In this document: positions 1 through 64,000 of the stretch, one piece after another
How the letters are laid out: each line of letters opens with the position of its first letter
Numbering within the stretch: position 1 is the first letter of the stretch
Assembly: GCA_022072445.1 (NCBI GenBank)
Contig: JAJVHV010000030.1
Span: forward strand, 5,971-69,970
Length of the DNA stretch: 64,000 nucleotides
From: Phycisphaerae bacterium
GTDB lineage: Bacteria > Planctomycetota > Phycisphaerae > UBA1845 > Fen-1342
Direction: 5' to 3'
Made by a program: the position numbers and the translations under genes
Notes under the pieces: generated by a model
Databases searched by the model: none
The model's input: only the letters and a program-made list of their open reading frames with translations
What the model was told of the DNA's origin: nothing

Positions 1-175
1 CGACGTTTGGCGCGCCTGGCTGGCAGACAGCGCCGCCAGCCGGCCGTCAAAGCCGGGCGGCGAGTGAATGCCGCCGTCGCGCCGCGACGATAAAGTACGC
101 GGTGGACGCGCTATTCAGGCCGGCGCTGCCGTGGCGAGCGGTCGCCCAGGCGCCCGCCATCCAGACGGCGGCACG

Positions 176-2992
176 ATGCTCCCGATCAAGCTCCAGAATC
201 GTCAGAGTCAGAGCAAGCTGCTGGCGTTCATGACGGGCGCGTCGGCGACGGTGATCGTCGCGTGTCTGTACGCGGCGGGCTCGCTCGACTGGCTGGAGCT
301 GCGGTCGCTCGACCTGCGTTTTCGCCACACCAACTCGCTGCGGCCCGACCCGCGGATCGTCATCGTTGGCGTGTCCGACCGCGCGCTGGAGCTGATCGGC
401 CGCTGGCCCTGGTCGCGCGACCTTCAGGCCCGTCTGATCGACGTGCTCTGCGAAGCCGGCGCCAGCCAGGTGCTGGTCGACATCAACTGGATCGAGCACG
501 AGACGCGGCGCGACGAACTCCCGGCCGATCTCGACGTTGTCGCCGACCCGCGCGTGGCCGGCGCGCCGCCCGATGCCGCCCGCCGCCCCGATCTGGAACT
601 GCGCCAGGCGCTCCGCCGCGCCGGAAACGTCATCGTCGCCACCGTGTTCGGCTCAGGCACGGCGGCGAGTGCGTCGCCCGACGAGCTGGCCATCGTCGCC
701 TACCAGCGCCGTATTCGCGATTGGCTCTCGGCCCACCCGGAGAACCACGACGCGCCGCATCGCTGGTTCGGCCAGCTCTTCGCCGCGCTGACCGACGCGG
801 CCATCGAGGACGACACCAGCGCCAAGGCACGCATCGTCGAGGCGCTGCGGCGCGAGCTGGGGCTCGCCGCCACGCTGGCCCACGGCTTCCCATCCTCGCC
901 ACGACTTGCCGCCGCCGTGCGATCCGGTCGGCGCATCACCCCCGTCCATTTCCGCCTGGCTTCAGCGGCGGCGCACGCCGGTTTCGTCAACTGGGAGCCG
1001 GACGGCGACGGTGTCGTCCGCAGGCAGGTGCTGCTCGCGGAGCAGGACGGCGTCGTACTGCCGCAGCTCGCCCTGGCCGGAGCCATGGCCGCGCTTCAGC
1101 TGACCGCCGACGACCTCTCGGCCACTCCCGGCACACTGACCATCGCCCGGCAGCCGGCCGACGGCGGACCGTGCCACATCCAGATCGAGGAGCGCGCCGC
1201 GCGGCGCGGCGAGATGGTCATTCCCTGGATCGCCGGACAGCGCTGGGAGGACCAGTTCCGCCAGGTCAGCGCCGACGCCGCCTGGCAGGTCTGCGATCGC
1301 CGCCGCATGATCGCCGAGAACGCCCGTGTGATGCGCGACACGCGCGAGCGGACCCTCAGCGAGCTGATACCGAATTCCGACGAGTATGTCGTGCTGCTCG
1401 GCACCTACAAGGATGCTGAGAGCGCCGGGCAACAGACCCGGCTTGGCGACGACCTGGCGGCGACCCGCGCCGCGGAGACGCGTTGCGCCGCGCTGCTGGA
1501 GCAGATCGAGGCCTTCGAGGCCGCCGCCATCGCTCGGACGCGCGCCCGCCTGGCTGAGATCGACCCCATCCCCTACGCGCAGCGCGAGGCCGAAACCGAC
1601 ACGCTCGAGCATCTGCTGCGCGAACTGGAAAAAACCGGGCGCGCCGCCGCCGCAAATCGCGCGCTGGAGCTCGAAACGCGCGGCGTGCTGGAGCGGCTCC
1701 GCTCCGCGATCGACGGCGGAATCTGCCTCTTGGGGTACACCGCCACGGCAACCGCCGACATGGCCCCCACGCCGACGCATCCGCGTGCGCCTGGCGTGAT
1801 GGCGCATGCCAGCATTCTCAACGGCCTGCTCACCGGCCGGACGATCCGCTGGGCACCCGCCTTGGCGAACTTCGCCGCCACCCTCGTCCTCGGTCTGCTC
1901 ACTGCGCTGGTCGCCGGGGCCCGCCCGCTCCGCGACGGCGCCCTCACGGCCGTCACGCTCGCACTGCTCAGCGTTGGAGCCGCGGCGTGGCTCTTCTGGG
2001 CGCACGCCTACTGGCTGGCCGTCGTGCCAGCGCTGGCGGCGGTCGGACTCTCCTTCGTCACGATCTCGCTCTACCGCTACGCCTTCGCCGACCGCGAACG
2101 CCGCCAACTGGCCAACGCGCTCAGCCAGTACACCTCGCGGGCCATGGCCCGGCAGATGGCGCAGAACCCCGAGCTCTGTCGCCGGGCCGAAACACGCGAG
2201 GTCACGGCGATCTTCACCGACCTCCGCGGATTCACACCCCTCTCCGAACGCGTCGGGGCCGCCCGCACCCAGCAACTACTCAACATCTGCCTCGGCGAAC
2301 TCACCGCCGTCATGCTGCGGCACGAGGCCTTGGTGAACAAGTTCATCGGCGACGGCATCTTCGCCTTTTGGAATCCGGTCATCTATCCGCAAGCCGACCA
2401 CGCCCGCCGTGCCTGCGAGACGGCCCTGGACCTGCACACGGCACTCCGCGCCCTGATCGAACGGCAGGCCGCGATCGGCGGCGACGACGCCTTTGCTGAG
2501 CTGGAGCTGCGCGTCGGTGTCGCGACCGGCAGCGCCGTGGTCGGGCCGTGCGGCTCGGAGCAGAAGTACGACTACACGTGCATCGGCGACTCGGTGAACG
2601 TCGCCTCGCGACTCGAATCCGCCAACAAATTTTTCGGAACTCGCTGCCTGGTGAGTTCCGAGACGCGCGCCGCGGCCGGTCCGGGCCTGGTCTACCGCCG
2701 GCTCGGTGTCGTGCAGGTGCGCGGCAAACGTCAGCCGATCGAAGCGCTCGAACTGGTCGGCCGCGACGGGCGATTGCCCGCCGCGGAGCTGGCGTACGCC
2801 GCGGCGTTTAGTGCCGCGGTTGACGCGTTCTGCGCCGGCCGCTGGGCCGATGCCGCCGCGGGCTTCGAGAGCTGCCGGGCGCTGCGTGCCGCGGACGGCC
2901 TGGCGCGCTATTACTCGCTGCGCGCCAAGGCGCTGCTCGCCAGCCCCCCGGCCGATGGTTGGACGCCGATCATCGAGCTGAATGAAAAGTAG
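176..2992 (+). CDS. CHASE2 sensor domain-containing adenylate/guanylate cyclase (class III)
   Basis: N-terminal TM plus CHASE2-like extracytoplasmic region, second TM block, C-terminal cyclase motifs FTDLRGFT...KFIGDGIFAFWN...CIGDSVNVASRLES. Start placed at ATG 176 (MLPIKLQ), just before the first TM; ORF opens at 68. Confidence 0.85.
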   Translation: MLPIKLQNRQSQSKLLAFMTGASATVIVACLYAAGSLDWLELRSLDLRFRHTNSLRPDPRIVIVGVSDRALELIGRWPWSRDLQARLIDVLCEAGASQVLVDINWIEHETRRDELPADLDVVADPRVAGAPPDAARRPDLELRQALRRAGNVIVATVFGSGTAASASPDELAIVAYQRRIRDWLSAHPENHDAPHRWFGQLFAALTDAAIEDDTSAKARIVEALRRELGLAATLAHGFPSSPRLAAAVRSGRRITPVHFRLASAAAHAGFVNWEPDGDGVVRRQVLLAEQDGVVLPQLALAGAMAALQLTADDLSATPGTLTIARQPADGGPCHIQIEERAARRGEMVIPWIAGQRWEDQFRQVSADAAWQVCDRRRMIAENARVMRDTRERTLSELIPNSDEYVVLLGTYKDAESAGQQTRLGDDLAATRAAETRCAALLEQIEAFEAAAIARTRARLAEIDPIPYAQREAETDTLEHLLRELEKTGRAAAANRALELETRGVLERLRSAIDGGICLLGYTATATADMAPTPTHPRAPGVMAHASILNGLLTGRTIRWAPALANFAATLVLGLLTALVAGARPLRDGALTAVTLALLSVGAAAWLFWAHAYWLAVVPALAAVGLSFVTISLYRYAFADRERRQLANALSQYTSRAMARQMAQNPELCRRAETREVTAIFTDLRGFTPLSERVGAARTQQLLNICLGELTAVMLRHEALVNKFIGDGIFAFWNPVIYPQADHARRACETALDLHTALRALIERQAAIGGDDAFAELELRVGVATGSAVVGPCGSEQKYDYTCIGDSVNVASRLESANKFFGTRCLVSSETRAAAGPGLVYRRLGVVQVRGKRQPIEALELVGRDGRLPAAELAYAAAFSAAVDAFCAGRWADAAAGFESCRALRAADGLARYYSLRAKALLASPPADGWTPIIELNEK

Positions 2993-3067
2993 CGGCGCAT
3001 CGGCGCGCCGCTACGTGCGAGCTCGTCTTGCTCTATCGGACCGCGGTCGATCGCGCGGGCTGCCGGA

Positions 3068-3508
3068 TCAGCAGCCGCCGCCGGTCAAGGCGTCGACGAA
3101 CGGCTCCACGTCGAATCCGTTGACCGAACCGTCGTCATTGGCGTCGCCCGCGCACGGCGCGCAAGGCGTGCCGGAGCCGGTCAGCAGCCCGACAAAAGGC
3201 TCAACGTCAAACCCATTCACCGAGCCGTCGCAGTTCGCGTCGCACGGGACGAACCCGGCGCACGGGTCGCCGGCGACGGCGCCGTTCCAGAAACCGCCGA
3301 CCAGTTCAAACGTCCCGCCCGTCATCGGTGCCGCCGGCGAGTTGGCGTCGGGCTGGCCGATCGTTCCGGAAAGGACGAACGTGCCCCCCGAACTCGTCCC
3401 GCCGCCGCCGTCGATGGTGTACCAATTGATGTCGTAAGTCTGTGAGCTGGCAGTGGATACGGTCGTGATCAGCGCCGCGATCGCGGCAGCGCGCAATTTC
3501 CGCGTCAT
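3068..3508 (-). CDS. small secreted protein with two C-terminal dockerin-like (EF-hand-like) repeats
   Basis: Signal peptide MTRKLRAAAIAALITTVSTASS, then repeats DANCDGSVNGFDVEPFVGLL and DANDDGSVNGFDVEPFVDAL. Confidence 0.55.
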   Translation of the reverse strand: MTRKLRAAAIAALITTVSTASSQTYDINWYTIDGGGGTSSGGTFVLSGTIGQPDANSPAAPMTGGTFELVGGFWNGAVAGDPCAGFVPCDANCDGSVNGFDVEPFVGLLTGSGTPCAPCAGDANDDGSVNGFDVEPFVDALTGGGC

Positions 3509-3778
3509 GCGAATCTCCAGTGGCACTCCGCTAGTGTAGCGAATCGGCGCGACGAACTGCAACCGTCGCCCTTGGCCCGAGGCCGCTGTGCCATAAACGG
3601 CTCTCTATCTGATAAACGCAAAAACCGGCCAGCATCTGACATCTTTTTGTCGCGTTGCCCACGCGCGCCGATCTCAAACGCCCGGGCCCATCACCACAGG
3701 AGCACCGCGTAGGCCCGGCACAGCGTCCACCTCGGATCATAAGTGCTAGTATATTCAGATGTTATGCCAGTTACCGAA

Positions 3779-6250
3779 TCACGGTGCCGGTCGCTCGCCC
3801 GCCATCTTCACGCCCGCGTCGAGCGGCCGCAAATAGAGCCCATACGCACCGCCCACGTTCGTCACCTTCACCAGCACCCGGTTCCAGCCCGCACGCAGCG
3901 GCGCCCGGAAGATCGCCTGAAGCGGGACGGCGGCATGCGGGCCGGCGTCTTCATGCACCACAGCGTCGTTCACCCAGATGCGGCAGCCGTCGTCGCAGCC
4001 CACGGCCATCCGGATCGTACGCTCGTCGGGCGACTGAATGAAACACTGTGCATACGCCGCCGCGTTCTCGCCGGCCTTCTTCTCCGGATTGATCGCACGC
4101 AGGTCGAGATATCCGCTGCGCCCCGCTTTGAGCGGCTTCCAGCCGACCTTCGTGCCATCCTTGCCGGCATACTCGGCCGCCGGGTCGTCGCCGGTCTCCG
4201 GGCTGGTCGCTCCGGGCGCCGGCGTGAGCGGGAAGTAGCCGGCCACGCGCCAGTCGCGGACGTATTCGCCCGGCAGCAGCGCCTCGATTTCGTCGCGATA
4301 CCTCGACACCAACTTCGCGCCCGCCGCGTCCACAAACGCCAGCACGCGATCGACACTGCCCTGCGGCGCGCTCGCCGCCATCGCGTGCAGAAGCGCCACC
4401 TGAAACGCCGGGTCGCCGGTCGCGGACGCAAGCGTGGCTTCCAGATCGGCGAGCAGCGCGGCATCCTTCAACTGCTCGCAGGCCCGCGCCGCGGCCAGCC
4501 GCACGCTGCGCTGCTCGTCGGCCAGCGCCGCCCGCGCCAGCCCCGCCGCCGACGGGTGCTTCCGCTCCGCCGCCGCGTAAATCAGCATGGCCCGCTCGGC
4601 GGGGCGCCAGTCGTGGAATGAATCGGGCGTTAGCGCGTCGGGTTTCCGCTGCACCAGCGCCAGCGCCTGGTCCGCGACCGAGGTGACCGTGCCATCGCCA
4701 TCCGCGTCGATCCAGACCGGATTAGCGATCGCGATCGGCCGCGCCGGGCGGTCCTGATCGTGCACAATCGGCGCCAGCGATTCGTCACCCTCGACCAGCA
4801 CCGCCAGCCACGCGTCTCGCCCCACTTCCAGCTCGCGCTTGGCCGCGAAGCGCCGAACGTCGCGCGACTGCGGCACCGCGATCGTCTCGATCACGTCGCC
4901 GTTCATGACGATCTTCACGCGGTCGCAGTCGATCCACGAGGCGGCCTGCACCTTGATGCTGAGCGTCACCTTGCCGAACATCGCCGCGATCTGCGCGCCC
5001 ATCGGCTCGCCGTTCGCCCAGTACTCGACGAACGGACCCGTGCTCGCAAAGCTCTGCTGGTGTCGCAGCGCCGTCGCCACGTCGGCCGGCTGGATCGCCG
5101 CCGGATCGTCGGTCGGACTGCGCACGAAGTTGCGCGGCCAGGCCGGCAGCGCCGAGTGCACGTTGTGGCTGTCCGAATTCCCCACCGCCGTGTAGCGCTC
5201 CCCGCGGTTCAGCAGGTTGAACCAGTCGCGCGTCACCGAGTACTTGGCGTCGCCGACCGAAAAGGCCTGCGGCAGGTCGGCGTCTTCATAGCCCCAGCCG
5301 ACGTTTTCATTCATGACTTCGATCGTGTCGAAATCCGCCGAGTAGTTCTCGCTGCGCGGCAACCCGGTCACCGGGTCCAGTCGGGCGCGGCCGAAATAAT
5401 CGATGTTGCCCCAGCGCGGGTGATTGAGCTGAATCACCGGCCGCACGCCAAACTTGTTCGGCTCCTCGCGAATGAGCTTGAAAAGCTGGTTGGCGTTGTA
5501 ACTCATCGGCGGCGGCACGGCCCGCTCCGGATCGAGCGGAAACGCGTTGAAGTGCCCGACCGGCGTCGAGACCTCGTTTCCGACCACGGTCGTCACCTGC
5601 CCCTGCTGCCCCAGCTCGCGCAGCGTCGGCTCGTAGTCGATGTTGTGGTTGTGATCGGTCGCGACGGCGAATTCGAGCCCCTCGCCGATGAACGAGATCA
5701 CGCGCTCCTTCATGTTCGCGTCGCCGTGGCCCGAGTGCGTCAGCGTGTGCAGGTGAAAATCGCCGCTGATCCAGCCGGCCGTGTCCACCTCGTGCCACAG
5801 TTCGGCGTTGAATTCGGCCGTCTCGCCCGCGCGAATCTCGATGGGCTGCTCGACGATCGACCACTCCATGCCGCGCGAGGCATAGGCCTTGTACGTGCCG
5901 ACGGGCACGGTTACTAGCGCTTCGCCCGTCAGCGAATAAATGATGTTGTTGCGGATCGCCAGTTCATTCGGCGCCACCTGGGTGTTGGGGAACAGCTTCG
6001 CGCTGGGCCCCTTCTCGCCCAGCAGCGTCAGCCGCGAGGCGAGCGGCTTGCCTTTGGGGTCGGTGATCTTGAACTTCAGAATGCCGCTTGGCGCATCCGC
6101 AGCCGCCGTCGCCAGCGGCGTCTGCGCCCGCGCCGAAGGACTGGCGAACAGGATAGCGGCCGCGACGGGAACGGCGGCCAGCACAGCGTGAAACGCCGCG
6201 GGCAGCAGGGCGGTCAGCGCGGCGTGCCGTGCAGACGTTCGAGCGAGCAT
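3779..6250 (-). CDS. secreted metal-dependent hydrolase (PHP / CehA-McbA-like) with HEAT-like repeats and C-terminal beta-sandwich domain
   Basis: Signal peptide from ATG at 6250 (MLARTSARHAALTALL...), His-rich metal motif GDFHLHTLTHSGHGD...ATDHNH, helical repeat region, C-terminal PA14/CBM-like segment. Confidence 0.7.
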   Translation of the reverse strand: MLARTSARHAALTALLPAAFHAVLAAVPVAAAILFASPSARAQTPLATAAADAPSGILKFKITDPKGKPLASRLTLLGEKGPSAKLFPNTQVAPNELAIRNNIIYSLTGEALVTVPVGTYKAYASRGMEWSIVEQPIEIRAGETAEFNAELWHEVDTAGWISGDFHLHTLTHSGHGDANMKERVISFIGEGLEFAVATDHNHNIDYEPTLRELGQQGQVTTVVGNEVSTPVGHFNAFPLDPERAVPPPMSYNANQLFKLIREEPNKFGVRPVIQLNHPRWGNIDYFGRARLDPVTGLPRSENYSADFDTIEVMNENVGWGYEDADLPQAFSVGDAKYSVTRDWFNLLNRGERYTAVGNSDSHNVHSALPAWPRNFVRSPTDDPAAIQPADVATALRHQQSFASTGPFVEYWANGEPMGAQIAAMFGKVTLSIKVQAASWIDCDRVKIVMNGDVIETIAVPQSRDVRRFAAKRELEVGRDAWLAVLVEGDESLAPIVHDQDRPARPIAIANPVWIDADGDGTVTSVADQALALVQRKPDALTPDSFHDWRPAERAMLIYAAAERKHPSAAGLARAALADEQRSVRLAAARACEQLKDAALLADLEATLASATGDPAFQVALLHAMAASAPQGSVDRVLAFVDAAGAKLVSRYRDEIEALLPGEYVRDWRVAGYFPLTPAPGATSPETGDDPAAEYAGKDGTKVGWKPLKAGRSGYLDLRAINPEKKAGENAAAYAQCFIQSPDERTIRMAVGCDDGCRIWVNDAVVHEDAGPHAAVPLQAIFRAPLRAGWNRVLVKVTNVGGAYGLYLRPLDAGVKMAGERPAP

Positions 6251-6490
6251 GACGGTACTCCTTTCCGCGAAAACGCCGCGGCGGCGGACGGGCGGCGGGC
6301 AGCGGGGGACCCAACCAAAGTCAGTCGAGGCCCGACCTCGATAGAATCCTCTCCTCAGTTCCGGCGGCAGAGCCACGGAATCGCCCCGGCCCGGTTCGCA
6401 GCGATCATATCGCGCGCCGCCGCAGGTCGGACAGGCTTTGGCAGCCAAACTTGCGCAATCTTGATCGAATGTGGATCGTCCCGTTCCGCC

Positions 6491-6527
6491 CCAAAACGAG
6501 CGGCGGCGGGACGTATCCCGCCGCCGC
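6491..6527 (-). terminator. intrinsic terminator downstream of the large lipoprotein gene
   Basis: On the minus strand GCGGCGGCGGGA-tacg-TCCCGCCGCCGC followed by TCGTTTT, just 3' of the gene ending at 6603. Confidence 0.55.
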
Positions 6528-6602
6528 GTGGCTTTCACTCAGTTCCAGGCCGTCCGAGCCGGCCCGGCGATCGCCAGTCCCGGCCGAACGGCGTTGGCGT
6601 CG

Positions 6603-9359
6603 CTAGTGTGCGACCGCTCCAATCCCATCGACGATGAGCTGGAGCGGATCGCCGATCGGCAACACGAACAGGTCGGCGTTGACCAGCTCGTTGCGCAGCG
6701 GCAGCGGGCCGGGGCCGTCGAAGTCGATCGGCGCCTCGACGTTGTGGATGCTGCCGAACACCAGGTTCAGCAGCGCCAGCGACATGAACGGGTTGACGCG
6801 CGTCGCGCCGTTCAGCGCGTTGGCACCGTTGAAGAACTCCGGCGGTGCGAAGGCGGCCAGCAGGTTGACCGTCACGTTGGGCCGGCCGAAACGGAACGCG
6901 TTCAGGCGCGGCTTGAGGTTGCGGGCCACCAGCGCGACGCCGTTCAGCAGCTTCGGCGTGCTCGCCTGCCAGTCGATGTCCTGTGGTGCCGGGAAGCCGT
7001 TGTTGTCGGCGCGGCGGTAGTAGCGTTCGACGAACGTGGAGCGCCAATCGGCCGGGTTGTGCAGGAATTCGCGGAAGTCGAAGACCGGCTCGCCGGCATC
7101 CTGGACGTTGTTGTTATTGAAATCATCGTAGTACGGCGCGCCGTCCGCATCGTAGCCCGGGTTGGCGACGTGCGTGCCGAAGAAGTGCGTCGAGGTCTCG
7201 GGCGCCAGCGTGATGCCCAGAATGGCGGTCGGCGAGATCAGGACGTTGGTCGTCTCGTCGCCTGGCGTAAGCTGCAGCGGGGCGCCGTTGGGGCTGATGA
7301 GCTGGAAGAATCCGGTGCTGTTCGAATCGGGCAGGAACATCACAAAGTACGTGCCCTCGGGGTTGTACGTCGCCACACCCTCGACAAAGTCAACCTGCAC
7401 CGGTTCGCCGTCCGGGCCGAACTGATCCATCAGCACAAAGGCGCTGAAGTTCGGCGGGTTGGTCTCCGGATCGGCCGGCTGGCTGGGATCGAAGTCGGGG
7501 TTCTGAATCCGCAACGCGGGTGCGCCCGGATAGCCCGTGAACGTCTGGGAGAACGCGTCGCCAAACGCCTCGCCATTGACCGTCTCGAACACGGATCCGT
7601 CCATGACGTCGACGATCTGGCGAATACCCTTGCGATTGTGCAGCGGCCGGCCATTGCGACGATCGATGAACTCGACGGCCTGCCCACCCGGCGTCGGGTT
7701 GGCAAATCCGAGGAAGTAGCCGCCGGTGCCGTTACTAATGAAGCGGGCGCTGCTGACGCTGCCGTTGCTGTCCTGAATGATGTCGACGGTGACCGGCGCG
7801 GCGTTGGGGTTCTGGAAGCCGTCCTCGGTGGCCAGGGCGAAAACCTGCGCGGGACCGGAGCGGCTGAACGGCAAATGCGCACGCTGCGCGCGGATGAAGC
7901 GCGCGAACTCGTCCAGGCTGGGAACGCGATCCAGCAGGATACCGGCGTAGATCTCGTCGAACGACGGCTCGGCAGTCGGCGCGAGGAAGTCAATCATCAG
8001 CTTGCGCACGTCGGCCTTGTGCTGCTCGAAGTTGCCGTCGAAGTTAAACATGCCCAGCATCTGAATCTGCTCGTGCAGCAGACCCAGGTTGACCTCGACC
8101 GGGTTGCCGTCGATGCCCAGGAACACCTCGCTGGGCGGTTCGCCCGGGCCATTCGGCCGGACGAACATATAGCGCGCCCCCATGCCGTACTCGAGGTTCA
8201 CGACGATCGCGTGCAGCCCCGACAGGTCGATCGTCTTGCCGTCGAGGAAGAGCTGCGCGAGCTGCGTCAGGATGTGCTCGGAGAAAATCGGCCCGCGGCC
8301 CGGACCGCCGCTCAGATCCTCTTCCGGGAAATTGCGGTCAAACTCGCTGATCGTGGAGTAGTAGAGATCTGGACCCGTAACCGGCACACCCTGTGCCGCG
8401 TCGTCGCCGTGCTCAAAGTGAAAATCCTGGAACGCGACCTTCTGCACCGCCGGCAGCGAACCCAGGAACGAGAGGTCGATGCCGCCCGCGTCGTCGGCGA
8501 TCACGAACCCGCCGCGCAGCATGATCTGCGCCGCGGCCACGACCACGTCGTCAACCGTGTCGGCCTGCGAAAGCTGCACGTTCGCCGCCGCCATGTCCAT
8601 CGCGCGTCGGGCGGCGTCGGGAATAACCGTGTCGAAGAGCGAAGCGAGCACGTCGTCGGCCAGACCCAGCAGCTCGTCGATCGTGATCTCCTCATCTACG
8701 CCCGAATCGCTGAAGAGATTCTCGAACGCGTCGCGGATGCGCGCGACCAGGCCAGAAAGGCTCAGCTCGAATTCGCGCGGGTCGAGGCCGACCGAGACGA
8801 GCATCGCGCGAATCTTGGCGTGAATCAGCGTGCTCAGCGGGTCGACCACGACGCCCGTCAGCGCACCGTCGGTCGAGTTCTCAGTCGCTGGAATGTTGAC
8901 GATCGTCTTCAGGTCGGCGTCCCCGTCGCCGTCAAAGTCCACGTTCAGCACGATGTCCACACCGACCGGCAGTCCGGAAACGCTGAACGACCCGTCGGTT
9001 GCGATACTGAAGCTGGGATACGGCTCGCCGTTGGCGTCGAGCAGCGCGTCGCCATTGAGATCGGTGAACCACCCGGTGGCGTTCGTTGCGATCGCGCGGG
9101 AACGGAGCTTTCGCGCGGACGGGGAATCGCCGGCGTCGCTGGTGGTGGAAACGGAGTCCACGTTACCGCTCACGGAGCCGCCAAAACTCAGCGCCGTTGA
9201 CGAAACGTCGCCCGCCGCCCCGTCGGTCGAGCCACCCGTGCCGTCCGTCGTGCCGCCCGTGCCGTCGTCATCGCCGTCGTTGTTCCCCTGCTGCGGGCAG
9301 CCGGCAAGCAGCAGGCAGACCGCGAGGGGGGTGATTGCGTGAAGCCACCATCTGGTCAT
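6603..9359 (-). CDS. large secreted lipoprotein of unknown function
   Basis: ATG at 9359 gives MTRWWLHAITPLAVCLLLAGC (lipobox), then a Gly/Asp/Thr-rich linker; 918 aa ORF with no recognisable catalytic motif. Confidence 0.7.
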   Translation of the reverse strand: MTRWWLHAITPLAVCLLLAGCPQQGNNDGDDDGTGGTTDGTGGSTDGAAGDVSSTALSFGGSVSGNVDSVSTTSDAGDSPSARKLRSRAIATNATGWFTDLNGDALLDANGEPYPSFSIATDGSFSVSGLPVGVDIVLNVDFDGDGDADLKTIVNIPATENSTDGALTGVVVDPLSTLIHAKIRAMLVSVGLDPREFELSLSGLVARIRDAFENLFSDSGVDEEITIDELLGLADDVLASLFDTVIPDAARRAMDMAAANVQLSQADTVDDVVVAAAQIMLRGGFVIADDAGGIDLSFLGSLPAVQKVAFQDFHFEHGDDAAQGVPVTGPDLYYSTISEFDRNFPEEDLSGGPGRGPIFSEHILTQLAQLFLDGKTIDLSGLHAIVVNLEYGMGARYMFVRPNGPGEPPSEVFLGIDGNPVEVNLGLLHEQIQMLGMFNFDGNFEQHKADVRKLMIDFLAPTAEPSFDEIYAGILLDRVPSLDEFARFIRAQRAHLPFSRSGPAQVFALATEDGFQNPNAAPVTVDIIQDSNGSVSSARFISNGTGGYFLGFANPTPGGQAVEFIDRRNGRPLHNRKGIRQIVDVMDGSVFETVNGEAFGDAFSQTFTGYPGAPALRIQNPDFDPSQPADPETNPPNFSAFVLMDQFGPDGEPVQVDFVEGVATYNPEGTYFVMFLPDSNSTGFFQLISPNGAPLQLTPGDETTNVLISPTAILGITLAPETSTHFFGTHVANPGYDADGAPYYDDFNNNNVQDAGEPVFDFREFLHNPADWRSTFVERYYRRADNNGFPAPQDIDWQASTPKLLNGVALVARNLKPRLNAFRFGRPNVTVNLLAAFAPPEFFNGANALNGATRVNPFMSLALLNLVFGSIHNVEAPIDFDGPGPLPLRNELVNADLFVLPIGDPLQLIVDGIGAVAH

Positions 9360-9653
9360 TGTTCCACGTCTCCTGAAGTGCCCGAAAGGTGCCGCGCAAC
9401 CTTTGCGCTGCACTGGCGGGGAACTTGACCCCGCGTCGAACACTTTGTCGTGACGCGCCCGCGAGAACTTGAAAACCGCTCGGAAATGGCGCGATTCTGC
9501 GCCCGGAACGGTTGAGCAGACCGACGCCGATCGGCATAATCGAGCGCTAGCGGGCGCCCGCGGGCCGGTGCGGGCCCGCGGCGGCGGCTGGAGTTCCGGC
9601 AAGGGCGCGCAGCGGCGCGCCGACACACGTCACCCTCTGCTCGAGAGTCTGTC

Positions 9654-10451
9654 ATGGCCAAGAAAAAGGCGGCACGGAAAGTGAAGAAGGCGAAGAAAGC
9701 CAAGAAGGGACTCAAGAAAGTCGCGATCGCCAAGGCGAAAAAATCCGCCCGAAAGCGCGCAGCGCGGCCGAAGGCGACCCGAAGCTCCAGGCCCGCCACC
9801 GCCCGCAAGAGCGCCGGCCGCACCGTCAAGAAAGCCGCCGCGACGCGCGCCCCGGCGGCCGGCCGAGCCGCCAGCACGCGCGTCGTGAAGTCCGCCAGCG
9901 CGGCCGAAACACGCGTCGCCGCCCGTGCGCCCGTTCCCCCGAAGATCGCGCCGCTGACACCCGCGGTCGGCGAGCCCGCGCCCGACTTCGCGCTGCAGGA
10001 CGAGCGCGGCAACACGCGCACGCTCAGTGCCTATCGCGGCCGCACGCTGGTGCTCTATTTCTATCCCAAGGACGACACGCCCGGCTGCACGCTTGAAGCC
10101 TGCGCGTTTCGCGATGCGTCCTCCGAGTTCGACGCTCTGGCCGCCGCCATCGTCGGCGTCTCGCCCGACACGTCGGAGAGTCATGCGGCTTTCGCGCAGA
10201 AGTTCAGCCTGCCGTTCACGCTGCTGGCCGATCCCGACCATCGCGTCTGCGAGAAATACGGCGTGTGGCGCGAGAAGAATCTCTACGGCGAGACGCGGAT
10301 GGGCGTGGTGCGGACGACGTTCGTCATCGACGAGAACGGCCGCGTCGCGCAGGTCTTCGAGGGCGTCCGGCCCGACGGGCACGACCGTGAAGTGCTGACC
10401 TGGCTGCGCTCGCGCCAGCCCGCGCCCAGCATCGCCCCGAGCGGGTATTGA
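9654..10451 (+). CDS. bcp: peroxiredoxin Bcp/PrxQ fused to an N-terminal Lys/Ala-rich histone H1-like extension
   Basis: C-terminal 150 aa carry Bcp motifs (LVLYFYPKDDTPGCT...FSLPFTLLADPD). The N-terminal ~105 aa are KAKK/AKKA repeats; Lys codons are rare in this GC-rich DNA, which argues the extension is genuinely coding. Confidence 0.8.
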   Translation: MAKKKAARKVKKAKKAKKGLKKVAIAKAKKSARKRAARPKATRSSRPATARKSAGRTVKKAAATRAPAAGRAASTRVVKSASAAETRVAARAPVPPKIAPLTPAVGEPAPDFALQDERGNTRTLSAYRGRTLVLYFYPKDDTPGCTLEACAFRDASSEFDALAAAIVGVSPDTSESHAAFAQKFSLPFTLLADPDHRVCEKYGVWREKNLYGETRMGVVRTTFVIDENGRVAQVFEGVRPDGHDREVLTWLRSRQPAPSIAPSGY

Positions 10452-11380
10452 TGGGCGAGCACTTCGCCGACGCGCTGCTCGCCCGGATTCGGGAGCTGCG
10501 CGCCCCGGCCGCGGTCGGGCTCGATCCGCTCGCCGCGCGTCTGCCGCCCGAGCTGCGCGTCGACCCCGACGATGACGTCGCCGCCGCCGCCGCGTTCGAA
10601 GCCTTCGGCCGCGGCGTGATCGACACCGTCGCGCCGCTGGTCCCGGCGATCAAGATCAACTCCGCGTTCTTCGAAGCGCAGCACGAGCACGGCGTCGCGG
10701 CCTATTTCCGGCTGATCGCCCACGCCCGGCAGCGCGGCCTGCTGGTCATCGGCGACGTGAAGCGCGGCGACATCGGCTCAACCGCCGCACTCTACGCCCG
10801 CGGCCACCTCAGCGGCCGCGCGGCGCCCGACGCCGTCACGCTCGCCGGCTATCTGGGTGAAAACGCGGTCCGGCCGTTTGTCGACGTTTGCCGTGCCGAG
10901 CAGCGCGGCGTGTTCGTGCTCGTCCGACCGTCCGATCCGGGCGCTGACGAAGTTCACGAATTCGCAGGTGCTGCCGGTGCGACGCCCGGCTCGGCACGCC
11001 CGTTCTATCGTCACATGGCATCGCTGGTGGCGCGCTGGGGCAGCGACAGCGATCTGATCGGTCGGAGTGGGTACTCGTGCGTCGGCGCCGTGGTCGCGGC
11101 GAAGGACGCCGCCAGCACGCGCGCCCTGCGCGACGCCATGCCTGGCACGCTATTCCTGGTTCCCGGTTACGGCGCGCAGGGCGCTACCGCCGAAGCGTGC
11201 CGAAACTGCCTGAACGCCGACGGCCTGGGCGCGATCGTCAACGCGTCGCGCTCCGTCATCTTCGCCTACCTGGACGCCGGCGTCGCGGAGCGCGGCGGGG
11301 GCGACTGGCGCCGCTGCGTGCGGCTGGCGTGCGAAGATTTCGTCGCCGATCTACGCCGCGCGGGCCTGGCGCCCGCGTAG
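10451..11380 (+). CDS. pyrF: orotidine 5'-phosphate decarboxylase, type 2
   Basis: IKINSAFFEA...LLVIGDVKRGDIGSTA motifs. ATG at 10451 overlaps the bcp stop (TGATG). Confidence 0.85.
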   Translation: MGEHFADALLARIRELRAPAAVGLDPLAARLPPELRVDPDDDVAAAAAFEAFGRGVIDTVAPLVPAIKINSAFFEAQHEHGVAAYFRLIAHARQRGLLVIGDVKRGDIGSTAALYARGHLSGRAAPDAVTLAGYLGENAVRPFVDVCRAEQRGVFVLVRPSDPGADEVHEFAGAAGATPGSARPFYRHMASLVARWGSDSDLIGRSGYSCVGAVVAAKDAASTRALRDAMPGTLFLVPGYGAQGATAEACRNCLNADGLGAIVNASRSVIFAYLDAGVAERGGGDWRRCVRLACEDFVADLRRAGLAPA

Positions 11381-11462
11381 CACAGCCGCCCCGGCCGCGC
11401 TCCCACCTGCACGCTTGGGTGCTTGGGCGAGCCGCGGCACATCCACTCCAGGTAGCCGACCG

Positions 11463-12083
11463 TCAGAGCGCCGGAATCAGCTTCTTGCTCAGCAGATACT
11501 CGATGACCTGCGTGGCGGCGTCGGCGACGCTCATGGTGGTGTTGACGATGGTCAGCTCGGGCTTGAGCGGCGCTTCGTAAGGCGCCGAAATGCCGGTGAA
11601 CTCCTTGATCTCCCCGGCGCGGGCCTTCTTGTAAAGCCCCTTCGGATCGCGCGTCTCGCAGATTTCCACCGGTACGTCGACGTGCACCTCGACGAACGGC
11701 AGCTTACCTTCCTCGTGAATCTTCCGCACCAGGTCGCGATCCGCGCGATACGGGCTGATAAAGCTCGTCAGCGTGATCACGCCCGTGTCCGCAAAAAGCT
11801 TGGCCACCTCGCCGATGCGACGAATGTTCTCGGTGCGGTCTTCGGGCGAAAAGCCGAGGTTCTTGTTCAGGCCGTGGCGGATGTTGTCGCCGTCCAGCAC
11901 GTACGAGAGGTGGCCGCGTTCGACCAGTGCGTGTTCGACCGTGTAGGCGATCGTGCTCTTCCCGCTGCCCGACAGCCCGGTAAACCAGATCGTGGTTCCG
12001 CGCTGCTTGAGCATGCCGTAGCGCTGCTCGCGGTCGACGTGTCCGTGGTGCCAGGTGACGTTGGTGGCGGCGATCTTGGTCAT
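11463..12083 (-). CDS. cysC: adenylylsulfate (APS) kinase
   Basis: P-loop [27 protein letters not shown] and ISPYRADRD motifs. Start at ATG 12083 ([14 protein letters not shown]); the upstream in-frame extension is non-homologous. Confidence 0.85.
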
Positions 12084-12320
12084 GTGTGGGCTTCCGTTTC
12101 GGAATATCGGGTTTCGGGTCGAACGCGGTAGGATAGGCTGGCGACGAGTCGCCGACAACCATCGGCGGCGGGCGCCACGGCCCGCGCGTGCGCTGTCGCC
12201 GCACCCATCGGCACGTTCACCTGGGGCCGATAATCGGCGCGCCCGAATTCGGGTGATTGACCCGACACTTTGCCCGTCCGACAATGACACCGAAAGTCCG
12301 GGCGGAAACGGAGAGCACGC

Positions 12321-12536
12321 ATGAAGATGTTCCGGTCTCGTAAGTGGATCACGCTGTTGACGCTCGGGGCCGCGCTGCCGGCGATCGCCGCAAGCTGCAC
12401 CGAGGCCCAGTCGCTCGTGGGCGGCACGTCGTTCGACGCGCTGCGCGACAGCTTCAGCACCAGCGGACAGCAGGTCAGTCCGTCCGGGGTTCAACGGATA
12501 TCGGGCCTGCGCCTGATCGCGCCCAGCCGGCCGTAG
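12321..12536 (+). CDS. small secreted protein (signal peptide), unknown function
   Basis: [26 protein letters not shown]; followed by a strong hairpin terminator. Confidence 0.35.
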
Positions 12537-12572
12537 GCGGCGGTCCGCAGCAGCTCGAGCGCTGAGAGAAGA

Positions 12573-12606
12573 AGCCGCGCCCATGGACGGGCGCGGCTTT
12601 CTTTCG
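12573..12606 (+). terminator. intrinsic terminator (possibly bidirectional, also 3' of the hsp20 at 12775)
   Basis: AGCCGCGCCC-atggac-GGGCGCGGCT followed by TTCTTTCG. Confidence 0.55.
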
Positions 12607-12774
12607 TCATCGCGGCACATCGTATCGGGTGGAATGCCCTTGATTGGGAAGCGGCATGCTCTCGCCGTCAGACGTGAACATGCGGTGTTCTGGGTGACAT
12701 GCTTACGCCCGGCGGCGAAAGCAAGCCACCCATGCCACTCAAGCCTAGTCCACCCACGCCGAATCCAACCGAGC

Positions 12775-13263
12775 CTACTCCGTCCGCACCTTGACGGTCT
12801 TCGGCTTGGCCCCGGCGCTCTTGCCGACGCGAATTGTCAGCACGCCGTCCTTGAATGACGCGTCGACGTCGTCGGCGTCCACGCCGCTCGGCAGGCGGAT
12901 ACTGCGCTGAAATCCGCCGAACTGCCGCTCGACGTAGTGGTAATTCTTCTGCTTCTCTTCGCGATCCGAGCGCTTTTCGCCGCGGACCGTCAGCACGTCG
13001 CCGCTGATCTCGACGTCGACGGCGTCTGGATTGACGCCCGGCAGCTCCATCGTGACCGTGACGGCGTCGGCCGTATCGGCCAGGTCGGTGCGCGGCATGG
13101 CGATCAAGTCCTCGTCGGCCTGCTCCCACGGCCAGGCGAACGGATCGCGCATGAAGCGCTCCAGGACGGACTCCATCTGGTCGCGCAGCAGCGACAGCGG
13201 CTGGTCAATCGGCGCCAGCGCGCTTCCTACCTCTCGCTTTCGTCTCCACGGAACGAGTTTCAT
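12775..13263 (-). CDS. Hsp20/alpha-crystallin family small heat-shock protein
   Basis: Alpha-crystallin domain: [38 protein letters not shown]...GVLTIRV. Confidence 0.85.
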
Positions 13264-13348
13264 GTCGAACCTCCTTCCTCGTCAGTTCAGAACTGCGCTC
13301 CGGACAGCTCAGCCGGAGCATACGTCTGGTTCCTTGCGTGGTTGCATG

Positions 13349-13747
13349 TCACGTCGGCTTGACGGCAATCTTCCGCGGCCGAAGCGCGCGGACCTTCGGC
13401 AAATGAAGCGTCAGCACGCCGTCCTTCAGTTCGGCCTCGATCTTCTCGGCGTCAATTCCTTCGCCGATCGTGAAGGCACGATGAAAGTCCCCGACGCCGT
13501 ACTCGCGCCGCAGGTAGCGCGTTCCTGCTTCCTGCCGCGGCTTGACGGTGCCGCGGATCGTCAGTTCGCCGCGCTCGTAGCGCACGTCGACGCCCTCGCT
13601 GGATACGCCGGGCATGTCGGCCAGCAGCAGCAGCTCTTCGGGCGTCTCGACGATGTCAACGAAGGGCACGTAGGTCCGGCCAGCCTGCACGCGCTCGGGC
13701 TTGACGTCCTGGGCGCAGCACGCGTTGTTATTGTCATGTGTCGTCAT
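13349..13747 (-). CDS. Hsp20/alpha-crystallin family small heat-shock protein
   Basis: VDIVETPEELLLLADMPGVSSEGVDVRYERGELTIRG...GVLTLHLPK. Confidence 0.85.
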   Translation of the reverse strand: MTTHDNNNACCAQDVKPERVQAGRTYVPFVDIVETPEELLLLADMPGVSSEGVDVRYERGELTIRGTVKPRQEAGTRYLRREYGVGDFHRAFTIGEGIDAEKIEAELKDGVLTLHLPKVRALRPRKIAVKPT

Positions 13748-13795
13748 GGTAAATCTCTCCCGCGGGCGCGGCTTCGCCGCCGCCCGTTGTCCTGG

Positions 13796-14233
13796 TTAGT
13801 TGGTTCGCACCGTGATCTTCCGCGGCAGGGCCTCGGGCGACTTGGTCAGCCGCACGGTCAACACGCCGTCGCGCAGCGTCGCGTCGACGTGCTCCGGATC
13901 GACGCGGCAGGGCAGCGTCACGACGCGCGAGAACTCGCCGACGCCGCGCTCCCGTCGCTGATACGTCCGCTCGGCGCCGTCGTGCCGCTCGCGTGAGCCC
14001 TTGATGACGAGTTCGTCGCCGGCGGTGGTAATCTCCACGTCCTCGCGCCGCACGCCGGGGACTTCGGCCTCGATCATCACGCTCTGCTGATCTTCCCAGA
14101 CGTTGATGGCCGGGAACGTCGCCGCACCGCCGAGCTCCGTCGCGACCCGGAATCCGAGATCGTCGAAGAGCCGGCCCATCTGCCGCTGAAGATCGTCCAG
14201 CGGATTCCACAGCAGTGAATTCCTACGCAGCAT
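13796..14233 (-). CDS. Hsp20/alpha-crystallin family small heat-shock protein
   Basis: INVWEDQQSVMIEAEVPGVRREDVEITTAGDELVIKG...GVLTVRLTK. Confidence 0.85.
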   Translation of the reverse strand: MLRRNSLLWNPLDDLQRQMGRLFDDLGFRVATELGGAATFPAINVWEDQQSVMIEAEVPGVRREDVEITTAGDELVIKGSRERHDGAERTYQRRERGVGEFSRVVTLPCRVDPEHVDATLRDGVLTVRLTKSPEALPRKITVRTN

Positions 14234-14515
14234 CGGATGTTCTCCTTTCCGGTCATGCGTGCACGTCGCTGCGCGGGCTTATCATCCGCCGTGCCAGGTC
14301 GGTGTATTCACATAACTACTTATGTTGTAATAGGTTATGAGATTCTGAGCGGCGAAGGGCTTCGTCGCGGGGCTTGTCAATCTGGCAGCCTGGCAGGCAG
14401 TCGCACGGTCCGCGCCAGCAACCGCGCCGGCCACTACAATGCAGCGTTTCACCGCGCCGCGCAAGCGTGGCACGACGCGGCAGAATCGACCCGCGGCGAG
14501 AGCAACAGCGCAGAC

Positions 14516-16312
14516 ATGGACCCGGCCCGCATCCGCAACTTCTCGATCGTCGCGCACATCGACCACGGCAAGAGCACGCTCGCCGACCGCCTCCTGCAGC
14601 GCAGCGGCGCCGTGGCCGACCGCGACATGAAGGAGCAGATGCTCGATTCGATGGACCTGGAGCGCGAGCGCGGCATCACGATCAAAGCCAGCGCCGTCAC
14701 CATCTCGGTCACCGTCGACGGCCAGGAGCACATGCTCAATCTGATCGACACGCCCGGACACGTCGACTTTCATTACGAAGTGTCGCGGGCGCTGGCGGCG
14801 TGTGAAGGGGCGCTGCTCGTCGTCGACGCCACGCAGGGCGTCCAGGCCCAGACGGTGGCGAACGCCTACGCCGCCATCGCCGGCAACCTCGAGATCATCC
14901 CGGTGGTCAACAAGGTCGATCTGCCCGGCGCGCATCCGGAGGACACCGCCATCGAGATTGAGCACGTGCTGGGGATCGATTCCGGCCACGTGCAATTCGT
15001 GTCTGCCAAGACCGGCCTGGGGGTTGATGAGATGATTCGCGCGATCGTGCGGCACCTTCCGCCGCCGCGCGGCGACGCCGCGGCACCGCTTCAGGCGCTC
15101 GTATTCGACTCGATCTACGACGACTATCGCGGCGTGATCTGCTACATCCGGCTGTTCAACGGAACGATTCGCAAGGGGCAGAAGGTGCTGCTGATGGGCC
15201 GTGGGCGGCACTACGTGGTCACCGAGCTCGGCAAGCTCCGCCCGAAGATGTCGCCGATCGAGACGCTCGCCGCCGGCGAGGTCGGTTACGTCGTCGCGAA
15301 CATCAAGATGCTGCAGGACGTGACGGTGGGCGACACGATGACCGACGCGCTGACGCCGGCCGCCGAGCCGCTGCCGGGTTATCAGCCGCCCAAGCAGATG
15401 GTTTTCTGCGATTTTTATCCGGCGGGCGGGGAGGACTATTCGGAGTTGCGCGACGCACTGCAGCGGCTGAGCCTGAACGACGCGTCGTTCACGTTCGTCC
15501 CGGAGCACAGCGAGGCGCTCGGCTTTGGCTTCCGCTGCGGATTCCTGGGCCTGCTGCACATGGACATCGTGCAGGAGCGGCTGGAGCGGGAGGCGGGGAT
15601 CGACGTGGTGCAGACGGCGCCGTCGGTGACGTACGAAGTGCTGCTGAACGACGGCGCGCAGTTGCAGATCGACGCCGCCGGCGACCTGCCTTCGGCCGAC
15701 AAGTACCAGGAGCTGCGTGAGCCGATCGTCGAGGTGCAGTTGATTATTCCGGCCGACGCGGTGGGGGCGATCATGAAGCTGACCGAGCAGCGCCGCGGGG
15801 CCTACCGCAAGACCGAGTATCTTTCGACTTCGCGCGTGCTCATGACGTACCACATGCCCTTCAACGAGATTCTCTACGATTTCTATGACAAGCTCAAGAG
15901 CGTGACCCGCGGCTATGGGACGATGGACTACCACTTCATCGGCTACCAGGCCAGCGACCTGGTGAAGCTCGACATTCTGGTCAACAGCGTCGCCGTCGAC
16001 GCCCTTTCGGTCATTCTGCACCGCTCGAACGCCGAGCGCCGCGGGCGGCGCATCATCGCCCGCCTGCGTGAGGAGATCGACAAGCACCTGTTTGAAATTC
16101 CGCTTCAGGCCGCGATCGGCTCGCGCGTTATCGCCCGCGAGACCATCAAGGCCATGCGCAAGAACGTGACGGCGAAGTGCTATGGCGGCGACGTGACCCG
16201 CAAGCGCAAGCTGCTGGAGAAGCAGAAAGAGGGCAAGAAACGGATGAAGACGGTGGGGCGGGTGGATATTCCGCAGAAGGCGTTCATGACGGTGCTGGAG
16301 CCGGAGGAGTAG
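14516..16312 (+). CDS. lepA: elongation factor 4 (LepA)
   Basis: N-terminal NFSIVAHIDHGKSTLADRLL, G-domain and LepA C-terminal domain; ~598 aa from ATG 14516. Confidence 0.9.
   Translation: MDPARIRNFSIVAHIDHGKSTLADRLLQRSGAVADRDMKEQMLDSMDLERERGITIKASAVTISVTVDGQEHMLNLIDTPGHVDFHYEVSRALAACEGALLVVDATQGVQAQTVANAYAAIAGNLEIIPVVNKVDLPGAHPEDTAIEIEHVLGIDSGHVQFVSAKTGLGVDEMIRAIVRHLPPPRGDAAAPLQALVFDSIYDDYRGVICYIRLFNGTIRKGQKVLLMGRGRHYVVTELGKLRPKMSPIETLAAGEVGYVVANIKMLQDVTVGDTMTDALTPAAEPLPGYQPPKQMVFCDFYPAGGEDYSELRDALQRLSLNDASFTFVPEHSEALGFGFRCGFLGLLHMDIVQERLEREAGIDVVQTAPSVTYEVLLNDGAQLQIDAAGDLPSADKYQELREPIVEVQLIIPADAVGAIMKLTEQRRGAYRKTEYLSTSRVLMTYHMPFNEILYDFYDKLKSVTRGYGTMDYHFIGYQASDLVKLDILVNSVAVDALSVILHRSNAERRGRRIIARLREEIDKHLFEIPLQAAIGSRVIARETIKAMRKNVTAKCYGGDVTRKRKLLEKQKEGKKRMKTVGRVDIPQKAFMTVLEPEE
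16061..16312 (+). repeat. direct repeat copy 1 (3' end of lepA), 252 bp
   Basis: 249/252 identical to 17507-17758; the three differences are all synonymous in the lepA frame. Confidence 0.9.
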
Positions 16313-16350
16313 GCGGGCGTACTGTGCGATGTATCGGTGCAGGGAGGTGC

Positions 16351-16713
16351 GTGAATGAACCCGTCGGACTTCCTTATGATGCTGGCGGTGCTCCTTGGGC
16401 GGTTCTCGCGGTTCAGGTGCAGAAGTGGCTCGAGCTGCTTCGTGCGAGCAAACGTCGCCGTCACGAGCTCTTTCGGACTCTCATGACCACTCGAGCCAGT
16501 CGAATCTCACCGGCTCACGTCGAAGCCCTGAACATGATCGATCTAGACTTCGCCGCGGCTAACGACCGTGACAAAGCCGTTCGGATGCCTGGCGGGTCTA
16601 CCACGATCATTCGAACACGCCTGACGATGACAACGAATCGGTGGCCGGGCGATGAGCTGTTCGTCGAGCGCGGCAGCCGGCCCGCAGAGCACTGGCGATC
16701 CGAGGCAACGTAG
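16351..16713 (+). CDS. hypothetical protein inside the lepA-inserted island (start uncertain; ATG at 16483 is an alternative)
   Basis: Open frame only; no recognisable motifs. Confidence 0.25.
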   Translation: MNEPVGLPYDAGGAPWAVLAVQVQKWLELLRASKRRRHELFRTLMTTRASRISPAHVEALNMIDLDFAAANDRDKAVRMPGGSTTIIRTRLTMTTNRWPGDELFVERGSRPAEHWRSEAT

Positions 16714-16779
16714 GGCAGGGTGAACTGGAGCCAGGAGCGACGCTTCCTGAGCGCGGTAGAATAGTCTTGGAGAGTATCG

Positions 16780-17046
16780 ATGACCCTGCACATCCCGCTG
16801 ACGGCGGAATCGGAAGCCCGACTGCGCGAATACGCCGCCGCGGTCGGGAAGGACGTTACTAGCCTGGTTGCGGAGGCCATTGAGGAGAAGCTGTCCCTGC
16901 TCGACGGCGCGCGGGAAGCGCAACGGCGTCCGCGCACGACCGAAGAGTGGCTGGCGGAGTTCGACGCTTGGGTGGACAGCCACAAACCGGCCGGAAACGT
17001 CGCGGACGACAGCCGTGAGGGCATCTATGAGGGGCGCGGCGAGTGA
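16780..17046 (+). CDS. type II antitoxin, ribbon-helix-helix/VapB-like
   Basis: MTLHIPLTAESEARLREYAAAVGKDVTSLVAEAIEEKL has an RHH-like start; stop overlaps the downstream PIN gene start (GTGA). Confidence 0.6.
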   Translation: MTLHIPLTAESEARLREYAAAVGKDVTSLVAEAIEEKLSLLDGAREAQRRPRTTEEWLAEFDAWVDSHKPAGNVADDSREGIYEGRGE

Positions 17047-17501
17047 GAACGCTGCTGGACACCAACGTGCTCGCGCGCATCATCCAGAAATCTCATCCGC
17101 AGCACGAGGCCGCGCGGCGTTCGGTGCGCATCCTGCGAGCGCGTGACGGCGAATTGTGCATCGTCCCGCAAGTGCTCTACGAACTGTGGGTCGTCTGCAC
17201 GAAACCGGCAGGCTCCAATGGGATCGGCCTCAGCATCGCGTCCACACGGGCCGAAATGGCGTCGATCCTGCGATTCACCACGCTGTTTCGCGACGAGCGG
17301 GCGATCTTTGAGCACTGGGACCGCCTGGTCGCCACGCACGACGTGAAGGGCAAGTCCGCTCACGACGCACGGCTGGTGGCCGCCATGTTGCGGCACAAGT
17401 TGACGCACATCCTCACCTTCAACACAGGTGATTTTCGCCGCTACCCAGAGATCGAAGTTCTAACGCCCGCAACGATTGTTAGCGACGCGAGCCGCGGATG
17501 A
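17043..17501 (+). CDS. PIN-domain toxin (VapC family)
   Basis: LLDTNVL motif at the N-terminus (first PIN acidic residue); further acidic residues spaced as in PIN; GTG start coupled to the antitoxin. Confidence 0.75.
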
Positions 17502-17506
17502 AGGGA

Positions 17507-17758
17507 CGCCTGCGTGAGGAGATCGACAAGCACCTGTTTGAAATTCCGCTTCAGGCCGCGATCGGCTCGCGCGTTATCGCCCGCGAGACCATCAAGGCCA
17601 TGCGCAAGAACGTGACGGCGAAGTGCTATGGCGGCGACGTGACGCGGAAGCGCAAGTTGCTGGAGAAGCAGAAAGAGGGCAAGAAACGGATGAAGACGGT
17701 GGGGCGGGTGGATATTCCGCAGAAGGCGTTCATGACGGTGCTGGAGCCGGAGGAGTAG
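17507..17758 (+). pseudogene. orphan duplicate of the lepA 3'-terminal 84 codons (direct repeat copy 2)
   Basis: Encodes [16 protein letters not shown]...TVLEPEE, identical in protein sequence to the LepA C-terminus; no upstream lepA body. Confidence 0.7.
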
Positions 17759-17815
17759 CTCCCGGCGATTGTTCTGCCCGGAATCACTATCCTCGACCGT
17801 CCCTCCGCCGATAGA

Positions 17816-18046
17816 ATGGAAATGATGCCAGCCGAGCTTACGATCATCTACGAGCGCGGTGCCGAGGGTCGGTGGGTCGCAACCATCCCCGAAGTACCCG
17901 GCGCGTTCTCTCAGGGCAAGACCAAGGCCGAGGCCCGCGAGAACGTGTTGGACGCACTCAGCGAGTTGATGCTCGCGCGCCGAGATCGGGCGCTGCGAGA
18001 ACGCACCAGTTCCGGTGACGTCGAGACGGTGCCGCTGGCCGGTTAG
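17816..18046 (+). CDS. HicB-family type II antitoxin-like protein (orphan)
   Basis: LTIIYERGAEGRWVATIPEVPGAFSQGKTKAEARENVLDALSELM is the HicB/UPF0150 signature; no hicA is adjacent. Confidence 0.55.
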   Translation: MEMMPAELTIIYERGAEGRWVATIPEVPGAFSQGKTKAEARENVLDALSELMLARRDRALRERTSSGDVETVPLAG

Positions 18047-18204
18047 CGCTCCGCGGGTGGGTCGATCCTTCCCGCAGCAATTCGCAGCCTTGTTTGCGCA
18101 AATGTCGGACGAGCCTGGCGCGCTTCATACGTCCCTACATGGTCTCGCGGCTGCGGCGCGGCCTCTCGGCACCAGGACGCCTCCGCGCTGCTGCGCGCGG
18201 CAAC

Positions 18205-18741
18205 TCACACGTCACGTGTCGCAAGGTATGCGGCTCGCACCCGCTCCTCCACCGCCGGCCACCACAGCCGCTCCTCCGCCCCGAAAAACCGCCGCAATTC
18301 AGCATCGACCCGCCGCCCGCTCGTCCGATCAAGAATCGGCGGACACTCCGGCAGCGGCAACGGCTCGTCCGGATCGAGTTCGAGCGTCTCCAGATACTCT
18401 GGCCACTGAACCTCGAGCGCGCCCCACGCAAACAACCGCCGCGCCCCGCGATCGAGCCGCAGCTCGATTCCCTCGTCGCCAATCCACACGCCAATCGACT
18501 CTGGCCACGCCGCCAGGAGCAGCCAGCGCACGCCGCGCAGCGCCAGCACTCCCGCGGCCAGAGCGGGTACCTGCAGCAGCCAGGCAATCGCGAGGTTGGA
18601 GTAGCGATCCGCGGCGGTTCCCACGTCGAACCGCAGGCCGCGCACGATGAGGTAGACCGGCAGTAGCGCCGCCGCCGCGAGAGCGAGGTACACCACGCCG
18701 CGGGTCGCGAAGGTCGCCCGGCTGATGGGCAGGTGCAGCAT
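18205..18741 (-). CDS. hypothetical membrane protein
   Basis: Two or three hydrophobic helices at the N-terminus; start set at MLHLPISRATF. Confidence 0.4.
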   Translation of the reverse strand: MLHLPISRATFATRGVVYLALAAAALLPVYLIVRGLRFDVGTAADRYSNLAIAWLLQVPALAAGVLALRGVRWLLLAAWPESIGVWIGDEGIELRLDRGARRLFAWGALEVQWPEYLETLELDPDEPLPLPECPPILDRTSGRRVDAELRRFFGAEERLWWPAVEERVRAAYLATRDV

Positions 18742-18751
18742 GGCTGCGGGC

Positions 18752-19855
18752 TCAGATCGCCACAAGCTGCCCGGCCGCAGAATCGCGGCGTGCGGGCTCC
18801 GGGTTCCCCATCAGGTCCAGCAGGCTCGGAAGATACTCGGTCATCCGCGCGATCCCCGCAGGCGCCTGTCCCGTCTCCGCCAGCAGTCGCTGGTTGTCGT
18901 ACACCACGTTCATGTTCAGAAAGGGCAGGTAGGGCCGCATGCGGTGAAACGTCATGCGCTGACTCGGAGTGCGGACGTGCTCGCGATGGGTGCTGCCGGT
19001 CCAGGCTTCCGGTGCGATCAACCGCAGTGCCTCCGTGCGGCCGAAATAGCGGTCGACGACACGCCCGATTTCGCCGCACGACGCCGAGCGCGCCTCGCCG
19101 GCCGACACGTGGTAGGTGTCGAACGCGGTCGCGCGGCGCGTCGCCAGGTCGGCGATCGCGTCGGCGACGAACCCGACCGGCACGATGTCGAGCCGCGAGC
19201 GCGGATCGACGGGCAGCGCCGGCATCTGGTTCAGCAGCGGAATGAACCACAGAATGGTCCGCGCGAAAGCACGGTCGTGGAGTCCCTTGCTCAGAATGAT
19301 CGATGGTTTCAGCACGAGAAACGGCAACCCGCTGGCGCGAACCGTTTCCTCCGCCTCTGCTTTGGTTCGTGTGTACGCGTTCCAGTGTCCACCGGCCGTG
19401 GCCGCCTCGTCCTCTCCCAGGCAGCGATTTCGCACGGCCCCCACGCTGTACGCCGTGCCGACGTACGCGATCCGCACCAGCCGCCGGCAGTTGCGCGCGA
19501 AGTCGACGACGTGCTGCACGCCGGACAGGTTTGTCGTCCGACACTTTTGCTCGTGCGTGAACGACAGTTCGGCCGCCGCGTGGATGATGAGGTCGAGCTC
19601 GGCGCGCAGCTCGCCGGAGTCGGCGGCCGAGAGACCGAGCCCGGGCTGCGTGACGTCGCCCGCGACGGCGGTCGCGGACCGCGCGCTGTGCAGGCCGGAG
19701 CGCGCCAGCCGCTGCGCGATTCGCGCCGCTGGATCGCGCCCGTTGCGGGGCCGCACGAGCGTCCAGACGCGGTGCCCGCGCGCCAGCAGCCTTGGCAGCA
19801 GTTCGCCCCCCAGCAGCCCGGTTGCACCGGTCAGGAGGATGTTGGACTGGTTCAT
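18752..19855 (-). CDS. NAD-dependent epimerase/dehydratase-like SDR (fatty-acyl/thioester reductase-like)
   Basis: Rossmann motif ILLTGATGLLGGELLPRLL and a YxxxK-type region (YTRTK). Confidence 0.75.
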   Translation of the reverse strand: MNQSNILLTGATGLLGGELLPRLLARGHRVWTLVRPRNGRDPAARIAQRLARSGLHSARSATAVAGDVTQPGLGLSAADSGELRAELDLIIHAAAELSFTHEQKCRTTNLSGVQHVVDFARNCRRLVRIAYVGTAYSVGAVRNRCLGEDEAATAGGHWNAYTRTKAEAEETVRASGLPFLVLKPSIILSKGLHDRAFARTILWFIPLLNQMPALPVDPRSRLDIVPVGFVADAIADLATRRATAFDTYHVSAGEARSASCGEIGRVVDRYFGRTEALRLIAPEAWTGSTHREHVRTPSQRMTFHRMRPYLPFLNMNVVYDNQRLLAETGQAPAGIARMTEYLPSLLDLMGNPEPARRDSAAGQLVAI

Positions 19856-20022
19856 CGGGTGCGATCCTCGAACGGGATCTCACATCGCACGCACACCGAT
19901 GATCGCCCGTGTCTGATTGAATGCTGGTTGGAGCATGGCCGTAACGAACACGGCCGCGCCAACACCCCGACCGTAATGCAGCCGAGCGCGAAACGCAACG
20001 TCCCGGCCGCGGCCGGCGCCGA

Positions 20023-21333
20023 TTGCCCGCCTCGCGCCCCGAGGATAGCATGCACAACTGTCGCCCCTCGGGTCTGGTCCGTGTCGCGGAGAGCCGCTTG
20101 CTCGCGCAGTCTGCCTCGTGGTCGGCGTGGCTCTGGCCCGCCATCACGCTTCTCATCGGTCTCGTCTGGCTCCGCCGGCACGCCGACCTGAACACCGCCC
20201 AGCGCGAGAAAGTCCTCACCCCCGACGACGCCGGCTCGTCCGACGCCGCGACGCTGTTCGCCTCGTCAGGCGGCGCGAGCGCGGCGTCCGTGGCGTGGCC
20301 GCGCGTCTCGATGCTGGTGGCGGCCAAAGACGAGGAGGCCAACATCGGCCGCTGCATCGCCGGCCTTCGCGCTCAGGATTACCCGAATCTCGAACTGATC
20401 TTCGTCAACGATCGCAGCACCGACCGCACACCGCAACTGATCGACGCTGCCGCCGCCGCCGACCCGCGGATCGTCGCGTGCCACGTCAAGGAGCTGCGCG
20501 CCGGCTGGTTCGGCAAGAACAACGCGATGCGCGAGGGCGCCGCCCGCGCCGGCGGCGAGTATCTGTGCTTCTCCGACGCGGATTGTGCCTTCGACGCGCC
20601 CCAGCTCGTCCGAGCTGCCGTGCGTCACGCCGTGACCGAGCGCATCGACTTCCTCTCCGTCCTGCCGCGCCTGGAGGCCGTCAGCTTCTGGGAACGCGTC
20701 ATCCAGCCGGTCGCCGGCGGCGTTCTGCTCATCTGGTACCCGCCCCGGCGCGTCAACGACCCGAACTCGCCGACGGCCTACGCCAACGGTGCTTTCATGC
20801 TCCTGCGCCGCTCGACGTATGACGCGCTCGGCGGCCACGAGCACGTGCGCACGCAAGTCAACGAGGACATGCACCTGGCACGGCGCGCCAAGAGCGCCGG
20901 TTTTACGCTCCGCTCGATCCGCAGTCAGGGGCTCTATCGCGTCCGCATGTATGCCGGCTTCGCGCAAATCTGGCGCGGCTGGAGCCGCATTTTCTACGGC
21001 TGCTTCGGCACATTCCCGCGCCTGCTGGCGACGCTGGTCTTCCTCGCCCTCTTCAGCCTCTCGCCCTACGTCACGCTGGCGGCGTCCGCGGCGACGCAGA
21101 GCGCCGCCGGCGTCGCTGCCAGTCTGCTCACCATCGGCGCGCAGCAGAGCGTACTCTGGCGCTTCTGGCGGTTATCCGGAATCCCCGCCCCCTGGGCTCT
21201 CACGTACCCGCTCGGCGCCGCCGTCTGTGCCGGGATGGTGATCGCGGCAATGGCCAAGCTGGGCGGCCTGACGACGACCACCTGGCGCGGCACGACCTAC
21301 CGCGGGCAGACGCTTCACAACACGTCCGCGTAG
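20023..21333 (+). CDS. family 2 glycosyltransferase, membrane bound
   Basis: VSMLVAAKDEEANIG...FVNDRSTD...FSDADC (DXD) ...QVNEDMHL, with C-terminal TM helices. Confidence 0.8.
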   Translation: MPASRPEDSMHNCRPSGLVRVAESRLLAQSASWSAWLWPAITLLIGLVWLRRHADLNTAQREKVLTPDDAGSSDAATLFASSGGASAASVAWPRVSMLVAAKDEEANIGRCIAGLRAQDYPNLELIFVNDRSTDRTPQLIDAAAAADPRIVACHVKELRAGWFGKNNAMREGAARAGGEYLCFSDADCAFDAPQLVRAAVRHAVTERIDFLSVLPRLEAVSFWERVIQPVAGGVLLIWYPPRRVNDPNSPTAYANGAFMLLRRSTYDALGGHEHVRTQVNEDMHLARRAKSAGFTLRSIRSQGLYRVRMYAGFAQIWRGWSRIFYGCFGTFPRLLATLVFLALFSLSPYVTLAASAATQSAAGVAASLLTIGAQQSVLWRFWRLSGIPAPWALTYPLGAAVCAGMVIAAMAKLGGLTTTTWRGTTYRGQTLHNTSA

Positions 21334-21366
21334 GGCGCCGCGCCGCCGCGCCAGATCGCGCGATGC

Positions 21367-22365
21367 TCACCCGGCAGGTTCGCCGCACGAGCAGACCGGG
21401 GGCTCAGTCTGAATGAGCAGGCCAGTCGGCAGCGGCTCACCGCCAACGTCGGTTTCGAACAGCTCTGCCGCGAGGATGCGGTAGTTGCGCCCGTAGCGCT
21501 CGCACTCCGCGTCCGCCCACTCCAGCCCGAAGCCCAGCAATTGCCCGCTCGCCAGGTCGTCGGGCCAGCCCAGGCCGGCCGCCGAAAGCGGCAGGTCGAG
21601 CACGAGGAATATCTGCTCGCCATCAGACGGAACATCGACGACCAGATAGCGCTCGTCGCCAAAGGACTCGAGCGGCATCCCGGCCCGCAACCGGACGGCG
21701 GCCAGGCGGAAGACCTCGCATTCCCGCTGTCGGCCGGCGGACGCGGAAAACTCGGCGAGCACGAAGACGCGCAGTACGACCGGATTGCCGGGCCGATAGA
21801 CGTGCGGAATCGCGGCGCGCCAGCCAACCGGATACTCCAGCGTCGGGCTTGAAACGAGCAGCGCGTCGGCCGCGACCTGCCCTTCCTCCGCCGACGCACC
21901 CCGCGCGCCGCCGCGATTGTTCGGATCGCGCGGCGTTCCGTCGGCGCCGAGCGTGACGAAGTCGTCGATGAATACGTCAAAAAGCGGCGCAGCGCTCAGC
22001 CCTGGCGGACCTGGCTCGCCCGGCGGCCCCTGCTCACCGGGTGCCCCCGGTTCGCCCGGTGCTCCCGGCGGCCCAGCGGCACCGTCCTCGCCTTGCGGTC
22101 CCGATGGGCCGGCTGGCCCATCGGCGCCTGGAATGGCGCGCCCCGCCGCCTCCTCCAGTGCCTGATTCAGCTCGTCGTCGAACGCCTGGCGCTGGGCGTC
22201 GAGTGCCGCCAGTGCGATCAGCGCCGCGCCCGACGAGAACAGCAGATCGCGCCCATAATCCTGAAGAAAGAAAGCCGAACCGGGGCTGCATCCGACGCTG
22301 ACGCCGAACATCGCCGCCAGCGCGCAGAATCGGCGCCCGCGGCGGAATCGCCGCTTGTTTCGCAT
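21367..22365 (-). CDS. secreted collagen-like (Gly-X-Y triple-helix repeat) protein with C-terminal globular domain
   Basis: Signal peptide [28 protein letters not shown]; 16 uninterrupted G-X-Y triplets [43 protein letters not shown]. Confidence 0.7.
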
Positions 22366-22503
22366 TCCATGCTCCGCAAGCCCGACAGGGTGACGGCAAA
22401 CCGGCGCCGATCGACGCCGGCGCCGCGAGATCTGAGCCCTCGCTGGAACTATAGGCGCCACCCAGGTGGGATCAAGCCGCGGCTGCCCTCGTGTGTTGAT
22501 TTT

Positions 22504-23475
22504 CTAGGACAGGTCAGTCGGCTTGCGGGCGGCGATCCAGAAATTGTCGCTGAGTGGATTCGCTTTCACCGAAATGACCTCGAATCCGACATTGACGATC
22601 AGGCGGCCAAGCGTCGCCGGTGAGAAGTATTGCACGTGCTCGGGCCAGCGATAACCCGACCAGCGTGCTCCGAGAACGCGGCGCAGCAGGCAGTCGTAAT
22701 TCGGCGTTTTGTGAACCGTCACGCCGCCCGGCCGCAGCAGCTCGAACAGCCGGCGCAACACCGGCGCGGGGCGCGGCTCGTGTTCCAGATAGCTGACGGT
22801 GACAGCCAGGTCGAACGAGCCGCGTTCAAGGTCGAAATCCGCCAGCCGGCCGCACAAGACGCGCTCCGCACCCATCCGCCGCGCGGCACGCGACGCCATC
22901 TTCGGCGACGGCTCGACGCCGATCGCGTCGTACCCCCAGCGCAGCGCCAGGGCCGGCAGGCGCCCGTCTCCGCAGCCGACGTCGATCATCCGCGCGCGGC
23001 GCGTGCCGCTTGGCACTTCGGTTCCGCTCGGCGCTGCGCGCGTGCCGCTGGGCGCTGCGCGCGTGGCGTGAAGCTCACTCGGCGTCGCGCCCAGGCTCCC
23101 GTCGACGGCGATGGTCGGCGGGGCGCTGCGGCGAATCCAGCGCAGGGCGCGCGCTTCGCGGCTGGGCTTCATGAAGAGCACGGACATCGTCCAAGCCCGC
23201 GCGAAGGGGTTGCGCATCCAGCGCTCCATCCGCTCGCGCTTGAACGACTCGCTCCACTCGAACTCGGTGTCGATCGCCTCGTCGGTCGGATACTCGGGCA
23301 TGTACGGCAGCCCGCAGCCGGCGCAGCCGACCAGCCGCCAGCGGTCGTGCCGCAGCAGTTCGGCGCCGCCGACAGCGTCGCACACAGGGCAGGGGCGCGA
23401 TTCGGTCCGTTCGGCGGAGTGCGCGTCGCCGGCCCTGATCGTGCGAGGCTCAGTCATTCCGGCACCTCGCGCCAC
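22504..23475 (-). CDS. class I SAM-dependent methyltransferase with N-terminal zinc ribbon
   Basis: CPVCDA...CAGCG zinc ribbon; SAM motif I VIDVGCGDGRL and a post-I acidic residue. Confidence 0.8.
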   Translation of the reverse strand: MARGAGMTEPRTIRAGDAHSAERTESRPCPVCDAVGGAELLRHDRWRLVGCAGCGLPYMPEYPTDEAIDTEFEWSESFKRERMERWMRNPFARAWTMSVLFMKPSREARALRWIRRSAPPTIAVDGSLGATPSELHATRAAPSGTRAAPSGTEVPSGTRRARMIDVGCGDGRLPALALRWGYDAIGVEPSPKMASRAARRMGAERVLCGRLADFDLERGSFDLAVTVSYLEHEPRPAPVLRRLFELLRPGGVTVHKTPNYDCLLRRVLGARWSGYRWPEHVQYFSPATLGRLIVNVGFEVISVKANPLSDNFWIAARKPTDLS

Positions 23476-24101
23476 GTTCGCACCTCTGCGGCGACTGCTC
23501 CGAAGCCGACCGGGAACGCGTTCTCAAGCTCGCCTATAGTCCTCGCGACTCGCTCGCAATGCTCAACCGCGCATTTCGTTGCAAGCTCGAGCGAAGGACG
23601 ATCCGTACCGTAGACCGAGTTCTTGAGTTCACGCATCCGCGATCGCGCCGTCGTGCGTGCCCGTAAGTCCCGTATCCAGGCGACTTCCGTCGCGTGTGGA
23701 TCAATGCCGCAACGGTACCATGCTTCGATGGCAGGCATCGCCACACCGATGGCTACGCTGAACGGCGCGCGTCCGACGACATGCTTCAGCATGTCGCGCG
23801 TCTGGTGAACTTCCCGGCGTACTACGCAAAGTCGGCATCGGTCCGTCGCGCAATTTGCCGCAGGACCGCCTTCGTGTGGCGGCGACCCATTCGAATCAAC
23901 GACTACCACCAAACCTCGCACGTCGCTTTGATAGTACAGGGCGCGCATGACTCCTGGCAGCATCTGATACACGTTGGGCCAGCCACGCGCCCGAAAAGGT
24001 GGGTGCTCTGGCGGTTTTGTCGTCAATCCGAGGATCGCGTTTGCCAGAACGCGCAGTGCGGCTTCGTCGGCCGGGGATTCACTCAGAATTGCCACCTTCA
24101 T
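23454..24101 (-). CDS. DUF4276-like (TOPRIM-like) protein, partner of the upstream ABC-type ATPase
   Basis: MKVAILSESPADEA...GLVVVVDSNGS (Glu in strand 1 and a later acidic cluster, as in TOPRIM/DUF4276). Its ATG overlaps the ATPase stop as ATGA. Confidence 0.55.
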   Translation of the reverse strand: MKVAILSESPADEAALRVLANAILGLTTKPPEHPPFRARGWPNVYQMLPGVMRALYYQSDVRGLVVVVDSNGSPPHEGGPAANCATDRCRLCVVRREVHQTRDMLKHVVGRAPFSVAIGVAMPAIEAWYRCGIDPHATEVAWIRDLRARTTARSRMRELKNSVYGTDRPSLELATKCAVEHCERVARTIGELENAFPVGFGAVAAEVRTWREVPE

Positions 24102-25090
24102 GGCCTGCTCGGAACGCCGCCGAGCACACCCGTGTACCACGCGTCGCCGAGCGGCGCCTGCTGCAATATCTCGTCAATGTCCGGCCGGTCAATGAGCCGG
24201 GTGAACCTCGCTTCAAGGTCATGCTTGTCGGCGATGACCACGCACTCGGGATACTCGCGGAAGAGATCAAGAAAGTAAGGCGAGTGCGTCGTGGCAAGCA
24301 CCTGGACAGCCGGCCGGGCCGCCCCAACGGATTCCGGATGGCACAGCCGGAAGATCGCGTCGCGGACGTCCCGAAGCAGACGCGGGTGCAATCCGCGATC
24401 GGGCTCTTCAAGGCAGACCAGCGGAGGCGGCTCGGGCAGGTGGCTGAGCAGCAGCAGCGCCAGCGCGATCAACGTGCCGTGAGACAGGTCCTCGGCGGCG
24501 ATCTGATGCTTGCCGCTCACAGTCCGAAGTGCAACCGATTTCGCGTTCTGCTTGGGAACCAACTGCACATAATCGTACTCCGGAAGCCAGCGCCGGACTT
24601 CGGCGACGAACGACTCGAAGTTTTCGGGATGCAGGTCCTTGAGATTGTCGATCACCGAAGCGAGCTTTTCGCCACGCTCACCAAGTTCCGGCGATGGCTC
24701 TACGCCAGACGGCTGCTTGAGGACTTGGGCCTCAAATGTGAATGCGCGGATTCGAGAGAAGAACTCCTGGACGTTCGGACTCAGTTGACCGCGACTGGCC
24801 TGAGGATCGACCCATGCTCCCTTCTCCGAACCGGTTTCCCAAACACGCCTGACGACGTTGGAGTCAGAGAGTCGGCACGAAATCTCAATGCCGCGCTTCG
24901 GCGCGCCAACGGAAGCGGATCCGCTCAGTGCCCTACTGACTTTGCCCGCGAGCGCGAGGATGCCATCGACGGCAGTCGACTTCCCGGCACCGTTGGGACC
25001 CACCAGTAACGTGAACGGCCCTAACGGCAGCGTCGTGTCGCGCAGAACGCGAAAGTTCTTGAAATCAATGGATTCGATTGAGAGTGCCAT
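24098..25090 (-). CDS. AAA_21/ABC-type ATPase (OLD/RecF-like SMC-head ATPase)
   Basis: Walker A LLVGPNGAGKST, Walker B/D-loop LVCLEEPDRGLHP, H-loop ATTHSP. Confidence 0.85.
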   Translation of the reverse strand: MALSIESIDFKNFRVLRDTTLPLGPFTLLVGPNGAGKSTAVDGILALAGKVSRALSGSASVGAPKRGIEISCRLSDSNVVRRVWETGSEKGAWVDPQASRGQLSPNVQEFFSRIRAFTFEAQVLKQPSGVEPSPELGERGEKLASVIDNLKDLHPENFESFVAEVRRWLPEYDYVQLVPKQNAKSVALRTVSGKHQIAAEDLSHGTLIALALLLLSHLPEPPPLVCLEEPDRGLHPRLLRDVRDAIFRLCHPESVGAARPAVQVLATTHSPYFLDLFREYPECVVIADKHDLEARFTRLIDRPDIDEILQQAPLGDAWYTGVLGGVPSRP

Positions 25091-25181
25091 GTCCCTCGTA
25101 TCCTAGCACGCGCGCACTAGCCCACGCAAACACACGCCGCGCGCCCGCGCCACCTGGGCGGCCACTCCGACGATTCGGCTC

Positions 25182-26693
25182 TCAGGCGCTCCGCAGCCGC
25201 AGCACCGCGCACACAACGCGCGCCCCGAACCACACAACGATCAGCCCTCCCGCCATCGCACGCGCCGTGACGAGCAAATCGCCAAACGTGAACCGGCCAA
25301 CGATCGCCGTCTGATCGGCCCAGTACCAAAACGCCGCTCCCAGCCCCTCGCCCAGCGCGACGACCAGCACGAAGCCCGCCACCGCCGGCGGGATCGCCGC
25401 GGCGGACGCAAGCACACACAGGGCCGTGTAGCGGCGGATGTCGCGGCGCGGCCGCAGACCGACGAGCAGCGCCGCAACGCTGATGAGCAGCATCCCGGCG
25501 GCACGGATGCCGGCGAAGATCGCGAGCGGGACACATGCCACCAGCAGCCAGTTCCCGCCATTTCCGCCGCCGCGGGCTTCAAGTGCGTCAAGAGTCAAGG
25601 CGAGCGCGGCCAGCGGCGCAGGTATCGCCGCCAGCAGCGATAGCACGAGCGAAACGCCGAGTCGCACGTCGGCGGCGCGGACCACCAGTGCGGTGTCGGC
25701 GAGCATCTGCGGGCGCCGCATGACCCGCCACATGACGCGCAGCCAGTGCCAACGCGAGACCGGTGACCCGCCGATCGCCTCCCGCTCGGCCAGCGCGGCA
25801 AGCGTCGCGGCGATCGGCTGGCCACACTCGGGACACTGACCAGCGAGCGGCAAACCGACCAGCAGGTAGTCGCACCGGACACATCGCGGCGGGACGGCGA
25901 GCGGCTCGCCGCTGTCGGACGGCGCGGCGATGAGCCCGTCGGAAGCGAGTGCGAGAGGCGCTGTCGCGCTCGCCGCCGTTGGCCGTGGCGCGCCTCCGCG
26001 CCCGAGGCGCAGGACGATCGCGAACCACCACGCCATGACCAGCGCCGCCAGCGAAACCAGCAGCATTTCGAACTCATCGCCGTTCAGCTTGGGTCGCGCT
26101 GTGATCCAGGCGAACCCGACCACAAGCCATAGGACCGCGCCAAACGGCAGAATGGCGTTGCTCCACAGCCCAAGCTTGACGCACCGCGCCACCAGGCCGC
26201 CGGTTGTCTCGCGCACCGCGACCCACGGCACGGCGCACAGGCCGAGCACGACCGCAACCGCCGCGACGGCCAGAACCAGGCCCGGAAACGCAAGCACGTC
26301 GCCGAGCGGCGCGGAGCGCAGGTAGAGTGTCGAGACGACGCCCGCCACGATGCGCCGCGGCGGATCGAGCGGCCCGTCCAGCGCGGGCGGAAGCTCGGGC
26401 GGGCCCAGTGTGCCGTCGGTCCGAACGATCTTGATCTGCCACGGGCCGGGGTTCGGAGTGTAGAAAAGACTGTCTGCCAGTGCAACGACCAGAGTCGCCA
26501 GAGCTGACATCAGGACGTGCATGGCCAGCGTGCGGCGCCACGACACGCCGGCCAGCCTGGCGCCTGCACGAAGCGGTGTGAAGACGACTCTCCCCGCCAA
26601 AACGATGGGGTTGCTTCGACCGGCCGCGGCCTGCGCGGCGCCTTTCATCGGCGGAGCTGCGCGCAGCGGTTGGAAGACTGCGCCGTTGGTCAT
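25182..26693 (-). CDS. polytopic membrane protein with internal zinc ribbon
   Basis: Multiple TM segments; CVRCDYLL...CPECGQ; ATGA overlap with the upstream gene. Confidence 0.55.
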   Translation of the reverse strand: MTNGAVFQPLRAAPPMKGAAQAAAGRSNPIVLAGRVVFTPLRAGARLAGVSWRRTLAMHVLMSALATLVVALADSLFYTPNPGPWQIKIVRTDGTLGPPELPPALDGPLDPPRRIVAGVVSTLYLRSAPLGDVLAFPGLVLAVAAVAVVLGLCAVPWVAVRETTGGLVARCVKLGLWSNAILPFGAVLWLVVGFAWITARPKLNGDEFEMLLVSLAALVMAWWFAIVLRLGRGGAPRPTAASATAPLALASDGLIAAPSDSGEPLAVPPRCVRCDYLLVGLPLAGQCPECGQPIAATLAALAEREAIGGSPVSRWHWLRVMWRVMRRPQMLADTALVVRAADVRLGVSLVLSLLAAIPAPLAALALTLDALEARGGGNGGNWLLVACVPLAIFAGIRAAGMLLISVAALLVGLRPRRDIRRYTALCVLASAAAIPPAVAGFVLVVALGEGLGAAFWYWADQTAIVGRFTFGDLLVTARAMAGGLIVVWFGARVVCAVLRLRSA

Positions 26694-28204
26694 GGCTGAT
26701 CGTCCATCGCGCTTTCGTCCGGCTCGCTCACCGGAACGAGGCGCGGCTCGTTCGCGGGTGCGGCACGCGGACCTGCGTAATCGATGTCATCCAGCTCGCG
26801 CGACGGGTCGCGCTTGCCGCCGTCGTCGCGCGCGTTGTAGCCACACGAATAGAGTTGAATGCTCCCGTCGTCGCTGTGCACGTAGCGGAACGTCTGACCC
26901 GGAGTGATTGGATCGTCGGGAAGCGCCGCGAGGAATTCCGGGACCAGCTCGCGCAGCTCCGCCGGATAGCGATGATGCACGCGATGAAATCGCTGCAGGG
27001 CGATCAGGACGCTTATCGACCTCCATTGCGCCAGGTTGCCGAGCGGTATCTGGTACGTCCGCGTGCTGAAGGGATGCCCCCGGTCGGGTGACTGCCCCAG
27101 CAGCGGGCCGGCAGCGGCCGAGTACATCTCGACGGTTCTCAGTCCATCCAATCGAGCCACGGCCTGTCGATACGGCAGCTCCACCACCGATTCGGCCCGC
27201 TGGAAGAGCCGGTCGATGCGTGCTTCGATCGTGCGGCGGTCGTCGTAAATCGGCGAGAGCAGATTCCAAAGCCGGCTGCGCGCGGCCGGGGCCACGGACC
27301 CAGTGAAGGAAAGGGTGTACGTGTCGGGCTGGTCCGCCAGGACGAGCCAGCCGTTGCCATCGGCGCCGCGCGTGTAGCACATATTGACCATCAGCAGCAC
27401 GAGCCGGCGCTCGCCACGCAGCGCGCTCTGCCAGCTCGCTACGGCGTCTGGGGGCAATGCGACGAAGGCGCTCATGTCGGCCAGCAGGCCGTCGTCAGGC
27501 GAATTTTCCAGGAGCCACAAGGACGTTTCCGAGAGGGCCAGCGATTCGCATGCCACCCCGACCAGCATGTTGACCATGTAGACATGTTCGATGCCGCGTG
27601 AAATCGCAAGCGCGGCCCGCAAGCACTCCCAGGCCCTTCGCCCGTCGCGGCGCTCCTCGCGGAAGTAACGCGACGCACTACAGAGCAGCTTCACGGCGGC
27701 CCTGACCTCGGAGGAATGGATTGACGTACCGCTGTTGTCAGAGAAAAAAACGTCGATCACGAACGGCCGATCAGCCAAAGCGCACATGTCGGCGAGATGC
27801 GACTGCATCGCCGGATCGTCCAACGTGCGGATCATGCGGCGTAGCCCTGGGCGCTCTGCCGGCGACCAGGGACCTCGGCGCACGTCGTCATAGTCTAATT
27901 GATGAATGGGGCCGGATAGGGGGTCCCATGCAAACCCCGGCGGCGCTGGCTCATCGAACACCGGCGGAGCCGGCAGACGATCAAACAGCCGTCGCCACTC
28001 CGGCGTAGCGTCGTCGGGCCTGCGCGTCAGGTGCGCGGCACCGAGCGATGCGTAGTCGCCCAAACGAACGACACTGCGGCGGTTCCAGCGCTCGACGGCG
28101 AACTGGGAGAACGGTACCAGCAGCGCGATCAGGGCGATGGCAGCGATCAGCAGGACGGCTCTTCGCCCACGCCGCGCCGCCCGCCGGCCCGTCGCGCTGC
28201 TCAT
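26690..28204 (-). CDS. N-terminally membrane-anchored hypothetical protein
   Basis: MSSATGRRAARRGRRAVLLIAAIALIALLV signal-anchor; 504 aa with no motif; 9 bp downstream of the peptidase gene. Confidence 0.55.
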   Translation of the reverse strand: MSSATGRRAARRGRRAVLLIAAIALIALLVPFSQFAVERWNRRSVVRLGDYASLGAAHLTRRPDDATPEWRRLFDRLPAPPVFDEPAPPGFAWDPLSGPIHQLDYDDVRRGPWSPAERPGLRRMIRTLDDPAMQSHLADMCALADRPFVIDVFFSDNSGTSIHSSEVRAAVKLLCSASRYFREERRDGRRAWECLRAALAISRGIEHVYMVNMLVGVACESLALSETSLWLLENSPDDGLLADMSAFVALPPDAVASWQSALRGERRLVLLMVNMCYTRGADGNGWLVLADQPDTYTLSFTGSVAPAARSRLWNLLSPIYDDRRTIEARIDRLFQRAESVVELPYRQAVARLDGLRTVEMYSAAAGPLLGQSPDRGHPFSTRTYQIPLGNLAQWRSISVLIALQRFHRVHHRYPAELRELVPEFLAALPDDPITPGQTFRYVHSDDGSIQLYSCGYNARDDGGKRDPSRELDDIDYAGPRAAPANEPRLVPVSEPDESAMDDQP

Positions 28205-28213
28205 GTCACCGGC

Positions 28214-30337
28214 TCAGCGCCCCGCGCCGGTCAGCTCATCGGCCAGCGCGCCGGCGTCGTAGATCTTGCGCAGCGCCTCGATGATCGCCCGCGAATCGAC
28301 CGCCACGGCGCGGCCCTGCCGCTCGTCGAACTGAATGTCCCACACAAGCGACTGCAGATTGCCGTCGAAGATCAGCCCGACCACTTCGCCCGCCGTGTTG
28401 ATCACCGGGCTGCCCGAATTGCCCCCGATGATGTCCGCCGTGCAGACGAAGTTGTAGGGCGTATCCAGCTTGAGCTTGCTCTTGCCATCGACCCAGCGCT
28501 GCGGCAGCTCAAATCCCTCCTCGCCGTGCCGCTCCTGCCAGCGCTGGTACAGCCCGGCGAAGTTCGTGAACGGCGGCACATCCCGGCTATCCTCCTGGTA
28601 GCCCTTGACCGGGCCGAACGCCAGCCGCAGCGTTCCGGTCGCGTCGGGATACAGGTCCTCGCCGAAGCGCGCGAACATGGCGGCCGCGACCTTAGCGTAA
28701 TTGGCGCGCTCCACGCCTTCGACCGTGTCCTCGAAGCGCGTCCGCAGGGCGCGGTACTCGGGGTCGAGCGCCGCGGCCAGCTTGATGAGCGGATCGTCGC
28801 TGGCAGCAATGGCCGCCGCTCCGCCCGCGGCGAGTTTCTTGCGGGTCTCGACGTCCTTGAGCGTGCAGCCGCGGACGAGCTGCACGGCCCGCTCGCGCGG
28901 GCTCATGCCCGCCAGCGTCGCCGCGACCGTCGGGTCGTCGCCGCCCAGCGTCTCGGCCATCAGCATCAGGCCGCCGGCCAGACGGTCGATCTCGAGCTCG
29001 TCGTAGATCGGCGCCGGCGAATAGAGCCGCAGATAGACCGACTCGAGCTCCGACTCGCGATACTCGCGCAGGCGGTCGCGGCTGGGCTTGGGCAGCTCGG
29101 CGGCGAGCTGCACGAGCGTGTGCGCGAGGCGAAACAGGTCGCTGCGCAGCGCGCCGCGGATGACCGCGTAGCGCGCGTGGAACTCGCGATATTGCTGAAG
29201 CGCCGTGGCGATGTTGTCCCACGCGTCGCCCCACTGCGCCTGCTGCTGCGGATTGTTCATCACCGCCGCCCGCAGATCCTTCTCGAACGACGCCTTGCGC
29301 TGCATCAGCACCGGGTCGAGCAGCCCGCCGAATCCGCCCGTCATCGCCTTGCGGCCGTTCTGCGTGCCGAACAGGTCGTTCTCGCCGATCCGCGCGTTCT
29401 CGGCGCCGCGCTGCACGAACGTCTTGAGCTGCACCTCGCGCCGCCAGGCGTTCCGCAGATTGAACGGGAAATCCACGTCGCGCAGAAAGCGCAGATGATC
29501 GAGCGTGTTCAGCCGCCGCGTCCGTCCGGGATGGCCCGCGACCAGCACCAGGTCGTTCTCCGCCGCGCCGGCCCTGCTCCACTTCAGATAGTGCTCGCAC
29601 TTCAGCGGCTCGTCGTTCTCGTAGACCCGGAAAAAGCACATGTCCAGGTCGTAACGCGGATACTCGAAGTTGTCGTTGTCGCCGCCGAAGAACGCGATCG
29701 ACTTCTCCGGCGCCATCACCAGCCGCACGTCGGTGTAGCGGCGATAGCTGTAGAGGTGATAGCGCGCCCCCTGGTAGAGCGTGACGATTTCGCAATCCAG
29801 CTTGGTGCGATCCTTGGCCTCCTGTTCGATCTCGCTCATCCGCTTGCGCCGCGCGCTGAACGCGTCGGCCGCGGACATTTCGGGCTTCGCCGCCGCGTTC
29901 ACCTTGTCGGTCACGTCCTCGATCGTCCACAGCAGTCGGACTTCCATGTCCGCGCACTTGAGCTCTTCGGCCGGCGTGCGGGCGTAGAAACCGTCGCGCA
30001 TCAGGTTCCGCTCCGGCGTGCTCAGCTTCTCGAGCTGACCGCTGCCGACGTGGTGATTGGTGAGAATCAGCCCGCGCGGCGACACCAGCGAGCCCGACGC
30101 GCCGATCTTCACCGACGCCTTCTGCACGTGTTCGAGCCAGGCCGCCGTCGGCTCGAATCCATACTTCTCCTTCAGCAGCTTCGTCGGCGGGCGGTTGGGC
30201 AACCACATGCCCTCGTCAGCCAGGGCGCCCACGCCGGATGCGAGCAGCAGGGCGATAGGGACGAGCCGCGCGCCGCGGAGCGAACGCCGGCGTTGACGCA
30301 CGACAGGGGTGATTGTGAGTGTGGATGGGTGATTCAT
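28214..30337 (-). CDS. S46 family serine peptidase (dipeptidyl-peptidase 7/11-like)
   Basis: Signal peptide, then DEGMWLP...SGSLVSPRGLILTNHHVG (catalytic His) ...CTADIIGGNSGSPVIN (catalytic Ser). Confidence 0.85.
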   Translation of the reverse strand: MNHPSTLTITPVVRQRRRSLRGARLVPIALLLASGVGALADEGMWLPNRPPTKLLKEKYGFEPTAAWLEHVQKASVKIGASGSLVSPRGLILTNHHVGSGQLEKLSTPERNLMRDGFYARTPAEELKCADMEVRLLWTIEDVTDKVNAAAKPEMSAADAFSARRKRMSEIEQEAKDRTKLDCEIVTLYQGARYHLYSYRRYTDVRLVMAPEKSIAFFGGDNDNFEYPRYDLDMCFFRVYENDEPLKCEHYLKWSRAGAAENDLVLVAGHPGRTRRLNTLDHLRFLRDVDFPFNLRNAWRREVQLKTFVQRGAENARIGENDLFGTQNGRKAMTGGFGGLLDPVLMQRKASFEKDLRAAVMNNPQQQAQWGDAWDNIATALQQYREFHARYAVIRGALRSDLFRLAHTLVQLAAELPKPSRDRLREYRESELESVYLRLYSPAPIYDELEIDRLAGGLMLMAETLGGDDPTVAATLAGMSPRERAVQLVRGCTLKDVETRKKLAAGGAAAIAASDDPLIKLAAALDPEYRALRTRFEDTVEGVERANYAKVAAAMFARFGEDLYPDATGTLRLAFGPVKGYQEDSRDVPPFTNFAGLYQRWQERHGEEGFELPQRWVDGKSKLKLDTPYNFVCTADIIGGNSGSPVINTAGEVVGLIFDGNLQSLVWDIQFDERQGRAVAVDSRAIIEALRKIYDAGALADELTGAGR

Positions 30338-30459
30338 GGGCTCTCTCCGATCTCGGCAACGCGCTTGGTTGCCTCCAATCTACCACGAACGCAACCCGAA
30401 GACATGCTCAGCGGCCCGGTAAACGGCGGTTCGCGGCAGAAAAGCCCAGCCCGGCAACG

Positions 30460-30831
30460 TCAGGCCGGCCCCTCGCGCAGGCGGTCCCAGTCGGGCTCGC
30501 ACCAGGCCACGACGTGCGAGCCCGACGAGGAGACCGTCACCCTGCCGCAGACACGCTGTGCCGGAGTGTCGGCCGATTCGTACTCGTACACCCAGGTCTC
30601 GACCGGATCGCGCGATGCCGGCGAGTCGCTCTCGATTCGCCGCGGTTCGCCCAGCAGCGAGCGCAGCTCCTGCCGCGTCACCGAGCGCGACAGTTTCCGC
30701 CAGCGCGCCAGCAACATCGTGATGCGTGTCAGCGACTGGACGCGCAGCTCCGGCAGCGCTGCACCGCACTGGCGGCAGAATCTTGCAGCCTCCGCATTAC
30801 TCGCGGCGCAGCGCTGACACGTCTGGCTCAT
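30460..30831 (-). CDS. zinc-ribbon domain protein
   Basis: CQRCAASNAEAARFCRQCGAAL at the N-terminus. Confidence 0.45.
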   Translation of the reverse strand: MSQTCQRCAASNAEAARFCRQCGAALPELRVQSLTRITMLLARWRKLSRSVTRQELRSLLGEPRRIESDSPASRDPVETWVYEYESADTPAQRVCGRVTVSSSGSHVVAWCEPDWDRLREGPA

Positions 30832-30842
30832 GCTTGCTCACT

Positions 30843-30938
30843 CGCTGGCGCTTCGTGCTCGGATGGGACTCCCGTTCACGCGCTGGCGCTTCGTGCTCCG
30901 ATCGCGCAGGTTCTGCATTCTGCATTCTTCATTCTGCC
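30843..30938. repeat. intergenic repeat block: 2 x 38-bp tandem repeat followed by a (TTCTGCA)4 heptamer array
   Basis: CGCTGGCGCTTCGTGCTC occurs at 30843 and 30881; heptamers ttctgca ttctgca ttcttca ttctgcc at 30911-30938. Confidence 0.85.
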
Positions 30939-30946
30939 TTGCCGTC

Positions 30947-33055
30947 CTACGTCTTCCTGCCGCGGCCGTTATCCGCCGCCAGTGCCGTGTGCACCTCCTG
31001 TCGAATCCGCTCCGCACGCGCGTCGGCCGACGCGCCGCTCCGCGCCGGAGTCGCGCCGCCCGCGGCGGGCGGCCCAACCGACGCGACACCCAGGCGATCG
31101 CTGAGCAGCATGGTCAGCAGGGCTTCCATCACGTTGCTGCCGGCCATGCCAGACTTGCCGTCGCCCGCGCCGCCGCCGATCACCACCTTGGGCACCAGAT
31201 CGACGCCCGAGCGTTCGATCGCCTCGGCGAAACGCTCCATGACCTGCCGCGTGATCTGGAACTGCGGCCCGCCGTACGCCCGCACCTGCTCGTCGATCGC
31301 GATGGCCTGCGCCACGCCGATGCGGGCCGCCTTGTCCGCCTCGGCCTCGCCGACCGCGCGGATGCGCGTCGCTTCGCCGTCGGCCAGCGTGCGGATCTTG
31401 GCGGCTTCGGCTTCGGCGACGGCCCGCATCTGCGCCGCCTGTTGCAGGGCGCGCTGATACTCGGCCTTGCCCTGGTTTTCCTGGATGCGAATCGACACCT
31501 CGCTCTCGGTGAGGGCCTGCTGCTGGCTGGCCTTGGCCTCCGCCTCGCGCAGCTCGCGTTCCTTGACCGCGGCCTTCTCCTGCCGCGCGTAGGTCTCGAC
31601 CTGTTCCTCGGCGATTTGCCGCGTGCGGAGCTGGGTGAGGATGTTCTCGATCTTGTTGTCGCCGGCTGACGACGTCGGCGTGCCGATCAGCACCTCTTCG
31701 AGTTCGAGGTTGTAGTGCGCGAACTTCTCGCGCATCTCCTCGCCCGCGAGCTTCTGGATCAGCGCGCGATCCTGCAGGAGTTGAATGAGCGTTCGCGTCT
31801 GGCCGATGTTCTTGAAATACGCCGAGACCATCGGGTCGAGCGTCTGCTCGACCAGCCGCTTGACGTCGCCGAAGCGCTGAATGACCAGCGGCGCCTTGCG
31901 GTAGTCGATGTGCACCACGACGCTGAGCGGCAGCGACGGCTCAAAGGCGTCCTTGGTGATCAGCGAGACTTCGCGCAGGTTCTCGTCGAACTTGTGCATC
32001 CCGCTCTCGTTGCGGATCCACTTCAGGATGAAATTCGTCGTTGGCACCGGGATGACGTGCCCGGCATACGTGTTGAACGCGTATTTGCCGGGCAGCAACG
32101 CCTCGCTCCAGACGCCGCGCTGCCCCGGTTTTACCAGCTCGCCGTGCTTGTATTCGACGCCGGACAGGTCGGCGCCACGCTCGCCTGTGTACGAGACGAC
32201 CACGCCGACGTTGCCGACGTCGATGACAGTCTTGGGCAGCATCTCCACCGTCGCGAACAGCCGGTTGAGATAATACGTGCCGTCGACGAGCACCTGGAGC
32301 TGCCGGCCCCGGCTTCCGCCGGCGGCCAGGAACACCTCGATGTCCTGGAAGTTGTTGTGAAACGTCGACGGGACGTCCGGGGAATTGCCCACAACGGGGG
32401 CGATGATCTCGCCGGCCGGCAGCGCCGGCCCGTCATGAACGGTGATGACGCCGATCATGTCGTCGCTGCCGCGGATCACGACCGGTTCGAAGCCGTTGCG
32501 ATTCCCGATCTCCGCCTGCATGCTCTGAAAGACCGCCTTGTCGTCGCGCTCCAGCGGCAGGTAGTAGAGCTGATCGTCGGTAACGACCGCGAACTGCGCC
32601 AGGTTGATCGCATACGTGCCTTCGCGCAGCAACTTGCGCTGCGGCCCACGCTGCCCGCCGTCCGCCAGAAAGCCGCGCACGTCCTCGAAATTCTGCGCCT
32701 TGACGTTGCACGCCAGCGTCTGCGTCGGCGGCAGCGGGTGCCCGTCACGGGCATACACGTAGCCGATCTGCCCCTGCGGGATCGTCACCAGCGGCAGCAG
32801 ATGCACGCGATACTGAAACGGCGTCAGAAAATGCAGCCCGCCGCGCAGCACGTCCGGTTGAAAGCCGGCTTCGCCGCGCAGCGCGATCAGCCCCTGACGC
32901 ACCGAGCCGCTGTGGCTCCAGAGCCGCTCGACGATGCCGACCCGGCGGTTCGGAATGTACCGAATACCGCTTAGACCGGTGAGCAAGACCAGGACCACAG
33001 CGAGCACAATCGCGCCCACGACCATGGTCGTAACGTCGATGGCTCCGAGTAACAT
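30947..33055 (-). CDS. flotillin/SPFH (band 7) family protein
   Basis: N-terminal TM MLLGAIDVTTMVVGAIVLAVVLVLL, SPFH domain, long EA-rich coiled-coil (AEAEAAKIR...), C-terminal Gly/Ala-rich tail. AAAGGAG lies 8 nt upstream of ATG 33055. Confidence 0.85.
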   Translation of the reverse strand: MLLGAIDVTTMVVGAIVLAVVLVLLTGLSGIRYIPNRRVGIVERLWSHSGSVRQGLIALRGEAGFQPDVLRGGLHFLTPFQYRVHLLPLVTIPQGQIGYVYARDGHPLPPTQTLACNVKAQNFEDVRGFLADGGQRGPQRKLLREGTYAINLAQFAVVTDDQLYYLPLERDDKAVFQSMQAEIGNRNGFEPVVIRGSDDMIGVITVHDGPALPAGEIIAPVVGNSPDVPSTFHNNFQDIEVFLAAGGSRGRQLQVLVDGTYYLNRLFATVEMLPKTVIDVGNVGVVVSYTGERGADLSGVEYKHGELVKPGQRGVWSEALLPGKYAFNTYAGHVIPVPTTNFILKWIRNESGMHKFDENLREVSLITKDAFEPSLPLSVVVHIDYRKAPLVIQRFGDVKRLVEQTLDPMVSAYFKNIGQTRTLIQLLQDRALIQKLAGEEMREKFAHYNLELEEVLIGTPTSSAGDNKIENILTQLRTRQIAEEQVETYARQEKAAVKERELREAEAKASQQQALTESEVSIRIQENQGKAEYQRALQQAAQMRAVAEAEAAKIRTLADGEATRIRAVGEAEADKAARIGVAQAIAIDEQVRAYGGPQFQITRQVMERFAEAIERSGVDLVPKVVIGGGAGDGKSGMAGSNVMEALLTMLLSDRLGVASVGPPAAGGATPARSGASADARAERIRQEVHTALAADNGRGRKT

Positions 33056-33063
33056 GACTGGCA

Positions 33064-33070
33064 CTCCTTT
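33064..33070 (-). promoter_or_regulatory. Shine-Dalgarno AAAGGAG for the flotillin gene
   Basis: Minus strand reads gagAAAGGAGtgccagtcATG. Confidence 0.6.
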
Positions 33071-33716
33071 TCTCAAGCGTGCGAACGCGGCGACGCCCGG
33101 CCGCGCGATCCGCACCGAGGGTCTCGGCGCAGGGCTGCGCCGTCGACCGGTTCAATGCTGGTTCCATACCGCTTCGGCGCCGGGCGCGGCGCCGATCGGT
33201 AGTCGTTACGCACAATGCTCGTGCGCATGCTAATACTGCCGTCGGTGTAGGTTACGTCGAGGGAGGCGGGCTCATGGTTGCTCCAGCGGTCGCCTGCGAG
33301 GTTAGCTGACGGGCGCGCTGCGCTGATTCAGCGTCCGGCTCCGGCCGGATTAGCCCCTGCGTCGCGGGCCTTGTGCCCGCGCCGCGCTGGGTTCCCCGCT
33401 GCCAGGCCGCCTGGGGCAGCCCGACATTCGGCACAAACAGCATGTATTAGAGTAAGTATAGCACAGGTTTGGCCGACTGGCCGGCCGATAACGCGCGCAC
33501 ACGCGCTCGGTACCGTTTTCATTCGACCAGATCCCGGCAAGTATCCAGCAGATCGCGGGAATCCAACCTAACTCCGAAGACTCGCCAGGCTCGATCGGTA
33601 GAGCCATCTCACGAAAGTATCCTCTCGCGAAGCGCCGGAAGTGAAGGCCGAATCGCAGCCAGTGCCAGTAGTCGGCCACCGTGAGCATCGACTGACGCTG
33701 CCAGAATTCGCCGAAG

Positions 33717-34085
33717 CTAGCCACGGCGCGACCCTGCACCGCGCATACTCCCTCCGCACTCCGGGCACGGCCGATCACCCAGATGGCTGCAATCGTATCC
33801 GCACGACGCGCATGTGTCGGGAAAGCGTTCCAGGGTCATTTGTCGGGCGCGCTTCAAGCGACGGTCAATCCCGCGCGAAGCCAAAACCACGGCGCCAGCT
33901 GTGCACACAAGACCGGCGAGGTCACCCGGAAGAACGAACCGCATCGGCACCGCAACGATCGCCCCGAGCACTGTGCTGCCAACCAGGATTGCAATCGTGC
34001 GCGTCGAGAAGAGCAGTTGACGCGTGACGCGCCGGAAATACACCTCGACTTCGGGATTCGAGGGTTCGAACATCGTCCACCGCAT
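33717..34085 (-). CDS. small membrane protein with C-terminal zinc ribbon
   Basis: One TM segment (IAILVGSTVLGAIVAV) and CASCGYDCSHLGDRPCPECGG. Confidence 0.5.
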   Translation of the reverse strand: MRWTMFEPSNPEVEVYFRRVTRQLLFSTRTIAILVGSTVLGAIVAVPMRFVLPGDLAGLVCTAGAVVLASRGIDRRLKRARQMTLERFPDTCASCGYDCSHLGDRPCPECGGSMRGAGSRRG

Positions 34086-34124
34086 CGATGGCGCGCCGAA
34101 GTCGCCGTCCCGTCCGACCGTCCC

Positions 34125-35126
34125 TCAACCCAGACCCGCGTTCAGCAGATCGAGCAGTCGCAGCAGCCCGACCGGCCGGCCGGCGTCATCCGCAACGACC
34201 AGGCTCGTGATCCGGCTCTCCATCATCATTCGCAGACAATCCACCGCCGGATGCGATGCCGACACACTTGAGTGCGTCACCGCCGGCTCGGACGACGTGC
34301 GCCGGCTGCCGCGGTGCGCCTCGCGGGCGGTGATCTTGTGCGGGTCGGAGACGCGTTCGAAGACGCGCCGCAGGTCGCCATCGGTGAACACGCCCAGCAG
34401 CCGCCCGTCGCGCTCCGTGATCAGCGCCAGGCCGAGTTGTTTGGTCGTCATCGAGACGACGAGCTGATCGAACGTGGCGTCGGCGTCGACCAGCGGCAGC
34501 GCCGCGCCTGCGTGCATCACGTCGCCGGCCCGCAGTAGCAGGCGCCGGCCCAGCGTCCCCTCGGGATGAAACTGTGCGAAGTCCTCCTTGCGAAAGCCGC
34601 GCGACGCCAGCAACGCCATCGCCAGCGCGTCGCCGAACGCCAGCATCAGCATGCAGCTTGTCGTCGGCGCCAGGTTCAGCGGGCCCGCCTCCGGCACGTC
34701 CGGCAGGCGCACGAGATGATTCGAGAGCTCCGCCAGCCGCGACTCGCGGGCCTGCGTCACGCCGATCACCGGCCCGCCCAGCCGCCGGAAGTGCGTCACC
34801 AGCCGCAGGATTTCGTCGGTGTTGCCGCTACGCGTGAAGGCCATCAGGCCGTTGCGCGGCGTGACGATGCCCAGGTCGCCGTGCAGCGCGTCGACCGGGT
34901 GCATGAACACCGCCGGCGTGCCCGTGCTCGTCAGCGTGGCGGCAATCTTCCGCGCGATGTTGCCCGACTTGCCCAACCCGCTCACCACAAGCTGGTCGCA
35001 GTCGGTCAGGATGGTCTGCACCACCGCCTCGAAGACTGTCCCCAACTCGTCGGCCAGCCGCCGCAGCGCGTCCGCCTCGTCGCCGATCACCTGTCGCGCG
35101 ATGCGGAGCGCCTCGCTTATGCTCAT
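34125..35126 (-). CDS. kdsD: arabinose-5-phosphate isomerase (SIS + tandem CBS), KdsD/KpsF family
   Basis: SIS motif VVSGLGKSGNIARKIAATLTSTGTPA; C-terminal CBS pair. Confidence 0.85.
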   Translation of the reverse strand: MSISEALRIARQVIGDEADALRRLADELGTVFEAVVQTILTDCDQLVVSGLGKSGNIARKIAATLTSTGTPAVFMHPVDALHGDLGIVTPRNGLMAFTRSGNTDEILRLVTHFRRLGGPVIGVTQARESRLAELSNHLVRLPDVPEAGPLNLAPTTSCMLMLAFGDALAMALLASRGFRKEDFAQFHPEGTLGRRLLLRAGDVMHAGAALPLVDADATFDQLVVSMTTKQLGLALITERDGRLLGVFTDGDLRRVFERVSDPHKITAREAHRGSRRTSSEPAVTHSSVSASHPAVDCLRMMMESRITSLVVADDAGRPVGLLRLLDLLNAGLG

Positions 35127-38100
35127 TTTCCATCCGCCGTCGGGGCCACCGCAGGTTGTCCGCCGCGCTCCTGCGCCGCCAGCTTGGCACGTACCTCGGC
35201 GATGAGCCGCGCGTTCTCGGGGGCGGCGGCCCGCTCCTTGTCGCTCTCGGCCAGCTCGACGCAGCGCGCCCAGGCCCGCCTTGCGCTCTCGGCGTCGCCG
35301 AGCCGGAACTCCGCATCGCCCAGATGGTCGTAGACGGTTGCGTCGTCTCCGTCAAAGATGGTCACCGAGCGCTTGAGGTACTTCTTCGCCAGGCTGAAAT
35401 CGCCGCGCTTGTAATAGACCCAGCCCAGGCTGTCGAGAAACGCGCGGTTCAGCGGATTCTCGGAGACGGCCAGCCGGATCATCCCCGCGGCGCGCTCCAG
35501 CTCGCGCCCCATCTCGACGTACGTGTAGCCCAGGTCGTTGTTGGCGCCCGCGTCGTGCGGCCGCAGCTTCAGCAGCCGCTCCATCACCGCGATGTAGTCG
35601 TCGCGCCGCTCGGCACCTTGCAGCACCTGACTCTTCATCTCCAGCAGCGGGATGATCTGTTCGACGGCGCCACCCGCCTCGGCGTTGCTCAGCCAGCGGT
35701 CGCACCACTCCAGCGCCCGCTCGACCTGCTTCGACTCGACCAGCACACTCACCAGCGTACGCCGCGCCCGCTCCAGTTCGCCGGGAACAAACGGCAGGAT
35801 GCGCTCCTCCAGCAGCGCCGTCAGCGTCTTGATCGCGTCCTCGTGCTGGCCGGCCTCGGATTCGGCGATCGCCCGCCAACCACGGATGAAGATGTCGCCC
35901 GCCGGATCGGACGGCTGAAAACCGTTGATGACGTTCAGCGCGTCGCGTGGGCGCCCGGCCGCCAGCAGCGTCCGCAGCAGCGCCTCGGTCAGCAGCGTGA
36001 CGCTGTTGGACGACGTCGCCGTCGAAATCCACTCGCGCAGCCGCTGCTCGACCCGGTCATACGCTTTGGCCCGCAGACACGCGTCGGCGTAGTGCAGCCA
36101 GCGTTGCTCGTCGGCCGGCGCCTCGTTGAGCCACTCCGTCACCAGCGCCACCGCCTGGTCGTTCCGCCCGGCCTGCGTCAGCAGGTTCCACTTCTGCGCC
36201 AGCAGGTCGTTCTTGTCGCGTGCCTCGGCCAGCCAGCCGTCCAGCCGCGCCAGCGCGCCGTCATAGTCGCGAAACAGCGAGTGCGCCAGGATCAGCTTCG
36301 CCCGCGCCAGGTTCCGCTCCGCGTCGCTCAGCCCCAGCGACAGCAGATGCTCGTACACGCTCCGGGCCCGCTCCGGCTGAAAGTCATTCACGTAGCAGTC
36401 GCCCAGCGTGAACAACAGCGCGCGGCGGTTGGAATACCGCCCGGCCAGCGACTCGAGCTGCGCCAGCGCAACGTCGAAATCCAGCCGCCGTGCCGCGATC
36501 GCCGCCGACAGTAGCCGCGCTTCGTAGTTGTCCGGATCGAAGCCCAGCGCCCGCTGCGCCAGCCGCGCCGCCTCGTCGAAGCGCCGCCGGACGTACAACG
36601 CCTCGCCGCAACGGACCGCCGTCACCCGGTCGTCGGGATACGCTTCGGTCTGTCGCAGAAGCTCGGCGATGTAGTCGTCGGGCGTCCCGCCGGCCCGCGC
36701 AAAGCGGATCGACGTTTGCAGGCGGCGTCGGACGTCCTCCGGCAGGCCCGGCTCGACGCGCTCGAACACACTGATGGCGATCTCGCTCTTGCCGCTGTTC
36801 AGGTAGCTGTCGATCAACAGCTCCACCATCTCCGGATCGTCCGGCGCCAGCGACTGCGCCTGCTGAAAATACCGCTGCGCCGCAACGATGTTGTTCAGCC
36901 GGCGGTAGTGCCGGCCAAACTCAAGCGCGTACTGCGCCTCGCGCGGGTTGAGCCGCAGCGCTTCGCGAAACGCCGCCTCAGCGCCGTCCAGATCATCAAG
37001 CCCCGAAAGCGCCCGCGCCAGGAGATAGTGCGCCGCCGCCAACTTCGGCGACACCTGAAGCGCCTGGTCGGCCTGCTCGCGCGCCTCGTTCCAACGATAG
37101 TGCGCCAGCAACATCTCACCCCACGCCAGGCGAGCCGCCGTAAACTCCGGCCGGGCCTTCAGCGACGTCTCAAACAGCCGGATCGCCAGCGCGTCTTGTT
37201 CAGCCGCTGCCGCCAGCGAACCCAGCGCGTACGCCAGCGCGAAGTCATCCGGCGGTATCGCGGCCATTCTCCCCATCAGCGCCAGAAAGGCGTCGGTTCG
37301 GTCAAGGGGCTTCATCCATTCGGCCAGACGCGCCTGAGGCGGATCGAGCGGCTCCGGCGTCGTCCGGACCACGTCACTCAGCGCGCGCACCGCCGCCTCC
37401 AGGTCGCCGCTGTCCTTCAGCGCCACGGCGAGGGCCCAGGCAGCGTCGACGTCGTCGGGCTTGGCGGCAACCAGCTTGCGCCAGACCGAAGCCGCGATCG
37501 CGTGCTCGCCGACGGTTCCCAGCCCCGTCGCCAGCCGTCGGGCAAGCTGAAGCGACTCAGGCGTCGAAAGCTCGCCGGTCAACTCCTCGCTCCACGCGGC
37601 GAGTTTTCCCGCGGCCCGCGCCGCCCGCACCGCCAGCGACAGGTACGTCGCCAGGTTGTCGCCGCTGAGCTTGCTCCGGCACAGCTCGAACGCTTCGTCG
37701 GCGCGCCCGGCGTTGAGCAGCGTCGTAGCGCACAGCAGGCCGATGTAGCTGTCGTCGGGCTGATGCTGAGCCGCCCAGCGCGCCGCGCGCAGCGCGTCGT
37801 CGGTACGCCCCAGTCCCAGCAGAATGCGCAGCGTCTCTTCAATCATCCCGCGCGGGTGCTGCTGAAGAATCTGCTCGACGAGCGGCTCGTTGCGGTGCTC
37901 CGGATGCGAGTCCCACGCCGCCAGGTCGAATCGCGCGTAGCACTCGCTCGCCGCCGCCAGATACCCCTGTTCCTCCAGGCAGCGCCCCAGCTCGAACCAG
38001 CTCGCCGTCACACGCGCGTTGTTCGGCTCGTGCTCGGCGGCCCGTGTCGCGCTGCGGAAGTGCGCCGCCGCCCGCGGCAGATTGCCCGCCGCCCGCAGCA

Positions 38101-38548
38101 GGCGCCCCAGCAGGTGATGCACGTCGGCCGACTGCGGGCGCAGCAGGGCGGCGAACTCCGCCGCGGCGCGGGCTTCGCCCGTCCGCCCGCTCTCAAAGCG
38201 CGCCGTGGCCAGCAGGTAGTGCAGCTCGAAGCAGTCGTCCGGGGCCGATCGAATGGCCGCGTCCAGACGCGCGATCGCCGCGTCGTACTGGTGATCGTCG
38301 ATCAGATCGCGCGCCGCTTCGTACTCGTCCCGCAGCGCGCCCTGATCGGGAAGCTCAATCCCCGGCCGCGCCGGCCCGGTCGACGCCGGCTCGATCGTCG
38401 AGAGCGGCGCCGCGGCCCGCCCGTCCGTCGCCGGTTGCGTCCCCGTCGGCTGGGACTGACAAGCGGTGGCCCGCGTGGCCGACGCAGCGAACGCAGCGAC
38501 CAGCACGGCGGAGATCATCCGCACGACTTGCGACACGGTGTGGTTCAT
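35123..38548 (-). CDS. secreted tetratricopeptide (TPR) repeat protein, ~1140 aa
   Basis: Signal peptide from ATG 38548 (MNHTVSQVVRMISAVLVAAFAASA), then dozens of TPR-like helical repeats; stop overlaps kdsD start (ATGA). Confidence 0.8.
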   Translation of the reverse strand: MNHTVSQVVRMISAVLVAAFAASATRATACQSQPTGTQPATDGRAAAPLSTIEPASTGPARPGIELPDQGALRDEYEAARDLIDDHQYDAAIARLDAAIRSAPDDCFELHYLLATARFESGRTGEARAAAEFAALLRPQSADVHHLLGRLLRAAGNLPRAAAHFRSATRAAEHEPNNARVTASWFELGRCLEEQGYLAAASECYARFDLAAWDSHPEHRNEPLVEQILQQHPRGMIEETLRILLGLGRTDDALRAARWAAQHQPDDSYIGLLCATTLLNAGRADEAFELCRSKLSGDNLATYLSLAVRAARAAGKLAAWSEELTGELSTPESLQLARRLATGLGTVGEHAIAASVWRKLVAAKPDDVDAAWALAVALKDSGDLEAAVRALSDVVRTTPEPLDPPQARLAEWMKPLDRTDAFLALMGRMAAIPPDDFALAYALGSLAAAAEQDALAIRLFETSLKARPEFTAARLAWGEMLLAHYRWNEAREQADQALQVSPKLAAAHYLLARALSGLDDLDGAEAAFREALRLNPREAQYALEFGRHYRRLNNIVAAQRYFQQAQSLAPDDPEMVELLIDSYLNSGKSEIAISVFERVEPGLPEDVRRRLQTSIRFARAGGTPDDYIAELLRQTEAYPDDRVTAVRCGEALYVRRRFDEAARLAQRALGFDPDNYEARLLSAAIAARRLDFDVALAQLESLAGRYSNRRALLFTLGDCYVNDFQPERARSVYEHLLSLGLSDAERNLARAKLILAHSLFRDYDGALARLDGWLAEARDKNDLLAQKWNLLTQAGRNDQAVALVTEWLNEAPADEQRWLHYADACLRAKAYDRVEQRLREWISTATSSNSVTLLTEALLRTLLAAGRPRDALNVINGFQPSDPAGDIFIRGWRAIAESEAGQHEDAIKTLTALLEERILPFVPGELERARRTLVSVLVESKQVERALEWCDRWLSNAEAGGAVEQIIPLLEMKSQVLQGAERRDDYIAVMERLLKLRPHDAGANNDLGYTYVEMGRELERAAGMIRLAVSENPLNRAFLDSLGWVYYKRGDFSLAKKYLKRSVTIFDGDDATVYDHLGDAEFRLGDAESARRAWARCVELAESDKERAAAPENARLIAEVRAKLAAQERGGQPAVAPTADGK

Positions 38549-38552
38549 AGGC

Positions 38553-39470
38553 TCAGGCCGTCTTGGCTCTCTTGCCGCGGTTGGGGCGCGGCTTCGCCGC
38601 CACCCGCTCCGCGACGCCGCCGGTCGGCTTGGGAACGCGCACCCGGCGCGGCTCGCCTTGCGCCTTCGCGGGCGTACGCGACCCCTTGCGCGCCGCGGCC
38701 CGAGCGCCCGCGTCAGGCGTCTCCAGCTCCTCGGGCAGGTCAGCTTCGGGCGGTTCATCCGTGTCGGTCGAGCCGTCCGGCCGCATCGGACGCAGCATGT
38801 TGCGCGATGAGCGGTTCGGCGGCACGCTGCGGATGCGCTCCACGTCGTGCTTTCGAACCGCCGTCCCCACGTCGATCCAGGCTTGCTTGCGGATCAGCAG
38901 GTACACCTCCAGCGCTTCCTTGTCCGGAATCTGCCGCTCCAGGAAGGCCTGCGCCTCGTCCAGCGTGCACTTCTCGTCGACGATCCGCTGCTGACGCGCC
39001 CAGGCCCACATGGCCTCATCCAGCGGAAACGCGTGATGCCGCAGACCCAGCAGCCGCAGCCGGGCCCGCGTGTAGGGCTCCAGCCCGTCGATCCGCGCCA
39101 GAAATTCACGCACTTCCTTCTTCGACGCGCTGTTCATCCAGTCCAGCGCCACGTCGTGCCGGATCGCGAAAATCCGGTTCAACGCCCGCGACATGTCCTC
39201 GCACTTCGTCCACGCGTCCGGATACTCCCCCACATACTCGGCCAGCTCGCGCGGCGACGTTACGCGCAGCTCGTTGTAATCCACGACCATGCTGCGAATC
39301 CGCTCGATCACGTCGTGTGCCCGTGCCTCGGGCATGTCACGCGTGAAAATCCCCAGAATCAGCTGCGCGAGCGGATCGCCCGGCGAGGGCGCCGGCAGGT
39401 CGCCGTGCCGCGCTCGCAGAGCCCGTATGACCTTCTTCAGTCGCCGCGCGCAATCGCTCGCACCCCGCAT
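38553..39470 (-). CDS. HhH-GPD (endonuclease III-like) superfamily protein with Lys/Arg-rich C-terminal tail
   Basis: DPLAQLILGIFTRDMPEARAHDVIERIRSMVVDYNELRVTSPRELAEYVG resembles the EndoIII N-terminal helices; the assignment is tentative. Confidence 0.45.
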   Translation of the reverse strand: MRGASDCARRLKKVIRALRARHGDLPAPSPGDPLAQLILGIFTRDMPEARAHDVIERIRSMVVDYNELRVTSPRELAEYVGEYPDAWTKCEDMSRALNRIFAIRHDVALDWMNSASKKEVREFLARIDGLEPYTRARLRLLGLRHHAFPLDEAMWAWARQQRIVDEKCTLDEAQAFLERQIPDKEALEVYLLIRKQAWIDVGTAVRKHDVERIRSVPPNRSSRNMLRPMRPDGSTDTDEPPEADLPEELETPDAGARAAARKGSRTPAKAQGEPRRVRVPKPTGGVAERVAAKPRPNRGKRAKTA

Positions 39471-39473
39471 GGG

Positions 39474-39887
39474 CTATTCGGCCTCCTCTGCCTGTTCGGT
39501 CCGGCTGCCGTCCGCCTGGGCGCGCGCCGCCTCACGCGCCCGCAGCTCGGCCATTTCATGATCGATCAACTGCGTCAGCGCGAACCCGCGCTTCAGCGAC
39601 TCGTCCAGGTGAAACCGCAGCCGCGGACAAACCCGCATCGTCAGTTGCGGCGCCAGGATGGACTGAATCCGCCCCGCGGCGTGCCGCAGCGCCGCCACGC
39701 ACAGCTCCGCCCCCGGCCCCGCCGACATCACGCTCACGTGCACGTCCGCCACCGAGAAGTCCGGCGCCACATCCACCCGCGTGACCGACGTCAGCGACGG
39801 CACACGCGGGTCGTGCAGGCCATCCTGGATTTGCTCGGCCACGATGCGGCGGATGAGACTGGCTACGCGTTCAGTTCGTCGGGACAT
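39474..39887 (-). CDS. rbfA: ribosome-binding factor A
   Basis: RTERVASLIRRIVAEQIQ...LTSVTRVDVAPDFSVADVHVSV; located downstream of infB. Confidence 0.85.
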   Translation of the reverse strand: MSRRTERVASLIRRIVAEQIQDGLHDPRVPSLTSVTRVDVAPDFSVADVHVSVMSAGPGAELCVAALRHAAGRIQSILAPQLTMRVCPRLRFHLDESLKRGFALTQLIDHEMAELRAREAARAQADGSRTEQAEEAE

Positions 39888-39899
39888 CAGCTCGCTGAC

Positions 39900-40181
39900 T
39901 CACCAGATTTCGATTTCATGTTCCACGAGCGACGCCTCGGGATGCGTGCGCAGCTCGTCCACGATGCGGGCCAGCGCGCTCTCGACGAAGCGCGCCTCGT
40001 TTGAAACCATCGCGACGCCCAGCGTCGCCGCCTGCCGGTGGTCCAGATCGTCCACTTCACTGATCGAGACGTTGTGCCGGTTGCCGACGCGGTCCTTGAT
40101 GCTCTTGACGACGCGCCGTTTGTCCTTCAGCGAAAGCGCCCCGAATATCGCCAGTCTTACGCGCAGCACACCTACGATCAT
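39900..40181 (-). CDS. DUF503 family protein (YlxP-like)
   Basis: MIVGVLRVRLAIFGALSLKDKRRVVKSIKDRV...; conserved position between infB and rbfA. Confidence 0.75.
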   Translation of the reverse strand: MIVGVLRVRLAIFGALSLKDKRRVVKSIKDRVGNRHNVSISEVDDLDHRQAATLGVAMVSNEARFVESALARIVDELRTHPEASLVEHEIEIW

Positions 40182-40228
40182 GATCGGTCCGCCGCGGCCG
40201 GCCCGCCGCGCAGCCGCCGGCCGCTTGA

Positions 40229-42961
40229 CTACAGCGTCCGCGCCACTTCCGCGACTTCGTAAATCTCGAACACGTCGCCGATCTTCAGGTCGTCGAACCC
40301 GGCCAGCCGGATGCCGCATTCCATCCCGGCGTTGACCTCCTTCACGTCGTTCTTGAAACGCCGCAGCGACGCGATGTCTACGTTCTCGCGAACCACGCGG
40401 CTGTCGCGGACGATGCGAATCTTGTTCGTCCGAGCCACCTGACCGTCCACAACGCGGCAGCCCGCGATCGAGCCGGCCTTCGGCAGATTGAAGATCTCCA
40501 GCACCTCCACCTTGCCGCACGGCGTGATGCGGATTTCAGGCTCCAGCAGCCCCTCGAGCGCTTTCTTGATGTCGTCGATCACGTTGTAAATCACGCGATA
40601 CGAGCGGATCTCCACGCCCACCTCGTCCGCCAGACGCTGGGCTCCGTCCTCGGCCACGACACAGAACCCGATGATCAGCGCCGACGAAACCTGCGACAGC
40701 CGCACGTCCGCTTCGGTCACGGCCCCGACGCCCGCATGCAGGATGTTCAGCCGCACTTCGTCGGACGGAATCTCCCCCAACGAGCCGCGCAGTGCATCCA
40801 GCGATCCCTGAACGTCCGCCTTGATCAGAATGTTCAGCACCGGCACTTCGTCCGCCGTCGCACCGCGGAACAGCTCCTCCAGCGACATCCGCTTCGTCCC
40901 CGCCGACAGCGCCTTGTCACGCCGCTGCGACCGGACTTCCTCCGCAATCGACTTCGCCGACGCCGCACTGCTCACCTGGTACAGCATGTCCCCCGCCGCC
41001 GGAAGCTCGTCCAGTCCCGACACTTCCACCGGCGTGCCCGGACCGGCCTCCGGCAGGCGACGGCCCGCGCTGTCGTGCAGGGACCGCACGCGGCCGTATC
41101 CCGGTCCGCACACGATCGTTTGCCCTGGACGCAGGATGCCCTCGCGCACCAGCACCGTCGCCGTCACGCCCTTGCCCTCGCGCATCTGGGCTTCGATCAC
41201 CTGGCCGACGGTCGGTATCGTCGGATCGGCCTTGAGATCAAGCAGCTCGCTCAGCGTGCTCAGATGCGCGATCAGGTCGTCGATCCCGACGCCCGTCGTC
41301 GCGCTGGTCTTGATGACGTCGACTTCGCCGCCCCATTCCGAAACCGTCAGCCCTTGCTCGGCCAGTTGCCCGTACACGCGGTTGAGGTCGACGCCCGGCA
41401 GATCGATCTTGTTCAGCGCCACGATGATCGGCACCTTCGCGGCCTTCGCGTGATTGATCGCTTCAATCGTCTGCGGCATGACACCGTCGTTCGCCGCGAC
41501 CACCAGCACCACCACATCCGTCAGGTTCGCACCCCGCGCACGCATCTCCGTGAACGCCTGGTGGCCCGGCGTGTCCAGAAACGAAACGTGCCAGTCGCCG
41601 CGGTCGATCCGGTAGGCCCCGATGTGCTGCGTAATGCCGCCCGCCTCGCCCGCCGCAACGTTCGTCTTGCGGATCGCGTCCAGCAGCGACGTCTTGCCAT
41701 GGTCCACGTGCCCCAGCATCGTGACCACCGGCGGGCGCGGCTGAAGCTTGTTGCGCGCGAGAGCGGCGAACTGCTCCTCCAACGCCTCCAGCGCCGTCCG
41801 CCGCTTCAGCATCTTCACCGCGAGCCCGAACTCCATCGCCAGCAGCTCGGCCGTCTCAAAATCGATCATCTGGTTAATCGTCATCAGCCCGCCGGTGTGC
41901 TCCTGCAGCTTCGGCAGCAGCTTGACGTACGGAATGCCAATCGCCGCGCAAAAGTCGCGCAGCGTCAGCGGCGCGGTGATCTCGACCTCGGCGCGCCGCG
42001 CCGCCGGTGGCGGCGGGGGGGCCCCCTTACGCGTCGGCCGCTCGTCCAGCCGCCGATCCTTCAGCGTGTGCCCCGTCGCACTCGCCAGTCGCTCCTTGCG
42101 CTCCAGCAGGTCCTGATCTCGCCACTCACGCAGCCGCTCTGTCGCAAGTTCGACCCCGTCGTCCCGGCGCACCGGCGACCGCGCACGACGCGCTTCCTCC
42201 TCCGCGGTCGTGCCGCGACCTTCGCGCGGCTTCCGTCGCGGCGTCGTCGTTGACGTTCGGTCCGGCATCGGCGGCGGAACGCCCATCGGTCGCGGCCGCG
42301 GCGTCGGGAGCCGATCCGGAGCTTCCATCCGGATGAGCTGCGGACCCTTCAACTCCGCCGGACGCGGAACCAATTGCGGACCCGCCGGCGCAACCGGCTT
42401 CGACGGTGGTGGCGGCGGCGCTGCGACCCGACGCGGCGCAGGCGTCGCCGGCGCAACCGTCGGCGTTACCACGGGAGGTGCCGGCGGCGCTTCCGGCGCC
42501 GGAGGTGTCGGCGGAGCCACCGCCGCCGGTCGCATTGGCTCAGGAACCACTTCCAGCTCAGGCACCACCGTCACCGCAGGCGGCTCAGTGATCGTCGGGG
42601 CTGGCGCAGGTGGCAGCTCCAGCGCTGGCACTTCAACCGTTTCCGGCTCAGCGGCCAATTCAACCGGAGTCGCCGATTCCTCCTCGAAGGCCTCCGCCAC
42701 CGCCGCCCCGCCCTCGTCTCCCTTGCGGCGGCGACGCTGCTTGCGCACCTTCGACAAATCGACCGGCAAGGCCACTTCCACGGATGTCACGTCGGCGCCA
42801 ACGCTGAACCACTCGCGAATCGACTCCGCCAGGCCCGCCGAAACCACCGACATGTGGTTCTTCAGTGTGTCAATTCCCTCGGCGTCGCACTTGGCAATAA
42901 TGTCCTTGCTCGCGACCCCCAACTCCTGCGCCAGCGTATGTACCCGAAGCTTTTCCGACAC
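40229..42961 (-). CDS. infB: translation initiation factor IF-2
   Basis: IF2_N ([22 protein letters not shown]), Pro/Ala-rich linker, G domain [18 protein letters not shown]-terminal beta-barrels. Start placed at GTG 42961 with GGAGAG upstream; the ORF opens at 43060. Confidence 0.9.
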
Positions 42962-43430
42962 TCGACTCTCCGTGGCCGACACGACACCGATCGGATCCGC
43001 ATCCGAAATCGGGTGGCACTGCTCCGCGCGGAGTCCGCCACGACTCGCCGCGCGTCCCAATAATCGACGAACCGCCGGCAGGGCGCACCCTCTCCGGACG
43101 GTCCGCTACATTCGCAATAGAATACTCGCCCGCAACTCGTTTTGCCAGCACGCAAACCACCCCAGCCCCACAGATTGTTTCGCTCAGTCATGTCCGTGAA
43201 CGATCCCGAATCCGCCATTCGGCGTCCGCGCCTCACCCTCAACCAAGCCGTCGTCTTCGGTCGATTGACAGTAACGGCACTCGACCAATATCATCACGAC
43301 CCTCATTCGACCGGCTATCCCAGTGGTCCGTGCGGGCCGCATGAACCGAGTGGGATGAACGGCCTGAGTGATGATTCTCCCCCGCAACGCGCGGTTTGCG
43401 TCACGCTCGCCGCAGGAGCTTGCGCAGTCC

Positions 43431-44810
43431 ATGAAAGTCTTCATGCTCGGTTGGGAGTTCCCGCCCTACATCAGCGGCGGCCTCGGAACCGCGTGCTTCG
43501 GCCTGACGCGCGCCCTCGACGCTGCCGGCGTCTCCGTGCTCTTCGTCCTGCCGCGCGCCGTCGATAATCCCCGCGCCGAGCACGTCAAGCTCCTCACGGC
43601 GGCGTCCATCCCCCGCGGCACCCTGTTGCGTGAAGAAGTCTCCGAGTTCCGCCTCAAGGAATTCGGTCATGCCGAGTTCGTCACCGTCGACGCCTCCATC
43701 GCGCCTTACGACCGCCCGGCCGAACCGCCGAAAACATCGCGCACCGCCACCCCCACCGAAAAGGAAGTTCTCTACGCCGGCCGCAAGGTCTCGCTCGAAG
43801 ATCTGCTCGCCACGCCCTCCGCCAGCGGGCCCGCGCCCACCGCCGTCGTCCCGATGAACGACGGACCCGGCGCCAACTACGCCGGCGATCTCTTTCGCGA
43901 AATCGAGCGCTACGCGCAGCTCGCCGCGCTGATTGCCCGCGACACCGAATTCGACGTCATCCACGCGCATGACTGGATGACCTTTCCCGCCGCGATCACG
44001 GTCCGCGGCCTGTCCGGCAAACCCCTGGTCGTGCACGTGCATTCGACCGAGTTCGACCGCTCGGGCGAACACGTCAATCAGCGCATCTACGATTTCGAGC
44101 GCGCCGGCATGCACATCGCCGATCGGGTCATCGCCGTCAGCCACCTGACCCGCAACATCGTCGTCAACCGCTACAGCGTCGATCCGAAAAAGGTCTCCGT
44201 GGTCTACAACGGCATCGACGACGACGGCGGCATGAAGGACGTCCGCCTGCCCGCCATTGCCCGCGACGAGAAAATCGTCCTGTTCCTCGGCCGCGTCACC
44301 ATGCAGAAGGGTCCCGAGTACTTCCTCGCCGCCGCCAAGCGCGTTCTCGAACACGTCCAGAACGTGCGCTTCATCATGGCCGGCAGCGGCGACATGATCC
44401 GCCGCACCATCGAGATGGCCGCCCAGATGGGCATCGGACACAAGGTGCTCTTCACCGGCTTCCTGCGCGGCGACGACGTCAAACGCATCTACCGCATGGC
44501 CGACCTCTACGTCATGCCCAGCGTCTCCGAGCCCTTCGGCATCGCCCCGCTCGAAGCACTCTCCAATGACGTGCCCGTGCTCATCAGCAAGCAGAGCGGC
44601 GTCGCCGAGGTGCTCACGCATGCGCTGAAGGTCGATTTCTGGGACATCGACGAGATGGCCAACAAGATCATCGCCGTCCTGCGCCACCCGCCGCTTCAGA
44701 ACACGTTGCGCGACCACGGCCGCATCGAGGTCGGCCGCCTGACCTGGAGCGAAGCCGCCGAACGCTGCGAGGAAGTGTACCGCCAGATGGTCGCATCACC
44801 GCGCCGATGA
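43431..44810 (+). CDS. GT4-type glycosyltransferase (glycogen/alpha-glucan synthase-like)
   Basis: MKVFMLGWEFPPYISGGLGTA...DVIHAHDWMT...EPFGIAPLEA. Confidence 0.8.
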   Translation: MKVFMLGWEFPPYISGGLGTACFGLTRALDAAGVSVLFVLPRAVDNPRAEHVKLLTAASIPRGTLLREEVSEFRLKEFGHAEFVTVDASIAPYDRPAEPPKTSRTATPTEKEVLYAGRKVSLEDLLATPSASGPAPTAVVPMNDGPGANYAGDLFREIERYAQLAALIARDTEFDVIHAHDWMTFPAAITVRGLSGKPLVVHVHSTEFDRSGEHVNQRIYDFERAGMHIADRVIAVSHLTRNIVVNRYSVDPKKVSVVYNGIDDDGGMKDVRLPAIARDEKIVLFLGRVTMQKGPEYFLAAAKRVLEHVQNVRFIMAGSGDMIRRTIEMAAQMGIGHKVLFTGFLRGDDVKRIYRMADLYVMPSVSEPFGIAPLEALSNDVPVLISKQSGVAEVLTHALKVDFWDIDEMANKIIAVLRHPPLQNTLRDHGRIEVGRLTWSEAAERCEEVYRQMVASPRR

Positions 44811-44991
44811 GCGTGGAGCGGGCATCTTGCCCGCTTTCGCTGTCGCATTACCTCCAGTCACAGGTAGGGCAGGTCGCTGTTGGGCGACCTGCCGCTGTGC
44901 TCTGAACAGCAGGGACTGCACGCGAGCCGTCATCCGCGCGCATCGTGATGCGGCCTATTCACCATCGCGCCCTTGGGCTATCCTCTCCGCC

Positions 44992-46197
44992 ATGGCGTCC
45001 GTCTGCTTCTACTTCCAGGTCCACCAGCCCTTCCGGCTCCGCCGCTACAGCGTTTTTGACACCTCGCCGCACTACTTCGACGACCACAAAAACCGCGAAA
45101 TCGCCCTCAAGGTCGCGCAAAAGTGCTACCTGCCCATGAACGCCGTCATCGAGGAGCTCGTCGCTCGCCACAACGGCCGTTTCCGGGTCGCCTACAGCAT
45201 CACCGGCGTCGCCCTTCAGCAGTTCGAGTGGTACGTGCCCGAGGTGCTCGAGTCATTCAAACGCCTCTCCGCCACCGGCTGCGTCGAGTTCATCTCCGAA
45301 ACCTACTATCACTCGCTCAGCTTCCTCTACTCGCGACGCGAATTCCTCGAACAGGTCCAGCTCCACCGCGAGAAGATCCAGTCCCTCTTCGGCCAGACCC
45401 CGCAGGTCTTCCGCAACACCGAGCTGATCTACAACAACGAAGTCGGCAAGGCCGCCGCCCGCATCGGCTACCGCGCCGTGATCTGCGAAGGCGTCGACAA
45501 CCTCCTCGGTTATCGCTCGCCCACCTTCCTCTACGGCGTGCCCGACGCCGACGGCGCGGCCCTCCTGCTCAAGCACTATCGCCTCTCCGACGACATCGCC
45601 TTCCGTTTCGGAAACCGCGGGTGGCCCGAGTGGCCGCTCTCCAGCGAGAAGTTCGCCGGCTGGGTCAATCAGATCAACGGAAACGGCTACGTCTGCAACC
45701 TCTTCATGGATTACGAAACCTTCGGCGAACATCAGTGGGCCGACACCGGCATCTTCGACTTCGTGCGGCACCTCCCCGACTCCATCTTTCGTACAGGCGA
45801 GAACGACTTCAAAACCCCCTCGGAGTGCATCACGGCCTACCCTGTCAGCGGCGAATACGACGTGCCGCACATGATCTCCTGGGCCGACACCGAGCGCGAC
45901 CTCTCCGCCTGGCTCGGCAACGCCATGCAGGCCAACGCCCTGCACGAGCTCTACCGCCTCGAAGATTCGGTCAAGGCCACCGGCGAACCCGGCATCATCG
46001 AAGACTGGCGCAAGCTTCAGACGTCCGATCACTTCTACTACATGTGCACGAAATATTTCGCCGACGGGGACGTGCACAAGTATTTCAATCCGTATGACTC
46101 GCCCTACGATTCCTATATCAACTACATGAACGTGCTCGACAACCTTCGCGCCCGCATCCGCGCCGTCGCCAAATCCGCCGCCGCCTCAGCGCCCTGA
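44992..46197 (+). CDS. glycoside hydrolase family 57 protein (alpha-amylase/4-alpha-glucanotransferase-like)
   Basis: MASVCFYFQVHQPFRLRRY...SETYYHS...FMDYETFGEHQW. Confidence 0.85.
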   Translation: MASVCFYFQVHQPFRLRRYSVFDTSPHYFDDHKNREIALKVAQKCYLPMNAVIEELVARHNGRFRVAYSITGVALQQFEWYVPEVLESFKRLSATGCVEFISETYYHSLSFLYSRREFLEQVQLHREKIQSLFGQTPQVFRNTELIYNNEVGKAAARIGYRAVICEGVDNLLGYRSPTFLYGVPDADGAALLLKHYRLSDDIAFRFGNRGWPEWPLSSEKFAGWVNQINGNGYVCNLFMDYETFGEHQWADTGIFDFVRHLPDSIFRTGENDFKTPSECITAYPVSGEYDVPHMISWADTERDLSAWLGNAMQANALHELYRLEDSVKATGEPGIIEDWRKLQTSDHFYYMCTKYFADGDVHKYFNPYDSPYDSYINYMNVLDNLRARIRAVAKSAAASAP

Positions 46198-46525
46198 GGC
46201 ATCCCGCGCGCCAGACCCACCCGCGTCGCGCGCCCCCCGATCATCCAAACCCGAGCGGAAGCGACGGGCTTTGTCCGCCAGCGTCCGTACCTTCGCGCAG
46301 GGGCGCCCCCAGCCGAGCCCCGCGCGTCAGCAAGGGGTTCGACCTGAGCGTGCCTCCGGACTCGGCACATCGTGCACGTCGCGAGGCGCAAGAATCGACA
46401 TGCGGCCCGCAGCTCGGCCACGGGGCGCGACGATGGGTCTTCTTCAGATGAGCCTGACCGGCACGCCCACAACCGCACCATCACGCCCGCCGGACCACGC
46501 GGCCTGCCCCGACACGGATTCCCGC

Positions 46526-47668
46526 ATGCTCACGCCTGACGGCGAGAGCACGCCACGCCGCGAAGCCATCGAACTGCCGCCGGCATCGCTGGCCGAGGCG
46601 CTCATTCGTTGCTCGCTCGACATGATCATCTCGGTTGACCTTCAGCGGCGAATTTTCGAGTTCAACCCCGCCGCCGAGCGCCAGTTCGGCTACGCCAGGC
46701 ACGAGGTGCTTGGCCGGCCGGTCGACATGCTCTACGCCGAGCCGGCGGAGGGCGCCGCGCTGTCGGCGCAGACTTTGCGCTGCGGATTCTGCGGCGAGCT
46801 CTGGAACCGCCGCAAGGACGGCACGCGTTTCTGCTGCTACGTATCGGCGTCGCCGCTGCATGACGCCAGTGGGGCGGTAGTGGGTCTGATGGGGATTTCG
46901 CGCGACATCACCGAGCAGCGTCGCTCGCGCGAGGCGCTTCAGCAGGCGCACGCCGATCTGGAGAAGCTGAACGGTGAGCTGGATGAGCTGAATCGTGCGC
47001 TGGAGGGCAAGGTGCGGCAGCGGACGGCGGAGCTGCGGGCCGCGTACGACGATACGCTCGACGCGCTGGTGCTGGCGCTCGACGCCCGCGAGCACGCGAC
47101 GGCGGGACACTCGCGGCGGGTCGCGGTCTACTGCGTCGAGTTGGCGCTGCGTTGCGGTTTGTCGGATGGCGCATTGGAGAACATCTATCGCGGCGCGCTC
47201 CTGCACGACATCGGCAAGATCGGCGTGCCCGACGCGGTGCTGCTGAAGCCCGGCCGGCTGGACGATGCCGAGCGCCGCGTCATCGAACAGCACGTCGTGA
47301 TCGGGGCGCGGCTGCTGGAACGCGTCGGGTATCTTCAGTCGGCGACGACGATCCCGCGCTTTCATCACGAGCGCTACGACGGGGGCGGCTATGTCGCCGG
47401 TCTGGCCGGAGAGGCCATTCCACCGGAGGCCCGCGCTTTCGCAATTATCGACGTGTACGACGCCTTGCGCTCCCAGCGGCCCTACAAGCCCGCGCTCGGC
47501 CACGACGACGCACGGAAGGTGATCCGCGGCGGCGCGGGGCGGGAGTTCGATCCGCGGATGTGCGCGGCATTCGCCGACGTTTCCGAGCAGCGCTGGGCGG
47601 CGCTGGCCGGGGTCGCCGGCCGAACGGATCGGTTTGACGAGGTTCTGGCGGCGTGCCGTGCATCGTAA
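46526..47668 (+). CDS. PAS sensor + HD-GYP domain c-di-GMP phosphodiesterase
   Basis: PAS region, then HDIGKIGVPD...HHERYDGGGY. Start uncertain; in-frame ATGs exist at 46271 and 46434. Confidence 0.75.
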   Translation: MLTPDGESTPRREAIELPPASLAEALIRCSLDMIISVDLQRRIFEFNPAAERQFGYARHEVLGRPVDMLYAEPAEGAALSAQTLRCGFCGELWNRRKDGTRFCCYVSASPLHDASGAVVGLMGISRDITEQRRSREALQQAHADLEKLNGELDELNRALEGKVRQRTAELRAAYDDTLDALVLALDAREHATAGHSRRVAVYCVELALRCGLSDGALENIYRGALLHDIGKIGVPDAVLLKPGRLDDAERRVIEQHVVIGARLLERVGYLQSATTIPRFHHERYDGGGYVAGLAGEAIPPEARAFAIIDVYDALRSQRPYKPALGHDDARKVIRGGAGREFDPRMCAAFADVSEQRWAALAGVAGRTDRFDEVLAACRAS

Positions 47669-47764
47669 TCGCGCGGCCTGAGCGTCACCGCGTCGGCATG
47701 GGACCCATGTGGCATGCTCACGCCTGGCGGCGAGAGCATGCCATCGCGTCATCGGGCGCCAGCC

Positions 47765-49144
47765 CTATGGCTCCCGCCCGGCCGCCGCCGGCCACAGGTC
47801 GATCCCCGCGCCGACGTAGCCGGCCCGCGATCCGGCCCGCTCCAGCCGCTCGGCGATGGCGCGGTACTGGAATGCCGGAACGCCGCTGTGCGTCGCTCCG
47901 TCGCCGTCGGCAAACGCTGGCAGCCCGTTCGGCGGCCAGTTGCCGGCCGCGGCACGCCGCAGGCGCCAGTCGCGTGCCGCGCGATCGACGAATCCAGGGT
48001 CGCTGCCGAGCTGCGCTCCGTGATACGTCGTCGCCGGATCGAGCCCGGTCGCTGAGGCGTCGTAGCCCTTGCTGAGCCAGTTGTGGTCGCCGGTAATGAC
48101 GCTGGCGTCGGGGATGTTCGCCAGCTCGTAGAGCCGCGGGCCGTTCTGCCGATCGTTGAAGATCACGTTGTTCACCAGCTCGGCCCGCGAACCCGCCGCG
48201 CTGAGGAAAACAACCGCTCCGTAGTGCGGCGTGACGATGGTGTTGTGCAGCAGGTGGAGCGTTCCGTCGTGGCCGCCGCCGCCGTCCTGGCCGAAGTGGA
48301 TCACGTTCGAGTTGCCGCTGAGCGGGTCGCGCTTGACGATGAAGTTGCCCAGCAGGACGGCGTGCGCGTGCGGCCGGGCGGTGTCCCAGGCGTCGACCAG
48401 GTCAAACTCGCGGTTGGCCGAGTCGCGCACGAAGTTGTAAGCGAACAGGTTGAAGTGCGCCCGGCTCTTGACGTTGTGGCCGGTGAGCGCGTCGCGCACC
48501 TCGCAGAAGCGCAGCGTCACGCTCGTGCCGCCGAGGTAGAGGTTGTGGTTATAGCCCGGCTCGTCCGGCTCGCCGTTGGTGTGGATGATGCAGAACTCGA
48601 TGAGCTGGCCGGACGCGGACGTCGGGTTACCGGCCGCGCCGTTCGACATGATTCCCATCTGGTTGTGATGAATCTCGCAGCGGCGGACCGTCGCGCGGCT
48701 GGCCTGGTTGATGCGCACCCCGGCGGCGTTGTGCGACGCGTTCTTCGCGTTGCGCAGCTCGAAGCCCTCGATCAGCACGTCATCGGCGGCGGCATTGACC
48801 TGGAAGATGGCGCGCGGCGTGCTGCCGACGCCGCTGTAGTCGAAGCCGTCGCCGTCGAGCACGATGCGGGTACTGTCGCCACCCTGCCCGATGAAGCGCA
48901 GACCGGCTTTGGCGACATAGACCGCCGGCCGGCGATAGACGCCGTCGCCCGCAGCGGCATAAACCTCGATCGTGTCGCCAGGATTGGCGGCGGCGTTGGC
49001 GGCTTCGATGGTGGCGAACTGCCGGCCTTCCCCGACGGTGAGCGTAGCGCCCCGCGCCGGGAGCGGCGCCGCGCCCGACAGAAGCCCGGCACGGGCCAGG
49101 AGGAGCCCGGCGTAGGCCAGCGTGATGTGCCGGCGGGTGCTCAT
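47765..49144 (-). CDS. secreted right-handed parallel beta-helix repeat protein (pectate-lyase fold)
   Basis: Signal peptide MSTRRHITLAYAGLLLARAGLLSGAAP; repeated NxxxH/NxxG beta-helix rungs. Confidence 0.75.
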   Translation of the reverse strand: MSTRRHITLAYAGLLLARAGLLSGAAPLPARGATLTVGEGRQFATIEAANAAANPGDTIEVYAAAGDGVYRRPAVYVAKAGLRFIGQGGDSTRIVLDGDGFDYSGVGSTPRAIFQVNAAADDVLIEGFELRNAKNASHNAAGVRINQASRATVRRCEIHHNQMGIMSNGAAGNPTSASGQLIEFCIIHTNGEPDEPGYNHNLYLGGTSVTLRFCEVRDALTGHNVKSRAHFNLFAYNFVRDSANREFDLVDAWDTARPHAHAVLLGNFIVKRDPLSGNSNVIHFGQDGGGGHDGTLHLLHNTIVTPHYGAVVFLSAAGSRAELVNNVIFNDRQNGPRLYELANIPDASVITGDHNWLSKGYDASATGLDPATTYHGAQLGSDPGFVDRAARDWRLRRAAAGNWPPNGLPAFADGDGATHSGVPAFQYRAIAERLERAGSRAGYVGAGIDLWPAAAGREP

Positions 49145-49459
49145 GCACAAGAGCATGTGCCGCCGGGGCGCGGCGTGCAAGTGTGGTCGCGGTTGGCGTG
49201 GCTTCGCCGCAGGCGTAGGCATGCACCGCGCAGGTCCCCCGGGCCGTTGGCACACGTGAGAGGCGGGTGCCTTGCCGACGGTTTTCCGCGTCGGCAAGGT
49301 GTCAGCGCGAAGCGCATAGGCTGGGCTGAGCCCTCAAATCCTAGCGATTTGCTATGATCGCGGCATGTTTTCCCCCATGATCCGGCGCGCGGATCAAGAA
49401 GCTGGGCTTCAAACGTCCATCCGAACCCACTACTACCTGCCTGACCGAGGAATACACGC

Positions 49460-50038
49460 TTGAACCGGATCAGAGCACAGGAGCCGCGCATCAGCCGGGG
49501 AACGCCGCGTGCGCATCGCAACGCAGAAACATCGCGCTGGTTGGACCTCCTTGGCCGCCTCGAAGAGCGCCTGATGGAGTGCCACGAGGACGACACCCCT
49601 GACTCGATCAGAAGGCGACTCGTCGAGGCGCGCGCGGTGATCGCCGCGTGGAAACAGATCAAATCTGACACGAGCGCGCCGGTCGACGGCGAGTGCGCAA
49701 ACGAGCGCTGGGCACGCCTGGTTCTACAGACACTCGACATGGCGCGAATTGTGTATGCGTGCAGACGGTCTCGGTGCAAGCGTTCACGCGCGCAACTTGA
49801 AGCGGGCTGTTGGGAGGAGGTTTTCCGAGCACTCACGACTGAGGAAGTTCTTTCGTTGCGTACACTTGCTCGACGGCTCAATAGCCGTCCGAGCACGATC
49901 GCTCAAACACGGCCGTGGAATGCGTATCAGGTGTATTGCGAGCGAACTGGTCGGAGAATTCTGCGCGCGCGACCGATTTTTGTAACATTGGATGAAAAAA
50001 GACATTACGGCACACCACACAATGAACCGGAGGACTAA
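49460..50038 (+). CDS. hypothetical protein (lower-GC patch; TTG start with GAGGA upstream)
   Basis: Open frame plus SD-like sequence; Cys-rich; no motif. Confidence 0.3.
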   Translation: MNRIRAQEPRISRGTPRAHRNAETSRWLDLLGRLEERLMECHEDDTPDSIRRRLVEARAVIAAWKQIKSDTSAPVDGECANERWARLVLQTLDMARIVYACRRSRCKRSRAQLEAGCWEEVFRALTTEEVLSLRTLARRLNSRPSTIAQTRPWNAYQVYCERTGRRILRARPIFVTLDEKRHYGTPHNEPED

Positions 50039-50190
50039 ACCCCGGTCGTGGCGCAGTATAGTAGTGGCGGGCGGTAACTCACTGCTGCTGCGTCCTCTTG
50101 CCCTGTCGTACTCCACGATCAAGATCCCATTCAACGTAACCCGAGTCGGTGCATTCCTGCCGCTTGGGTCCTTTCTCCTTGGAGGAACCG

Positions 50191-50568
50191 ATGTTCGCGA
50201 ACACTGAAGAGGGTATGCTCGGGTCTTGCATGTCTTACTCAAAGGCGATGGCGATGCTAGCACAGAAATGGGGCGTGCCGAATCCAGGTCCGTCCCGGGG
50301 CAAGTCCCGGCTTGAAGACCTACTGAAGCTCGTGCAAACCATCGTGCGAGAAGAGGCGCGCCGAGCCGCGGATGAGGCAGTGTTTCGAGCGTTTCGTGTG
50401 GCAGCGAGGTGCCTGCCGAGCGATCCACGTGACGGACTATTCGTGCCGGCGCAACGCATTCGGATCAATACCGCCGATGTCGGGTTGCTAGAGATTCGGT
50501 CCTTTCGCGGGCACCGCGATGATGCACTACCGGAGGACGACGCGTGCCACCTATTAGTCCCCGGCTAG
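50191..50568 (+). CDS. hypothetical protein (lower-GC patch)
   Basis: Strong SD, GGAGGAaccgATG; no motif. Confidence 0.45.
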   Translation: MFANTEEGMLGSCMSYSKAMAMLAQKWGVPNPGPSRGKSRLEDLLKLVQTIVREEARRAADEAVFRAFRVAARCLPSDPRDGLFVPAQRIRINTADVGLLEIRSFRGHRDDALPEDDACHLLVPG

Positions 50569-50897
50569 GCGGCATCGGTAAGTACATTCGCGACGCATCG
50601 TTGCCCGTTCACGATCCGCGCAGCGGATTTGAATCCGAGCACGCGGCGCGGCTGCTGATCCAGGCCGGGGCTCGGTGGATCGAGTTCGCCGATCTTGAGG
50701 TTTCCCGAACGGACGCACTCGACTGGATCGCGCGCGTCGTCAGCTCGATCCGCTCGAAGCCAAACGGCAGCGAGGAACTGACGCGCGCGCTCGAACGGGC
50801 ATCCGCGGAAACGGACAGGATGATTCGCGCGGCGAACTCAGGTCCGCTCGGCCGCGTTCTGGACGCACTCTCTCGGCCCTGGCGCAAGCCGACGTGA
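50544..50897 (+). CDS. hypothetical protein (lower-GC patch; GTG start with GGAGGA upstream)
   Basis: Open frame plus SD; overlaps the preceding ORF by 25 nt. Confidence 0.35.
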   Translation: MPPISPRLGGIGKYIRDASLPVHDPRSGFESEHAARLLIQAGARWIEFADLEVSRTDALDWIARVVSSIRSKPNGSEELTRALERASAETDRMIRAANSGPLGRVLDALSRPWRKPT

Positions 50898-51178
50898 GAC
50901 TCAGCCGTCAGGGCGGCGCCGCGACATCCGAACCCGGAGTCGATCTCGATACATCTTCGGTGATGGGTGCCGGCACTGGATCGCCGTGCTGCACAGGTCG
51001 AAGTCACGGTGGGAAGGCGTTGGCGGTCGTTGACGCGCTCCGTGCGCATGCCGACGCAACGGCCGTCGGCATGGCACCCGTGCATTCATGGGTTTGTGGA
51101 TTGGTGTATTCAAACACGCAGCGCCCTCGCTCGCTCGGCACCTTTGGTGAAGCACCATTGCGCCCCGCGCTCGCAACG

Positions 51179-54100
51179 CTACCTCACACTGAAATACCGC
51201 GCCGCGGGATGATGCGCGATCACCGCGCTGGTGCTCTGCTCCGGATCAAGCTGGTATTCGTCGCTGAGCGAAACGCCGATGCGCTGCGGCTCGAGCAACT
51301 GCATGAGCTTGGCCTGGTCTTCCAGGTTCGGGCAGGCCGGGTAGCCGAAGCTGAAGCGGCTGCCCTGGTAGCCCTGCTGAAACAGCTTCTGCCGCTCGCG
51401 GGCGTCGTCGCCGGCGATCCCAAGCTCCATCCGCACCTGCTTGTGCACGTATTCGGCCAGCGCCTCGGCGGTCTCGACGCCCAGGCCGTGCAGGAAGAGG
51501 TATTGCTGATACTCGTTGCGGGCGAACCACTCGCGGGCCACCTCGCTGACGCGCTGGCCGGCGGTCACCAGCGAAAGGGCGATCACGTCGGTCTCCCCGC
51601 TCTCGACCGGTCGCCAGAAGTCGGACAGACACCAGTGCGGCGGCTTCTGCTGCCGCGGGAAGGTGAAGCGGGCCACTTCACAGCCACGTTGCGACGGAGA
51701 CAAGGGCGAGCGAGAAGGTAGCCCGAATGAGCCACGGAGGGAGGGAGCGGCTCGATCGCTGGACAGGCCCGGAGAAGCGAGCGCAATCGGAGTCGATCCC
51801 GGCGCAGACGCCATCGACTCCAGTCCTTCCTTCCCCTTCGTGCCTCCGTGGCTTCCTGGCTTCGTGGCGCCTTCTCCTTTCGTGGCTTCGTGGCTTCGTG
51901 GCTTCGTGGCTGTGTCCCAGATGATCAGATCGTCGCCGTCGGAGTTGCAGGGCCAGTAGCCGTAGATGGCCTGCGGCCGGAGGATCGCCTCGCGCTCGCA
52001 ACGCGCGACCAGCTCGCGGTAGATCGGCCGCACGTCGCGGTCGATGTAGCGGCGGAAGTCATCGCCGGCGCGGCCGCGCTTGCGGAAGCCCCACTGCACC
52101 TGGAAGAGCATGATCTCGTTCATGTAGCCCAGAGCGGCCTTGAGCGGGATGTGCTCGAGCACGCGCGCACCCCAGAAGGGCGGCGCGGGAATGGCGTTGT
52201 CGATCGGGATTTCGGAGCGGCGGCGCGGCGGCGCGGCGGCGCGGGCGCGGTCAATCGCGCTGGCCGCGACGAGCGGGCCCTCGGCGACGGCGTCGTCATC
52301 CTCGGCGGTCTCGCCGATGGCGGCGAGGCCGAAGCGCTGCTCGGCGTCGAGGTCGAGGCGGCGCGGGGGTTGGGCGGCGGAGATCGACGCTGCTTCCAGG
52401 TCCGGGCGGTCCTTGCGTCCGAAGGAAACCCCTCCCTTACGGTCGGGGCTCGGCTGGGTGGCGGCGCTCGGCTGGGTGATTTCTCGTTCTTCCAACGCTT
52501 CGTCGCGTTGTCGCTTTTCCCCTTGGTCGTTTCGTCGCTCTGTCGCTTCGTCGCGTCGCCCCGTCGTCGCTTCGTCGCTTCGTCGCTTCGTCGCTGTGAT
52601 CTCCCCCATCAGCCGCAGACCCTCGAACGCGTCCTTCGCGTATGAGAGGCTTCCGGCGTAGAGCGGGCGCAGGTCGTTCTCGACGTAGCCGCGCGTCAGC
52701 GCGGCGCCGCCGAGGATGACCGGCACGCGGATGCCCTGCTCCTCGAGCACGAGCAGATCGTCGCGCATCACCAGCGTCGACTTCACCAGCAGGCCCGACA
52801 GCCCGATCGCGTCGGCGGCGTGCTCGCGCCAGGCGGCGATGACGTTGTTGATCGGCTGCTTGATGCCCAGGTTGAACACGCGGTAGCCGTTGTTGGTCAG
52901 AATGATGTCGACCAGGTTCTTGCCGATGTCGTGCACGTCGCCGCGGACGGTCGCCAGCACGATCCTGCCGCGCGACGTGTCGGCGGAGCGGTCCATGTGC
53001 GGCTCAAGCAGGGCGACGGCGGCTTTCATCGTCTCGGCGGACTTGAGCACGAAGGGGAGCTGCATCTGGCCCGAGCCGAAGAGGTCGCCGACGGTCTTCA
53101 TGCCGTCGAGCAGCAGGTTGTTGATGATGTCGAGCGGCGCGTAGGTCTGGAGCGCGACGGCGAGGTCGGCGTCGAGGCCGATTCTCTCGCCGTCGATGAT
53201 GCGGCGTTTGAGGCGCTCCTCGATGGGCAGGTCGGCGATCTTGACTTTCGTGCCGACTTGTTCGGTATCGGAGAAGAGGCCGATAAACCGAACCAGCGGG
53301 TCCTCATGTGGCACAGCCGCCCCCGGCTGTGAATGTGGCACAGCCGCCCCCGGCAGTGGCTGTGGCTGTGCCACATCGTAGATCAAATTCAGCGCCGCCT
53401 CCCAGCGCTCGTCGCTGATCTGATTGCGCGGCAGGATCTTGCTCGAATGCACGATCGCCGCGGTCAGGCCGCGCTGCCGGGCCTCGTGCAGGAACACAGA
53501 ATTGAGGACCGCGCGGGCGGCGGGGACAAGGCCGAAGCTGACGTTGCTGACGCCCAGGATCGACTGGCAGCGCGGGAAGCGCGTCATCACCGCTTCGATG
53601 CCGTCGAGCGTCTCGAGCGCCAGCCGCCGATCGGCCTCGTTGCCGGTCGTGATCGGGAATGTCAGGCAATCGAAGAAGATGTCCTCTTCGGCGACGCCGT
53701 ACTTGCGCGTGAGCAGGTCGTGAATGCGCGTGGCGATTTCGAGCTTGCGCTGCGCGGTCTTGGCCATGCTCTCGATCGGGTCTTCGTCGATCGTGAGCGC
53801 GACGACGGCGGCGCCGTATTGCCGCAGCAGCCGCGCGACGCGGGCCATCTTGACTTCGCCGTCCTCGAGGTTGACGGAGTTGACGATGCACTTGCCGCCG
53901 ATGAGCTTCAGGCCGGCTTCGATCACCTCGGGCTCGGTGCTGTCGAGCATGATGGGGACGTTGACGTCGACGGCGTAGCGGTCGGCGACGCGCGTCATGT
54001 CGGCGACGCCGTCGCGCCCGACGTAGTCGACGCACAGGTCGAGGACGTGCGCGCCTTCCTTCACCTGCTCGACGCCCACCTGCACCAGGCCCTCGATGTC

Positions 54101-55363
54101 GCCTTCCGCGAGCAGGCGTTTGAACTGCCGGCTGCCGTTGGTGTTGCTGCGCTCGCCGACGATCAGAAAGCTGTTGTCCTGGCGGTAGGGCATGGCCTGG
54201 TAAAGGCTGCTGCACGCCGCCTCACGAGATCGGCTCGGCGATGGGCCTAATGCAGAATGAAGAATGCAGAATGCAGAAGCGTCCTCCGTCGTCGAGCCGG
54301 GCTCAGGTTTCGTCGCCGGTGCGGGCGGATGCTCGGCGGACCCAGAAAGGCCGATTGCAGAGGCATCCGGCGACGAAGAACCGGTTTCTGCATTCCGCGT
54401 TCTGCATTCTGCATTGCTTTCTGCATTGCCGTGGAATCCGATCGCCTCCACCACCGCGCGCAGATGCGCCGGCGTCGTGCCGCAGCAGCCGCCGACGATC
54501 CGCACGCCGTCAACGTCGACGAACTCCTTCAGCCAGCGGGCCAGCTCGGCCGGCGCGAGCGGGAAGTGCGTACGCCCGCTGACGAGCTGCGGCAGGCCGG
54601 CGTTCGGCATCACGCTGATCGGACGCGTGCTGTTCCGCGCCAGATACCGCACGTGCTCGCTCATCTCCTGCGGCCCGGTGGCGCAGTTCAACCCGATTAC
54701 GTCGACTTCCGGATACGCCTCGATCGCCACCAGCGCGGCGGCGACGTCGGTGCCCACCAGCATCGTGCCGGTGGTCTCCATGGTTACCTGCACCATGAGC
54801 GGCAAGCGCTTGCCGGTTTTCTCGAACGCCGACAGCACGGCCCAGATCACGGCCTTGGCGTGCAGGATGTCCTGACACGTCTCGATCAGCATCGCGTCGC
54901 AGCCGCCGTCGATCAGCCCGCGGGCCTGCTCGCCGTAGCTCTCGAGCAGCCCGTCGTACGAAATCTGCCGCAGCGTCGGCAGCTTCGTCCCCGGACCGAG
55001 CGAGCCGACGACGAAGCGCGGCCGCGGCAGCGTCGAAAACGCCTCGCACGCCCGCCGCGCGATCTTCGCCGCCGCGACGTTGATCTCGTAGCAGCGGTCA
55101 GCCAGGCCGAACTCGGCCAGCACGTGCCGCATGCCGCCGAAGGTGTTGGTTTCGACCGCGTCGCAGCCGACGTCGAGAAAGCTGCGGTGAATTTGCTCGA
55201 CGGCGTCGGGGCGGGTGAGGTTCAGGACTTCGCAGCAGTTTTCGAGGCCGTTGTAGTCGCTCAGCGGCAGATCGAGCGCGTGGATGCTGGTGCCCATGGC
55301 GCCGTCGAGAAACACCACGCGCCGCCCGACGAGTTCCAGAAACGCCGATTCCGATCCGCGCAA
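51179..55363 (-). CDS. metH: cobalamin-dependent methionine synthase, 1394 aa with several in-frame low-complexity/repeat insertions
   Basis: All four modules recognisable: homocysteine-binding (GAMGTSI...GGCCGTTPAH), pterin-binding, B12-binding (DVHDIGKN) and AdoMet activation (FPRQ). About 160 aa longer than typical because of repeat insertions. Confidence 0.9.
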   Translation of the reverse strand: MRGSESAFLELVGRRVVFLDGAMGTSIHALDLPLSDYNGLENCCEVLNLTRPDAVEQIHRSFLDVGCDAVETNTFGGMRHVLAEFGLADRCYEINVAAAKIARRACEAFSTLPRPRFVVGSLGPGTKLPTLRQISYDGLLESYGEQARGLIDGGCDAMLIETCQDILHAKAVIWAVLSAFEKTGKRLPLMVQVTMETTGTMLVGTDVAAALVAIEAYPEVDVIGLNCATGPQEMSEHVRYLARNSTRPISVMPNAGLPQLVSGRTHFPLAPAELARWLKEFVDVDGVRIVGGCCGTTPAHLRAVVEAIGFHGNAESNAECRTRNAETGSSSPDASAIGLSGSAEHPPAPATKPEPGSTTEDASAFCILHSALGPSPSRSREAACSSLYQAMPYRQDNSFLIVGERSNTNGSRQFKRLLAEGDIEGLVQVGVEQVKEGAHVLDLCVDYVGRDGVADMTRVADRYAVDVNVPIMLDSTEPEVIEAGLKLIGGKCIVNSVNLEDGEVKMARVARLLRQYGAAVVALTIDEDPIESMAKTAQRKLEIATRIHDLLTRKYGVAEEDIFFDCLTFPITTGNEADRRLALETLDGIEAVMTRFPRCQSILGVSNVSFGLVPAARAVLNSVFLHEARQRGLTAAIVHSSKILPRNQISDERWEAALNLIYDVAQPQPLPGAAVPHSQPGAAVPHEDPLVRFIGLFSDTEQVGTKVKIADLPIEERLKRRIIDGERIGLDADLAVALQTYAPLDIINNLLLDGMKTVGDLFGSGQMQLPFVLKSAETMKAAVALLEPHMDRSADTSRGRIVLATVRGDVHDIGKNLVDIILTNNGYRVFNLGIKQPINNVIAAWREHAADAIGLSGLLVKSTLVMRDDLLVLEEQGIRVPVILGGAALTRGYVENDLRPLYAGSLSYAKDAFEGLRLMGEITATKRRSDEATTGRRDEATERRNDQGEKRQRDEALEEREITQPSAATQPSPDRKGGVSFGRKDRPDLEAASISAAQPPRRLDLDAEQRFGLAAIGETAEDDDAVAEGPLVAASAIDRARAAAPPRRRSEIPIDNAIPAPPFWGARVLEHIPLKAALGYMNEIMLFQVQWGFRKRGRAGDDFRRYIDRDVRPIYRELVARCEREAILRPQAIYGYWPCNSDGDDLIIWDTATKPRSHEATKGEGATKPGSHGGTKGKEGLESMASAPGSTPIALASPGLSSDRAAPSLRGSFGLPSRSPLSPSQRGCEVARFTFPRQQKPPHWCLSDFWRPVESGETDVIALSLVTAGQRVSEVAREWFARNEYQQYLFLHGLGVETAEALAEYVHKQVRMELGIAGDDARERQKLFQQGYQGSRFSFGYPACPNLEDQAKLMQLLEPQRIGVSLSDEYQLDPEQSTSAVIAHHPAARYFSVR
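53305..53375. repeat. 27-bp-period tandem duplication plus inverted partial copy inside metH
   Basis: ATGTGGCACAGCCGCCCCCGGC occurs twice (53305, 53332), then GGCTGTGCCACAT inverted at 53363; encodes PGAAVPHSQ/PGAAVPHED in MetH. Confidence 0.85.
54251..54427. repeat. heptamer-array-bounded inverted-repeat mini-element (MITE-like) inserted in frame in metH
   Basis: (TGCAGAA)4 at 54251-54278 and (TTCTGCA)n at 54386-54427 in inverted orientation, about 107 bp apart; 177 bp = 59 codons without stops in the metH frame. Confidence 0.8.
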
Positions 55364-55384
55364 CGCGACTTCCTCTGTCTGCTG

Positions 55385-55510
55385 GCCGGTGAGATTCTAT
55401 GCGAACGCCGCCCCTGCTGCCCCCTTTGACCCTTCAACCCTTCGACCCCCTGGCCCCTCGCCCCGTGAGCCCCTCGGCCCCCTCGGCCCCCTCGACCTCT
55501 CGGCCCCTTC
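55385..55510. repeat. C-rich low-complexity repeat tract in the metH/aldolase divergent intergenic region
   Basis: Repeated CCCCTCGGCC/CCCTTCGACC units. Confidence 0.6.
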
Positions 55511-55537
55511 GATTTGCTTTCCCCGCGAATCTTCATC

Positions 55538-56275
55538 ATGCTGTATCCGGAGCCGAGCACCTTGGCATTGAACGAACAGACCCTGCGCGAACAGATCTGC
55601 GATGTCGGCCGGCGAATTTACGCCCGCGGATTCGCCGCCGGCAACGACGGAAACATCTCGCACCGCCTCGGGCCGGATCGCGTCCTCTGTACGCCGACGC
55701 TGGTCAGCAAGGGCGCCATGAGGCCCGACGACCTCTGCATCGTCGACATGGAAGGTCGTCAGCTCGCCGGCACACTCAAGCGCACCAGCGAAATCATGCT
55801 CCATCTCGAAGTCCTCCGCGCCGACGCCTCCGTCCAGTCCGTCGTCCATTGCCATCCGCCGCACGCCACCGCCTTCGGCGTCGCGCACGAGCCGATCCCC
55901 TCGTGCATCCTGCCGGAGGTCGAGATTTTTCTGGGCGTTGTGCCGCAGGCCGAATATCAGACCCCCGGCGGCCGCGACTTCGCGGCGACCGTGCGGCCGT
56001 TTCTCGGACGGGCCAACACGGTGGTGCTCAGCAATCACGGCACGGTCAGTTGGGGTCCCACGCTCGAACAAGCTTATTGGAACACCGAAATCCTCGACGC
56101 CTACTGCCGCATCCTGATCCTGGCGCGGCTGCTGGGCCGGGTGGAACGCATTCCGGACGAAAAGGTCCTCGAGCTCCTGAAGCTGCGCGAGAAATTCGGC
56201 GCACCGGCAGACCCGCGCCTGGTCGAGGGTGCACCGATGCGGGTCAACGAGACGTTCGGGCGTCCGCCCGAATAG
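55538..56275 (+). CDS. class II aldolase/adducin family protein (fuculose-phosphate aldolase or MtnB-like)
   Basis: GNDGNISHR...HCHPPHATAF...LSNHGTVSWG metal-binding His pattern. Confidence 0.8.
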   Translation: MLYPEPSTLALNEQTLREQICDVGRRIYARGFAAGNDGNISHRLGPDRVLCTPTLVSKGAMRPDDLCIVDMEGRQLAGTLKRTSEIMLHLEVLRADASVQSVVHCHPPHATAFGVAHEPIPSCILPEVEIFLGVVPQAEYQTPGGRDFAATVRPFLGRANTVVLSNHGTVSWGPTLEQAYWNTEILDAYCRILILARLLGRVERIPDEKVLELLKLREKFGAPADPRLVEGAPMRVNETFGRPPE

Positions 56276-56671
56276 GGGCGGCGCCTACCAGAACCCCGCA
56301 CGCGAGTGCGGCGCGGCCGAACCCAACTCGCATGGTGGGTTCGGTGTACTGCCTCGGAAATATTGCGTCCTATTGGCCGGTGCGAAACGCCGTCCGCACT
56401 GGCCGGAGGCCGATGCGGACCGGCCGGAGGCCAATGCTCCCCTTCGGAATACCGCACGGCATTTCTGAGGCACTACACCAGGCCAAGGGTGCGGACCTCG
56501 AATCATCGGCGGCGAAATCGGAATACCGATACGGGCACGCGGTTTCTGCGCGCTCCGGAAGGGCTGCGGTCGCCGCCGGCGCGCAAGTCGTTGTGCCGGC
56601 TGAACGAAGCGTTCCGCATACGGCGGGTTTTTGTAATGTCGCCAGTGCAGCGGTGAGGTACACTTCCAGCA

Positions 56672-57079
56672 ATGGAAACGTCCCCCGGCATCCTGGGTCG
56701 ATTGTCCGAAAAAGTGCTCGGTTGGATCGCGCTGGGCCTGCTCGTCGCGCTGGGAATCGCCATCTGGCAGACCCCCGCCGACACCAAGCAGGCCATCTGG
56801 AGTGGCGTCTGGCGCGCCACGGCGTGGCTTGCGATCGTCGCGACGTTGCCCTGGGCCAGCCGCCTCTTCATGGGTCGCGTGCTGGAGCAATCGTCGAACT
56901 GGGCCGGGGTGGCGCTGGTCGCCGCTTACTGCCTGGCGGACGTGATCGCGGCGGTGTGCCTGATGACGGTCTGGCCGGCGAGCGGTTGGGCCTGGTTCCT
57001 GAGCGCCGTCGCGCTGGCCATCGCAGGGACGTATAATTATCTGGTTTGCGAGTATGTCGCGGAACAATCGGGCCTATGA
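56672..57079 (+). CDS. small polytopic membrane protein
   Basis: Four predicted TM helices; immediately precedes the kinase gene. Confidence 0.5.
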   Translation: METSPGILGRLSEKVLGWIALGLLVALGIAIWQTPADTKQAIWSGVWRATAWLAIVATLPWASRLFMGRVLEQSSNWAGVALVAAYCLADVIAAVCLMTVWPASGWAWFLSAVALAIAGTYNYLVCEYVAEQSGL

Positions 57080-57122
57080 AGCCGATCTGTGAACAATGCG
57101 GGCGGCTTTGCGGGGTCGAGCG

Positions 57123-58196
57123 ATGAGCACGAAATATCAGACCGGGCTGCGCGTCAGCGAATACGTACTGGAAGAATGCGTCGGCAGCGGCGCGTTCGCC
57201 GAGGTTTGGCGCGCCCGGCATCACATTTGGGAGTCCGAACAGGTCGCGGTGAAACTGCCGCTCCAGCCCGAATTCGCGCGCTATCTGCGGCGCGAGGGCG
57301 CGGTGGTCCACGGCGTGCGGCACGCCAACGTCGTGCGCGTCCTGGGGATCGACCCGTACGGCGAGATTCCGTATCTGGTCATGGAGCTGGTGCGCGGTCC
57401 GTCGCTCAAAAGCGTGATCGTCGAGCATCGCACCGGCGTGCCGGTCGACCTGGCGCTGCGCGTTTTCCGCGGCATCCTGACCGGGTTGGCGGCCGCGCAC
57501 GAAGCGAATGTGATTCACCGCGACATCAAGCCGGGCAACATCCTGCTCGATCTCAATGGCAAGCCGCTGTCGGAGCTGCGCAGCGAGCAGGTGAAGCTGG
57601 GCGACTTCGGCTTCGGGCTGGCCGACGTCGACGCCATGCAGTCGATCGCGCAGTCGGCGTCGATCAGCCGCTCCGACGCTCTGGTCGGAACGATCGCGTA
57701 CATGGCCCCGGAGCTGCGCGACGGGCACGCGGCAGCCGACGAGAAGTCCGACCTGTACGCCGTCGGGGTGGTGCTCTTTGAGCTGCTGACCGGCGAGCGG
57801 CCGGCCGGCGCCGAGCTGCCCAGCAGTGTCCGGCCGGCGATCAGCCCGGCGCTCGACGAGCTATTCAAGAAACTCTATGCGCGGCACGACCGCCGCTACG
57901 CCTCGGCCAACGCCGTGCTGCACGACCTGGACGCGCGGGTGCCCGCCCCCGACGGGGCGCCCGGCGCGCCGCACCTGCCGCCCTTGCCCGAGTCGGGCCG
58001 CCCGCGTTCGTCGCGGGCGAACTGGACGTGCGGCTCGTGCCATCGGCCGGCCGATCCGGCCGACCAGTTCTGCATCCACTGCGGGGCCCAACTGGTCGAG
58101 CGCGTGCGGCGTTGTCCGGGCTGCGATGGGTTTCCCGGCGTGGACGATCGATTCTGCATTTTTTGCGGCGCGTCGCTGCCGCCCGTGACCACGTGA
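57123..58196 (+). CDS. Ser/Thr protein kinase with C-terminal double zinc ribbon
   Basis: GSGAFAEVW, VAVK, HRDIKPGNILL, DFG, APE motifs; C-terminal CGSCHR...CIHCG...CPGCDG...CIFCG. Confidence 0.85.
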   Translation: MSTKYQTGLRVSEYVLEECVGSGAFAEVWRARHHIWESEQVAVKLPLQPEFARYLRREGAVVHGVRHANVVRVLGIDPYGEIPYLVMELVRGPSLKSVIVEHRTGVPVDLALRVFRGILTGLAAAHEANVIHRDIKPGNILLDLNGKPLSELRSEQVKLGDFGFGLADVDAMQSIAQSASISRSDALVGTIAYMAPELRDGHAAADEKSDLYAVGVVLFELLTGERPAGAELPSSVRPAISPALDELFKKLYARHDRRYASANAVLHDLDARVPAPDGAPGAPHLPPLPESGRPRSSRANWTCGSCHRPADPADQFCIHCGAQLVERVRRCPGCDGFPGVDDRFCIFCGASLPPVTT

Positions 58197-58207
58197 GGTG
58201 ACGCGCG

Positions 58208-58504
58208 ATGCACGGCCAAGGCGTCATTGTCCTCTGGGTTTTCGGCCTGCTGTTCGTCGGCGTCATCGGCATCGCCATGCTGGTGCTTGTCGCCGTTCTG
58301 CGCGCCGGCGGCAGGATTTTCCGGCACGTCGGTTTGGCCATGGGCGAGACCGGCGGCCGCGGGTCGGCCCCCTCGGGTGCCGCGGGCCGGCCGCGCTTCT
58401 GCACGCGGCGCGGCTGCCTGCATCCCAACCGCGGCGCGGCCCGCTTCTGCGCCCGCTGTGGTCAGGCGCTCGGCGGCGGGTACGATACGGAACTGTATGG
58501 ATGA
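58208..58504 (+). CDS. small membrane protein with C-terminal zinc ribbon
   Basis: TM segment VIVLWVFGLLFVGVIGIAMLVLVAVL and CTRRGCLHP...CARCG. Confidence 0.5.
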   Translation: MHGQGVIVLWVFGLLFVGVIGIAMLVLVAVLRAGGRIFRHVGLAMGETGGRGSAPSGAAGRPRFCTRRGCLHPNRGAARFCARCGQALGGGYDTELYG

Positions 58505-59969
58505 GATCGCGCGACAGCGGCAGTTTGAGGAGCAGTTCCTCCAGCAGATCCGCGCCAAGGCCGCCGGCCTGACGCGCGGCACCCTGCCCGCCGACCGCGT
58601 CGTCGTCGAAAAGGTGCCCGACGGCATCGACGGCGTGCGGGCCACGCTGAGCCGCCTGGAGGTCTTCGATCACGAGCTGCTGCACCGCATGCCGGGCACG
58701 CAGGCCTGCCAGCTCAAGTTCACACGCTCGATGCTCGGCGGCCTGATGGAGCGGACCGTCTCGCGGCTGCGGGCCGTCGTGCTCGCGCCGGTCGCCGCGC
58801 TGGCCACCGGTCAGGCGCCCGGACCGGTGACCCGCGAGGACGTGCTCAACGCGCTGGCTCGCTACGACCTGATGCCGCGCGGCATGAGACCCACCGGCGT
58901 GGTCTTCGCCGCGCCCACCGGCTTCAGCGACAGCGCCCGCTCGCTGGTGAACGGGCCCGGTTCGCCTACGGTGATTCTGATGGGCGGCCGGGCCGACGGC
59001 GGCTGGGACGTGAGCATGTCCGATGCGGTCGCGAAGAGTCCCTGGGGCAAGCTCTTCGAGCTCGAAACGCAGGACGAGCTGGTCAAGCGCCTCGCGCATC
59101 ATCTCGACGAGTCCGCCGACCTCGTCGATTCTCGCGGACTGTCGATCGAGGAGCTGAGCGAGAAACTCGGCGTGGACCGCGACAAGACCGAGACCCTGGT
59201 GCGCAAACTGGCCCGCACCGACCCGCGCATCATGACCGTCGCCCACGACGGCCGAACGCACGTGTGCCGTACACCCTTCGCCGAGGAGGGCTCTTCCATG
59301 AGTCTCTGGAGCCGAGTTCGCAGACTGCTGCGGCTGAAGCCGACCGTCGCCGAGCAGGTGCGCGAGATGACCGCGCAGCGCGTCAAGCTGGAGCAGCAGC
59401 GCTTCGAGATCGACCGCGCGGTCAACAAGCTCCAGGACGAAGAGGTGCGCATCGTCAAGAGCGGGGCCGCCGCCACCACCGACGTCGAAAAACGCCAGCT
59501 TGCCAGCAAGCTCGTGCGCCTGCGGCGCGACCTGGGCCGGCAAAAGGCCCAGGCCGACGTGCTCACCAAACAGATCGACATCATCGGCACGCACCTGCAC
59601 CATCTGACGCTGGCCGAGCGCGGGCGCCGCATGGAACTGCCCAAGGCCGAGGAGCTGACGCGCGAGGCGGCCCAGGCCGAACAGGTCATGGCCGATCTCT
59701 CGGCCAACGCCGAACTGGCCGTGGGCATCGAAGTTGGCGGCGGGGCGCAGGCCGTGTCGGATGAGGAAGCGGCGATCCTCGAAGAATTCGCGGCGGCGGC
59801 GGGGACGACGCCGGTGAAGGAAACGCCCGCGGCGGCGCCGGCGGCGGGCGAATCGGGACGGGTGGCGGATGCCGGCCGGTCAGGCCCGGTCCGCGCACCC
59901 AGCGCAGCGCCGCCGGTGCCTGGTGCGGCGGCGTCGAAGCGTGAGTCGGCGAAGCCGGAGATGGGGTAG
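58497..59969 (+). CDS. fusion protein: N-terminal domain with winged-helix-like segment + C-terminal ESCRT-III/Snf7-like coiled-coil domain
   Basis: ATG 58497 overlaps the upstream stop (ATGGATGA). The C-terminal 200 aa follow the ESCRT-III helix pattern (LWSRVRRLLRLK...QVREMTAQRVKLEQQRFEIDRAVNKLQDEE...KRQLASKLVRLRRDLGRQKAQADVLTKQIDII...) with an acidic tail. Confidence 0.55.
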   Translation: MDEIARQRQFEEQFLQQIRAKAAGLTRGTLPADRVVVEKVPDGIDGVRATLSRLEVFDHELLHRMPGTQACQLKFTRSMLGGLMERTVSRLRAVVLAPVAALATGQAPGPVTREDVLNALARYDLMPRGMRPTGVVFAAPTGFSDSARSLVNGPGSPTVILMGGRADGGWDVSMSDAVAKSPWGKLFELETQDELVKRLAHHLDESADLVDSRGLSIEELSEKLGVDRDKTETLVRKLARTDPRIMTVAHDGRTHVCRTPFAEEGSSMSLWSRVRRLLRLKPTVAEQVREMTAQRVKLEQQRFEIDRAVNKLQDEEVRIVKSGAAATTDVEKRQLASKLVRLRRDLGRQKAQADVLTKQIDIIGTHLHHLTLAERGRRMELPKAEELTREAAQAEQVMADLSANAELAVGIEVGGGAQAVSDEEAAILEEFAAAAGTTPVKETPAAAPAAGESGRVADAGRSGPVRAPSAAPPVPGAAASKRESAKPEMG

Positions 59970-59984
59970 AGGGTTTGCAGAGGC

Positions 59985-60351
59985 GATGGACATGGCAAGT
60001 GCGCTGCCCACAGAGCTGCTGTTGCGTAAGCCCGTCGGCGAAGAAACTCTGCGTGAGCTTGTTCGCCGCATCGCCCAGCTTCGTAGCGACGCTTGCATCA
60101 TTCTGTTTGGGTCGCGGGCGCGCGGGGACGCACGGCCGGGGAGCGATCTTGATCTGATGGTTATCACGCAGGCGGATCGGAGTCCGCTGGCGATCGCGGG
60201 CGATCTCTACGCGGCACTGGCGGACCGTGATTTCGGGTTAGATATCGTCGTCATGCCGCGCGACCGCGTGCGGCGGGCACGAGACGGGTTCGATCCTTTT
60301 CTGAACGAGGTGCTCGCACAAGGCAGAGTCCTGCATGGCCGACTGCATTGA
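59985..60351 (+). CDS. minimal nucleotidyltransferase (MNT, Pol-beta superfamily)
   Basis: ILFGSRARGDARPGSDLDLMV (GS...D.D). Confidence 0.8.
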
Positions 60352-60724
60352 CTTTGAAGACTGGCTGGCCAAAGCGGAGGGAGATCGAGAAGGCGCCATG
60401 CTGCTGATGCGCGAATTCAGCAAATCTATCGCCGGCCTGATTGCCTTTTTGTGTCAGCAGTCGGTGGAGAAGTACCTCAAGGCGCTCCTGGTGCGTCAAC
60501 GAGTCTCTTTTCCTCGTACGCATGACCTGGCGGCGCTTGCGGCAGGCAGCTATCCGGACATCGCTCGAATTCAGCCATCGCTCGCGCGACTTCAGCCGTA
60601 TGCGGTTAATGTGCGATACCCTGGATTTGATCCGGAGCGCCCCGAATGCGAAGAGGCGATCGGCCATCTGGAACGAGTCCGGTCACATTGCCGCGAGCTG
60701 CTCGAATTGGGTGAGTGCGAATGA
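60335..60724 (+). CDS. HEPN domain protein (partner of the MNT)
   Basis: AVEKYLKALL...R-x6-H (RVSFPRTH); overlaps the MNT 3' end. Confidence 0.8.
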   Translation: MADCIDFEDWLAKAEGDREGAMLLMREFSKSIAGLIAFLCQQSVEKYLKALLVRQRVSFPRTHDLAALAAGSYPDIARIQPSLARLQPYAVNVRYPGFDPERPECEEAIGHLERVRSHCRELLELGECE

Positions 60725-61326
60725 ACTTCTTCACCTGGCTGACGACCAAACGCAAGACGCTCGCGACGATGAGCGCCGCCGAGCTGCGCGCCCAGGAGAT
60801 GATGCTCGAGAACGAGCGCGACCGCATGCTGAAGCGCATGGAGAAGCTGGCCGGCGAGAAGCACCAGGTGATCGAGCGCGGCGCGAAGGAACGCACGCCC
60901 GAGCTGCGTAAGACCTACGCGCAGCAGTTCGACCTGCTGCACACCGAGCAGATGATGCTCAGCCGGCACCTGAACATCCGCAGCAAGGAGCTGCTGACCG
61001 TCTCGCGGCTGCGCATGCTGCGCGAGACGGCCCAGCGGGCCGGCACCGGCATGGGTGCGTTCGGCACGATTCGCGAAAAGGATCTGGCGGTGATCGAGGC
61101 CCTGATCGAGAACGACAAGGTCACCACCGACATGTACCAGGAGCGGCTCGACGCGATCCTGCAGATCGGCGCGGCGGCGGACGAGGAGGCGACCGGCCTT
61201 TCGGCGGCGGCGGGCGAGCTGCTCAAGGTCTGGAACGACATGGACGCCGGGCTGATCTCCAACACGGCCGAAGCGTTCGACGAGGCGGAGAAGCGGGTGC
61301 GTGAGAGAAACAGAGCAGCGGAGTAG
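60721..61326 (+). CDS. ESCRT-III/Snf7-like coiled-coil protein
   Basis: MNFFTWLTTKRKT...AELRAQEMMLENERDRMLKRMEKLAGEKHQVIERGAK...MLSRHLNIRSKELLTVSRLRMLRETAQ... mirrors the Snf7 helix 1-4 layout; start ATGA-coupled to the HEPN gene. Confidence 0.55.
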   Translation: MNFFTWLTTKRKTLATMSAAELRAQEMMLENERDRMLKRMEKLAGEKHQVIERGAKERTPELRKTYAQQFDLLHTEQMMLSRHLNIRSKELLTVSRLRMLRETAQRAGTGMGAFGTIREKDLAVIEALIENDKVTTDMYQERLDAILQIGAAADEEATGLSAAAGELLKVWNDMDAGLISNTAEAFDEAEKRVRERNRAAE

Positions 61327-61332
61327 CCTCAT

Positions 61333-61701
61333 ATGCAACGACGCCCGAACCAGCGCGAAAACCGCGAGGCGCTCCGCGGCCCGATTGACAATCGCGTCAT
61401 TGGACAAATCGTAGACCGCTTGTCCAAGCGGTTGCCGGACTGCTGCATTGTGCTTTTCGGCTCCCGGGCCTACGGAACGCCGACCAGCCAGAGTGACGTT
61501 GATCTGCTGGTGGTGGCCCCGTCGCAACGTGACCCGTACGTGCTCTGCGGCGAACTACATCGCGAACTCAGTCCACGGGATTTCTCCGTTGATCTACTGG
61601 TCATGACGCCCGAGACTTTTCGTCAGCGCCGCTCACGGTTTGATCCGTTTTTTGCAGAACTCACCTCAAAGGGCCGCGTCCTGCATGGTCATCTCCCCTG
61701 A
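61333..61701 (+). CDS. minimal nucleotidyltransferase (MNT)
   Basis: VLFGSRAYGTPTSQSDVDLLV. Confidence 0.8.
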   Translation: MQRRPNQRENREALRGPIDNRVIGQIVDRLSKRLPDCCIVLFGSRAYGTPTSQSDVDLLVVAPSQRDPYVLCGELHRELSPRDFSVDLLVMTPETFRQRRSRFDPFFAELTSKGRVLHGHLP

Positions 61702-62071
61702 TGCGGCGGAATGGGTCGATCGCGCCGAAGGGGACGTGCGCGCGCTTCGGAAGCTCGACCCAGTCGAGGATCGTGTCGTCGTGGCGTTTCTCGCTCAGCA
61801 GGCCGCGGAGAAGTACCTGAAGGCCACTCTGGTCAACAGCCGGATATGCTTTCCAAAACCACACGACTTGGTCGCGCTCGTCTCCCTGTGTCGGCAGATC
61901 AGTGATGAATTCGAGTCGTTGGTGGGCGCTGCCGCCGTGTTGCAGCCCTTTGCGGTGGACGTGCGATATCCCGGACCCGCCCCCGGAGAGGCCGCCGTGC
62001 GGGCGGCGATTGAGAATATGGACGTGATCCGAACCTTTTGCCGCGAGAGGCTTGCGCTGCAAGCGCCCTGA
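61685..62071 (+). CDS. HEPN domain protein
   Basis: AAEKYLKATL...R-x6-H (RICFPKPH); overlaps the MNT 3' end. Confidence 0.8.
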   Translation: MVISPDAAEWVDRAEGDVRALRKLDPVEDRVVVAFLAQQAAEKYLKATLVNSRICFPKPHDLVALVSLCRQISDEFESLVGAAAVLQPFAVDVRYPGPAPGEAAVRAAIENMDVIRTFCRERLALQAP

Positions 62072-62095
62072 ACGGCGATCACGCGGAGATGTACG

Positions 62096-62713
62096 ATGGC
62101 CCTATTCAAGTCAAAAGAAGAGCGCCGCATCGAGCAGGACATCAAGATCCGCCAGGGCATCCGCCGGATCGAGAAGTCCATCAGCGAGCAGAGCAAGTTC
62201 ACCGACGAGTTCGTGAAGAACGCCCGGCATGCGAAACAGATCGGCGACAACGGGCAGTATGTCTTCATCCGCAACTCGCTCAAGAAGACCGCCACCATCA
62301 AGAAGCTGCTCGAACGGCAGCTTCTGAGCGTCAAAAACGCGCTGCTGATCAAACGCCAGGCCGAGGCCTCGGCCGATTTCGCCAACGCCATGAGCCTGAT
62401 GGCCCGCGAAGTGGGCAAGCTCTACGGCGACACCGATCTCGTGAAGACGCAGACCGACTGGGAGAAGGCGCTGCTGCAGAGCCAGACGATGGAGGAGCGC
62501 ATGCAGATGTTCCTCGATTCGATCGAAAGCGGCGCCGCGGCCGACATCGCCGCCTCGCCGACGGCCGCCGAAGCGATCAGCGACGACGAGATCGACCGCA
62601 TGATCGCGGTTGAGGAGCAGGTGGAGAAGGCGAAGGAGACGCAGCAGATGTCGGCGCTGCGGGCGGAGCTGGCGGAGCTGAAGGGGGAGAGTAAGGATAA
62701 GGAGACGAAGTGA
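62096..62713 (+). CDS. ESCRT-III/CHMP-like coiled-coil protein
   Basis: MALFKSKEERRIEQDIKIRQGIRRIEKSISEQSKFTDEFVKNARHAKQIGDNGQYVFIRNSLKK...ANAMSLMA matches the CHMP2/Snf7 layout (MSLFGK start, basic helix 1-2, acidic C-terminus). Confidence 0.6.
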   Translation: MALFKSKEERRIEQDIKIRQGIRRIEKSISEQSKFTDEFVKNARHAKQIGDNGQYVFIRNSLKKTATIKKLLERQLLSVKNALLIKRQAEASADFANAMSLMAREVGKLYGDTDLVKTQTDWEKALLQSQTMEERMQMFLDSIESGAAADIAASPTAAEAISDDEIDRMIAVEEQVEKAKETQQMSALRAELAELKGESKDKETK

Positions 62714-62850
62714 GGGCGGGCGTCTCCATGACTCAGGGACAGCTTGAATCGTGGGATGTCGTCCGCGGGCAGGTCCCGATTCTGGAACCAGATGAAGAAA
62801 GAGGACAAGTACAACGCGATTCATGAGCCGGATGACGACACGCCAGACGA

Positions 62851-63549
62851 GTGAGAGCATTGCCGATTAAGCCGCAGAAGTGGTTAGAGATGCTTGCTGA
62901 GGACTTGGTGCGCGACATCACGTCCAACCACTCGTTGCGCAGGTACACGACAAACGCGGATCTGCTTGGGGCGTGGGCTGAAGCGTGCGTACGAAACCTG
63001 ATTGCTCGCATGGTTCATCCGCTGCGAGTCTCACGCGGTGCGATCGTTTACGAAGGCATTTGCCCGGACGAAGTCCCAGAGCTGGATGCCATCGTGTGGA
63101 CCGCCGCACCCGTGCCGGCGGTCTTCGATCTTGGCGACTTTGCAATAGTACCGCGCGGCTCGGCCGTTGCTTTTCTTGAAGTCAAGCGAAGCGCGTACAC
63201 CGGCGTAAGCGACCGGATGCGCAAGACGCTCAACGGTACTGAGTGTCTCATCACACATTGCGAGCAAGAAAAGGGAACGCGCTTGGACGGAGAGGCTCTG
63301 GGTGTCGTCTGCATGAAGAGAGAGGACCAGAAACTCGACCGCACACTCCAAAGGCTCATGGACGACCAGAAGGCTGTTCTGCTCCTTGAGGAGAAGAATG
63401 GGTCCTGGAGGGCCATGGCGAGGGACGTACTTCGGCTTGTGAACTTTCTCGCGGCGGTGCGGGTCCGTGCGTTCGTCCTTGCATCCCAGCTCGGCGTAAA
63501 CACCGAGATTCTGGCTCCGGTACTAGGTAGCGACGGGACAGCGTCATGA
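62851..63549 (+). CDS. hypothetical protein, possible PD-(D/E)xK-like nuclease fold
   Basis: D...FLEVKRS spacing (D-x13-E-V-K); weak. Confidence 0.35.
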   Translation: MRALPIKPQKWLEMLAEDLVRDITSNHSLRRYTTNADLLGAWAEACVRNLIARMVHPLRVSRGAIVYEGICPDEVPELDAIVWTAAPVPAVFDLGDFAIVPRGSAVAFLEVKRSAYTGVSDRMRKTLNGTECLITHCEQEKGTRLDGEALGVVCMKREDQKLDRTLQRLMDDQKAVLLLEEKNGSWRAMARDVLRLVNFLAAVRVRAFVLASQLGVNTEILAPVLGSDGTAS

Positions 63550-63887
63550 TCGGTATCTGCACGCCCGTTCGAGTCACCGACGAACGGATCGCCGAAGTCG
63601 TGCGCCGCCTGGTCGAGGCGTTGCATCCGCAGCGCATCTACCTCTTCGGCTCGCATGCCTACGGAACGCCTCACGCGGACAGCGACGTCGACCTCCTTGT
63701 GCTGGTTGATGACGCCGAGCTGACGCAGGACGATCATGACCAGCGCGGCTATCGCTCTCTGCGCGGGATGTTTCTACCCATCGAGCTGCACATTCGAGGT
63801 CGGCAGGCGTTCGAACGGCGCGCGGTCGCTCCTCACAGTTTCGAGAACGAGATCCTGCGAAAGGGCAAGCTGCTCTATGCCGCGTGA
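63546..63887 (+). CDS. minimal nucleotidyltransferase (MNT)
   Basis: YLFGSHAYGTPHADSDVDLLV. Confidence 0.8.
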   Translation: MIGICTPVRVTDERIAEVVRRLVEALHPQRIYLFGSHAYGTPHADSDVDLLVLVDDAELTQDDHDQRGYRSLRGMFLPIELHIRGRQAFERRAVAPHSFENEILRKGKLLYAA

Positions 63888-64000
63888 TCCCGCTCTCATA
63901 CGCGAGTGGCTGCAGAAGGCCCGAAACGACCTCGAGACCGCGCGGCGCGCGATGGCCGAGAAGCCCATTCTCGATACCGGGTGCTTTCATTGCCAGCAGG
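63877..64000 (+). CDS. HEPN domain protein, 5' part only (runs off the window)
   Basis: MPRDPALIREWLQKARNDLETARRAM...; overlaps the MNT stop. Confidence 0.6.
   Translation, partial: MPRDPALIREWLQKARNDLETARRAMAEKPILDTGCFHCQQ

Follow-up and report, generated by a model that had tools for sequence, protein, structure and literature searches.

Repeat-bearing in-frame inserts at four sites of a Phycisphaerae methionine synthase gene

The metH gene lies on the minus strand at positions 51179..55363 of the window (the whole 64-kb stretch of DNA analysed here), as an ORF of 1394 residues encoding a five-domain cobalamin-dependent methionine synthase. The Pfam domains S-methyl_trans (PF02574), Pterin_bind (PF00809), B12-binding_2 (PF02607), B12-binding (PF02310) and Met_synt_B12 (PF02965) each score far over their cut-offs and follow the module order of MetH, namely Hcy-binding, folate-binding, cap, cobalamin-binding and AdoMet activation. 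The protein matches the Thermus MetH structures 8g3h/8ssc over its full length in four alignment segments (E=0) and has a 100% identical counterpart in a Phycisphaerae MAG. Residues C227, C293/C294, D809-H811-G814 (GDVHDIGKN), R1336, G1340 and Y1341 are all present and are invariant or nearly so among 120 relatives; by reference to E. coli MetH, we take them to be the Zn-binding Cys triad, the DxHxxG cobalamin motif and the RxxxGY AdoMet motif. Judged from its sequence, the gene is intact, with all five domains and the catalytic motifs.

MetH exceeds the median of the 120 relatives by 189 residues (~190), of which +60 fall at site S1, +19 at S2, +47 at S3 and +64 at S4; the original prediction of a protein about 160 residues longer than typical was therefore about right. 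Alignment to 8g3h and 8ssc places the extra residues in three interdomain linkers and one loop of the activation domain. They occupy aa ~311-382 in the Hcy-Fol linker (S1), aa 669-687 in the Fol-Cap linker (S2), aa ~929-1040 in the Cob-Act linker (S3), and aa ~1151-1222 in the interior of the activation domain, directly before RFTFPRQ (S4). TRF and the structure alignment together bear out the claim of at least four separate in-frame repeat-bearing insertions, in which "at least" holds because of small extra repeats at 52444-52478 and 52213-52244. Each repeat motif has 8 matches in the 64-kb window, against 0.1-0.3 expected from shuffles, and nearly all element copies in the window sit in metH, the intergenic part containing one arm only.

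S1 is a hairpin element on the minus strand (54249..54427, aa ~313-372), recognized by its inverted repeat and RNA fold. Its two arms, at 54249-54278 and 54386-54415/27, each consist of about four GAATGCA heptamers, listed by TRF as AATGCAG x4.3 (54249-54278) and TTCTGCA x6.3 (54386-54427). The arms are mutually inverted over 30 nt, are 90% complementary and flank a 107-nt spacer. The inverted relation of the two heptamer arrays had not been noticed in the original prediction. The element encodes NAESNAECRTRNAE...SAFCILHSAL, and its RNA fold reaches -88.3 kcal/mol (z = -5.97), with 0 of 200 shuffles folding equally well.

Copies of the S1 arm are found outside this gene. About 23 kb from S1, on the plus strand at 30911..30937 between a Band_7 gene and a 123-aa zinc-ribbon gene, the intergenic sequence TTCTGCA TTCTGCA TTCTTCA TTCTGC matches 54252-54278, read as its reverse complement, at 27/27 nt, the variant unit TTCTTCA among them; no such copy is present in the syntenic spacer of the relative L209. 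Five arms, two from this metH, one from the intergenic site and two from the metH of P0012, share a single register, (TTCTGCA)2-TTCT[T/G]CA-TTCTGCA-TT, and the variant unit is common to three of these five aligned arms. This metH and that of P0012 have only 73% nucleotide identity. The peptides NAECRMQ and SAFCILH were found in 231 database ORFs belonging to several phyla, both arms being present in 25 of the best 120 among them. TRF, the intergenic copy and the 231 ORFs show S1 to consist of 7-nt units in head-to-tail order that are dispersed over many loci, and its arms are best described as a discrete, fixed 30-nt block, not a free-running array. When the filled site is compared with the empty site of P0005, no target-site duplication is seen at the junctions, a weak comparison since it spans only 71% nucleotide identity.

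S2 (53306..53375, minus strand, aa ~669-687) is composed of 2.3 copies of a 27-nt unit (TRF, 91% matches, 53306-53366) followed by a partial inverted copy that extends to ~53375 and is visible in the RNA fold. The periodic run is perfect over 49 nt, the fold reaches -46.8 kcal/mol (z = -5.13), and the encoded peptides are PGAAVPHSQ/PGAAVPHED, in agreement with the tandem duplication and inverted partial copy originally predicted. A 21-mer from the unit matches the window twice and the shuffles not at all. The unit is a short imperfect palindrome, GTGG-CACAGCCG-CCCC-CGGCTGTG, bearing a GTAG-type tetranucleotide (GTGG) at one end, as in REP elements. With CCCT or CCCC as its loop, the palindrome was recovered from at least 120 metagenome stretches, and copies among the matches listed often form inverted pairs 12-100 nt apart. 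L081 has an intergenic copy at 5756, and the metH of P0002 carries the palindrome at the matching site; in the present organism, the copies within 64 kb are confined to metH. From these features, S2 is best read as a doublet of a dispersed, GTGG-tagged, REP-like palindrome.

S3 begins with a degenerate octamer array, S3a, at 52496..52595 on the minus strand (CGACGAAG in the sense direction, listed by TRF as CGCTTCGT, x12.5), which opens the Cob-Act linker (aa ~923-956). The encoded peptide is TKRRSDEATTGRRDEATERRNDQGEKRQRDEA; the octamer-encoded linker of the original prediction is recovered with the peptide as stated. Its longest perfect run is 4.0 units, it forms no hairpin beyond that of shuffles (z = -0.36), and RRSDEATK arrays are also present in unrelated database ORFs. 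A 27-nt dispersed element, S3b (CCGAGCCCCGACCGTAAGGGAGGGGTT, 52427..52453, minus strand), encodes ..PSPDRKGGV.. and is preceded by the small repeat at 52444-52478 (18 nt x1.9, TRF). An identical 27-mer lies in L081 at ~13933-13959, in intergenic DNA immediately 3' of the L081 metH stop, and related copies occur in L083 and L116. Besides the 18-nt repeat, metH contains a further small repeat at 52213-52244.

S4 (51679..51914, minus strand, aa ~1151-1228) was delineated by TRF, inverted pairs and an AlphaFold2 model. An octamer array (CCACGAAG in the sense direction, TRF unit CTTCGTGG, x9.2) occupies 51836-51911, placing this insert inside the activation domain before FPRQ as predicted, and a decayed inverted partner occupies 51679-51750. 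The inverted pairs extend over 24 nt (79%) and 21 nt (81%), and the fold is weak (z = -1.49 against shuffles). In the model of aa 1041-1394, residues 117-172 have pLDDT <50 and no secondary structure; they lie between strands E105-109 and E189-194, while the remaining model is mostly above 90 pLDDT. S4 is accordingly predicted by the model to be a disordered loop between two activation-domain strands.

Hairpins at the S1 site also occur in the orthologues P0012, P0024, P0015, P0002, P0060, P0003 and P0006, built from GAATGCA-, GAGTAGC- or GAAGTCA-type heptamers, and these orthologues carry octamer or GGGGATC hairpins at S2-S4 as well (the P0002 S4 insert is a GGGGATC-type hairpin). Across nine loci, metH holds 0.74 arrays of period 7-8 per kb and the flanking DNA 0.08, a roughly ninefold difference that is biased because these loci were chosen for carrying inserts. 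The same kind of insert is found at matching sites in independent NCBI, JGI, ENA and Logan assemblies and in the isolate genome RAS1. Mis-assembly or a chimeric MAG contig is a highly improbable source of the repeats, because the frame is kept four times, by independent inserts that are all free of stops, and because the relatives' independent assemblies agree. The metH gene moreover lies on a 207-kb contig, although the sequence does come from a single MAG, with no second genome or contig of the species found and a MetH protein cluster of one member.

The original prediction regarded these tracts as slippage-prone repeat expansions. Growth in place by slippage or tandem duplication, leaving a hypermutable gene subject to phase or length variation, would agree with the clean 49-nt perfect duplication in S2, with octamer arrays of 9-12 units, and with the reported excess of heptameric SSRs among bacteria, possibly via slippage (PMC4692102). 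Heptamer and octamer units are not multiples of three, so loss of a single 7-/8-nt unit would truncate MetH at aa 370, 973 or 1226. However, the arrays are degenerate (72-91% matches) and their longest perfect runs cover merely 2.3-4.1 units, which makes phase variation of MetH unlikely. P0060 and P0054, the only pair of orthologues available for comparison (86% nucleotide identity), differ in the element by point substitutions and not in unit number. Slippage does not yield inverted-arm architecture, and it does not account for a discrete S1 arm that is shared, variant unit included, between unlinked sites and with a second genome, for the wide dispersal of the S2 palindrome, for the identity of the 27-nt S3 element with the intergenic L081 copy, or for unrelated heptamers and octamers at matching sites in relatives. 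Thus, the four in-frame inserts in an intact MetH stand, whereas a local slippage origin is improbable given discrete elements shared with other loci, and the label "slippage-prone" fits these arrays poorly.

A second alternative is that selection keeps the hairpins or linkers, either as mRNA elements at domain boundaries, which could act in ribosome pausing for co-translational folding or as sites for RNase III or other processing, or to tune the domain motions of MetH. All four inserts are indeed at domain borders or loops, and the same few codons are occupied repeatedly in divergent lineages. The S1 hairpins of P0006, P0003 and P0015 are near-perfect, even though third codon positions are only ~60% identical among these genes. 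In IF-2 of the same clade, array peptides are found in 0/120 proteins versus 12/120 for MetH, the search words having been taken from the MetH arrays themselves. Yet 95/120 orthologues have no insert at S1; the S1 inserts are scattered patchily over a neighbour-joining tree, where some sisters lack one and close sisters differ. The repeat units and spacers at shared metH sites are unrelated between lineages. In P0054 the arm shows decay and no compensatory changes (-52.9 vs -74.8 kcal/mol), S3 and S4 no longer fold better than shuffles, and an Rfam search gave no family match. Template-switch repair of quasi-palindromes can also keep arms perfect without selection. On balance, we regard maintenance by selection as quite unlikely.

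We consider it likely that a functional metH acquired, at four permissive sites, short dispersed repeat elements of kinds that are found between genes in this and related genomes. What was directly observed, and underlies this proposal, is how the elements are built, how strongly S1 and S2 fold into hairpins, the identity to copies elsewhere and the unit families at orthologous sites, together with the predicted disorder of S4. The acceptor sites would be the Hcy-Fol, Fol-Cap and Cob-Act linkers together with one beta-hairpin loop of the activation domain. Sequence comparison distinguishes at least three element classes. The first is the S1 hairpin, in which each arm is one fixed block of four GAATGCA heptamers; the second, a GTGG-tagged REP-type palindrome that was probably tandem-duplicated later (S2); and the third, NNACGAAG-type octamer arrays (S3, S4), one with a decayed inverted partner, accompanied in S3 by the 27-nt GACCGTAAGGGAG element. 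In an essential enzyme, only frame-keeping, stop-free insertions in tolerant surface segments would survive, so that the four sites would behave like intergenic "safe havens". The elements would be translated as disordered spacer peptides and be neutral for the enzyme, and local slippage or duplication would have modified them only after insertion. For REP elements, movement is generally attributed to RAYT-type tyrosine transposases.

In Phycisphaerae, different unit families seem to have struck the same ~5-codon Hcy-Fol spot, and the same spots of the other linkers, on at least six to eight independent occasions. The S1/S4-type elements may represent an undescribed family of hairpins that carry no ORF and have arms made of fixed blocks of some four tandem 7-/8-nt units. 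A relation to the inverted arrays bracketing TIGR02436 "IVS protein" genes is conceivable, and insertion may be directed by structure or by site, which would explain the independent hits; alternatively, hairpins at MetH domain boundaries may be kept through their action on the mRNA. Taken jointly, this reading is tentative and rather doubtful.

Among known systems, the closest cases are Rickettsia RPEs and intragenic REPs. RPEs are short palindromic repeats inserted in frame in functional protein genes, several per gene being possible, and are translated as surface peptides (PMC3733652). S1 and S2 resemble them as strong hairpins within an intact ORF. The metH elements differ in that several unrelated classes occupy one gene and in that the S1/S4 arms consist of tandem 7-/8-nt units, whereas an RPE is a unique palindrome. 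Since the phylum also differs, the likeness is put as one of behaviour: the metH elements may be said to work like RPEs, not to be members of them.

REPs tagged with GTAG or its described variant GTGG (Di Nocera et al. 2013, PMC3733652) include in-frame intragenic copies, notably in the PVC bacterium Opitutus terrae, as well as intragenic dimers coding 20-30 aa, and two Xanthomonas species carry different REPs at about the same recB site (PMC3733652). With its GTGG tag, 8-bp stem and 4-nt loop, and with the probable dispersal and frequent inverted pairs of its metagenome matches, S2 is REP-like in its general features; the repair and replication genes that PMC3733652 highlights, however, do not include MetH.

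Heptanucleotide arrays (cyanobacterial STRR; GGGNATC in Xanthomonas and Nostoc) are dispersed, preferably of about four units and sometimes in stem-loop-forming inverted pairs, and are reported to be under-represented in coding regions (PMC4692102). The S1 arm, with about four 7-nt units in an inverted pair, and the GGGGATC-type S4 insert of P0002 are similar, but the metH arrays lie in frame in an essential gene, their units are not G4-forming, and the S1 arm has a set sequence in which a variant unit is conserved.

Contingency loci share with metH a unit not divisible by three within an ORF, where a unit change switches the protein off, but the metH tracts are short and degenerate, in place of a long perfect tract, and the gene encodes a housekeeping enzyme.

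A last comparison concerns TIGR02436/PF05635 "23S rRNA intervening-sequence protein" genes. One in L083 lies between 25-nt inverted octamer arrays whose family is also found in frame in the L083 metH, and two in the database are preceded by GAATGCA arrays. The metH elements differ in lacking an ORF, and the link is an association in three cases.

The metH gene (51179-55363, minus strand) is a single unbroken ORF coding for a cobalamin-dependent methionine synthase (MetH) of 1394 aa. The five MetH domains follow the canonical order, every one scoring far above its Pfam cut-off, and the protein matches 8g3h and 8ssc, structures of full-length Thermus MetH, with E = 0. The zinc-ligand cysteines, the cobalamin motif GDVHDIGKN and RxxxGY are all present, and vary little or not at all across 120 aligned relatives. 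Judged from its intact ORF, five domains and conserved catalytic motifs, metH looks functional. MetH is 100% identical to a protein on a 207-kb contig of a Phycisphaerae metagenome-assembled genome, and its next-best relatives share 60-70% identity (BLASTP). In public records MetH is named 'Glutamate mutase sigma subunit' and IF-2 (40229-43060) 'Elongation factor 4', both of which look like annotation errors. A class-II aldolase/adducin-like gene (55514-56275) is the divergent neighbour of metH, and the intergenic region between the two contains about nine units of 9 nt at 55438-55511 (GCCGAGGGG, metH sense strand, G-rich), which could act as a promoter or 5'-UTR element, or be prone to G-quadruplex formation. 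An Rfam scan of 51100-55600 (E up to 1) yields no match.

Alignment with MetH relatives and mapping onto Thermus MetH locate the extra residues at four sites: S1 in the Hcy-Fol linker (aa ~311-382), S2 in the Fol-Cap linker (aa 669-687), S3 in the Cob-Act linker (aa ~929-1040) and S4 inside the activation domain (aa ~1151-1222). The excess over the median of the 120 relatives is +60, +19, +47 and +64 aa, respectively; the total of 189 aa equals the whole excess of MetH over the clade median. The repeat expansions listed in the original prediction are all found in place by tandem repeat calling, with heptamer arrays at 54249-54278 and 54386-54427 (S1), 2.3 copies of a 27-nt unit at 53306-53366 (S2), 12.5 copies of an octamer at 52496-52595 (S3) and 9.2 copies of an octamer at 51836-51911 (S4). 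The octamer arrays are of the NNACGAAG type, and each repeat motif has 8 matches against 0.1-0.3 expected from shuffles. The Cob-Act linker is long throughout the clade, at a median of ~92 aa from anchor to anchor, and includes a near-invariant EQRFGL motif (Q1009, R1010, G1012; aa ~1005-1014, window ~52320-52350), suggesting that this so-called linker may make a conserved interaction.

S1 is a hairpin element rather than a plain array. Its two arrays of GAATGCA heptamers are mutually inverted (30 nt, 90% complementary, 107 nt between them), and the transcript of 54243-54432 folds at -88.3 kcal/mol, with z = -5.97 relative to dinucleotide shuffles. An intergenic tract at 30911-30937 is the reverse complement of 54252-54278, identical over 27 nt with the variant unit TTCTTCA included. 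Five aligned arms, two from the window metH, one from this tract and two from the S1 insert of the orthologue P0012, share one register, (TTCTGCA)2-TTCT[T/G]CA-TTCTGCA-TT, while the two metH genes are only 73% identical at the nucleotide level. The original prediction regarded these repeats as slippage-prone. Arms that agree in length, register and variant unit, both between unlinked loci and between genomes, are not what a free-running slippage tract would give, and indicate instead that the S1 arm is a discrete sequence. The heptamer arm is absent from the syntenic intergenic spacer of L209, a stretch from a closer relative (IF-2 86% identical in aa) whose contig ends 1.9 kb before the expected metH position and informs only on the intergenic arm; this absence shows that arm copies are gained or lost over short time scales.

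The S1 spacer (54290-54385) has an inner stem, GGTTCTTCGTCGCCGG / CCGGCGACGAAACC, based on the CTTCGTCG/CGACGAAG octamer motif, and may represent one element type nested inside another. The intergenic spacer 30832-30946 has a mosaic make-up, with the heptamer arm and two direct copies of GAGCACGAAGCGCCAGCG, which includes an ACGAAG octamer core; L209 has a plain terminator-like hairpin in its place. The Band_7/SPFH gene at 30947-33115 is directly preceded by a c-di-AMP riboswitch (RF00379, 33276-33443, minus strand, 42.4 bits, above the gathering score). The arm peptides NAECRMQ and SAFCILH recur across several phyla, in 231 database ORFs that are mostly short and spurious; 25 of the best 120 of these ORFs contain both arms in hairpin order. 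Five proteins of other organisms (P0126, P0136, P0152, P0203 and P0220) carry several whole modules of NAECRMQ arm, spacer and SAFCILH arm in tandem, with the spacers repeated; therefore, the hairpin element itself can be arrayed.

The 27-nt unit of S2 contains GTGG-CACAGCCG-CCCC-CGGCTGTG, and the S2 region folds at -46.8 kcal/mol (z = -5.13). With the 4-nt loop left free, this motif is found in at least 120 metagenome stretches; among the matches listed, the loops include CCCT (54) and CCCC (32), and the motif is frequently paired in inverted orientation, 12-100 nt apart, and frequently lies right after stop codons. The palindrome is intergenic in the P0012 genome (stretch L081, at 5756) and occupies the matching metH site in the orthologue P0002. 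GTAG-tagged repetitive extragenic palindromes (REPs) have been described, and most GTAG-20 elements of Opitutus terrae carry GTGG as their tag (Di Nocera et al., PMC3733652); REP families exist in Planctomycetes (PMC3733652). S2 fits a REP-type palindrome and, the link to RAYT transposases aside, would fall within the REP definition. The predicted 27-bp tandem duplication is real, and its clean 49-nt perfect periodic run shows that local duplication followed insertion.

S3 is a degenerate CGACGAAG array, for which a hairpin is ruled out (z = -0.36). It includes a 27-nt element, CCGAGCCCCGACCGTAAGGGAGGGGTT (the GACCGTAAGGGAG element), at 52427-52453, which has an identical copy in L081, just past the 3' end of metH there, and related copies in the stretches L083 and L116. 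In S4, a CCACGAAG array is followed 80-190 nt downstream by a decayed partner in inverted orientation (inverted pairs: 24 nt, 79%; 21 nt, 81%). Its fold is weakly better than that of shuffles (z = -1.49), and S4 looks like an old hairpin. In an AlphaFold2 model of aa 1041-1394 (49 sequences, mean pLDDT 80.8), the activation domain is folded confidently, and model residues 117-172, between strands E105-109 and E189-194, have pLDDT <50 and no secondary structure. Such a segment within a confident domain points to S4 being an unstructured loop that would leave the activation-domain fold undisturbed.

Other Phycisphaerae MetH proteins also have inserts at the S1-S4 sites, made of other units: SSELRVAS.../...ATRYSLLA from GAGTAGC heptamers, KSEVRSQ.../...TSDFLLL from GAAGTCA heptamers, RRHEGTKA and SDEATKRR from octamers, and GDRGSGI from GGGGATC heptamers. 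A genome-collection scan with MetH gave, among the matches listed, mostly Actinomycetota, Cyanobacteria and other phyla and few Phycisphaerae; orthologue DNA was obtained protein by protein for P0012, P0024, P0015, P0002, P0060, P0054, P0003 and P0006. In all eight, inverted heptamer arrays make up a long hairpin as the S1 insert, and more hairpins, of octamers or heptamers, are among the inserts at S2-S4. S1 inserts are patchy on a neighbour-joining tree, where insert-bearing proteins have insert-free sisters, and the linker has its basal length of 17-19 aa in 95 of 120 proteins. The unit families are not congruent with the tree, GAAGTCA being found in P0002 and P0060/P0054, and GAATGCA in P0001 and P0012. 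The S1-site inserts all enter within about 5 codons after ...AVVEAL(R/G).

P0060 and P0054 form the sole clearly orthologous insert pair (86% nucleotide identity, spacer and arms in common); the P0054 S1 hairpin has uncompensated substitutions (-52.9 vs -74.8 kcal/mol), with its unit number unchanged relative to P0060. The hairpins of P0006, P0003 and P0015 are near-perfect, with third codon positions ~60% identical between the genes, which could reflect recent independent insertion, arm-to-arm correction or selection. No target-site duplication is seen at the S1 junction relative to the empty-site P0005, a weak test since at just 71% nucleotide identity junctions are visible and such duplications are poorly judged. 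Units free of stops in six frames were considered as a signature of genic arrays and rejected: ~70% of random GC-rich 7/8-mers are likewise stop-free, and the genic units GAGTAGC and GAAGTCA contain stops, dodged by array interruption. A gene for a TIGR02436/PF05635 four-helix bundle ('23S rRNA intervening-sequence protein'), at 4955-5473 of L083, lies inside inverted (GTGGGAAR)n arrays (25 nt, 92% complementary, 469 nt apart), an octamer family also in frame in the metH of that genome. GAATGCA arrays also precede the TIGR02436 genes of two database proteins, P0173 and P0207; the literature searched has nothing specific on repeats around such genes.

The repeats had also been proposed to create phase or length variation. 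A one-unit change would cut MetH short at aa 370, 973 or 1226, and a three-unit change, or one 27-nt copy, preserves the frame. The arrays have 72-91% matches and perfect runs of 2.3-4.1 units, which makes phase variation unlikely. The collections searched hold no second genome of the species, and the exact 29-nt S1 flank has no match among metagenome contigs. The slippage and phase-variation reading mostly gives way to one of dispersed palindromic and tandem elements that colonised the gene in frame.

The inserts most likely arose as elements of several, normally intergenic, classes that landed in metH. They would be retained only where the frame was kept, no stop was added and a flexible surface segment was hit, and would then be translated as spacer peptides. 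The array-armed hairpins have no known mover. For REPs, insertion would probably be the work of RAYT transposases, which are thought to move them (PMC3733652). In nine loci, picked for having inserts and hence biased, period-7/8 arrays reach 0.74/kb in metH against 0.08/kb in flanking, mostly coding, DNA (about 9-fold), roughly the density expected of intergenic DNA. Exact 6-aa words of the unit families occur in 12 of 120 MetH proteins and, within the same clade, in none of 120 IF-2 proteins, despite the long disordered N-terminal region of IF-2; the word list was taken from MetH, so this control is suggestive only.

The low-complexity stretches of MetH can be read as selfish or dispersed DNA that is translated within linkers able to tolerate it, and not as signs of a degenerating or phase-variable gene. 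They map the tolerance of MetH for 20-70 extra residues, one activation-domain loop included. This reading also accounts for numerous spurious 'hypothetical proteins' that consist of NAECRMQ-, SAFCILH- or RRHEGTKA-type repeats. Whether the recurrent filling of the same codon-scale sites by varied unit families reflects target choice or selection alone is testable.

Parts of this picture have counterparts in known systems. Intragenic REPs are commonest in O. terrae and are usually dimers coding for 20-30 aa, and recB of two Xanthomonas species carries different REPs at about one shared site (PMC3733652). Tandem heptamer arrays are intergenic in Xanthomonas and Nostoc, often of four units and sometimes inverted, and are reported to be under-represented within coding sequence (PMC4692102). 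In P0002 the S4 insert (stretch L084, 13512-13588) is a near-perfect hairpin built from GGGGATC-type heptamers in inverted orientation, in frame in the activation domain, and its units are of the type found in those arrays, a family studied as G-quadruplex-forming intergenic repeats. Nothing specific on heptanucleotide repeats in Planctomycetes was found in the literature; in the literature searched, hairpins with fixed heptamer- or octamer-block arms in frame in an essential enzyme appear undescribed, as do different unit families repeatedly at the same codon-scale sites across a bacterial class. In effect, the metH inserts do the same as Rickettsia palindromic elements (RPEs) and intragenic REPs, and they add Phycisphaerae, and hairpins of tandem heptamers or octamers, to the known cases of palindromic repeats that colonise genes in frame.

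Follow-up and report, generated by a model that had tools for sequence, protein, structure and literature searches.

A heptamer-armed hairpin repeat inserted in frame within a Phycisphaerae methionine synthase gene

How does a DNA hairpin built from tandem heptamers come to lie inside the reading frame of a methionine synthase gene, and what kind of element is it? The question is raised by the metH gene of a Phycisphaerae bacterium, which we examined within a 64,000-nucleotide stretch of DNA (hereafter the window). The gene, assigned from its open reading frame (ORF) and Pfam domains, occupies 51179-55363 on the minus strand. It codes for a cobalamin-dependent methionine synthase of 1394 amino acids that is identical to NCBI entry MCG3128509.1 from a Phycisphaerae metagenome-assembled genome (MAG), with PF02574 at residues 18-307, PF00809 at 403-639, PF02607 at 715-787, PF02310 at 799-916, and PF02965 extending to residue 1393. 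A preliminary description of the locus had proposed that a 59-amino-acid segment is inserted in frame between the homocysteine- and pterin-binding modules. The ORF translation agrees, in that the 177-nt segment corresponds exactly to the 59 codons 313-371, between the homocysteine (Hcy) module defined by PF02574 and the pterin module defined by PF00809.

The same description placed two opposed heptamer arrays, at 54251-54278 and 54386-54427, around a core of about 107 bp carrying a short palindrome of its own, and this layout is borne out by direct reading, by TRF and by the complementarity of the arms. Read on the plus strand, the left arm (54249-54278) is an (AATGCAG)x4.3 array composed of the units TGCAGAA TGAAGAA TGCAGAA TGCAGAA; TRF (period 7, 4.3 copies, 91% matches) extends its start from 54251 to 54249. 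On the coding (minus) strand of metH it is the 3' arm, encoding SAFCILHSAL. The right arm (54386-54427) is an interrupted array that reads TTCTGCA TTCCGCG TTCTGCA TTCTGCA TTGCT TTCTGCA TT on the plus strand (period 7, 6.3 copies, 72% matches by TRF); on the coding strand it is the 5' arm, encoding NAESNAECRTRNAE. Segments of 30 nt each, 54249-54278 and 54386-54415, are 90% complementary and stand 107 nt apart. The core between them (54279-54385, 107 nt) encodes TGSSSPDASAIGLSGSAEHPPAPATKPEPGSTTED, and its palindrome is perfect over 11 nt (TTCGTCGCCGG at 54309-54319 and CCGGCGACGAA at 54367-54377, with 47 nt between the arms). Translation of the insert predicts the tryptic peptide ETGSSSPDASAIGLSGSAEHPPAPATK. 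The suggestion that the unit is AT-richer than its surroundings holds for the arrays (37% GC on the left, 45% on the right) but not for the core, which at 69% GC matches the composition of the host genome and resembles the 67-70% flanks; the unit as a whole is 59% GC.

An arrangement of this kind is not expected by chance. Spaced inverted repeats with at least 27 of 30 matches are expected about 3e-5 times per 64 kb, and the window contains none stronger than the metH arm pair. The two-unit heptamer pattern, with up to 2 mismatches allowed, is matched 9 times in the window versus 0.30 expected, a number that none of 100 shuffled sequences reached. When folded as RNA or as a DNA cruciform, as had been suggested, the element forms a stable hairpin (z-scores of -5.6 for RNA, with a fold energy of -88 kcal/mol, and -5.0 for DNA), and none of 200 shuffled sequences folds as well.

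Several features by which mobile or regulatory elements might be recognized were sought at this site. The flanks ...GATGGGCCT| and |GCCGTGGAATCC have no common direct repeat and hence no target-site duplication, and the only palindromic extension into the metH flanks is a weak 9-nt match (89%) that we attribute to chance. No second copy of the 107-nt core was found in the window or in the other sequences searched. The scan of 30 window ORFs (with Pfam for transposase) revealed no transposase, RAYT or PF05635 gene, and no PF05635 remnant emerged when all six frames of the core were compared with a profile of that family made from 124 sequences (best E = 0.8). A permissive Rfam search of 53900-54800 returned only a spurious match to the plant MIR1437 family (23.7 bits versus a gathering score of 168), and a promoter and terminator scan of 53800-54900 found nothing at the element.

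The hairpin is one of four in-frame repeat insertions in metH. The second, at the junction of the pterin domain and the B12 cap (53306-53376), is a 27-mer repeated 2.3 times that contains a 13-nt perfect palindrome (ATGTGGCACAGCC / GGCTGTGCCACAT) and encodes PGAAVPH twice. The third, in the linker that joins the B12 domain to the activation domain (52440-52600), combines an octamer array with an 18-mer repeated 1.9 times. Its octamer array, (CGCTTCGT)x12.5 at 52496-52595, reads GCGACGAA on the coding strand and encodes an RRSDEAT-type peptide, and no inverted partner for it was seen in this insertion. Each arm of the palindrome inside the hairpin core resembles a single unit of this octamer. 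The fourth, in a loop of the activation domain (51679-51914), consists of degenerate inverted octamer arrays (CCACGAAG / CTTCGTGG) with the A-rich arm 5', and encodes TKPRSHEATKG ... SLRGSFGLPS. No other gene in the 64-kb window has spaced inverted repeats or short-unit arrays comparable to those of metH.

Copies in the host genome were counted within the 64-kb window, where the only other TGCAGAA array is intergenic (30843-30937, minus strand), in the gap that separates the stop of a Band-7 gene from a zinc-ribbon gene's start. There, (TGCAGAA)x4 occupies 30911-30937 on the minus strand, and GAGCACGAAGCGCCAGCG comes next in two copies, at 30881-30898 and 30843-30860. This composite of array and GAGCACGAAGCGCCAGCG copies also occurs in a metagenome contig (L192). 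The array at 30911 lies 23 kb from the metH element.

Was the segment added to metH, or has it always been part of the gene? Measured from anchor to anchor, the linker is 45 residues long in 87 of 116 MetH orthologs versus 105 in this protein. When our MetH is aligned to PDB 8G3H (query residues 7-310 and 383-668 to chain residues 40-339 and 352-634), the interdomain stretch is 72 residues long versus 12 in the solved chain, as in Thermus-type MetH structures. The original linker residues GPSPSRSREAAC persist downstream of the element, and therefore the whole 177 nt, core included, is extra. The nearest neighbor on the ortholog tree (P0005) lacks the insert, and no distant ortholog carries a conserved version of the 59 residues, consistent with the earlier expectation that the insertion is lineage specific. 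Judged from these alignments, the 177-nt segment is an insertion into metH and not an ancestral part of the gene.

The same linker has been occupied independently and repeatedly by such inserts. Fifteen orthologs carry 20-60 extra residues there; they are scattered on a neighbor-joining tree, with sisters lacking an insert, and their insert sequences are unrelated except for their repeat nature. The linker DNA in four of these 15 carriers holds inverted heptamer arrays, whose units are TGCAGAA, GTCAGAA or AGTAGCG. A hairpin of like architecture is found at this linker in the genome of Phycisphaerae bacterium RAS1 (L122), a Prevotella MetH carries (TGCAGAA)n-core-(TTCTGCA)n 4-5 codons earlier in the same linker, and a MetH-like gene (L190) has a single in-frame TGCAGAA array in its Hcy/pterin linker, without an inverted partner. 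A precise insertion site can be ruled out, as the array starts 9 to 14 residues past the GGCCGTTP motif, varying by carrier. When metagenomes were scanned for TGCAGAA arrays 28-58 nt downstream of GGCCGTTP codons, only 3 matches emerged, one in frame in a MetH-like gene and two at the extreme end of stand-alone Hcy-methyltransferase genes. We therefore regard the hot spot as real within these Phycisphaerae relatives and rare overall.

What the protein does with the extra residues can be predicted in part. AlphaFold confidence falls to pLDDT values of 32-44 (below 50) over residues 311-374, with the Hcy and pterin domains modeled confidently, and the insert is thus predicted to be a disordered loop in a flexible linker, in keeping with the earlier idea of a tolerated surface loop. 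The TGCAGAA unit has no stop codon in any of its six frames. Together with the length of exactly 59 codons and the flexible position between the two barrels, this property would explain why the metH copy persists, and a stop-free, in-frame segment at such a position would be translated as a low-complexity loop. About 60 disordered residues could loop out where the homocysteine barrel joins the pterin barrel, and no benefit to MetH need follow. The exact in-frame, stop-free state of the DNA argues for translation rather than removal, and we infer that the insert is translated and harmless.

Is the metH hairpin a solitary oddity? Exact searches for (TGCAGAA)x3 recovered more than 120 genome stretches from across phyla. 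TGCAGAA is nonetheless not uniquely widespread, a notion that is ruled out by control heptamers, which were found in 5 to 30 stretches of viral contigs; the shuffled heptamer (TGACGAA)x3 was found in 30 versus 24 for (TGCAGAA)x3. Because such controls are also frequent, the wide occurrence of an array of any kind is weak evidence of a common element. The distinctive trait is instead the inverted, polar architecture. Adjacent inverted pairs occur in the order TGCAGAA-then-TTCTGCA 25 times and in the opposite order never (15 loci in different phyla), and in all 25 pairs the purine-rich arm is 5' on either strand.

Members of this family have spacers of 6 to 143 nt that are mostly unrelated, and their cores differ between most copies. 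Two contigs (L137 and L143) carry five hairpins each, most of them near (TGCAGAA)4-TGAAAGACTTTTGA-(TTCTGCA)4 and several with common palindromic flanks. Each hairpin in the former contig lies directly past the end of an ORF, as do most in the latter, and most copies of the family as a whole occupy intergenic gaps immediately past stop codons. In-frame TGCAGAA arrays were also found in PheT, PriA, UvrA, a P-type ATPase and squalene-hopene cyclase. When a synthetic (NAECRMQ)n...(SAFCILH)n peptide was compared with 5.8 billion proteins, the matches were only short hypothetical ORFs lying over arrays, with no host families among them. A literature search for the TGCAGAA repeat as text found no paper.

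Some arrays keep company with a gene. Genes for PF05635 proteins (Avd-like, 23S-rRNA intervening-sequence proteins) are bracketed by inverted heptamer arrays, often of TGCAGAA; four such genes were present among 144 loci selected for their arrays, all directly adjoining TGCAGAA arrays. The DNA of four loci (L193, L196, L201 and L202) shows an array, the gene and an inverted array within tiny intergenic gaps. Most of the 120 closest PF05635 homologs begin with MQNAE, MQNEE or a variant differing by one or two residues, and MQNAE corresponds to exactly two TGCAGAA units. Eight distinct loci were also sampled with the protein pattern as the sole criterion; in 4 of them inverted arrays were present, built from other heptamers, and in another 2 there were upstream repeats. 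In one contig (L048), hairpins lacking an ORF and a gene-bearing cassette have the common flanks GGGAGTAAA / TTTACTCCCC. When 214 sequences were searched for PF05635 genes, no such gene appeared in the window, at the MetH ortholog loci or in hairpin-rich viral contigs, and none was present in the 12-15 kb sampled from L137 and L143, the two hairpin-rich contigs. The literature searched under PF05635, 'four helix bundle' and heptamers contained no account of cassettes flanked by arrays.

Taken together, these observations make it probable that the metH segment is a hairpin repeat element that entered the gene secondarily and is tolerated there as selfish or neutral DNA filtered by selection. 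The element consists of heptamer arms inverted around a GC-rich core with a small palindrome, and others of this build and unit are dispersed over many phyla. In some genomes these are near-identical copies with conserved loop and flanks, much like REPs or REPINs, and in some places the two arrays bracket a small PF05635 gene. The metH copy could have arrived by copy-and-insert or by recombination from another copy, with the help of a putative trans-acting activity, and its arrays would then have become imperfect through slippage and point mutation. Counting against this explanation are the missing target-site duplication and the absence of transposase, RAYT and PF05635 genes among the 30 window ORFs. 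Also counted against it are the lack of a second copy of the core and the differences among most cores, so that movement of the unit as a whole is at most presumed.

These last features would be natural if the hairpin had formed where it lies, with replication slippage first expanding a heptamer of the linker and template switching then adding an inverted duplicate, to give a local satellite that never moved and resembles others by convergence. Among long simple repeats, heptamers are reported to rank first in abundance in most bacterial genomes (PMC4679880), heptamer arrays of many different sequences occur commonly, as the 5 to 30 stretches of viral contigs holding control heptamers illustrate, cores are unrelated between most copies, and no target duplication is visible. 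We nevertheless consider origin in place unlikely, as convergence would have to account for the recurrence, at 15 loci in different phyla, of the same unit and architecture with a strict polarity (25 to 0), for the near-identity of most copies in the two hairpin-rich contigs, with similar loops and several common flanks, and for the flanks common to hairpins and gene cassette in contig L048. The retention of GPSPSRSREAAC downstream, which makes all 177 nt extra, and the second TGCAGAA array 23 kb away in the window likewise speak against it. Less probable still is that the hairpin or loop has been kept because it helps, whether by pausing ribosomes between the domain-coding parts, by offering an RNase III site that tunes metH mRNA, or by lengthening the linker. 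The very stable RNA fold, the extra segment at this linker in 13% of related MetH proteins, the hairpin in Prevotella MetH, and the concentration of four insertions in metH, with nothing comparable in other window genes, could all be read in this way. Yet 75% of orthologs have none, carriers vary in unit, length and exact position, like arrays are found in unrelated genes and, for the most part, between genes, the peptide is dictated by the DNA repeat and predicted to be disordered, and the segment has neither an Rfam family match nor a terminator-like site.

Two further readings concern whether there was an insertion at all. It is very improbable that the hairpin is an assembly artefact, although the sequence comes from a MAG and short-read assembly can go wrong at palindromic repeats: the frame is kept exactly over 59 codons within an ORF of 1394 amino acids, the named strain RAS1 has a like architecture at the same linker, and TGCAGAA hairpins are present in many assemblies from different projects. 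That the segment is an ancient domain linker lost by most lineages might be supposed from the several orthologs in which this position is occupied. Such a view is effectively refuted by the 45-residue baseline in 87 of 116 orthologs, the scattered carriers with sisters lacking an insert, the unrelatedness of insert sequences except as repeats, and the 12-residue link in solved Thermus-type structures.

If the metH hairpin is an element that entered secondarily, as we favor, its source becomes a matter for speculation. We tentatively propose that heptamer-armed hairpins without an ORF, including that of metH, may be miniature derivatives of a selfish PF05635 cassette of the rRNA-intervening-sequence class that is bracketed by inverted heptamer arrays and found across phyla. 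The arrays, whose unit varies by subfamily, would serve as cis-acting sites of an undescribed mechanism of mobility or maintenance, in which the Avd-like protein might take part. If the hairpins derive from such a cassette, the strict arm polarity (25 to 0) is to be expected. Against it stand the absence of a PF05635 remnant from the metH core and of PF05635 genes from the window and from the samples of the two hairpin-rich contigs, and we hold the proposal possible but doubtful. The association of PF05635 genes with inverted heptamer arrays does offer a testable handle on the nature of bacterial heptanucleotide repeats, and also on the role of stand-alone Avd-like 'four helix bundle' proteins.

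The metH insert also serves as a warning for annotation, since low-complexity loops such as NAECRMQ or FCILHSA in conserved proteins are repeat DNA rather than protein features. Beyond metH, a single 7-nt unit builds a like polar hairpin in distant phyla, and this invites comparison with known repeats. MITEs are likewise small, with inverted ends and no coding capacity, and the metH element does have terminal inverted repeats (30 nt, 90%), yet these are tandem heptamers rather than unique ends. The MITE-like label of the preliminary description is not supported as it was given: the element has no target-site duplication, the 30 window ORFs scanned include no transposase, the window contains one other array and no second core, and elsewhere cores differ between most copies, those in L137 and L143 being conserved.

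Bacterial heptanucleotide repeats, such as the cyanobacterial STRR and the TAACTGA arrays (MacGregor, 2015, PMC4679880), are also mostly intergenic tandem 7-nt units, and the metH arrays share their head-to-tail arrangement of at least 3 copies (4.3 and 6.3). TAACTGA arrays occur in Beggiatoaceae, Cyanobacteria and Bacteroidetes (MacGregor, 2015, PMC4679880), and thus resemble TGCAGAA in that phyla far apart carry one and the same unit although no route of transfer is known. They differ in being direct arrays, with only one inverted pair among 170 sets (PMC4679880), whereas TGCAGAA commonly forms inverted pairs; TAACTGA also contains stop codons that exclude it from ORFs in one orientation, in contrast to the stop-free TGCAGAA. 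In REPINs, which are inverted REP pairs mobilized by RAYT (Bertels and Rainey, 2011, PMC3116915), inverted units around a spacer likewise give a long hairpin, and copies lie just downstream of genes, with many near-identical ones in some genomes, as in L137 and L143. Here, by contrast, the metH copy itself lies inside a gene, and the family's 6- to 143-nt spacers are mostly unrelated.

The intervening sequences (IVSs) of 23S rRNA, with or without an S23p/PF05635 ORF (Ralph and McClelland, 1993; Warrier et al., 2016, PMC4990558), are closed by terminal inverted repeats forming a stem of about 28-30 bp, that of Coxiella being 28 bp (PMC4990558), which is similar to the arms in metH. They are regarded as selfish, are sporadic by lineage and reuse a few permissive sites of a conserved host molecule; the repeated striking of a single MetH linker in separate lineages parallels their reuse of a few 23S rRNA helices. 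PF05635 genes, in turn, are the ones bracketed by inverted heptamer arrays, often of TGCAGAA. The metH copy differs in having a protein-coding host, in that ribosomes would have to read through it where RNase III excises an IVS, and in having neither an ORF nor PF05635 similarity in its core.

The RPEs of Rickettsia are AT-rich and restricted to that genus, and to our knowledge they are unrelated to TGCAGAA arrays. They and intragenic REPs (Ogata et al., 2000; Di Nocera et al., 2013, PMC3733652) are usually extragenic short palindromes that also occur in frame in conserved genes, with UvrA and tRNA synthetases among the hosts both there and here, and they are interpreted as selfish DNA kept only at permissive sites. 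REPs and REP dimers in frame within genes encode 20-82 amino acids, and REP palindromes carry a GTAG or CGTC tetranucleotide tag at one end (PMC3733652). The TGCAGAA arms have neither tag, CGTC occurring only within the inner palindrome TTCGTCGCCGG and GTAG within the AGTAGCG unit of other orthologs, and no RAYT gene was seen in the window. RPEs and REPs further differ in having a unique palindrome where tandem 7-nt arrays serve as arms here, and in being specific to one species, whereas the TGCAGAA unit is common to several phyla. In its behavior the metH copy is nonetheless like an RPE, lying in a conserved gene at a tolerant site and being absent from orthologs. Palindromic repeats inserted in frame within genes are a kind already known, of which the metH hairpin is a variant, and it adds a further case of selfish palindromic DNA surviving in an essential gene by being in frame, free of stops and placed in a flexible linker.

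The heptamer arrays recognized in the preliminary description are present within metH and lie in inverted arrangement. The left array (54249-54278; period 7, 4.3 copies and 91% matches by Tandem Repeats Finder) reads TGCAGAA TGAAGAA TGCAGAA TGCAGAA on the plus strand from 54251 to 54278, and the right array (54386-54427; period 7, 6.3 copies, 72% matches) reads TTCTGCA TTCCGCG TTCTGCA TTCTGCA TTGCT TTCTGCA TT. The longest perfect run in these arrays is two units. The arms of 30 nt are 90% complementary and are separated by 107 nt, within which a perfect 11-nt palindrome is embedded (TTCGTCGCCGG at 54309-54319 and CCGGCGACGAA at 54367-54377). This repeat structure is far above chance: a two-unit pattern with at most two mismatches occurs nine times in the window versus 0.30 expected, and none of 100 shuffles reached nine. 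Spaced inverted repeats matching at 27 or more of 30 positions are expected only ~3e-5 times in 64 kb, and the metH element is the strongest spaced inverted repeat of the window. Its fold is also more stable than that of shuffled sequences (z = -5.6 as RNA, -5.0 as DNA). The element had been called AT-richer than its surroundings, which is true of the arrays (37% and 45% GC) but not of the core (69% GC, compared to 67% for the genome).

The metH open reading frame (51179-55363, minus strand) encodes 1394 amino acids, and a Phycisphaerae MAG protein in NCBI (MCG3128509.1) has the identical sequence. The public name of that entry is 'Glutamate mutase sigma subunit', which is a misannotation since all five MetH domains are present. 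Codons 313-371 comprise exactly the 177 nt of the element and are flanked by the Pfam matches for the homocysteine-binding (Hcy) domain (PF02574, residues 18-307) and the pterin-binding domain (PF00809, residues 403-639), which bears out the proposed in-frame location between these modules. When aligned to the solved MetH structure 8G3H, residues 7-310 and 383-668 match chain positions 40-339 and 352-634, so that a 12-residue stretch of the crystal structure corresponds to 72 residues of the window protein. When residues 1-700 are modelled with AlphaFold, both barrels are confident but residues 311-374 receive pLDDT values of 32-44, and so the linker carrying the element is predicted to be disordered. 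Because the original linker residues are retained downstream of the element, the arrays and core together represent extra DNA.

We measured linker length from the anchor GGCCGTT to the anchor GER.N..GS in 116 of the closest orthologs (57-69% identity). This distance is 45 residues in 87 of these proteins and 65-105 residues in 15, with window MetH being the longest; a conserved 59-residue segment is absent from distant orthologs. The insertion is indeed lineage specific, as had been suspected. In a neighbour-joining tree built from conserved columns, insert carriers are scattered and their sisters usually lack an insert, indicating many gains. Sister pairs that differ in this way include P0001/P0005 (P0005 being the nearest tree neighbour of window MetH), P0012/P0023, P0021/P0046, and P0054 plus P0060 versus P0084/P0091. 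Most ortholog inserts resemble translated inverted arrays, and we confirmed this in the DNA of four: (TGCAGAA)4, a 44-nt core and (TTCTGCA)4 in L121; (GTCAGAA)n, core and (TTCTGAC)n in L123; (AGTAGCG)n, core and (CGCTACT)n in L122, the named strain Phycisphaerae bacterium RAS1; and the same AGTAGCG unit in L124. Linker arrays begin 9 to 14 residues after GGCCGTTP. Since these starts vary by a few codons among carriers, the linker seems to be a region that permits insertion, not an exact target site.

The same linker has been used in a different phylum. A MetH gene of Bacteroidota (L001 2382-2470; MAG Prevotella sp., JAZRXS010000182.1) carries a complete in-frame (TGCAGAA)n-core-(TTCTGCA)n hairpin between PF02574 (ending at residue 359) and PF00809 (starting at residue 405), with the linker peptide ...ALAEL MQNAECRMQN dstaqhn SEFCILNSAL..., 4-5 codons earlier than the window insert. 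A metagenome scan for TGCAGAA arrays 28-58 nt after the GGCCGTTP codons yielded three further cases, one in frame in a MetH-like gene and two right where a stand-alone Hcy-methyltransferase gene ends. Related Phycisphaerae genomes also hold hairpins or arrays of yet other heptamers: intergenic (GTGACAG)4...(TGTCACG)4 (L123 6945-7024), (GGGATCA)n...(GATCCC)n within metH (L123 13510-13588), (TCGCTAC)9 (L121 20295-20358) and (AGGGAAC)4.3 within metH (L122 12599-12628). This variety indicates several unit families per genome.

Besides the 177-nt element, window metH contains three in-frame insertions of repeats, each located in a loop or where domains meet: a 27-mer repeated 2.3 times with a 13-nt perfect palindrome, encoding PGAAVPH twice (53306-53376); an octamer array of 12.5 copies, GCGACGAA on the coding strand (about 52440-52600); and inverted, degenerate CCACGAAG octamer arrays with an A-rich 5' arm (51679-51914). 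The other window genes yielded neither spaced inverted repeats nor short-unit arrays comparable to these. The only other TGCAGAA array of the window is intergenic (30911-30937), part of a composite (30843-30937) of (TGCAGAA)x4 and then two copies of GAGCACGAAGCGCCAGCG. An unrelated contig from a metagenome (L192 1230-1310; WBZY01033455.1, 69% GC) has the composite (TGCAGAA)n ... GGGAGTCNCATCCGAGCACGAAGCGCCAGCGAGTG as well, where an Hcy-methyltransferase gene ends. The GAGCACGAAGCGCCAGCG-type sequence is a second dispersed repeat, sharing a CTTCGTG core with the metH octamers. Two further features are of separate interest. The gap between metH and a divergently oriented class II aldolase gene holds approximately nine copies of the 9-mer CCCCTCGGC (55438-55511). 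The array lies immediately 5' of the metH start, is G-rich on the metH strand (GCCGAGGGG) and could form G-quadruplexes. In the CHASE2-adenylate/guanylate cyclase protein encoded at 68-2992, the CHASE2 match spans residues 62-612 against a profile of 257 positions, which suggests a large insertion within this sensor domain.

Searching one genome per species for exact (TGCAGAA)x3 returned at least 120 stretches, and the matches listed include Acidobacteriota, Planctomycetota, Verrucomicrobiota, Gemmatimonadota, Bacteroidota, Bacillota, Fibrobacter, Cyanobacteria and Chloroflexota. Many share the build of the metH element, with (TGCAGAA)n, a variable core and (TTCTGCA)n. Heptamer arrays in themselves are commonplace in bacteria (PMC4679880), and in viral contigs a shuffled heptamer, (TGACGAA)x3, gave 30 stretches versus 24 for (TGCAGAA)x3, with two more control units giving 5 and 6. 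What sets TGCAGAA elements apart is their polar inverted pairing, not the arrays as such: 25 adjacent inverted pairs among 144 loci run TGCAGAA-then-TTCTGCA and none the other way round, and their cores span 6-143 nt. Contigs L137 and L143 hold five hairpins apiece, most near (TGCAGAA)4-TGAAAGACTTTTGA-(TTCTGCA)4, and several have common palindromic flanks (GGGGGTGA..GGAA and TTCCTTTCACCCCC). All of those in L137 (in successive intergenic gaps) and most in L143 follow ORF ends, which is how REP or REPIN elements behave.

Arrays of this kind can be tolerated inside genes. TGCAGAA is stop-free in all six frames, as are the metH octamers CCACGAAG and GCGACGAA, and of the 164 arrays in genome loci, 38 fall within ORFs that run for 500 aa or more without a stop. 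In-frame TGCAGAA arrays were confirmed by Pfam in Prevotella MetH, PheT, PriA, UvrA, a P-type ATPase and squalene-hopene cyclase. The last five hosts (L101, L021 from Fibrobacter, L077, L090 and L055, respectively) belong to different phyla; their arrays lie between Pfam domains in PriA and UvrA and within the domain hit in PheT, the ATPase and the cyclase. The encoded peptides are NAECRMQ and FCILHSA. Conserved genes of Opitutus terrae, Rickettsia and others, uvrA and tRNA synthetase genes among them, have been described as carrying REPs and REP dimers that encode 20-82 aa in frame (PMC3733652), and therefore the type of event seen in metH is already known.

Some inverted arrays enclose a gene. 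In L106, two arrays flank a 118-aa ORF for a PF05635 protein (23S rRNA intervening-sequence protein, E = 1e-17), and all four PF05635 genes among the 144 array-selected loci (L106, L048, L117 and L068, the last from Oscillospiraceae, 36% GC) directly adjoin TGCAGAA arrays. The L048 protein's 120 closest homologs begin in most cases with MQNAE, MQNEE or a sequence that differs from these by one or two residues; the codons for MQNAE, ATG CAG AAT GCA GAA, amount to two TGCAGAA units. The DNA of L193 and L196 (both 1480-1900) reads ...GGAAGGTAGAAGGAAGA ATGCAGAATGCAGA, gene, TGA TTTCTGCATTTTTCATTCTGCCTTCTGCC, with the cassettes squeezed into 8- and 30-nt gaps between two host genes. Further cassettes lie in L203-L212 (match 601-930 with flanks) and in L201/L202 (1480-1930; GCA_018402585.1), the latter exactly between the N-terminal and C-terminal half genes of a split transketolase. 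L201 and L202 are two contigs of one assembly with the same cassette and different downstream neighbours. In L048, ORF-less hairpins and the cassette have identical flanks, GGGAGTAAA|(TGCAGAA)n ... (TTCTGCA)n|TTTACTCCCC. A second sample, eight distinct viral-contig loci chosen by protein pattern only, placed the PF05635 gene between inverted arrays of other heptamers in four (GATTGCG, CAATTGA, AGTAATG / (CTCATTA)8 and GTTATTA), with upstream repeats in two more. The heptamer unit of these cassettes varies by subfamily: TGCAGAA, GATTGCG, CAATTGA, AGTAATG or GTTATTA. We found no description in the literature of heptamer arrays around PF05635 genes. The founding members of PF05635 are ORFs within rRNA intervening sequences (IVS). 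Diversity-generating retroelements encode a homolog of this family, the Avd protein (PMC10053308). The metH core holds no PF05635 remnant, and so the element is linked to the cassettes only by its unit, polarity and architecture.

Taken together, the metH element is extra DNA that keeps the reading frame, contains no stops, lies in a disordered linker and shares its build with a widely dispersed family. The preliminary reading of an in-frame insertion tolerated as a loop is thus supported; its MITE label, as worded, is not. The element shows no target-site duplication, no second copy of its core was found among the sequences compared, and the 30 window ORFs scanned include no transposase, RAYT or PF05635 gene, those with Pfam matches being ordinary chromosomal genes. 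We propose instead that the element most probably arrived from another copy by a copy-and-insert or recombination process, and that selection would have retained it only because its frame, lack of stops and position made it harmless. It would be translated into a loop of ~60 residues. The arrays may since have decayed, which would account for their short perfect runs and would also lower the risk of frameshifting slippage.

Other origins are conceivable. The structure could have arisen in place through slippage and template switching, which we consider unlikely given how widely the polar build is dispersed. A selected function of the RNA or the linker would fit the stable fold; with most orthologs lacking an insert, we give it a somewhat smaller chance. 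An assembly artefact, conceivable because palindromic repeats may mislead short-read assembly of a MAG, is very improbable with the same architecture in the DNA of other MetH genes. That the segment is an ancient linker is scarcely credible given the 45-residue norm among orthologs.

The insert itself is moderately notable; weight is added by recurrence at one MetH linker, by the polar heptamer hairpin across phyla and by the PF05635 cassette lead. The metH element is an in-frame intragenic palindromic repeat, in which it resembles RPE and intragenic REP elements. It also behaves like IVS, which are selfish stem-loops with terminal inverted repeats of ~28 bp that recur at the same few 23S rRNA helices in scattered lineages (PMC4990558).

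Follow-up and report, generated by a model that had tools for sequence, protein, structure and literature searches.

Recent reviews confine the pairing of ESCRT-III proteins with Vps4-like ATPases to archaea and eukaryotes, and according to a review from 2025, Vps4-like ATPases seem to be missing from bacteria (PMC7619361). PspA and Vipp1 are the only characterised bacterial relatives of ESCRT-III, with a function in membrane repair or stabilisation that is considered ancestral (PMC7619361), and SPFH, coiled-coil and zinc-ribbon proteins were described as partners of ESCRT and PspA systems (Makarova et al.). Binary fission in the Phycisphaerae proceeds without FtsZ, and what drives it is unknown (PMC6952346, PMC12673574). 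We analysed a stretch of 64,000 nt from a Phycisphaerae bacterium (the window), in which a sequence-only reading had proposed three paralogous genes of the ESCRT-III type, designated here A, B and C, forming an undescribed system; indeed, we found no description of the A/B/C operon in the literature searched. Since the pairing with Vps4 is confined by these reviews to archaea and eukaryotes, the operon is a testable candidate for membrane cutting or remodelling in Phycisphaerae.

Genes A (58497-59969), B (60721-61326) and C (62096-62713) are co-directional, with coordinates, strand and N-termini as first read, and all the features described below that lie within the window are likewise on the + strand. 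They belong to a larger operon of translationally coupled genes with the conserved order membrane protein, Ser/Thr kinase, zinc-ribbon protein, A, B, C, Vps4/CdvC-like AAA ATPase and WD40 protein, whose distal part was followed on locus L084, identical to window positions 56449-64000 (7552 of 7552 bases) and extending past the window end. The first conserved gene (56672..57079) encodes a 135-aa integral membrane protein with hydrophobic segments at residues 15-33 and 80-98 and no match in Pfam, NCBIfam or PADLOC. It is followed by a Hanks-type Ser/Thr protein kinase with a C-terminal double zinc ribbon (57096..58196; Pfam Pkinase, 7.2e-37, and DZR), with visible HRD and DFG motifs, and by a 98-aa protein (58208..58504) containing one transmembrane helix (residues 13-31) and a 4-Cys zinc ribbon, which scores 24.3 bits against NCBIfam 4Cys_prefix_kin (cut-off 24). 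The stop of this last gene, which occupies the same position in the cultured strain RAS1, overlaps the start of gene A (ATGGATGA). Downstream of C, a 219-aa protein (62890..63549; 232 aa from a GTG at 62851) is specific to this genome, with no family match in Pfam, NCBIfam or PADLOC and no counterpart in the other loci.

Gene C, a 205-aa protein of the CHMP/Snf7 type starting with MALFKSKEERR, is the best-supported ESCRT-III relative of the three. Its AlphaFold2 model, of medium confidence (pLDDT 75.5), has helices at residues 7-49, 52-109, 115-152 and 163-202, and the top Foldseek neighbours, with modest E-values (7e-3), were CHMP2A/CHMP3, Snf7, Asgard ESCRT-IIIB and CHMP1B, with PspA/Vipp1 ranking lower. 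Additionally, a 132-column hhalign alignment of the C profile with CHMP3 is in register from the first residue onwards (E 3.7e-5; controls, 0.1-0.8); relative to reversed or shuffled controls, this is an improvement of about 3,500-fold or more. As modelled, the fold of C is that of ESCRT-III and is nearer to CHMP/Snf7 than to PspA. At the sequence level none of the three proteins produced a match at any curated threshold: Pfam Snf7 (PF03357) was the recurrent family in the A, B and C families but always below its gathering score (the L086 orthologue of C has a weak precomputed match), PspA and other coiled-coil families appeared inconsistently, and there was no match to PspA_IM30 (PF04012). 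Searches of PDB profiles with two C profiles gave no matches whatever, and those with two B profiles gave unrelated chance-level matches and no ESCRT-III protein.

Gene A encodes a composite protein of 490 aa. An alpha/beta domain (aa 1-210, 58497..59126; pLDDT >93), with Foldseek matches to the Rpb5 N-domain and Bcav_2135, is a protein in its own right in other lineages (x446 of L086 and a 358-aa protein of L088; hhalign E 8e-7 and 1e-7). A winged-helix domain follows (aa 217-258, 59145..59270), predicted by AlphaFold2 as a helix-helix-strand-strand element resembling in Foldseek the winged helices of GntR/FadR, Z-alpha and ESCRT-II VPS22, and many orthologues show sub-threshold Pfam wHTH matches (HTH_24 in 28 of 100). 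The C-terminal half (pLDDT 87) has helices at 268-277, 284-325, 329-378, 385-410 and 420-434, which make up an ESCRT-III-like module of helix 0, hairpin and helices 4 and 5 (aa 266-434, 59292..59798; LWSRVRRLLRLK at residues 270-281). The protein ends in a disordered Pro/Ala-rich tail (59799..59969; pLDDT <50) with a terminal A-(R/K)-P-E-x-G peptide, in which P487 and E488 are conserved in 95% and 100% of 121 orthologues, respectively, and which might serve for docking.

Gene B encodes a 201-aa helical protein (N-terminus MNFFTWLTTKRK) with 453 close homologues and a family of 147 clusters at 50% identity. Profile comparison of its residues 1-108 with residues 265-376 of A (hhalign, 96.9%, E 1.5e-10) identifies B and the C-terminal module of A as true paralogues, and by this homology B would share the helix 0/hairpin/helix 4-5 layout and charge pattern of the module. 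Conversely, C showed no significant sequence or profile similarity to A or B (best E 1.7e-3, 46 columns), so that the proposed paralogy holds for two of the three genes, while the helical-hairpin layout holds for C and the C-terminal half of A from their models and for B through its homology to A. All three combine a basic hairpin with acidic distal helices. Structure searches and profile controls did not separate A and B from generic helical hairpins, and their membership of ESCRT-III is therefore unproven; the interpretation given by the sequence-only reading is supported in part.

The three genes do not form a contiguous array either, because A/B and B/C are split by MNT-HEPN pairs. The first pair (MNT, 59986-60351; HEPN, 60335-60724; Pfam NTP_transf_2 1.3e-10 and HEPN 2.8e-19) is placed so that the stop of its HEPN gene overlaps the start of B (ATGA). 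The second (MNT, 61333-61701; HEPN, about 61685-62071; from Pfam matches and the L084 gene calls) is 42% and 39% identical to the first, and a third MNT (63546-63887) precedes a HEPN gene that starts at 63877, is cut by the window end and continues on L084. In about 20 of 80 species, similar pairs lie within the operon or follow it. However, the MNT-HEPN genes are absent from most orthologous operons, including that of RAS1, which lacks the pair between A and B; the pairs are thus insertions that lie outside the conserved system.

A Vps4/MIT-like AAA ATPase, which the sequence-only reading had suggested looking for, is encoded on L084 after the third HEPN gene, about 1.6 kb beyond C and outside the window (window-equivalent 64305-65447). 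Its MIT-like N-terminus is followed by a single AAA cassette and a Vps4_C helix (Pfam AAA, 6.9e-39; AAA_lid_3; Vps4_C, 24.0 bits against a cut-off of 21.3), and the protein shares 34% identity with yeast Vps4 in an alignment that includes the C-terminal helix. The N-terminal profile gave full-length matches to the MIT domains of VPS4A/B, chitin synthase and calpain-7 (E 0.004-0.2), a sub-significant likeness mixed with TPR matches. The enzyme scored 203 bits with Cdc48 D2 and 191 bits with Vps4, and in four other lineages the AAA protein adjoining B scored higher on yeast Vps4 than on Cdc48.

The search for the triad in relatives showed that the larger operon is kept in the majority of the roughly 80 Phycisphaerae species covered. 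Counting only loci with enough flank, we found the membrane protein in 59/69, the kinase in 65/70, A in 69/75, B in 74/78, the AAA ATPase in 52/68 and the WD40 protein in 42/59; the ATPase gene was not within about 8 kb in the remaining 16 loci, RAS1 among them. Gene C is near-universal in the class, occurs in some species without the rest of the operon, and is the most conserved member (68-83% identity across 82 loci). Proteins of the A N-domain, B and C types co-occur with AAA and WD40 proteins in four other bacterial lineages, often with kinases and zinc ribbons (kinases flank the variant clusters L086 and L090).

The explanation we favour, at about even odds, is that A, B and C are parts of a conserved bacterial machine for membrane remodelling that works on the ESCRT-III plus Vps4 principle. 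These soluble helical-hairpin proteins, each with a short hydrophobic and basic N-terminal motif, would assemble into a composite polymer on the cytoplasmic membrane. The main filament former would be C, which is the best conserved subunit and the one most like CHMP, and A would serve as an adaptor or nucleator by means of its additional N-terminal domain and its winged helix, an element that CdvB carries too. Through its MIT-like domain the ATPase would bind the subunits at their conserved C-terminal peptides and then extract them through its pore (SKWVGE loop), leading to turnover or constriction; the co-transcribed kinase could set the timing, and three small membrane proteins and the WD40 protein might anchor or scaffold the assembly. 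Given the spread of the operon across Phycisphaerae and the conservation of C between species, we take the role to be constitutive, and cytokinesis or membrane scission in these FtsZ-less bacteria would be the leading candidate.

The same machine could instead be, although we think it rather unlikely, a PspA/Vipp1-like system for envelope stress or membrane maintenance (repair, invagination, vesicles) with no role in cytokinesis, its polymer coating or tubulating damaged or curved membrane and being recycled by the ATPase. The extensive membrane invaginations of Planctomycetes, the occurrence of cluster variants in other lineages of unknown division mode, and a 528-aa protein of the L086 cluster with a zinc ribbon at its end would all suit such a function, as would the precedent of PspA and Vipp1. 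However, C resembles CHMP/Snf7 and not PspA, no PspF/PspBC-type partners appeared at the locus in Pfam and NCBIfam scans, and the conservation and near-universal presence of C speak more, if not decisively, for a core function than for an accessory stress response. That the operon is not ESCRT-like at all seems improbable to us: A and B would be generic coiled-coil scaffold or signalling proteins, C convergent and the ATPase a Cdc48-type unfoldase for other substrates, within a kinase-centred signalling or quality-control module. The in-register CHMP3 alignment, the specifically ESCRT-III neighbours of C and the recurrence of Snf7 in all three families argue against it, as do the single cassette, MIT-like domain and Vps4_C helix of the ATPase, unlike double-cassette Cdc48, and the linkage of several hairpin proteins of about 200 aa to such an ATPase in five lineages. 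Finally, the idea of a defence machine was not borne out, and an anti-phage or toxin-antitoxin-linked system with the MNT-HEPN pairs as functional partners is very improbable. Three such pairs are interleaved and translationally coupled with the operon genes, and the kinase matches kinase-containing defence models in PADLOC, but what is matched there is no more than the generic kinase domain. PADLOC gave no match for A, B or C, the pairs are absent from most orthologous operons, and synteny is class-wide as opposed to the patchy spread typical of defence islands.

Compared with known systems, the operon shares with PspA/Vipp1 (IM30) a bacterial host, helical hairpins and a predicted N-terminal membrane-binding helix, probably within the same superfamily, and PspA is often encoded beside winged-helix proteins (Makarova et al.). 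It differs in having three different subunits instead of one and a Vps4-like ATPase, and in lacking similarity to E. coli PspA (E 0.14-0.5). With eukaryotic and Asgard ESCRT-III (CHMP2A/CHMP3, Snf7/CHMP4, ESCRT-IIIA/B) C shares the order and lengths of its helices, its N-terminus in the form MGLFKSKEE recalls MGLFGKTQEK of CHMP3, and its C-terminal helix (LRAELAxLKG) may loosely resemble a MIM1 motif; the combination of an ATPase with two distinct classes of subunit, B-type and C-type, is also reminiscent of the Asgard two-subunit system. However, similarity to these proteins stays under every curated threshold, ESCRT-I, ESCRT-II, a ubiquitin link and Vta1 are lacking here, and the ATPase is as distant from Vps4 as from Cdc48 D2. 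The archaeal Cdv system (CdvA, CdvB/B1/B2 and CdvC; Sulfolobales and other TACK) differs in its host, in CdvA, as Pfam scans revealed no CdvA-like or PRC-barrel protein here, and in its partners, which here include a conserved Ser/Thr kinase, zinc-ribbon membrane proteins and a WD40 protein; in gene A the winged helix precedes the hairpin module and follows an extra alpha/beta domain, and the ATPase scores 239.9 bits with the NCBIfam CdvC model, far below the equivalog cut-off of 650 bits. Nevertheless, this match covers nearly the whole AAA part (model positions 80-366 of 370), and both systems combine several ESCRT-III-type genes with one Vps4-type AAA ATPase without the eukaryotic beta domain, include one paralogue with a winged helix (CdvB there, A here), and reside in hosts without FtsZ that divide by fission.

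A row of co-directional genes on the + strand spans 56.6–64.0 kb of the window; exact protein matches carry the locus tags CHACPFDD_03403 to 03409 of a Phycisphaerae MAG. The row opens with genes for a 135-aa membrane protein (56672–57079), a Hanks-type Ser/Thr kinase that bears a double zinc ribbon (57096–58196) and a 98-aa single-pass membrane protein that has a zinc ribbon (58208–58504). These are followed by gene A (58497–59969, 490 aa), a first pair of genes for an MNT nucleotidyltransferase (NTP_transf_2) and a HEPN protein (59986–60724), gene B (60721–61326, 201 aa), a second MNT-HEPN pair (61333–62071), gene C (62096–62713, 205 aa), a gene for a 219/232-aa protein (62851–63549; gene call, 62890–63549) and a third MNT-HEPN pair, which starts at 63546 and crosses the window end at 64000. 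The junction between the zinc-ribbon gene and gene A is translationally coupled (ATGGATGA). By sequence, A, B and C are soluble, and three small membrane proteins accompany them in the operon. A sequence-only reading had described A, B and C as a triad of paralogous ESCRT-III (Snf7/CHMP)-like genes; their coordinates and quoted N-termini were correct, and the three-gene array is real and better than chance. The unit to which they belong is larger, however: an operon of at least eight genes that includes a Vps4-like ATPase past the window.

Logan contig L084 is identical to window 56449–64000 in 7552 of 7552 bases and continues beyond the window end, with the third MNT-HEPN pair running to about 64302 in window-equivalent positions. 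Directly after its HEPN gene, on the + strand, lies the gene for the Vps4-like AAA ATPase (window-equivalent 64305–65447); the sequence-only reading had proposed to seek a Vps4/MIT-like AAA ATPase elsewhere in the genome, and this candidate lies in the same operon. It is followed by genes for a 92-aa single-pass membrane protein (L084:9070–9348, window-equivalent from about 65518) and for a WD40 protein (L084:9345–10412, to window-equivalent about 66860). We clustered all ORFs of 82 orthologous loci (80 GTDB species representatives, the cultured Phycisphaerae strain RAS1 and a second contig repeating the RAS1 region), which revealed two more conserved + strand genes downstream of C. The first, of about 375–380 aa, encodes a protein with Pfam AAA (6.9e-39), AAA_lid_3 and Vps4 C-terminal domains. 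The conserved WD40 protein is of about 590 aa (e.g., L005:10585–12354); in a PDB profile search its C-terminal half is a WD40 propeller (2ymu, E 4e-19), while Pfam returned nothing for the protein and its N-terminal half had no match of any kind.

The ATPase has a single classic-clade AAA cassette, with the Walker A/B motifs GPPGTGKT and IFIDE and a pore loop 1 of the K-W/Y-x-G-E type, SKWVGEAE. It is 34% identical to yeast Vps4, with the C-terminal helix aligned and a gap opposite yeast residues about 350–400, where the eukaryotic beta domain is absent. For Vps4_C (PF09336; cut-off, 21.3 bits), scores were 24.0 bits in the L004 orthologue, 22.5 in L089b and 14.9–15.6 in L086 and L088a, and the domain was graded weak in the window organism's own ATPase. 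The NCBIfam CdvC model scored 239.9 bits over positions 80–366 of 370, on par with CDC48 (242.2 bits) and above PAN and FtsH, all of them below curated cut-offs; likewise, with phmmer the window organism's ATPase scored 203 bits against Cdc48 D2 versus 191 against yeast Vps4. For MIT domains, the profile of its first 85 residues gave matches that covered the full length in one stretch (chitin synthase 2mpk, E 0.0044; VPS4B, 0.012–0.022; VPS4A; calpain-7), but designed TPR repeats scored higher through repeat summation. Pfam MIT was detected in one of 14 family members (E 0.0076), and the L088b ATPase aligns to yeast Vps4 starting at residue 15. Because of the CdvC and Cdc48 scores, the Vps4 alignment, the pore loop and the MIT-like matches, we designate this protein Vps4/CdvC-like in architecture and a candidate member of that family.

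The AlphaFold2 model of C (pLDDT 75.5) predicts helices at residues 7–49, 52–109, 115–152 and 163–202, corresponding to the ESCRT-III core fold, a hairpin of helix 1 and helix 2/3 followed by helices 4 and 5. Foldseek comparisons of this model against the PDB retrieved first CHMP2A/CHMP3 (7zcg), Snf7 (5fd9/5fd7), Asgard ESCRT-IIIB (9ftl) and CHMP1B (6tz9), with the ESCRT-III matches at probabilities of 0.99–1.0 and E values of 7e-3 to 0.1, whereas Vipp1/PspA entries ranked fifth and lower (probability 0.09–0.66). A diverse C profile matched CHMP3 (E 3.7e-5; 132 aligned columns, beginning at residue 1) and Snf7 (E 4.9e-3) better than reversed or shuffled controls did (E 0.08–0.8); the CHMP3, Snf7 and Vps4 query sequences were checked against PDB chains, and those of Vps24 and Shrub were taken from printed alignments. 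A C orthologue from another lineage has a precomputed weak Snf7 match, and the LRAELxxLK helix at the C-terminus of C is invariant. With the structural ranking and the CHMP3 profile in agreement, we consider with moderate confidence that C is an ESCRT-III protein of the CHMP/Snf7 kind, as the sequence-only reading had it.

In Pfam scans, Snf7 (PF03357; gathering score, 27.3 bits) was the recurrent sub-threshold family: A from the window scored 12.7 bits, B and C from the window had no Snf7 match, and sub-threshold matches occurred in 19 of 100 sequences for A (best E 0.019), 13 of 121 for C (0.0072) and three of 54 for the B family (2.5e-4). Thus, the Snf7 search that the sequence-only reading had suggested gave no match at gathering score for A, B or C, and the family consensus sequences matched neither Snf7 nor PspA. 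In PDB sequence-profile searches, two C profiles produced no matches, and two B profiles only unrelated, chance-level matches, with no ESCRT-III protein among them. PspA_IM30 (PF04012), the alternative to Snf7 in that suggestion, was absent from every scan of the three families and their consensus sequences, and hhalign against E. coli PspA gave E 0.16 for B and 0.5 and 0.22 for C. A PspA/Vipp1 identity for C was accordingly rejected, on the lack of a PspA_IM30 match and on structural neighbors that were not PspA/Vipp1 first.

The claimed paralogy of the three proteins held only in part. Pairwise BLASTP among A, B and C detected no significant similarity, and hhalign with shallow alignments gave a weak A-B signal. 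With a diverse B alignment, however, built from the 147 clusters (50% identity) to which an exhaustive profile search led, B matched residues 265–376 of A with a probability of 96.9% (E 1.5e-10), over the short N-terminal helix and the entire hairpin; B and the C-terminal module of A (aa 266–434) are therefore genuine paralogues. The C profile showed no similarity to A, and that to B (E 0.04 to 1.7e-3) was confined to the helix 3–4 region; by profile comparison, C is a family separate from A and B.

The ESCRT-III layout also claimed for A and B fits in some respects. The model of A (pLDDT 87) shows helices at 268–277, 284–325, 329–378, 385–410 and 420–434 and then a disordered tail, which is the expected order. 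A basic N-terminal core and an acidic C-terminal region (autoinhibitory in the ESCRT-III family) are found in all three proteins: the hairpin has a net charge of +11 in C, +6 in the A module and +4 in B, and helices 4–5 have −9, −10 and −7, respectively; they also have in common a hydrophobic and basic N-terminal motif. The B profile, however, matched CHMP/Snf7 no better than controls (E 0.12–0.25), and Foldseek with the full-length model of A, dominated by winged-helix regulators, was uninformative on the hairpin module. ESCRT-III membership of A and B is thus unproven. The first 258 residues of A (window 58497–59270) are confidently modelled as an N-terminal alpha/beta domain plus a winged helix, with an invariant loop R165-x-D-G-G-W170; Foldseek neighbors of this region include the Rpb5 N-domain, SPARTA TIR-APAZ and ESCRT-II VPS22.

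Searching related Planctomycetota for the three genes, as the sequence-only reading had advised, showed that the majority of the roughly 80 Phycisphaerae species examined keep the operon. C, its best conserved member (68–83% identity, median 76%), is encoded by at least 209 GTDB species representatives; the 80 listed carriers are labelled Phycisphaerae or Planctomycetota except for one Hyphomicrobiaceae and one 'uncultured bacterium'. Among loci with enough flank, and with median identities to the window protein in brackets, B was present in 74 of 78 (66%), A in 69 of 75 (51%), the kinase in 65 of 70 (55%), the 135-aa membrane protein in 59 of 69 (49%), the AAA ATPase in 52 of 68 (70%) and the WD40 protein in 42 of 59 (44%). 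Conservation of the set is not uniform: C is solitary in some species, and 16 of the 68 loci have no ATPase gene within about 8 kb. Pairing with a Vps4-type ATPase is the defining feature of archaeal ESCRT systems (PMC7619361), and the ATPase gene follows C in the remaining loci and in the window organism.

Remote B relatives sit in similar clusters in bacteria beyond Phycisphaerae. Contig L086 ('bacterium' GCA_022072055.1) contains genes for a protein with the A N-domain, B, AAA, C, the kinase and the zinc-ribbon protein, and L090 those for B, AAA, C and the kinase. In L088, genes for a WD40-family protein and an A-N-domain protein are followed, after a 1.5-kb gap, by those for an A-module-like protein, two paralogues of B, an AAA protein, C and another AAA protein; L089 has the same succession of genes except that a full A-like protein stands in place of the A-N-domain protein. 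In all four clusters the AAA gene adjoins B-type and C-type genes, and this recurrence indicates that their association is ancient. The AAA protein beside B in these lineages has the pore loop SKYFGES, and yeast Vps4 outscores Cdc48 D2 for such ATPases (e.g., 161.6 vs. 123.6 bits, with the alignment beginning in the MIT region). The two AAA genes of L088 (8613–9851 and 10508–11746) both encode the SKYFGES loop, whereas those of L089 (9225–10430 and 11079–12215) are of two types, one with SKYFGES and nearer yeast Vps4, the other with SKWVGES and nearer Cdc48 D2, like the single Phycisphaerae ATPase. Homologues of the about-590-aa WD40 protein head both clusters.

The three MNT-HEPN pairs are wedged in the intergenic gaps of the operon, one of them translationally coupled to B (ATGA overlap). 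In RAS1 the kinase gene, the zinc-ribbon gene, A, B and C follow one another immediately, uninterrupted by MNT-HEPN genes, and we therefore consider the pairs as insertions. The first 58 kb of the window contain no such pair; in about 20 of 80 other species, comparable pairs lie within the operon or immediately behind it, and never upstream. A repeat search around the insertions found paralogous coding similarity only, and no insertion scars. Pfam, NCBIfam and PADLOC gave no match for the 219/232-aa protein, and orthologous loci have no counterpart; its gene probably arrived with the third pair. A four-helix-bundle gene of the 23S_rRNA_IVP family (PF05635, 7.3e-28) fills the B-C gap, in place of MNT-HEPN, in 22 of the 82 loci (e.g., L005:7403–8011), which suggests that small genes have landed in this gap repeatedly. 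Unrelated to the operon, a 1394-aa ORF on the − strand (51179–55363), judged by translation alone, resembles a cobalamin-dependent methionine synthase into which several long stretches of low complexity are inserted.

The system is known here from genes, alignments and predicted structures, and its role is that of a candidate. On the cytoplasmic membrane, A, B and C would assemble into a composite polymer of the ESCRT-III-like kind, in which A, by means of its N-terminal domain and its winged helix, would be the adaptor; the ATPase would dock on conserved C-terminal peptides, for which the LRAELxxLK helix of C and the ARPExG end of A are candidates, and remodel the polymer, while the kinase would control timing. 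We hold the chances of this mechanism, in a constitutive role for which cytokinesis is the leading candidate, to be about even. Phycisphaerae are free-living and divide by binary fission without FtsZ, and the driver of their division is recognized as still to be found (PMC6952346, PMC12673574). The more specific proposal that the operon is their FtsZ-independent, Ser/Thr-kinase-regulated cytokinesis machinery, and so corresponds in bacteria to the Cdv/ESCRT-III-Vps4 division ring of archaea, is tentative and less likely than not.

The same machine could instead serve stress repair or vesiculation, which seems clearly less probable than the leading mechanism. A non-ESCRT coiled-coil/unfoldase module, a reading that the ranking of C among CHMP/Snf7 structures does not favor, is unlikely. 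The main caveat is that the homology evidence is throughout sub-threshold or structural. The sequence-only reading of the array as ESCRT-III (CHMP)-like holds, with moderate confidence, for C; for A and B it is unproven, and taken as a whole it is too narrow, the unit being an operon and not a triad. The defence machine that it offered as one possibility is very improbable because A, B and C lack any match in PADLOC or NCBIfam.

Current reviews hold that bacteria have only the ESCRT-III superfamily's PspA/Vipp1 branch and that the Vps4-like ATPase, hence the complete ESCRT-III/Vps4 system, occurs in archaea and eukaryotes only (PMC10936438, PMC7619361), the ATPase appearing absent from bacteria in a 2025 review (PMC7619361). 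Reviews on planctomycetes leave division without FtsZ unexplained and do not mention ESCRT, and we found no prior description of the operon in the literature searched, whose coverage was short of all journals. A conserved bacterial operon in which a Vps4/CdvC-like ATPase accompanies CHMP-like and related hairpin proteins would alter this picture and would matter for ideas on how Vps4 and ESCRT arose. If the cytokinesis proposal is true, the related clusters in other bacteria would show that ESCRT-III plus Vps4-type machines extend beyond archaea and eukaryotes. Likewise, the question of the division driver becomes one of concrete experiments on named genes, with culturable strains at hand.

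Compared with bacterial PspA/Vipp1, the operon differs in sequence, in structural ranking, in the number of subunits and in the presence of an ATPase. The closest system is archaeal Cdv: both combine several ESCRT-III-like proteins, of which one carries a winged helix, with a Vps4-like ATPase devoid of the beta domain, in cells that lack FtsZ. The operon differs from Cdv in that it has no CdvA, the PRC barrel characteristic of that protein having no Pfam match among the operon proteins scanned, and in that it has kinase, zinc-ribbon and WD40 partners.
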